A DNA stretch of 22,393 nucleotides from Promethearchaeota archaeon (lineage in GTDB: Archaea > Asgardarchaeota > Lokiarchaeia > Sigyniarchaeales > SOKP01), in NCBI GenBank assembly GCA_019058295.1, contig JAHPZI010000010.1, positions 101,578-123,970 on the forward strand. Reading direction: 5' to 3'. The position numbers were made by a program, and so were the translations under genes. Positions 1 to 22,393 of this stretch are shown one piece after another. Below the pieces are notes generated by a model that was not told where the DNA came from, made no database searches, and saw nothing but the letters and a program-made list of their open reading frames with translations. Positions within the stretch are counted from its first letter, which is position 1. Each line of letters starts with the position of its first letter.

Positions 1-25
1 TATAAATATTTATAAAACTATCCCT

Positions 26-46
26 ATGTGACCATAATGATCACAT
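26..46. promoter_or_regulatory. Near-perfect 21-bp palindrome, candidate operator upstream of the PadR-like gene
   Basis: ATGTGACCAT-A-ATGATCACAT has one mismatched pair. The ATGATCA half-site recurs at 79-85 and 96-102. Confidence 0.5.
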
Positions 47-129
47 TTAAATATGAGAATATTTGATAGAATCATAATATGATCAGATTAGACATATGAT
101 CAAATTTCTTAAGTAAAAAGTTTGAAAAG

Positions 130-837
130 ATGAACAGCTCGAATCAAAAAAGAAAGGAAAAACCCCCAGCATTCCAAAGAGATATGCCACCTGGGCCCCC
201 ACCTTTTTTTGGGCCCCCACCTTTTTTTAGGCCCCCTCATCACTTCGGCCCCCCTCTACCTATAACTAGAGAGGGTTTTAATGAAATGAAATTTATGATG
301 ATATTGATGCTCCTTTCAGATAATCCTAATGGTATAACAGGATATAAAATTCAGAAGAGATTTCAAATCCCCAGAGGAAACTTATTAAGAACATTAGATG
401 AATTAGTAGAAAAGAATTATTTAACAACTTCTGAATCATTAATAAAAGGGCGGGCTCAGAAATTCTTCATCCCGACTAAAAAAGGAAAAAAATATTTAAA
501 CAAATTAAGGAAAAAGTGGATAACAAGATTTTCTATGATGGCTGACATGGGTCCTCCAAGCCTTGAAGGGTTAAAGATGATGTTAACGGAGAGAATAAAA
601 GAGTTCGAATCTAAAGAAGATGCTATTGATTTTTTTAGAGGTGTAAGATCTTGGATGAAAAATATTCTTTATCATATTGAAATTAAAACAAAAAAATTAA
701 CAAAAGTTAAAGATGATATAGATATAATTATAGATAAAATCGAACTTATGGATTTTTTTGATAATGATAAAATTATAACTTTTGTAATGGATTCTATGAA
801 GAAATTTGAAGAGGAGGTTATAAGTAAGGATGAATGA
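130..837 (+). CDS. PadR-like winged-helix transcriptional regulator with Pro-rich N-terminus
   Basis: ILMLLSDNPNGITGYKI...LLRTLDELVEKNYL...FIPTKKGKKYL matches the PadR wHTH pattern, followed by a helical C-terminus. First gene of an ABC exporter operon. Confidence 0.75.
   Translation: MNSSNQKRKEKPPAFQRDMPPGPPPFFGPPPFFRPPHHFGPPLPITREGFNEMKFMMILMLLSDNPNGITGYKIQKRFQIPRGNLLRTLDELVEKNYLTTSESLIKGRAQKFFIPTKKGKKYLNKLRKKWITRFSMMADMGPPSLEGLKMMLTERIKEFESKEDAIDFFRGVRSWMKNILYHIEIKTKKLTKVKDDIDIIIDKIELMDFFDNDKIITFVMDSMKKFEEEVISKDE
193..258 (+). repeat. In-frame 18-bp tandem repeat (2 exact and 2 degenerate units)
   Basis: GGGCCCCCACCTTTTTTT at 193-210 and 211-228, then degenerate copies; encodes GPPPFF-GPPPFF-RPPHHF-GPPL. 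Confidence 0.85.
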
Positions 838-1876
838 AAATAATGATGATATATTAATTCAACTCAAAGGATTGACCAAAAGATTTGGAAACTTTTATGC
901 TGTTTCTAATATTGATTTAGAAATTAAGCGAGGTGAAATTGTGGGATTTCTTGGTCCAAATGGCGCAGGAAAAACTACAACCATGAAAATGATGGCATAC
1001 CTACTAAGACCTACCGCAGGAGAGATCTGGATTAGAAATAATGGAGATCTAACAAGATTATCATCTAAGAACAGAGATTATCTCTTAGATAATATCGGTT
1101 TTATGATTGAAATTCCTACATTTTATGGTGATATGACCCCGCGTCAAATATTAAGCTATTTTGCAAATTTGAAAGGTTATCCAAGAAAAAAGGTTAAAAT
1201 TCGTGTTGAGGAAGTAGTTCGACTATTCGGTTTATCTGAATGGATAGATACGAAAATTAAAAAGTTTTCAAAAGGAATGAAGCAGAAAATTGGTATTGGT
1301 TCAGCAATAATCCACGACCCTGAGATTATCGTATTAGATGAGCCCCAAACTGGTTTAGATCCAAAAGCAAGAAAAGATGTTCGTGATTTAATTTTGAAAC
1401 TCAAGCAGATGGAAAAAACGATTTTTCTCAGTAGCCATTTGCTTTATGAAATTTCAGAAGTAGCTGATAGAATAGCTATAATCCATAAATCAAAATTAAT
1501 CGCTTATGATACATTAGATAATTTAGAATTAAAGTCTCGTAAAAGTCTAATAAATTTTGAATTAATTGATTACTCAAAACATAATTTGACAGATTTAATA
1601 GAAAGGCTCAATAAAATTATTCTACCTTTAAATGGATTAGGGAGTGGTAGCGTTAATAAAATAAGATTTAATGAGAATTCTAAAATGTTTGAAGTACCTT
1701 TTAATGGAGTTCCTGAAAATCAATTAAAAATTCATAAAGCTCTCTTTGAAAACAATTTTAATGTATTAGAATTTTCAGTACCTAAAGCGAATTTATTAGA
1801 GAGTTTGTTCATTGATCTTACTGACGAATCTTATAAGGAAATGCTTTCTCCTGAGCGAGAAATTATACCTAATTAA
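830..1876 (+). CDS. ABC-2 type exporter ATP-binding subunit
   Basis: Walker A GPNGAGKTT, signature FSKGMKQK, Walker B IIVLDEP, H-loop SSH. Overlaps the upstream gene by 8 nt. Confidence 0.95.
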   Translation: MNENNDDILIQLKGLTKRFGNFYAVSNIDLEIKRGEIVGFLGPNGAGKTTTMKMMAYLLRPTAGEIWIRNNGDLTRLSSKNRDYLLDNIGFMIEIPTFYGDMTPRQILSYFANLKGYPRKKVKIRVEEVVRLFGLSEWIDTKIKKFSKGMKQKIGIGSAIIHDPEIIVLDEPQTGLDPKARKDVRDLILKLKQMEKTIFLSSHLLYEISEVADRIAIIHKSKLIAYDTLDNLELKSRKSLINFELIDYSKHNLTDLIERLNKIILPLNGLGSGSVNKIRFNENSKMFEVPFNGVPENQLKIHKALFENNFNVLEFSVPKANLLESLFIDLTDESYKEMLSPEREIIPN

Positions 1877-1899
1877 TAAAAAATTATGGAGGAAAAAAA

Positions 1900-2796
1900 A
1901 TGTCAACAGAATTAAAACAAGAACAATTAGAGATTGAAAAAATTATTAAAGAAAAGCAAACAATTGGAATAAATCGTTATATTACTCAGATTACTGATAC
2001 AATCAATTTTGAAATTAAAAGAACGTGGAAAACATTTATTATTATGCTATTCGTTTATTTAGGTATCTTTTTACTAAGTTTATTATTAGCTGAACTTCGA
2101 GAGGCAGCTGGAGTCGAATTACCTGAAGAATCTATTGATTATCTTGGAGATTATTTTGGTTTTTTTGGAATTCTCATAATAATAAGTACGGCTACGTTTG
2201 GAGGAGGAATAATTGCTGAGGATTTTCAAAAACAGACAGGAAATTTATTATTCCCAAAAATTAGTAAAAGTCGTCTTTTGATTGGGAGAATAATCTCACG
2301 ATATGCTTTAAACGTAATTCTGATAGCTTTTTATTATTTAATGGTTGGTATCATTACATTTTATAAATATCAAGAATTACCAGACACCTATATAATATCA
2401 ATGGGCTGGGCTTTATTTTATACATTTATGGTCTTTACAATTGTAATTTTCATGAGTAGTATTAATAAAAGTAAATCCGCCGCTATCATTATAAGTATCT
2501 TATTATTTCTCATAGCATTCAACATTATTGACTCTATCTTGATGTTTACTAGGACTGGTATTGAACCAATATTTTTACCTACCTATTATGAAAATATAAT
2601 TCAAGCAAGTTTAGATATGCCTGACCCCCGATTTGAAACTGTTAGCTTTGGACGCCCTGGCGGAAATAATCCTGAATTTAAACGATGGTTAACACCCAGT
2701 ATACCTGGTGCTATAATTGGAATGTCTCTTATTTCCTTTTTAACACTTACTGCCGCATATCTATTATATAAAACACGACAAAGTAAAAATGAATAA
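1900..2796 (+). CDS. ABC-2 type exporter permease
   Basis: About 6 hydrophobic segments and an IAEDFQKQTGNLLF motif; follows the ATPase; GGAGG upstream. Confidence 0.85.
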   Translation: MSTELKQEQLEIEKIIKEKQTIGINRYITQITDTINFEIKRTWKTFIIMLFVYLGIFLLSLLLAELREAAGVELPEESIDYLGDYFGFFGILIIISTATFGGGIIAEDFQKQTGNLLFPKISKSRLLIGRIISRYALNVILIAFYYLMVGIITFYKYQELPDTYIISMGWALFYTFMVFTIVIFMSSINKSKSAAIIISILLFLIAFNIIDSILMFTRTGIEPIFLPTYYENIIQASLDMPDPRFETVSFGRPGGNNPEFKRWLTPSIPGAIIGMSLISFLTLTAAYLLYKTRQSKNE

Positions 2797-2854
2797 TTTA
2801 ATTTCCTTTTTTTTAAAAAAAGTTATGATTAATCATATATAGGTATAAATTGTG

Positions 2855-4168
2855 ATGAATGAAAATATCATAGAAGTTAAGGGTCTTACAAAAATCTACG
2901 TAGATGGTAATGTTTTAGCCGTAGATGATATTAGTTTTAATATTAAGAAAGGTGAGATTTTTGCCCTTCTTGGTCCTAATGGCGCTGGTAAAACCACTAC
3001 GATAAGTATGCTTGCAACTTTATTAGATGTGACAAAAGGATCCGCATTAGTAAATGGTTATGATGTTAAAAAGGAATCCGATAAAGTTAGAAGGAGCATA
3101 GGAATTGTCTTTCAAGAACCATCATTGGATAATGAAATGAAAGGTCGTGAGAATTTAGAGTTGCATGGAATTCTCTATGGCATGCCGAAAAAGCAAAGAA
3201 GGGAAAAAATTAAAGAAGTATTAAAATTAGTCGATCTTGAGGAAAAAGCTAATATTTATACAAAGAATTATTCAGGAGGAATGAAACGACGTTTAGAAAT
3301 CGCACGGGGTTTATTACATGAACCTAAAGTGCTATTCCTTGATGAACCTACTCTTGGTTTAGATCCTCAAACGCGTAGAAAGATTTGGGAAAAGATTAAG
3401 GAATTAAACCAAGGAGATTCGGAAATAACAATTTTAATTACAACTCATTATATGGAAGAGGCAGATGAGCTTGCAAATAGAATCTGTATAATGGATCATG
3501 GAAAAATAATCGCTTTAGATACATCAGAGAACTTAAAAAAGCAAATTTCGGGTGATATCATTGATATCGAATTCGAAAAGATTGAAGATCACACAAAACT
3601 CCCAATAATTATTTCCTCCCTAAAACAATTACCAAATATTAAAAATATCTCTTTTGGTAATTCGTCTCAAGAAAATATGTCATTGGATATGAAACTTCCG
3701 CCTGGAATTAATCCTGAAATGATAAAAATGCGAATGAAAGAGATGATGTCAGATCCCAAAAAACTTTTAAAAGCATTTAAAAAATATCCAATGGCATCTC
3801 AAATGTTTTTAAATGCCCCTTTTGAAATTAAAAAAAGAATTTCTAATCTTTTTACTGAGGATTTCATTGATCAGATTCCAGAAGGAATTAAAGAAGAGAT
3901 TATTAAAATCAGAAAAGGAGAGTTAACTGAAAGTAATCAGTTTTCTACTCCGGAGATTTCCGTATCATGTGAGAATGGAAGTAAATGTCTCTCGCCAATT
4001 ATTCAAAAAATTAATGATAATGGTTTGAGTATTAAATCTATAAATATGCATCAGCCAAAATTAGAGGATGTGTTCCTACATTTCGTAGGTAGTGCTATTA
4101 GAGAAGAATCTTCTGATCGTGTAAAAGGAATAAAGAGTATGATAAAGATGAGACAATTGAGGAAGTGA
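2855..4168 (+). CDS. ABC-2 (DrrA-like) ATP-binding subunit with a ~95-aa C-terminal insertion
   Basis: GPNGAGKTT, YSGGMKRR, LFLDEPT, TTHYMEEA and the terminal P-x-LEDVF motif. ATG at 2855; alternative GTG at 2852. Confidence 0.93.
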   Translation: MNENIIEVKGLTKIYVDGNVLAVDDISFNIKKGEIFALLGPNGAGKTTTISMLATLLDVTKGSALVNGYDVKKESDKVRRSIGIVFQEPSLDNEMKGRENLELHGILYGMPKKQRREKIKEVLKLVDLEEKANIYTKNYSGGMKRRLEIARGLLHEPKVLFLDEPTLGLDPQTRRKIWEKIKELNQGDSEITILITTHYMEEADELANRICIMDHGKIIALDTSENLKKQISGDIIDIEFEKIEDHTKLPIIISSLKQLPNIKNISFGNSSQENMSLDMKLPPGINPEMIKMRMKEMMSDPKKLLKAFKKYPMASQMFLNAPFEIKKRISNLFTEDFIDQIPEGIKEEIIKIRKGELTESNQFSTPEISVSCENGSKCLSPIIQKINDNGLSIKSINMHQPKLEDVFLHFVGSAIREESSDRVKGIKSMIKMRQLRK

Positions 4169-4174
4169 GGTTAG

Positions 4175-4975
4175 ATGTCAGATTTAAATTTATTATTGAA
4201 AAAAAATAATTTTTCCGTCATATGGATATTAGCAAAAAGAGAATTATTTGAATTTGTAAGAAATAAACCAAGAATTATTACAGCAATAGTCCAAGGTATA
4301 TTCTTTCTATTGGTCTTTAGTGCGGGTTTTGCATTCATTGGAATTAGAATACAAGGTATTTCCGTCGATCCGAGAGCTTTCACCGCTTCGGGAATTGCTG
4401 CGATAATGATTTTATTTACAGGTATATTTGGGGGAATGAGTGTACTGCGCGATAAAATGTTTGGTTTTATGAGGGAATTGATTGTAGCTCCTGTTAATCG
4501 CAGAATTTTAATGACAGGTAAAACCTTAGGAGTCGCTTTACAGACTTTAATTCAAGTCGAAATTATCCTTTGTTTAGGTGTAGCCTTCGGATTTTTTGGA
4601 TATGATGTTAGTTTAATTTGGCGTTTAATATTAGTAATTCCTATTGCATTCTTAGCAAGTGTGGGTATTGTCGGTGTGGGTTTAACAATTAGCACTCGTA
4701 TAAGAGACTTTCAATCATTTGGACTAATTCAGACATTTATCGTATTGCCAATGTTTTGGCTTTCTGGAGCATTATTTGCTTTTAATAATGTTCCAGTTCC
4801 AATGCAAATTGCAATGATGATGAATCCATTTACTTATAGTGTCGATCTTATAAGATATGTAGTATTAGGGGTTTCTTTCTTCCCATTCTGGCTTGATTTA
4901 ATAGTAATGTTCGCTTTTGGAATTATAATGATTTTTCTTGGGGCATGGTCTTTTAATAAAATGGAACTAAGTTAA
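4175..4975 (+). CDS. ABC-2 (DrrB-like) permease
   Basis: DKMFGFMRELIVAPV, PMFWLSGALF and NPFTYSVDLIR motifs; about 6 TM segments. Confidence 0.92.
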   Translation: MSDLNLLLKKNNFSVIWILAKRELFEFVRNKPRIITAIVQGIFFLLVFSAGFAFIGIRIQGISVDPRAFTASGIAAIMILFTGIFGGMSVLRDKMFGFMRELIVAPVNRRILMTGKTLGVALQTLIQVEIILCLGVAFGFFGYDVSLIWRLILVIPIAFLASVGIVGVGLTISTRIRDFQSFGLIQTFIVLPMFWLSGALFAFNNVPVPMQIAMMMNPFTYSVDLIRYVVLGVSFFPFWLDLIVMFAFGIIMIFLGAWSFNKMELS

Positions 4976-4980
4976 ATCAG

Positions 4981-4998
4981 AAAAAAATTTTTTTTTTT
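4981..4998. terminator. Candidate bidirectional oligo-T terminator between convergent genes
   Basis: An A-run followed by a T-run in the 35-nt gap between the permease stop and the carB stop. Confidence 0.5.
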
Positions 4999-5010
4999 AA
5001 AAGAAACTGA

Positions 5011-8000
5011 TTACCAATAAATTTCTCGTAATTCCGAATGATATTCATTCAATGATTTTATTGATTTTTTCTTCTTCCTAGTTTTTCCAATCGCTTCAAC
5101 AAGGGCATTTGCAAGCTCTAAATTCACAATTACAGGTACATTGTAATTTACTGCCATTCTTCGTATTTGATACTCATCCTCAAGGATTTTTTCAAATTTT
5201 TCTTCTAATGTTGTTGGCATTGGAATGTTTATTACGAGATCAATTGCTCCATTTTGTAAGCAGTTCATTATATTGGGCTCCATCCCTGCCTCATGAATTT
5301 TATAAAGTTTTACAGCATATATCCCTTTATTTTTTAATGCTAAAGCAGTGTCTTCGGTTGCAAAAATAGTGAATCCAAGATCCTTAAACTTTTTAGCTAT
5401 TGGTATTACTTGTTTTTTTAATTCTTCTCCACCCAATGAAATTAGTATATTTCCTCCCTGTAATGGTATATTATTTTCTGCAGCCTCAAGAGATTTTATT
5501 AATGCTTCAGGAAAATCATCACCAAAACAAGAAATCTCTCCTGTTGAGCTCATTTCAACTCCAAGTCTAAAATCAGCCTTATCCAACCTCATAAAAGAAA
5601 ACATAGGTGCCTTTACTGCAACATAATTTCCTAAAGGCATATTCATTAATTTTTCAGGTATTTTTTTTCCCATAAACACCTCGGCAGCAAGTCTCATTAG
5701 ATTTATACCACGTGCCTTTGAGACATAAGGCATACTTCGGCTTGATCTTAGGTTGCATTCAATAACATATACTTCATTATCTTTTACTAAATATTGGACA
5801 TTAAAAGGCCCCCTAATTTTTAAAGCTAAAGCAATTTTTTTAGTATATTCCTCAATCTTTTTAATTACGAGTTCTGTAATCGTATAATATCCAATTGACA
5901 TTGTAGCATCTCCAGAATGTACACCTGCATTCTCAATGTGTTCTACTATAGCTCCTATAAACACACTTTCACCATCAGAAACTCCATCACATTCTACCTC
6001 TCGAGCATTTGTAAAGAACTTTGTAATTACTACCGGATACTCTTTTGATACGGCCGCAGCAAGATCAAGAGTATCTTTAAGAGTTTTTTCGTTATATGAT
6101 ACTCTCATTGCAGCGCCAGATAAAACATAAGACGGGCGAACTAATACAGGATAACCCACCTTTTTAGCAAATTCAAAAGCCTCCTCTGTAGTTGTTAACA
6201 TAGCCCATTCTGGTTGTTTAATGTTGAGTTGATCCAAAAGAGAACTGAATTTGGATCTATCTTCTGCCATGTCAATCCTGCTTCCATGAGTACCTAAAAT
6301 ATTTAAGCTAACTTTTCTAAAAAACTCCGAATACTTTGTGAATTTAGCAGCTAAATTCTGGGCTATTTGACCACCAACCGAAAGAACAATTCCGCCGGGA
6401 TTCTCGAGCTCACAGATATCCAAAACTCTTTCGCCGCTAAGTTCCTCGAAATAGAGCTTATCAGCAGTCTCTGTGTCAGTTGAAACAGTCTCCGGGTTGA
6501 AGTTAATCATAATTGCCTCATCAACACCTAATTTTTTTAACCCCCAGAGACAATTAACAGAACCCCAATCAAATTCTACGGAAGCTCCAATACGGTAAGT
6601 TCCCGAACCTAACACAATAATTTTTCTTATTTTTTCATTTTTTTCTTGTTCAAAGTCTATATCATGTTCAGATGCTGCATAAGTTAGGTACAAATAATTT
6701 GTTATAGCGGGCCATTCGGCAGCTAATGTATCGATTCTTTTTACAAAAGGTTGGATATTAAATTTTCTTTTACGCATATCTCTTATTTTTATCGTATCCA
6801 CTCCCATTATCGAAGCGATTTGTCCATCAGAAAAACCAAAACGCTTTGCCATCTCTAGCCAATATTTCTTTTCATCATTATTTGTTACTAAAAAATCCAT
6901 TTCTGCTAATTTATCTTCTATATCAATAACATTCTTTATTTTATGAAGAAACCATTTATCAACACGTGATAATTTATAAATTTCATCAAGAGAAATCCCT
7001 TTTTTAAGAGCCTCAACAACTCTAAATACTCTTAAATCTGTTGGATTATTTAATGCATATTTTAATTCATTTATATCTTCGATTGGCTCAATATTATTCC
7101 CTACTAATCCTTTCATACCTATATCTAACATTCTTATAGCCTTTTGCATTACTTCTTCGAATGTTCTACCGATTGCCATGACCTCCCCTACACTTTTCAT
7201 TTGGCTTCCAATCGATCTATCAACTCTATGAAACTTAGTTAAATCCCATCGAGGTATTTTTAGCACAAGATAATCGAGGGCGGGTTCAAAACATGCTGTT
7301 GTAATCCCCGTAATTTTATTTTTTAATTCAGGGAGGGTATATCCAATGGCTAATTTTGCCGCCATATATGCTAAAGGATAACCTGTCGCTTTGGAGGCAA
7401 GTGCTGATGATCGAGAGAGTCGCGCATTCACTTCAATTGCTCGAAATTCCTTAGAAAAAGGATCTAACCCATATTGAATATTGCATTCTCCTATTATACC
7501 AAGATTTCGGATTACTCGGATTGAAGCTGAACGGAGCATTTGATATTCTTCATTTGTTAAAGTTTGTGAGGGTGCTACAACAATGCTTTCTCCTGTATGT
7601 ATTCCGACAGGATCAAAGTTTTCCATATTACAATTAATAAAGCAGTTATCATCTGCGTCTCTTACAACTTCATACTCGATCTCCTTCCAGCCCCATATAC
7701 TCTCTTCAATTAAAATTTGGTTAATTCTTGATTGGGCAAGCCCCTTCTTAGCCATTTTTTCAAATACTCGCATGTTGCTGCATATACCAGAACCTCTACC
7801 ACCTAAGGTGTATGCAACTCGAATCATACATGGAAATCCAATCTCCTCGGCAGCATTAAGAGCTTCAGTATATGAGGATACTGCTCTGCTCTTACATACT
7901 TTTACTCCTGATTTATCCATAGCTTTTACGAATAAGTCACGGTCTTCTGTTGCTTCAATTGCTTCAATAGGAGTTCCTAAAACTTTCACATTATATTTTT

Positions 8001-8325
8001 CTAAGATTCCCAACTCTTTAAGCTCAACACCTACATTTAATGCTGTTTGACCACCAAAAGCTAATAAGATTCCATCTGGTTGTTCTTTTTTTACAACTTC
8101 CTCGACATACTCTACATTTAAAGGTAACAAATATACTCTATCTGAAAGTTGTGGATCAGTTTGAATTGTAGCTATATTTGGATTAATTAAGATCGTTTCT
8201 ATGCCTTCTTCCTTTAATGCCTTTAGCACTTGAGAACCAGAGTAATCAAATTCTCCTGCTTGACCTATTCGAATCCCCCCAGAACCAAGAACCAGTGCCT
8301 TCTTGATTGTTTTATTAAGCGGCAT
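5011..8325 (-). CDS. carB: Carbamoyl-phosphate synthase large subunit
   Basis: IGQAGEFDYSGSQ, NMENFDPVGIHTGES, EVNARLSRSSALASKATGYP, a second ATP-grasp half (VRPSYVLSG, GVHSGDA) and a C-terminal MGS-like domain. Confidence 0.98.
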   Translation of the reverse strand: MPLNKTIKKALVLGSGGIRIGQAGEFDYSGSQVLKALKEEGIETILINPNIATIQTDPQLSDRVYLLPLNVEYVEEVVKKEQPDGILLAFGGQTALNVGVELKELGILEKYNVKVLGTPIEAIEATEDRDLFVKAMDKSGVKVCKSRAVSSYTEALNAAEEIGFPCMIRVAYTLGGRGSGICSNMRVFEKMAKKGLAQSRINQILIEESIWGWKEIEYEVVRDADDNCFINCNMENFDPVGIHTGESIVVAPSQTLTNEEYQMLRSASIRVIRNLGIIGECNIQYGLDPFSKEFRAIEVNARLSRSSALASKATGYPLAYMAAKLAIGYTLPELKNKITGITTACFEPALDYLVLKIPRWDLTKFHRVDRSIGSQMKSVGEVMAIGRTFEEVMQKAIRMLDIGMKGLVGNNIEPIEDINELKYALNNPTDLRVFRVVEALKKGISLDEIYKLSRVDKWFLHKIKNVIDIEDKLAEMDFLVTNNDEKKYWLEMAKRFGFSDGQIASIMGVDTIKIRDMRKRKFNIQPFVKRIDTLAAEWPAITNYLYLTYAASEHDIDFEQEKNEKIRKIIVLGSGTYRIGASVEFDWGSVNCLWGLKKLGVDEAIMINFNPETVSTDTETADKLYFEELSGERVLDICELENPGGIVLSVGGQIAQNLAAKFTKYSEFFRKVSLNILGTHGSRIDMAEDRSKFSSLLDQLNIKQPEWAMLTTTEEAFEFAKKVGYPVLVRPSYVLSGAAMRVSYNEKTLKDTLDLAAAVSKEYPVVITKFFTNAREVECDGVSDGESVFIGAIVEHIENAGVHSGDATMSIGYYTITELVIKKIEEYTKKIALALKIRGPFNVQYLVKDNEVYVIECNLRSSRSMPYVSKARGINLMRLAAEVFMGKKIPEKLMNMPLGNYVAVKAPMFSFMRLDKADFRLGVEMSSTGEISCFGDDFPEALIKSLEAAENNIPLQGGNILISLGGEELKKQVIPIAKKFKDLGFTIFATEDTALALKNKGIYAVKLYKIHEAGMEPNIMNCLQNGAIDLVINIPMPTTLEEKFEKILEDEYQIRRMAVNYNVPVIVNLELANALVEAIGKTRKKKKSIKSLNEYHSELREIYW

Positions 8326-9463
8326 TTTTACTCAACTCCATGTTTTCTAAAAATTTATCAAATAGATATAGACTATCAAAAGGACCTGGACATGCTTCAG
8401 GATGGAATTGAACTGCGAAAATGGGTTTTGTTTCATGAACAATTCCTTCGTTTGTATCATCATCAATATTTTTTAAAAACTCTTTAAATCCCCCTTTTTC
8501 AAAATCTTTCACGCAAAAACCATGGTTTTGAGTGGTAATATAACATTTTTTAGTTTCTAAATGAATTACTGTTTTATTACCGCCCCTATGACCATATTTT
8601 AATTTATATGAAGTCCCACCAGCAGCTAAACCAATAATTTGATTTCCTAAACATATTCCAAAAGTAGGTATATTATTTTTAATTAAATTTTTACAAACAT
8701 CAATGGTTTCCTTATATACCGCAGGATCTCCTGGACCGTTGGAGATAAACACACCATCTGGATTATATGACATAATTTTATCATAATTATAATTATTCGG
8801 AACTACAATCGTTTCTACTCCTCTTTGAACAAAATTTCTCAGGATATTCAGTTTAACACCCATATCAAGGACTACAACTCTTCCAAGGGAATTCGGAGGG
8901 ATATATTTTTTTACTTCTTTTGTTGATACTTCGCTTGATAAATGTCTTAAATTTGGATCTTCAGCTTTTTTGACAATTTCTTTTAATTCTTCAATATTTG
9001 GTGTCTCTCCGGAGTTATAAACAGCTAAAAGACCAATTTGAACACCCTCTTCTCTTAAAATCTTAGTAATAGCACGAGTATCAATCCATTCTATCCCGGG
9101 AACATCTTGCTCTTTGAGAAATATATCAAGTGTTTTAACACTTTCGTAATGACTCGGTTCTTTACAACATTCATTTACTACAAAACCACTAACTTTAATT
9201 GAATCGGATTCAAAATGTTTAGTTATTCCAAATTCATCCTTTTCCCATGGAGGAACACCATAATTTCCGATAAGAGGATGTGTCATTATTACAATCTGAC
9301 CTTGATATGAAGGATCCGTCAGAGTTTCGTTATATCCTGCACCTGTTATGGTAGTAAAAACAAGTTCGCCTGTAACTATTTTTGTCGCTCCGAAACCAAT
9401 CCCTTGAAAATAACGACCGTCTTGAAACATTAAAATTGCTGGCTTTTCGTTCTTATAAAACAT
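8315..9463 (-). CDS. carA: Carbamoyl-phosphate synthase small (glutaminase) subunit
   Basis: LTDPSYQGQI, SNGPGDP, catalytic GICLGNQ, QNHGF and QFHPEA. Overlaps carB by 11 nt. Confidence 0.98.
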   Translation of the reverse strand: MFYKNEKPAILMFQDGRYFQGIGFGATKIVTGELVFTTITGAGYNETLTDPSYQGQIVIMTHPLIGNYGVPPWEKDEFGITKHFESDSIKVSGFVVNECCKEPSHYESVKTLDIFLKEQDVPGIEWIDTRAITKILREEGVQIGLLAVYNSGETPNIEELKEIVKKAEDPNLRHLSSEVSTKEVKKYIPPNSLGRVVVLDMGVKLNILRNFVQRGVETIVVPNNYNYDKIMSYNPDGVFISNGPGDPAVYKETIDVCKNLIKNNIPTFGICLGNQIIGLAAGGTSYKLKYGHRGGNKTVIHLETKKCYITTQNHGFCVKDFEKGGFKEFLKNIDDDTNEGIVHETKPIFAVQFHPEACPGPFDSLYLFDKFLENMELSKNAA

Positions 9464-9635
9464 ACTAATTATCGTATAATTTTTCTCCTATCTCTTTAAA
9501 ACATAGATAGCTAATAATTTTTTTTAATCTTATTTATTAACCAGTTATATTTCTTGGTTAATACAAAAAAATCAATATAATTGTATAAAAGAAAAAAAGA
9601 ATAAAGAAATACTAAAAAATTCTAATTTTAAATGG

Positions 9636-9815
9636 TTAATCATCTACATAATCATCATCGTAATCCTCATCATCTTCGTCATCTATAACATCAGCGTCAT
9701 CATAAATCTCAGCTTCAGAATAACAATCTTTGCAATAAGGCTTACCTTGTTCGTAAGTTATTTCCGACTTCGGAAACTCTTCCCCACAATAAGCACATTT
9801 AATATACTTCACCAA
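9636..9815 (-). CDS. Small zinc-finger protein with acidic tail (59 aa; absent from the ORF track)
   Basis: Hand translation: MVKYIKCAYCGEEFPKSEITYEQGKPYCKDCYSEAEIYDDADVIDDEDDEDYDDDYVDD*. TTG start (or GTG at 9812), with GGAGG 8 nt upstream at 9824-9828. Pattern C-x2-C-x17-C-x2-C. Confidence 0.85.
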   Translation of the reverse strand: MVKYIKCAYCGEEFPKSEITYEQGKPYCKDCYSEAEIYDDADVIDDEDDEDYDDDYVDD

Positions 9816-9946
9816 GTTTTTAACCTCCTATTATTTAAATATCTTCAAATCTCTATAATTATATCTTATTTATTTAATGAATAAGGTTATATATAAAACC
9901 ATCATCAGAAAATCATTGAGCATTAAAATGATTTCTAATGTTTCTT

Positions 9947-11641
9947 TTATTGAAATCCTCTTTTTATTTTAAATTTTATACAATTCTTAATAAAATCACC
10001 GTAGAGTGCACTAGGTGCGTACGGACGGCTTTTGAATTCTGGATGGAATTGAACTCCAACCATCCAATGGTCATCTCGATCCAGTTCTATGCTATTTATA
10101 ATATTTCTTGTTTCATCTGTACTAGATACTATAAGACCATTTCTTTTTGCCTCTTCAGTGATATATTTTTCTTGAATATGATATCTATGTCGAAATCTTT
10201 CAATGATTTCTTCCATATGATAAGCTTTATCTAACCGGGTTCCCTCTTTCACAATTATTTTGAGACCTCCTAATCTCATAGTCCCTCCCTTTTCAGAGAC
10301 TGTTTTTTGCGATTCTAATAGATCTACTACAGGATACGGTGTGTCAGGATCAATTTCAGTGGAATTCGCACCTTCTAATCCAAGATATTTTCTACAAAAC
10401 GCAATGAAAAACAATTGGGCTCCAAAGCATATACCTAAGAAAGGAATTTTATTTTCCATAGCGTATTCTGCCGATTTTATCATACCCTCTACGGCTCGTT
10501 CTCCGAATCCAGGTGTTAATAAAATCCCATCACAATCCTTTAATTCATTTTCAATGTTAGTATCTTCAGTTAAATTAATCATCTTGAGCTCAGCTTTATA
10601 GCCAAGATGCGCAGCAGCATGTTCTATAGCATCATTAATAGAAATATAAGAATCTGATATGTTAAAATACTTACCGGGCATCCCTATTCTAACAGTTTCT
10701 TTGGCACTTTTAAATAATGCAACCAATTTCACCCATTCAGAATAATTTGTTATTTCATTATCTCCCATAACTAATTTTGCTTTTAAATCTAATAAATTAC
10801 ACAAGGAATCTCCTAATTGTTGATCTTCAAATAAAAGAGGTAATTCATAAACTGTTTCGACATCTGGATTAGAAATCACTGTCTCTGGAGGAACATTGGA
10901 AAATAAAGAAATTTTTCTTCTGATATCTTCATCTAAAGGTTTTTCACTTCGACATATAACTATATCAGGCTGTAATCCTGCACTCTGAAGCATTTTTATT
11001 GAGTGTTGGGTGGGTTTTGATTTTTGCTGACCGACTGCCCTCGAATAAGGGACTAAAGTAACATGTACTAATGCTGTATGCCTTTTTGGTAACTCTAATT
11101 TTAACTGCCTGAATGATTCTAAAAAGATGCTGGATTCTAAGTCACCAACAGTTCCCCCGCATTCAATTATCAATACATCTAAATTTTCGTTTTCCGCTAT
11201 ATCCATTAATCTTTGCTTAATCATATTAGTTACATGAGGTATTATTTGGACTGTTCTTCCTAAAAATTTACCTTTTCTCTCACTAAGAATTGTAGAAAGA
11301 TAAATCTGACCAGATGTTATATTATGAGAAGGATCAATCTCAATTCCAAGAAATCTTTCGTAAGTACCGAAATCTTGGTCGATTTCACTTATTTTATAAC
11401 ATCGTTCCTCTGATTCATCAACTGGCCTGAAATCCCAGACGTTTTCAGTTATAAAACATTCACCATGCTCTATGGGATTGAGTGTCCCAGGATCCACATT
11501 TAAATAAGGATCAATCTTCACAGCAGAAATTTTAAACCCCCTAAATTGAAGAATTTTACCTAAACTGGCGCTCACGACCCCTTTCCCAATTCCTGACATA
11601 ACTCCCCCTGTTACAATTACAAATTTACACTCATTAGTCAT
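9947..11641 (-). CDS. pyrG: CTP synthase
   Basis: VTGGVMSGIGKG, KIDPYLNVDPGT, ECGGTVGDLES, KSKPTQHS, and GATase GICFG and QFHPEF. Confidence 0.98.
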   Translation of the reverse strand: MTNECKFVIVTGGVMSGIGKGVVSASLGKILQFRGFKISAVKIDPYLNVDPGTLNPIEHGECFITENVWDFRPVDESEERCYKISEIDQDFGTYERFLGIEIDPSHNITSGQIYLSTILSERKGKFLGRTVQIIPHVTNMIKQRLMDIAENENLDVLIIECGGTVGDLESSIFLESFRQLKLELPKRHTALVHVTLVPYSRAVGQQKSKPTQHSIKMLQSAGLQPDIVICRSEKPLDEDIRRKISLFSNVPPETVISNPDVETVYELPLLFEDQQLGDSLCNLLDLKAKLVMGDNEITNYSEWVKLVALFKSAKETVRIGMPGKYFNISDSYISINDAIEHAAAHLGYKAELKMINLTEDTNIENELKDCDGILLTPGFGERAVEGMIKSAEYAMENKIPFLGICFGAQLFFIAFCRKYLGLEGANSTEIDPDTPYPVVDLLESQKTVSEKGGTMRLGGLKIIVKEGTRLDKAYHMEEIIERFRHRYHIQEKYITEEAKRNGLIVSSTDETRNIINSIELDRDDHWMVGVQFHPEFKSRPYAPSALYGDFIKNCIKFKIKRGFQ

Positions 11642-11810
11642 ATGGATTACTTCAAATTCGGGGAAATAATTAATTTATATATAATTATTAAAATAAAATT
11701 ATAAATATAAAACACAAAATAAAAAGTTTTAGTTTAACTCCTTAACGACCTTTAAAAATAGAAATTAAGTGATATTTTGGAACTTGCTCAACTTAGGAAA
11801 AAAGGACCTA

Positions 11811-12710
11811 TTATTTAGTGTATTTTGGTCTCTTCCTTTCAGTTTCTAAATCAAACGGTTCATATAAAATATCTTTAATCATCTTGTTTTCTCTCCCTTT
11901 AAATTTCGCATCTCTTTTTTCAGTTAGAGCTTTGATTGACTCCCGAAAATCTTGAGTTTTTAACGAGAGTCTCAAGGAAATGTTTTCCTTGTCTAAGGTT
12001 TGGGATATAATTTCTCTAAAATAATCGTGCATTATTTTTTTCATCAATTTTATAGATACACTAGGTCCTTGAGGAGGGATAAGTCTTTCTGCTATCTTTC
12101 TACAATGCGCCATTAATTCATTATGAGGTATCACCCCATTAATTAAACCTAATTCATACATTTTATTCGCAGGAATTCTATCACCAAAGAACAGAATTTC
12201 TTTAGCTCTCTGAAATCCTAAGAGTAAAGGTAAAATAAACGAATTTCCAAATTCTGGAACAATACCACGCTTCACAAAAAAGAATCCTGCCCAAGCATCA
12301 TCTGCCATGTAAATCAAATCCGCACACGCTAAGGGCATCGTAATACCCGCGCCTATTGCTAAGCCGTTTATTGCGGCAATAATAGGTTTTGGAAAATCCC
12401 ATAGCTTCATGCATAATTTCTTAATGGCAATATCTTCTAAGTCCATTTCTGCTTGGATTTCTGGGGCAATATCCAACATTTCTTTCATGTTGAAATATCC
12501 TCCAGAGGAAAAAGCATTTCCTTCTTCGCTTCCCGTAATTATTAACACATGCGCATTTTTATCCTGCTCCATGTCTTTTATAGCAGTTTCAATCTCTAGA
12601 AAAGTAATATAAGAAAAAGCATTTCGTCTTTTTGGCATATTTATTGTAATGGTACAAATCCCATTATCTTCTTTTTTATAAATAATTTCTTTTAAATCTT
12701 CAATATTCAT
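11811..12710 (-). CDS. Enoyl-CoA hydratase/isomerase (crotonase) family protein, probably isomerase type
   Basis: TINMPKRRNA, AFSSGG, PKPIIAAINGLAIGAG and GIVPEFG. Confidence 0.9.
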   Translation of the reverse strand: MNIEDLKEIIYKKEDNGICTITINMPKRRNAFSYITFLEIETAIKDMEQDKNAHVLIITGSEEGNAFSSGGYFNMKEMLDIAPEIQAEMDLEDIAIKKLCMKLWDFPKPIIAAINGLAIGAGITMPLACADLIYMADDAWAGFFFVKRGIVPEFGNSFILPLLLGFQRAKEILFFGDRIPANKMYELGLINGVIPHNELMAHCRKIAERLIPPQGPSVSIKLMKKIMHDYFREIISQTLDKENISLRLSLKTQDFRESIKALTEKRDAKFKGRENKMIKDILYEPFDLETERKRPKYTK

Positions 12711-12757
12711 AGCAAATTGCTCTCTTCTTATTAGATTTGAAGTTAATTAATTTAAAG

Positions 12758-12800
12758 AAGAGAAGAAAATTTATAAAATTTTAGAGAAAAGAGAAGAAAA
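12758..12800. repeat. 12-bp direct repeat AAGAGAAGAAAA (period 31 nt); pyrimidine tracts on the minus strand, possibly terminator or regulatory
   Basis: Copies at 12758-12769 and 12789-12800 flank TTTATAAAA, immediately downstream of the 12809 stop codon. Confidence 0.4.
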
Positions 12801-12808
12801 CTTAGAGT

Positions 12809-14140
12809 TTAGATGCTTTTTTTCAAAAGATCTTTTTTAATTTCTTCTTCTTTTAAATCTTGTCTGAATTTTTTATGTTCAATATAGGGACGGAAGATGG
12901 TTATCTTTGGGGGTGTCATAGTTAATATTGTTTCCGCAATTTTAGGGTATTGGGCAATAAACATAAATTCCTCTCTAACTAAAGGGCGTTGCTTTGATAC
13001 GTTAGCAAAACGGACGAGCTCAAGTATTTGACGAGCTTCCTCATCGTTCTTGAACTTAAGGTCGAAGTTTTTATAGATATGTTTAAAAGAGCTAATTCCC
13101 GAATATTCTCCAGTTGTTATTTTCCTTCCAGTTTCTAAAAGGATTGTTTCCCCTCTACCTAATTCATTAAAATCATAGAGTTCATAATTTTTTCTGTCTT
13201 TTAATGCACCGTCTGCATGAATACCTGACTCGTGTGCAAAAGCATTCTCACCTACACCTACTTGATTTACTGGAATTGGCACTCCGAATGCGTGTTCTGC
13301 ATATTTGGCAATTTTCCAAGCTTTATCCAGTTTTATTTTTGGATCTAACATATCCAATTCAGCCCATTCAGCACCGTGTTTTAAAGCTAAAATCGTGCTA
13401 ACCAAATCACAGTTTCCTGCGCGTTCACCCATTCCATTCACAGTTGTATTTATATAAGCATCTTGTCCTTCTTCTAGGGCACCCTTAGCACCCATAATAG
13501 AACATGCTACGGCCATACCTAAATCATTATGGCAATGAAGCTCAATAGGAATATCAACTGCTTTAGTTAGTTCCTTACATCTAGTATGAATTCTATAGGG
13601 TGTTTCATATCCTAATGTATCGCAATAGCGAATTCTGTCAGCTCCAGCTTTTTTTGCGGCTAAGGAAAACTTAATCAGATAGTCCATTTTAGTTCTACTA
13701 GCATCTTCTGCATTCACACCTACTGTTTTAATCCCTAATTCTTTTGCTCTTTGAACAGAAGCGACCATCATGTCTATTACGTCTGGTTCTGAGATATGAC
13801 CTTGAAATTTACCATTTATCATCTGTTGCGAGGTTGAAATAGAAATGTTTATATGTTCCACTCGGGTTAACTCCACGGCGCTAATAACATCGGTCTCAAT
13901 AGCTCTCATCCAACCAGAAAGAATCATAGGATGGATAACCTTCATTCGTGCAAGCTCAAGGTTTGCGTTAATATAGTTTGTTTCATGTAACGTGTTTGGA
14001 AATCCAAATTCGCTTTGATGAACTCCCATATTGTTCAGTAAAATATTAAGTACCGTCTTTTCTAATTTAGCTAGTCCTAATCTTGAAGTTTGGACACCAT
14101 CACGATTCGTAACATCTAAGATATAAATTCGATTATCCAT
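12809..14140 (-). CDS. DRE-TIM metallolyase: Re-citrate synthase / homocitrate synthase-like
   Basis: DVTNRDGVQT, NAEDASR, YCDTLG, HCHNDLG, NGMGERAGN and AFAHESGIHADG. No full LeuA regulatory domain is evident. Confidence 0.85.
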   Translation of the reverse strand: MDNRIYILDVTNRDGVQTSRLGLAKLEKTVLNILLNNMGVHQSEFGFPNTLHETNYINANLELARMKVIHPMILSGWMRAIETDVISAVELTRVEHINISISTSQQMINGKFQGHISEPDVIDMMVASVQRAKELGIKTVGVNAEDASRTKMDYLIKFSLAAKKAGADRIRYCDTLGYETPYRIHTRCKELTKAVDIPIELHCHNDLGMAVACSIMGAKGALEEGQDAYINTTVNGMGERAGNCDLVSTILALKHGAEWAELDMLDPKIKLDKAWKIAKYAEHAFGVPIPVNQVGVGENAFAHESGIHADGALKDRKNYELYDFNELGRGETILLETGRKITTGEYSGISSFKHIYKNFDLKFKNDEEARQILELVRFANVSKQRPLVREEFMFIAQYPKIAETILTMTPPKITIFRPYIEHKKFRQDLKEEEIKKDLLKKSI

Positions 14141-14427
14141 TTTATTTTCCTTCTTTATTACTTATAGAATAATTATTTTGTATAACTTTAATGTTTTTCG
14201 ATTTTAAAGAGAATTTTTATTATTTTATTTTAATTTCATTTAAAAAAATGAACTTATTTTAATTTTTTTATGAATTTCTGAAAAATGTTTGATTTTCTTA
14301 TTAATTCCTTTTTATAATTAATCTTAAGATATATAAAGTTAAATGTTTATCTTTTAAGCAATTCTATGATCTAAGGAACATATAAACTACCTAAATCAAC
14401 TTTCTTCAGTTTCCCATTTAAATCTGT

Positions 14428-15765
14428 TTATTTAATTTTATATTCACTCTTTAAAAAATTAACGACGATATCTTTTACTTTCCCGCGATCAGGCAAAGAA
14501 GCAACCATTCCATATATAGCAGCCTCTCCATCTGAGGTAACTTCTGGATTATCAATAACTTCCTTTACAGATAACTTGAGATCATTCAGGAAGGAATCAG
14601 CGATTTCTGCATGGTGTGGGTTCACAATCATATGTAGAGCTGACGGAAATTGAATTCGATCTAAATGCCAACCCTTCTTATCTAATTCATCTCCAAGTTG
14701 AAAAATATTAATTTTGTCTGATTTAAATGAAAAAACGCTCACATCTGGTTTACCTATTATTTCTAGTTCAGGGATCTCTTGAATTCCTTTAATAATCTTC
14801 TTAGAAGTATCTAGCACAATTTTCGCTAGCTTCAAATATCCTTCTAATCCTAAGGTCTTCATCCCAGCCCAAGCTGCAGCAATTGCTCCACCTGGACGAG
14901 TACCACGCATTGTTGTTGAAATATAGATTCCTCCAGACCAATCAGTATACACAGAAAACTGATGTTTCCACATCCTTTCTTTCCGATAGAGAATTATTGA
15001 AGCTCCCTTCGCACTATACCCGTATTTGTGTACATCTACAGAAATTGAGGATACTCCCGGAACAGAAAAATCCCAATCTAGAATATCGTATCCAAGTCTC
15101 TTAGCAAATGGTAAAATAAAACCTCCCAGACAAGCATCAACATGCATCCCAATATCTCGCTCTTTTGCGATTGCAGCAAGTTCAGGAATAGGATCTACAA
15201 CACCTCTAGGAAAATCACACGCAGAACCAACCATTAAAATTGTATTTTCTGTTAACGCATCTTTCATAGCCTTGACATCTGCACGATGAGTTTCTTGATC
15301 TATAGGAACACGTATTGGTTTTACTCCAAAATAATCAGCTCCTTTTAGATGAGCGGGATGAGCTGAACTTGGAAGCACCATCTCTGGGTTTTTAATCTCA
15401 GGATACTTCTCACGGGCCCAATTTCTATGCGTTTTTATAGCCATTAAAATACTTTCGGTCCCCCCCGATGTCATGCTTCCACAGCATCTTTTATCCCCAT
15501 TTAGTAGATCGATAACCATGGAAACGACTTCTATTTCAAATTTTTTCAAACTGGGAAAGGCTATAGGACTTATTGCATTCTTAGAAAAGAACATAGTATA
15601 AGCTTTTTTAAGGAATTCCGAATGCTCGTCGCTAGCATGATACACTAAACTCCACACTTTACCTTCCCGCCAATTTATATCTCCTTTAATTAAATCTTCC
15701 ATAAGTCTTATAATTTCGTCCTTAGGAACTCCTTGTTCTGGTAACACTACTTTAGGTCTAGCCAT
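14428..15765 (-). CDS. PLP-dependent group II decarboxylase family protein, sphingosine-1-phosphate lyase-like
   Basis: MTSGGTESILMA, HVDACLGGF, SISVDVHKYGY (PLP lysine), GTRPGG and a C-terminal AAIYGM. Confidence 0.85.
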   Translation of the reverse strand: MARPKVVLPEQGVPKDEIIRLMEDLIKGDINWREGKVWSLVYHASDEHSEFLKKAYTMFFSKNAISPIAFPSLKKFEIEVVSMVIDLLNGDKRCCGSMTSGGTESILMAIKTHRNWAREKYPEIKNPEMVLPSSAHPAHLKGADYFGVKPIRVPIDQETHRADVKAMKDALTENTILMVGSACDFPRGVVDPIPELAAIAKERDIGMHVDACLGGFILPFAKRLGYDILDWDFSVPGVSSISVDVHKYGYSAKGASIILYRKERMWKHQFSVYTDWSGGIYISTTMRGTRPGGAIAAAWAGMKTLGLEGYLKLAKIVLDTSKKIIKGIQEIPELEIIGKPDVSVFSFKSDKINIFQLGDELDKKGWHLDRIQFPSALHMIVNPHHAEIADSFLNDLKLSVKEVIDNPEVTSDGEAAIYGMVASLPDRGKVKDIVVNFLKSEYKIK

Positions 15766-15968
15766 TATTAATCAATACACCCTTATCTTGATAGATATTC
15801 TTTTTAATAATTTGTTCTATATTAAGGTTTATAAAAGAGAGTTTGAGATATAGCTTTTTCCACTTAGTTTCCTCATTGCTTTTTTTATAAAGAGGAAAGT
15901 TAAAAATCTTAATTAAACTATATCAATCAAACTTAACCAAGTTTAAAAAACAAACTAAGGGAAAGAAA

Positions 15969-17534
15969 ATGAAAACATACGAAGAATATTATGAATCTCT
16001 TATAAAAATGAAGCCGAACATATACATTGGCAATGAAGTCGTTGGTAGAGATGACCCGCGAATAAAAGGGGGAATTCATATAGTTAGAGAGACATATGAT
16101 AAAGCTTGGGATCCCAAATTCGAAGATTTATGTACTGCAACTTCTCATATTACAGGTGAAAAAATCAATCGATATACGCATATCCATCAAACTATGGAAG
16201 ACCTTTTAAAGAAGCAGCGAATGACACGCGTTCTTTGTCACCGTGTTGGAGGATGTATACAGAGATGTATGGGAATCGATGCACTTAACGCTATTTCAGT
16301 AATAACTTATGAATGTGATCAAGCTTTAGGGACTAAATATTATGAGAACTTTATAAATTACTTGAAATATTTTCAAGAGAATGATCTTGCTGCGAGTTGC
16401 GCAAGTACAGACGCAAAAGGAGATAGATCAAAACGTCCGTCACAACAAGAAAATCCAGATGCTTATTTAAGAATAGTAGAAACTAGGGAAGATGGGATTA
16501 TAGTAAGAGGGGCAAAACAATGTATTACAAATACTCCTTATGTGCATGAAATAATCGCCGTTCCATGTAGATTACTTTTTCCAGAAGACAATGAATACGC
16601 AGTTGCTTTTGCAATACCTGCAGATTGGGAAGGTGTCAAACTACTCGTGAGACCTGCCTATTTTCATTTTCCAGATGAGAAAATAGTACCGCCAGAAATG
16701 TTACCAGAAACGATGAAATTAGGTGATTGTGAGACATTTATAATTTTCGATGATGTGTTTATTCCAAATGATAGAATTTTCCTAAATGGTCAAGCAGATC
16801 CTAGACAAACTCCCTATGCGGGATTTCTAGCTTTAATGTTTGCTCATTATCATCGTCATTCGTATACTGGATGTAAACCTGCAATGACCGAGGTTATAGC
16901 GAGTGCTTCTGCTTTAGTTGCAGAATATAATGGCATTCAGGATAAAACACATGTGAGAGATAAGCTTGCACACCTTATTGGCACTGCAGAGTTAGTTTTT
17001 GCAGCAGGAGAATCGAGTGCATTACATTCTGAGAAATCTCCTTCTGGTACAATGATACCTGATGAAATTTTAACTAACGCGGGTAGGAGACACGCAGGAG
17101 AGGAGATCTATAACGAATTTAAAACTCTTACTGATCTTGCTGGTGGACTGATGGCCACTTTACCTTTCTTAGAAACTTTCTTTAACGAAGAAGTGGGACC
17201 CCTTGCAATGAAATATATGCAAAGAAATCCACGAGTAAAAGTAGAAAATGTTTTAAAATGTTTTAAAGGAATAGAATGTCTTGGTTGTTCTGAAATCGCA
17301 GGATTACTACAAGTAGCTGGGCTTCATGGTGGAGGTTCTCCCCAGATGGAGACGATTGCTATGATGGGTCGTTATCCTCTTGAAAAATTAAAAAATATCG
17401 CAAAATATTTATTTGGAATAAAGAGCAAATTACATCCATATGAGAGATCAGAAACTCCAGTAACTCCTAGACAATTGCTTGAAAAGTTTAAAAAAGCTCT
17501 GATTGCGAAACAAAAACGAGAACAAAAAGAATAA
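15969..17534 (+). CDS. 4-hydroxybutyryl-CoA dehydratase / vinylacetyl-CoA isomerase (AbfD-like, HpaB fold)
   Basis: CIQRC and HRHSYTGCK carry the 3 Cys + His [4Fe-4S] ligand pattern; TDAKGDRS, VRGAK and HGGGSP are also present. Confidence 0.88.
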   Translation: MKTYEEYYESLIKMKPNIYIGNEVVGRDDPRIKGGIHIVRETYDKAWDPKFEDLCTATSHITGEKINRYTHIHQTMEDLLKKQRMTRVLCHRVGGCIQRCMGIDALNAISVITYECDQALGTKYYENFINYLKYFQENDLAASCASTDAKGDRSKRPSQQENPDAYLRIVETREDGIIVRGAKQCITNTPYVHEIIAVPCRLLFPEDNEYAVAFAIPADWEGVKLLVRPAYFHFPDEKIVPPEMLPETMKLGDCETFIIFDDVFIPNDRIFLNGQADPRQTPYAGFLALMFAHYHRHSYTGCKPAMTEVIASASALVAEYNGIQDKTHVRDKLAHLIGTAELVFAAGESSALHSEKSPSGTMIPDEILTNAGRRHAGEEIYNEFKTLTDLAGGLMATLPFLETFFNEEVGPLAMKYMQRNPRVKVENVLKCFKGIECLGCSEIAGLLQVAGLHGGGSPQMETIAMMGRYPLEKLKNIAKYLFGIKSKLHPYERSETPVTPRQLLEKFKKALIAKQKREQKE

Positions 17535-17540
17535 GAAACT

Positions 17541-17552
17541 TCTTTTTTTTTA
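17541..17552 (+). terminator. Oligo-T tract, candidate terminator
   Basis: A run of about 10 T just after the AbfD-like stop codon, in a convergent gap. Confidence 0.45.
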
Positions 17553-17566
17553 TAATTCAATATTTT

Positions 17567-18526
17567 TTATAATAGGCATAAAACAAATGTTTGTTTTTCT
17601 GATAAAGAATTAATAGAAACTTCAGAACTTTGTTTTGAGATAAAATTATTTATTGGAACTCCTTTTTCAAATAGTTCGTTAAATTTTTCATTGAAAATTT
17701 GATAAATTTTTTCATTCCGAGTTATATACGATCCCATTAACTTGTTTGTAGGATCGAAACTTGGCTGAATTAGTTCTTCGTCCGTTAAACTAAAATTGCT
17801 AAAATCTTCTTCTATAATATGAACTTCAAGATTTTTTAATTCAAAATCAATAGGGTTAATATTTTCTGTTAAAACTTTAAATTCCTTACTTTTTAATAAA
17901 GAAATAATCAATTCATTATTAAAAACAACCTGTATCTTTAAATTCTTAAGGTTTTCTTTGATTTTATTCATACTTTTATTTAGATTTTCTTCGATTTCTT
18001 TTGACGCATTTGTTCTAATATAAGGAATTAATGGATTTTCATAGCGAATTCCTGTCGCAATTTTGCATTCACTCCGCGTTAAAAAAGGATAATATATATC
18101 ATCGATATTATTAATATCAAAGATAAGAAGTTCAACAGGCTCTTGAGTAACCTCTATAGATTTTAATTTGTATCTTTTAATGAACTCATCAAGAAAGGTT
18201 GTACACCGGTTTTTTTCATTTTCAAATTCGCTCCTTAAGTCTTCAATTCTTTTATTGATAAGTTTTTGCCAAATTGGGATGATCGGGTTAGCCAAATTAA
18301 TTTTCATAGGTCTATCATAAATTTGGACTAAGTCTAAATCGCTCAATACTGAACAGATCTTATAGCCTCTCTTTAAAGTAAGATTATATTGAAGAGAGAC
18401 TTCTCTCAAATTTTCGATTTTTTTATTTTCTAATAAATGATGATAAATTTTTTCAATTCCTTTTTCAATTATACCTAATGAATTAAATAAATTCGATAAT
18501 TGAATAAATTCATCTCGTATAGTCAT
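17567..18526 (-). CDS. Putative TrmB-like transcriptional regulator (divergent)
   Basis: The N-terminal LG...KIYHHLL...LREVS...GYKICSVLSDLDLV...RP..I...NP fits a TrmB wHTH, followed by a coiled coil. The C-terminal ...TD...NEKIYQIFNEKFNELFEKG resembles the end of a TrmB effector domain. Confidence 0.6.
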   Translation of the reverse strand: MTIRDEFIQLSNLFNSLGIIEKGIEKIYHHLLENKKIENLREVSLQYNLTLKRGYKICSVLSDLDLVQIYDRPMKINLANPIIPIWQKLINKRIEDLRSEFENEKNRCTTFLDEFIKRYKLKSIEVTQEPVELLIFDINNIDDIYYPFLTRSECKIATGIRYENPLIPYIRTNASKEIEENLNKSMNKIKENLKNLKIQVVFNNELIISLLKSKEFKVLTENINPIDFELKNLEVHIIEEDFSNFSLTDEELIQPSFDPTNKLMGSYITRNEKIYQIFNEKFNELFEKGVPINNFISKQSSEVSINSLSEKQTFVLCLL

Positions 18527-18527
18527 A

Positions 18528-19070
18528 TTATAAATTATTTATTTGTTCTTTCATGTTTTGAATAATAAATTCTGTTAGAATACTAAAAGCTTTATCAACA
18601 TTAACATTATTCATTGCTGAAATCTCAAGAAATTCAGCAAATTTATTTTTCTCAGCAATTTGAACTCCATGTTCAGTAGGAATTTGCCGTTGAGTTTCAG
18701 CTAGATCAAGTTTTGAGCCAATTATAATAAGGGGAATTTCCCCTCCTTTTTGCCTGACAATAGAACTCCATTCTTGTAAATTGTCTAAAGTAGAAGATCT
18801 CGTAATATCATATAACAAAAATGCTCCATTAGCACCAAGACAATATGTTGGTAAGAGAAATCTGAACCTTTCTTCCCCTCCCATGTCCCAAATCTGAAGC
18901 TTTATCTTTTTATCATTTATTTCGATTGTTTTTACGTGAAAATCGACTCCAATAGTCATTCTCTCGCTTGGATTGAATAAATTATAACAATAGCGTTTTG
19001 CGAATGAAGTTTTGCCCACATTCGCGTCCCCCAGCAGGAGAATCTTGAAAGTATAGTCGTAAGTTGTCAT
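18528..19070 (-). CDS. Rab-like small GTPase (Ras superfamily; eukaryotic signature protein)
   Basis: YDYTFKILLLGDANVGKTS (G1), TIGVDF (G2/RabF1), KLQIWDMGGEERF (RabF2/G3), GSKLD (G4) and EISA (G5). No C-terminal Cys motif. Confidence 0.95.
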   Translation of the reverse strand: MTTYDYTFKILLLGDANVGKTSFAKRYCYNLFNPSERMTIGVDFHVKTIEINDKKIKLQIWDMGGEERFRFLLPTYCLGANGAFLLYDITRSSTLDNLQEWSSIVRQKGGEIPLIIIGSKLDLAETQRQIPTEHGVQIAEKNKFAEFLEISAMNNVNVDKAFSILTEFIIQNMKEQINNL

Positions 19071-19093
19071 TATGATCTAATCATATGTTTGCA

Positions 19094-19130
19094 TTAATTG
19101 ATTATTATATTACAATACGAATTTTATAAT
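19094..19130. repeat. Left copy of the imperfect direct repeat flanking tbp
   Basis: TTAATTGATTATTATA-ttacaatac-GAATTTTATAAT. Confidence 0.75.
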
Positions 19131-19188
19131 ATATTTTTAAGTAATTAAATATTTTCTTGAAAATTTAAAAATAATAAATAGTAAAAAT

Positions 19189-19220
19189 AAAGAAATATAA
19201 AAGAAATATAAAAGAAATAT
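19189..19220. repeat. 3 x 11-bp tandem repeat AAAGAAATATA upstream of tbp
   Basis: Units start at 19189, 19200 and 19211; the last lacks its final A. Confidence 0.85.
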
Positions 19221-19239
19221 TCCTTTTTAAAGTAAGCCC

Positions 19240-19872
19240 ATGTCAGAAGAAAAAAATAAATTTGAAGAACACGATTTTGAAGGAGAATTAGATTATAAAA
19301 TCGAAAATGTCGTAGGAACGGTTATAATGGAGATCGAAGAAAAGATGGATCTTAATCAAATCGCTCGCAAATATGAATCAACAGAATATAATCCGGAAAG
19401 ATTTCCTGGTCTTATTATGAGAGTTTCTAATCCGAGAGCAACATTTCTTATCTTCTCTACGGGAAAAATGGTTGTCACGGGACTTAGAAAAGGGGAAGAG
19501 GCAGTTCAAGTAGTAGAAAAAGTAATGAAAAAAATTAAAAAAGCAGGAATTAAAGCGTCTAATCCAAAAATTACTATTCAGAATATTGTCGCAAGCGGAG
19601 ATTTACACACACATGTAGATTTAAATTTAGCAGCGATAGTAATGGAATATGCCATGTACGAGCCAGAAGTATTCCCAGGGCTAATTTATCGCATGCAAGA
19701 CCCAAAGACAGTTTTTTTAATATTTTCTACTGGAAGAATTGTCTGCACTGGAACTAAGAGTAAGGAAGTGGTAAGAGAAGCGGTTTTAAAATTGAATCAT
19801 GAAATACGAGAATTAGGAGTTGCTAGAGAAGATATGGCAGATTCCGATTATGAAGATGTTACATTTATTTAA
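19240..19872 (+). CDS. tbp: TATA-box-binding protein
   Basis: Two TBP repeats: YNPERFPGLIMR...LIFSTGKMVVTG and YEPEVFPGLIYR...LIFSTGRIVCTG; acidic termini. Confidence 0.98.
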   Translation: MSEEKNKFEEHDFEGELDYKIENVVGTVIMEIEEKMDLNQIARKYESTEYNPERFPGLIMRVSNPRATFLIFSTGKMVVTGLRKGEEAVQVVEKVMKKIKKAGIKASNPKITIQNIVASGDLHTHVDLNLAAIVMEYAMYEPEVFPGLIYRMQDPKTVFLIFSTGRIVCTGTKSKEVVREAVLKLNHEIRELGVAREDMADSDYEDVTFI

Positions 19873-19890
19873 ATTCTTTAGATTCTGACC

Positions 19891-19922
19891 TTAATTGATT
19901 ATTATAATATGAATTTTATAAT
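19891..19922. repeat. Right copy of the imperfect direct repeat flanking tbp
   Basis: TTAATTGATTATTATA-atat-GAATTTTATAAT. Confidence 0.75.
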
Positions 19923-19936
19923 CTAATCTTAATTAA

Positions 19937-20698
19937 TTAAATATTTTTAAATTTAATATTAAATTTATTATAAAGATTGTCCAAACATTCATCTTCCGAT
20001 AACTCTATTGAATATTCTTTACGATATCCTATATTTTGAGTGAACTTTATAAAATCTTTAGATTTATCTGTTATATCTTCTTCATCGTATTTTAAATCGG
20101 TTAATTTTATCAAGAAAATAAAATCTTTAATCTTTTTAAGTTGGTTATAATCTGAACCACTAATATACCTTGTATTAATTATATATCCTAAATTTTCTTG
20201 AGATTCAAAAGGTTCTAAAACTTCCATCGCATCGTTTAATGTTGGTATTGAGCCTAAAAATTCAAAACCTATATTGATATCTTCATCATATGCTTTTTTA
20301 GAGAGATCTGCAAGTCTTTTTATTGTTCTATTTATAATTCTCCCTTTTGGTATTAGGGTATCTTCAGATGAGAGTTCAAGTTTGGATGGATTAACAATTA
20401 TTAGATTTGATTCCAATTTATAGCATAAATTAAACATTTGCATTAAATTATTGAAAACTTTCGTTTTATAATCTTTTTCTGAACACAAGGAAAAATCTTT
20501 TAAATGAAATATGCTAAATACTCTAAGATTGTAAATTTCTAAAGTTTCTAAAATATCTTTTAATTTAAGATTTTTAGATAGACTTCTTTTAATCTTTTTA
20601 AAATTTAACTCTACGCCTTCAAAATCTCTGGAGAATTTTATAAATTTTAGTAAAGACAGATTTTTACAAGAATTTTGATTTAAAGCTAATTTAATCAT
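19937..20698 (-). CDS. Sugar-phosphate isomerase/epimerase-like (xylose isomerase/AP-endonuclease-2 TIM barrel), degenerate
   Basis: KLALN...FEGVEL...INIGFEFLG...NLGYIIN...IKLTD...IGYRKEYSIEL follows the family motif order. Confidence 0.65.
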   Translation of the reverse strand: MIKLALNQNSCKNLSLLKFIKFSRDFEGVELNFKKIKRSLSKNLKLKDILETLEIYNLRVFSIFHLKDFSLCSEKDYKTKVFNNLMQMFNLCYKLESNLIIVNPSKLELSSEDTLIPKGRIINRTIKRLADLSKKAYDEDINIGFEFLGSIPTLNDAMEVLEPFESQENLGYIINTRYISGSDYNQLKKIKDFIFLIKLTDLKYDEEDITDKSKDFIKFTQNIGYRKEYSIELSEDECLDNLYNKFNIKFKNI

Positions 20699-20869
20699 TG
20701 TAATAAGTTATATATTTTCTCAATATCCTCATAATTCTTTATTAATTTAAATTTTAATGGGAATTATAAAACCTTTAATAATATAGTTAAAAAATAGAAT
20801 TTTTCGATTTTTCGCAAGAAATGTTCAATAAACTAAAAAAACTAAATAAAATAAAGAAATTATTAAATT

Positions 20870-22393
20870 TTAGTCATTTTTTAATTCTTCAATTCTCCCT
20901 TCGGCTTCACTTAGCTTTTGATCAATAATTTTTCTTTTTTCGAGAAATTTTTCTCGTGAAATGGATCCAGTATAGAGTTTTTCTTCAAGTTGTTGTAGCT
21001 TTCCCTGCAGATCTTCTATATTCTTCTGGAATTTAATGATTTTCTCTTCTTTGGTGAGTTCTTTCATTGGAGGTTCCAAAGGAGATTTTTTTAATGGAGC
21101 AGAGATTTTTAGAGGTTTAGTATCTTTAGGTGCTTCCTCCTTTTGTTGAATTTCTTTTGGACTATCTGGAGCCCCTTTCTTTAGTTTTATTGGTTTTAGA
21201 TCTTCAGGTGCTTTCTTTGGAGTAATTTCTTTATCCATAGGTTCTTCATCGATTTTTTCTGGGTGTTCAATCCTAATATCAATACGTTTCTTCTTCTTTT
21301 TTCCTTCCTGCTTAGTTAATGAAATAGCAGAAGGTCTATCAGGGTCAATAGGGGTCTCACAAGACCAACAAATGTTTTCAGATTCTTTAAGCACTTCAAT
21401 GCACCGTGAACAATAATATGCGCCACACGAAGGGCAAATCCAGCTATATCCTTCTATTAATCCTTTATGAACTAAACAAACATGTTTTTCTTTGGAGAGT
21501 GTAATATCTCCTTCTGTGATCTCTTCTCTTTGGGCTATTAGATTCTCGAGTTCAGCTTCTCTTTCCCTAAGAGTTTTCCTTGATCTTCGACCAAAAATAA
21601 CACCTAAGATAGCTATAGTAGCAGCAATTCCAATAATTATTAATATTAACATAATATCAATTCCATCTTCCCCACCATCCCCAGTACTATCATCATCACC
21701 AGGAGCAGCAGGATAAATTTGAGCAATTGAGCTAGTTTGACCTTTTTCAATCCGAACTGAACTATTTCCGATATTACCTGCAGAATCTTTACAATAGAAA
21801 TTTAGTATGTAATTTCCATCTCCTAATCCAGACCATGCACTAGTGATTAAATTACCAACATTTTCTCCTTCGATGGCTGGAAATATTGTATAATTATTGA
21901 TGCCACCATCTAAAGTGTACCATGCACTATCAATATAATCTTCTACTATAGTTATATTATAGAAAGGATTCTCGTTTCCAAATAAATCGTTATTATTAGG
22001 TTTGTTTATTATAATTTTTGGACTAGTCAAATCTCCGGTAATATTTTCGGGTGTGGCATATCCGACATTCCCGGCTTTATCTGTTCCATTCACATAAACC
22101 CAATAGCTACCATTTCCATACAAAGATACGTCGAAAGAACCTGTCCATAGATCAGCCCCTTGATAGGTCAGTACTGGATAGATATAACCACTTGGTGTTG
22201 AAACATTAGCTAACAAACTCCCGGTAATGATTTCTGTAGTATTGTATGCTTGGATATTTGTAATGCCATTAGAGAATGATGGTGTGACTGTGAGAGTTAT
22301 TGTTGGGCTAGTCAAATCTCCGGTGATGCTTTCGGGTATAGCATATCCAACATTCCCGGCTCTATCTGTTCCATTCACATAAACCGTATAGGC
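20870..22393 (-). CDS. 5'-truncated single-pass surface protein: Ig-like repeats, TM helix, cytoplasmic RING-like Zn finger, coiled-coil/SHOCT-like tail
   Basis: The frame stays open to the window edge (AYTVYVNGTDRAGN...). It has repeated D-x-AGN beta-sandwich motifs, a TM helix IMLILIIIGIAATIAILGVIFG followed by RRSRK, and then 8 Cys/His ligands. Confidence 0.85.
   Translation of the reverse strand, partial: AYTVYVNGTDRAGNVGYAIPESITGDLTSPTITLTVTPSFSNGITNIQAYNTTEIITGSLLANVSTPSGYIYPVLTYQGADLWTGSFDVSLYGNGSYWVYVNGTDKAGNVGYATPENITGDLTSPKIIINKPNNNDLFGNENPFYNITIVEDYIDSAWYTLDGGINNYTIFPAIEGENVGNLITSAWSGLGDGNYILNFYCKDSAGNIGNSSVRIEKGQTSSIAQIYPAAPGDDDSTGDGGEDGIDIMLILIIIGIAATIAILGVIFGRRSRKTLREREAELENLIAQREEITEGDITLSKEKHVCLVHKGLIEGYSWICPSCGAYYCSRCIEVLKESENICWSCETPIDPDRPSAISLTKQEGKKKKKRIDIRIEHPEKIDEEPMDKEITPKKAPEDLKPIKLKKGAPDSPKEIQQKEEAPKDTKPLKISAPLKKSPLEPPMKELTKEEKIIKFQKNIEDLQGKLQQLEEKLYTGSISREKFLEKRKIIDQKLSEAEGRIEELKND
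22023..22393 (-). repeat. Intragenic domain duplication with 285-nt (95-aa) period
   Basis: CTAGTCAAATCTCCGGT...CTGTTCCATTCACATAAACC occurs starting at 22023 and again at 22308 with high nucleotide identity. Confidence 0.9.

Follow-up and report, generated by a model that had tools for sequence, protein, structure and literature searches.

The imperfect direct repeat that brackets tbp-a, a TATA-binding protein (TBP) gene, is in all likelihood a target-site duplication, formed when a paralogous tbp was inserted between older genes. The window analyzed here, a stretch of 22,393 nucleotides, is C10:101578-123970 of the source genome (G000), an assembly of 3.2 Mb in 30 contigs with 30.7% GC and 79% completeness. 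We compared this locus with four other filled alleles, two from the Promethearchaeota (Loki-type Asgard) assemblies AMARA_1S (G007) and TEKIR_6S (G005) and two from the metagenome contigs L136 and L137 (Ga0114925_10018198), and with an empty-site set composed of G006, G002, G008, G003 and more distant relatives. The features by which a target duplication is recognized occur together at this locus: direct repeats flank the insert, empty sites carry a single copy of the repeat, and filled and empty sites differ in length by the insert plus one repeat copy. The relatives are metagenome-assembled genomes, in which misassembly of any single contig is possible; misassembly of the tbp locus itself is unlikely, as the same structure recurs in five independent assemblies.

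A first-pass annotation of the window had placed two exact blocks in the same order on both sides of tbp, and both the 16-mer TTAATTGATTATTATA (19094-19109 and 19891-19906) and the 12-mer GAATTTTATAAT (19119-19130 and 19911-19922) are located exactly where it put them. Their expected counts, obtained from 100 dinucleotide shuffles of the window, are 0.03 and 0.08, respectively, and no shuffle contained two matches. Across the 3.2 Mb of the genome, the 16-mer is present at only two places, both at the tbp locus, which rules out a dispersed repeat family; the 12-mer occurs 16 times and by itself is not informative. These exact blocks are the best-preserved portions of a longer direct repeat, beyond what had been reported, with a length of 62 to ~90 nt (left, 19094-19183; right, 19891-~19975). 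A 48-nt block (19108-19155 versus 19900-19947) is 88% identical at a spacing of 792 nt, and a second block of 19 nt is 95% identical at a spacing of 797 nt; the two copies therefore differ by one 5-nt indel. Fainter similarity continues beyond the repeat core, out to ~19183 on the left and ~19975 on the right, so that the outer limits of the duplication probably fall within 19156-19183 and 19948-19975, stretches of weak similarity in very AT-rich DNA.

Intergenic DNA of this genome is ~80% AT, and the earlier annotation had allowed that the repeat might be expected by chance at such a composition. Local alignment of the left spacer with the right region gave a score of 102, whereas shuffles averaged 46 and reached 69 at most, and the best score in an AT-matched null (3556 real windows with an AT content of 80% or more, searched on both strands) was 86. 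Because the observed score is above that of every shuffle and every AT-rich window, the similarity is not a product of chance. A perfect 15-nt inverted repeat pairs 19287-19301, in the tbp coding sequence, with 19913-19927, in the right copy; it is not kept in G007, and we treated it as chance. An Rfam scan of 18900-20100 returned nothing meaningful; its top match, to a snoRNA model, scored 18 bits, short of the gathering score of 41.

The genes on either side of tbp-a belong to an older arrangement of three minus-strand genes. A Ras-family small GTPase (18528-19070; Pfam PF00071, E=5e-45), the neighbor whose upstream region was duplicated, is followed directly, with a 1-nt gap, by the conserved protein ORF319 (17567-18526), and the conserved protein ORF253 (19937-20698) ancestrally lay directly upstream of the GTPase. 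ORF253 and ORF319 have no significant Pfam match, the similarity of ORF319 to TrmB being non-significant (E=0.17). This co-directional trio, ORF253-GTPase-ORF319, is syntenic in many genomes, throughout the family and in parts of the order. The description of tbp as the only plus-strand gene in a run of minus-strand genes is accurate for 17567-22393 and fails just to the left, where an HpaB-like gene (15969-17534) is also on the plus strand.

An empty site of the kind that the first-pass annotation suggested looking for, with one repeat copy and without tbp, is present in G006, G002, G008 and G003. Between the stop of ORF253 and the start of ORF319 there are 623 nt in both G006 and G002, and 634-644 nt in G003 and G008, which leaves room for the GTPase alone, compared with 1411 nt in the window. 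The difference of 788 nt (1411 - 623) is close to the 792-797 nt that separate the repeat copies. In G006 and G002, a single copy of the element occupies the spacer between ORF253 and the GTPase, and this one copy aligns to the window twice, once on the left, where the match starts in the GTPase coding sequence and ends at ~19183, and separately on the right, from 19891 into ORF253. Both the left copy of the duplicated target (19094-19183, with a clear core at 19094-19155) and the right copy (19891-19975, with a clear core at 19891-19947), the latter from TTAATTG into ORF253, are thereby aligned to the same empty-site spacer. The ancestral states are split between them: the right copies retain ATAATCTTAA, and the left copies retain CTATTTATTAT together with the 5 nt that are missing on the right. 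The duplicated target, of at least 62 and probably ~90 nt, begins 24 nt ahead of the GTPase ATG, takes in the ORF253 stop and reaches into the last ~13 ORF253 codons. Accordingly, the left copy, a stretch of which matches the ORF253 tail of G006, combines the region upstream of the GTPase with an ORF253 3' end that is dead (relic stop, 19145-19147; relic codons, 19148-19183). In the right copy, the ORF253 3' end is live (stop, 19937-19939), and the GTPase-upstream region is in decay.

Both repeat copies are present in G007 and G005, which are collinear with the window (93-95% identity), and the two metagenome alleles are also filled, encoding TBPs that are 94% (L136) and 87% (L137) identical to that of the window. 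The 5-nt deletion is common to all five right copies, which indicates that the insertion of tbp was one old event, and we saw no empty allele within the filled clade (5/5 filled). The empty sites and the match in size thus bear out the earlier suggestion that the repeat is the scar of a tbp insertion. Its companion suggestion, that the repeat serves as a substrate for excision or amplification, is unsupported, given that every allele of the clade is filled and that the longest block identical between the copies is 16 nt.

The segment absent from the empty sites is ~707 nt long (19184-19890, plus strand; boundaries good to ~10 nt) and consists of the tbp coding sequence together with the 56 nt that precede it and 18 nt past the stop. 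Nucleotide homology to paralogous tbp loci of the accessory clade spans 19203-19877, with fainter similarity in the flank up to the TTAATT of the right junction. tbp-a itself (19240-19872, plus strand) encodes a 210-aa TBP with both repeats (Pfam PF00352, E=7.5e-56), and its reading frame is open and full length, remaining intact in all five alleles. Between the G000 and L136 alleles, 23 codon differences are synonymous and 13 non-synonymous; this predominance of synonymous differences indicates that tbp-a is under purifying selection.

In a phylogenetic tree, the TBPs of the genus form two clades, one with an acidic N-terminal tail and short branches, and the other made up of 210-aa accessory proteins (“type I”). 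The acidic-tail clade is represented in most genomes of the genus whose copies entered the tree and presumably corresponds to the housekeeping copy. The accessory clade has support values of 95/98, and the tbp of the window belongs to a subclade within it (100/99) that has a long stem. G007 has three full-length TBPs (a, b and housekeeping-type), 76-98% identical to that of the window, and one fragment. The expectation of an accessory TBP paralogue is thus supported, with tbp-a as a third, lineage-specific paralogue in a genus-specific accessory clade. A near-identical donor locus was not found, the nearest paralogue being 80% identical at the protein level; the inserted copy may therefore come from another strain and not from G000 itself. 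Flanking repeats were not seen at ten other tbp copies, whose flank scores are at most 28, compared with 79 at tbp-a.

The insert appears to have arrived with its own promoter. The tbp core promoter region (19189-19220, plus strand) contains an 11-nt unit, AAAGAAATATA, in tandem, and its last TATAAAA (19207-19213) is at -33 from the tbp ATG. tbp has GAAATATAAAA, ~33 nt before its ATG, in common with the upstream regions of type I paralogues, and a downstream CCTTAATT in common with their loci. Across the genome, TATA-like words are most frequent at -32 to -25 from the ATG, and a second class of genes has SD-like words at -16 to -9. A TATA at -33 is therefore in keeping with a leaderless promoter of tbp, which would have come with the gene. 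The AAAGAAATATA unit is present in ~1.5 copies in G007, 2.9 in G000 and 3.9 in G005, a variation that looks like slippage. We also considered whether ACGAA-TTTTATAAT in the left copy could be an upstream plus-strand promoter of tbp. This element is mutated in L136 and deleted in L137; since the -33 TATA is common to the paralogues and ACGAA-TTTTATAAT is not kept, a plus-strand tbp promoter in the left copy is unlikely.

Based on these comparisons, the following history can be proposed. In the ancestor, ORF253, the Ras GTPase and ORF319 would have been adjoining and co-directional, with a spacer of ~100 nt between ORF253 and the GTPase. A segment of ~707 nt, comprising a paralogous TBP gene and its own BRE/TATA core promoter, would have entered this spacer in opposite orientation in the common ancestor of G000, AMARA_1S, TEKIR_6S and the two metagenome alleles. 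Approximately 62-90 nt of the target, comprising the last ~13 codons and stop of ORF253 and the spacer to within 24 nt of the GTPase ATG, would have been duplicated in the process. Each neighbor could then retain the part that it needed, the left copy remaining upstream of the GTPase and the right copy supplying the end of ORF253, and the redundant halves, namely, the left copy's ORF253 tail and the right copy's GTPase-proximal box, are decaying. We infer that the event was a DNA-level capture, and the -33 TATA that the inserted tbp brought along favors an event of this kind over the copying of an mRNA. To judge from the end products, the capture could have occurred by template switching during replication, with re-entry into the target behind the departure point, or, alternatively, by the capture of a DNA fragment at a break whose long staggered ends were then filled in. 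At the right junction, TTAATT is common to the donor-type 3' flank and the target, and at the left junction microhomology amounts to at most 2-3 nt; in both cases the donor is represented by 80%-identical paralogues.

The two copies of the target have since had different fates. In an alignment of G000, G007 and G005, 6 of 90 columns are variable in the left copy and 10 of 46 in the non-coding part of the right copy, a difference of approximately threefold (Fisher p=0.02); for reference, 20 of 633 columns vary in the tbp coding sequence and 15 of 23 in the 23 nt adjoining the GTPase ATG. Given its strong conservation and its position just upstream of the GTPase, the left copy is likely the GTPase promoter region. 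Within it, the minus-strand GTPase-proximal box TATAATAA is invariant in all five alleles and is located at -39 from the GTPase ATG in the window, its counterpart in G006 being at -33 (genome peak, -32 to -25). The invariance of this box on the left and the position of its counterpart in G006 make TATAATAA the best candidate for the GTPase promoter.

The right copy could in principle have been retained for a function of its own, as an antisense promoter that starts transcription on the minus strand at ~19865-19890, runs back through tbp and so damps the expression of TBP-a. We consider this unlikely. It is true that the distal box TTATAAAA is present on the minus strand in all five right copies (on the left, this box is altered in L136 and deleted in L137), that the right copy of G000 has TATAATAA, and that the empty sites have the same boxes ahead of their GTPase, which makes promoter activity probable at the time of copying. 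However, the GTPase-proximal box of every right copy was cut by the shared 5-nt deletion, and what remains of it differs from allele to allele (TATAATAA, TATATTAA, TGTATTAA, TGTGTTAA and TGTAATAA). Such decay, in a copy about three times as variable as the left one with its invariant box, disfavors a conserved antisense promoter at this position, and the alleles as compared here do not support one; given the distal TTATAAAA retained in all five right copies, weak antisense initiation may still occur.

Further insertions of this kind are apparent elsewhere in G000. Among 2641 crude genes scanned for similarity between their flanks, 37 reached an alignment score of 60 or more (median, 22; 95th percentile, 32); tandem arrays account for many of these. 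Eight further candidates were compared with relatives, and four of these gave clean filled/empty pairs. C2:60254-62411, C7:6465-10264, C30:149923-150875 and C17:38006-39165 are complex or belong to multi-copy families and were excluded from the count.

The first of the four is a gene for a 276-aa membrane protein (C25:15746-16576), filled in G000 and G007 and flanked in G000 (C25:15634-16644; locus L216, 1501-2511) by a perfect repeat of 68 nt (100% identity); the empty sites on G002:C6 and G006:C3 have one copy. A GNAT acetyltransferase gene (C16:69787-70248), filled in G000 only, is flanked by a 43-nt repeat of 93% identity (G000:C16:69746-70360; locus L229, 1501-2115), and its site is empty on G007:C31 and G005:C100, where the flanks are 91-94% identical, and also on G002:C76. 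A gene for a 249-aa membrane protein (C19:22545-23294), again filled in G000 only and empty on G007:C115 and G005:C303, has a duplication of ~62 nt (G000:C19:22401-23415; locus L245, 1501-2515), which takes in the 3' end of a neighboring 511-aa gene, as is the case with tbp. The last is a U32 peptidase gene (C20:27873-29117) with a ~59-nt duplication, filled in G000 and G007 and empty on G006:C8 and G002:C72. In G000 it sits within a divergent promoter region (C20:27807-29225; locus L247, 1501-2919), with 8 nt between the duplicated promoter copy and the ATG, the result of a 96-nt deletion; G007 has 96 nt more. A gene 76% identical to this peptidase is found at another locus of G006. Neither the GNAT gene nor the gene for the 276-aa protein has a close homologue in the rest of the genus, so foreign genes, too, enter by this mode.

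These four insertions, with duplications of 43-68 nt, point to a recurrent insertion mode, one for which we found no earlier description and of which the tbp locus would be one instance. In all five cases the inserted gene is head-to-head with one neighbor, an orientation that may be due to chance with n=5. More tentatively, an undescribed, genus-wide process might insert one promoter-plus-ORF unit at a time into an intergenic spacer, in head-to-head orientation to a neighbor and with duplication of 43-90 nt of target. The length of the duplications, and their placement at promoter regions and gene ends, would then reflect a defined staggered cut or protein-covered DNA rather than random replication errors. 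We regard such a process as a possibility of rather low probability; if it is real, then the genus gains genes, including paralogues of basal transcription factors, by that route.

Long direct repeats raise the question of site-specific recombination. Direct repeats of 40-100 nt around integrated DNA are typical of archaeal integrase-mediated integration, and the two copies could on these grounds be the attachment sites of a small mobilizable cassette that a trans-acting recombinase integrates and excises, so that tbp could still be lost or amplified. The recurrence of the same layout at five different single genes in G000 would also be in keeping with this. Nevertheless, it appears very unlikely that tbp is such a cassette. 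The insert contains tbp only, with no transposase or integrase; it and the 16-mer occur at a single locus genome-wide; and its end-to-end alignment score of 17 (shuffle mean, 17.5) reveals no terminal inverted repeats. No recombinase was found among the neighboring genes scanned and no tRNA gene in the window. Moreover, the five duplicated sequences are mutually unrelated, each matching its own empty site, so that each insert would need an attachment sequence of its own. The filled state of every allele in the clade and the divergence of the copies (88% alike, with the 16-nt block as the longest identity) also speak against continued mobility.

Long target duplications of variable length can also be produced by target-primed reverse transcription, in which case the insert would be a copy of tbp mRNA. 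The sizes of the inserts are compatible with this: all five are roughly transcript-sized, each having had ~44-104 nt ahead of its ATG when it was inserted, with ends ranging from 5 nt inside the distal copy to ~59 nt past the stop, and the duplications vary from 43 to 90 nt. Genes for reverse transcriptases (PF00078) are present at G007:C114:4816-7129 and G005:C218:797-1471, but none was found in the G000 assembly. The -33 TATA fits a leaderless transcript that starts at the ATG, and an mRNA copy should therefore have been without it, yet the insert has it; we consider a reverse-transcribed origin extremely unlikely. Chance similarity of two AT-rich, TATA-like intergenic stretches, which the 16 occurrences of the 12-mer and the AT content of intergenic DNA might recommend, is practically impossible in view of the restriction of the 16-mer to this locus and the alignment scores, and is already refuted by the homology of both copies to one ancestral spacer.

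A target-site duplication of this kind has partial parallels among known systems. Mobile elements known from prokaryotes make short target duplications of fixed length (2-15 bp) and have terminal repeats and a transposase or Cas1. IS elements, casposons and CRISPR spacer integration resemble the tbp locus in that a direct repeat of the target flanks the insert and the empty site has one copy; they differ from it in that the duplications seen here are 43-90 nt long and variable, and enclose single ordinary genes without terminal inverted repeats or a recombinase. Template-switching rearrangements (FoSTeS/MMBIR) have been described in eukaryotes and bacteria. As at the tbp locus, they join DNA from another site to a local duplication and show microhomology at the junction (TTAATT on the right); unlike them, the left tbp junction has little microhomology, and the assignment is drawn from end products. 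A literature search for archaeal cases of long target duplications or of template switching returned nothing relevant, and a template-switch mechanism at this scale in archaea was not found in it. Aloposons, mobile DNA that, like the tbp insert, is found in Asgard archaea, integrate at tRNA genes and carry giant genes (PMC8813620); the insert is unrelated to them, as the window has neither a tRNA gene nor a giant gene.

Many archaea, haloarchaea most prominently, employ several TBP and TFB homologues (PMC7289017). Like the haloarchaeal TBP/TFB families, tbp-a is an extra basal factor copy beside a housekeeping copy, with lineage-specific copy number. In contrast to those families, its birth can be dated to within one Promethearchaeota genus, and the site and junctions are readable. 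The tbp locus is thus a dated, base-level record of the gain of an extra TATA-binding protein by an Asgard archaeon. One way to promoter specialization is through the number of copies of basal transcription factors, and such expansions are most interesting in the closest archaeal relatives of eukaryotes. Five independent single-gene insertions with long target duplications in one genome suggest a recurrent route of gene gain that is unexplained by known mobile elements. The comparison with empty sites also shows the head-to-head pairing of a TBP with a Ras-like GTPase to be a recent insertion accident and not an old functional coupling; since the pairing is lineage-specific, it provides no evidence of an old functional link.

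Other observations concern the TBP genes of single genomes. tbp-a is the sole TBP gene found in the G000 assembly (79% complete), from which the housekeeping-type tbp and its flanks are absent, probably because of an assembly gap. G000 has tbp-a without tbp-b. In G007, tbp-b is located with an M28 peptidase gene and a 100-aa ORF on a 2.6-kb segment of C138 (locus L060, 2758-5388) that is absent from G000, where the flanks of the missing segment are joined directly (C21:165923-165925). In L137 (2700-3980), tbp-a appears to have undergone a promoter swap, with ~210 nt of upstream sequence and the first codons matching the housekeeping-type tbp locus. This allele also has a shortened right repeat copy, followed by a plus-strand U32-peptidase gene in place of ORF253.
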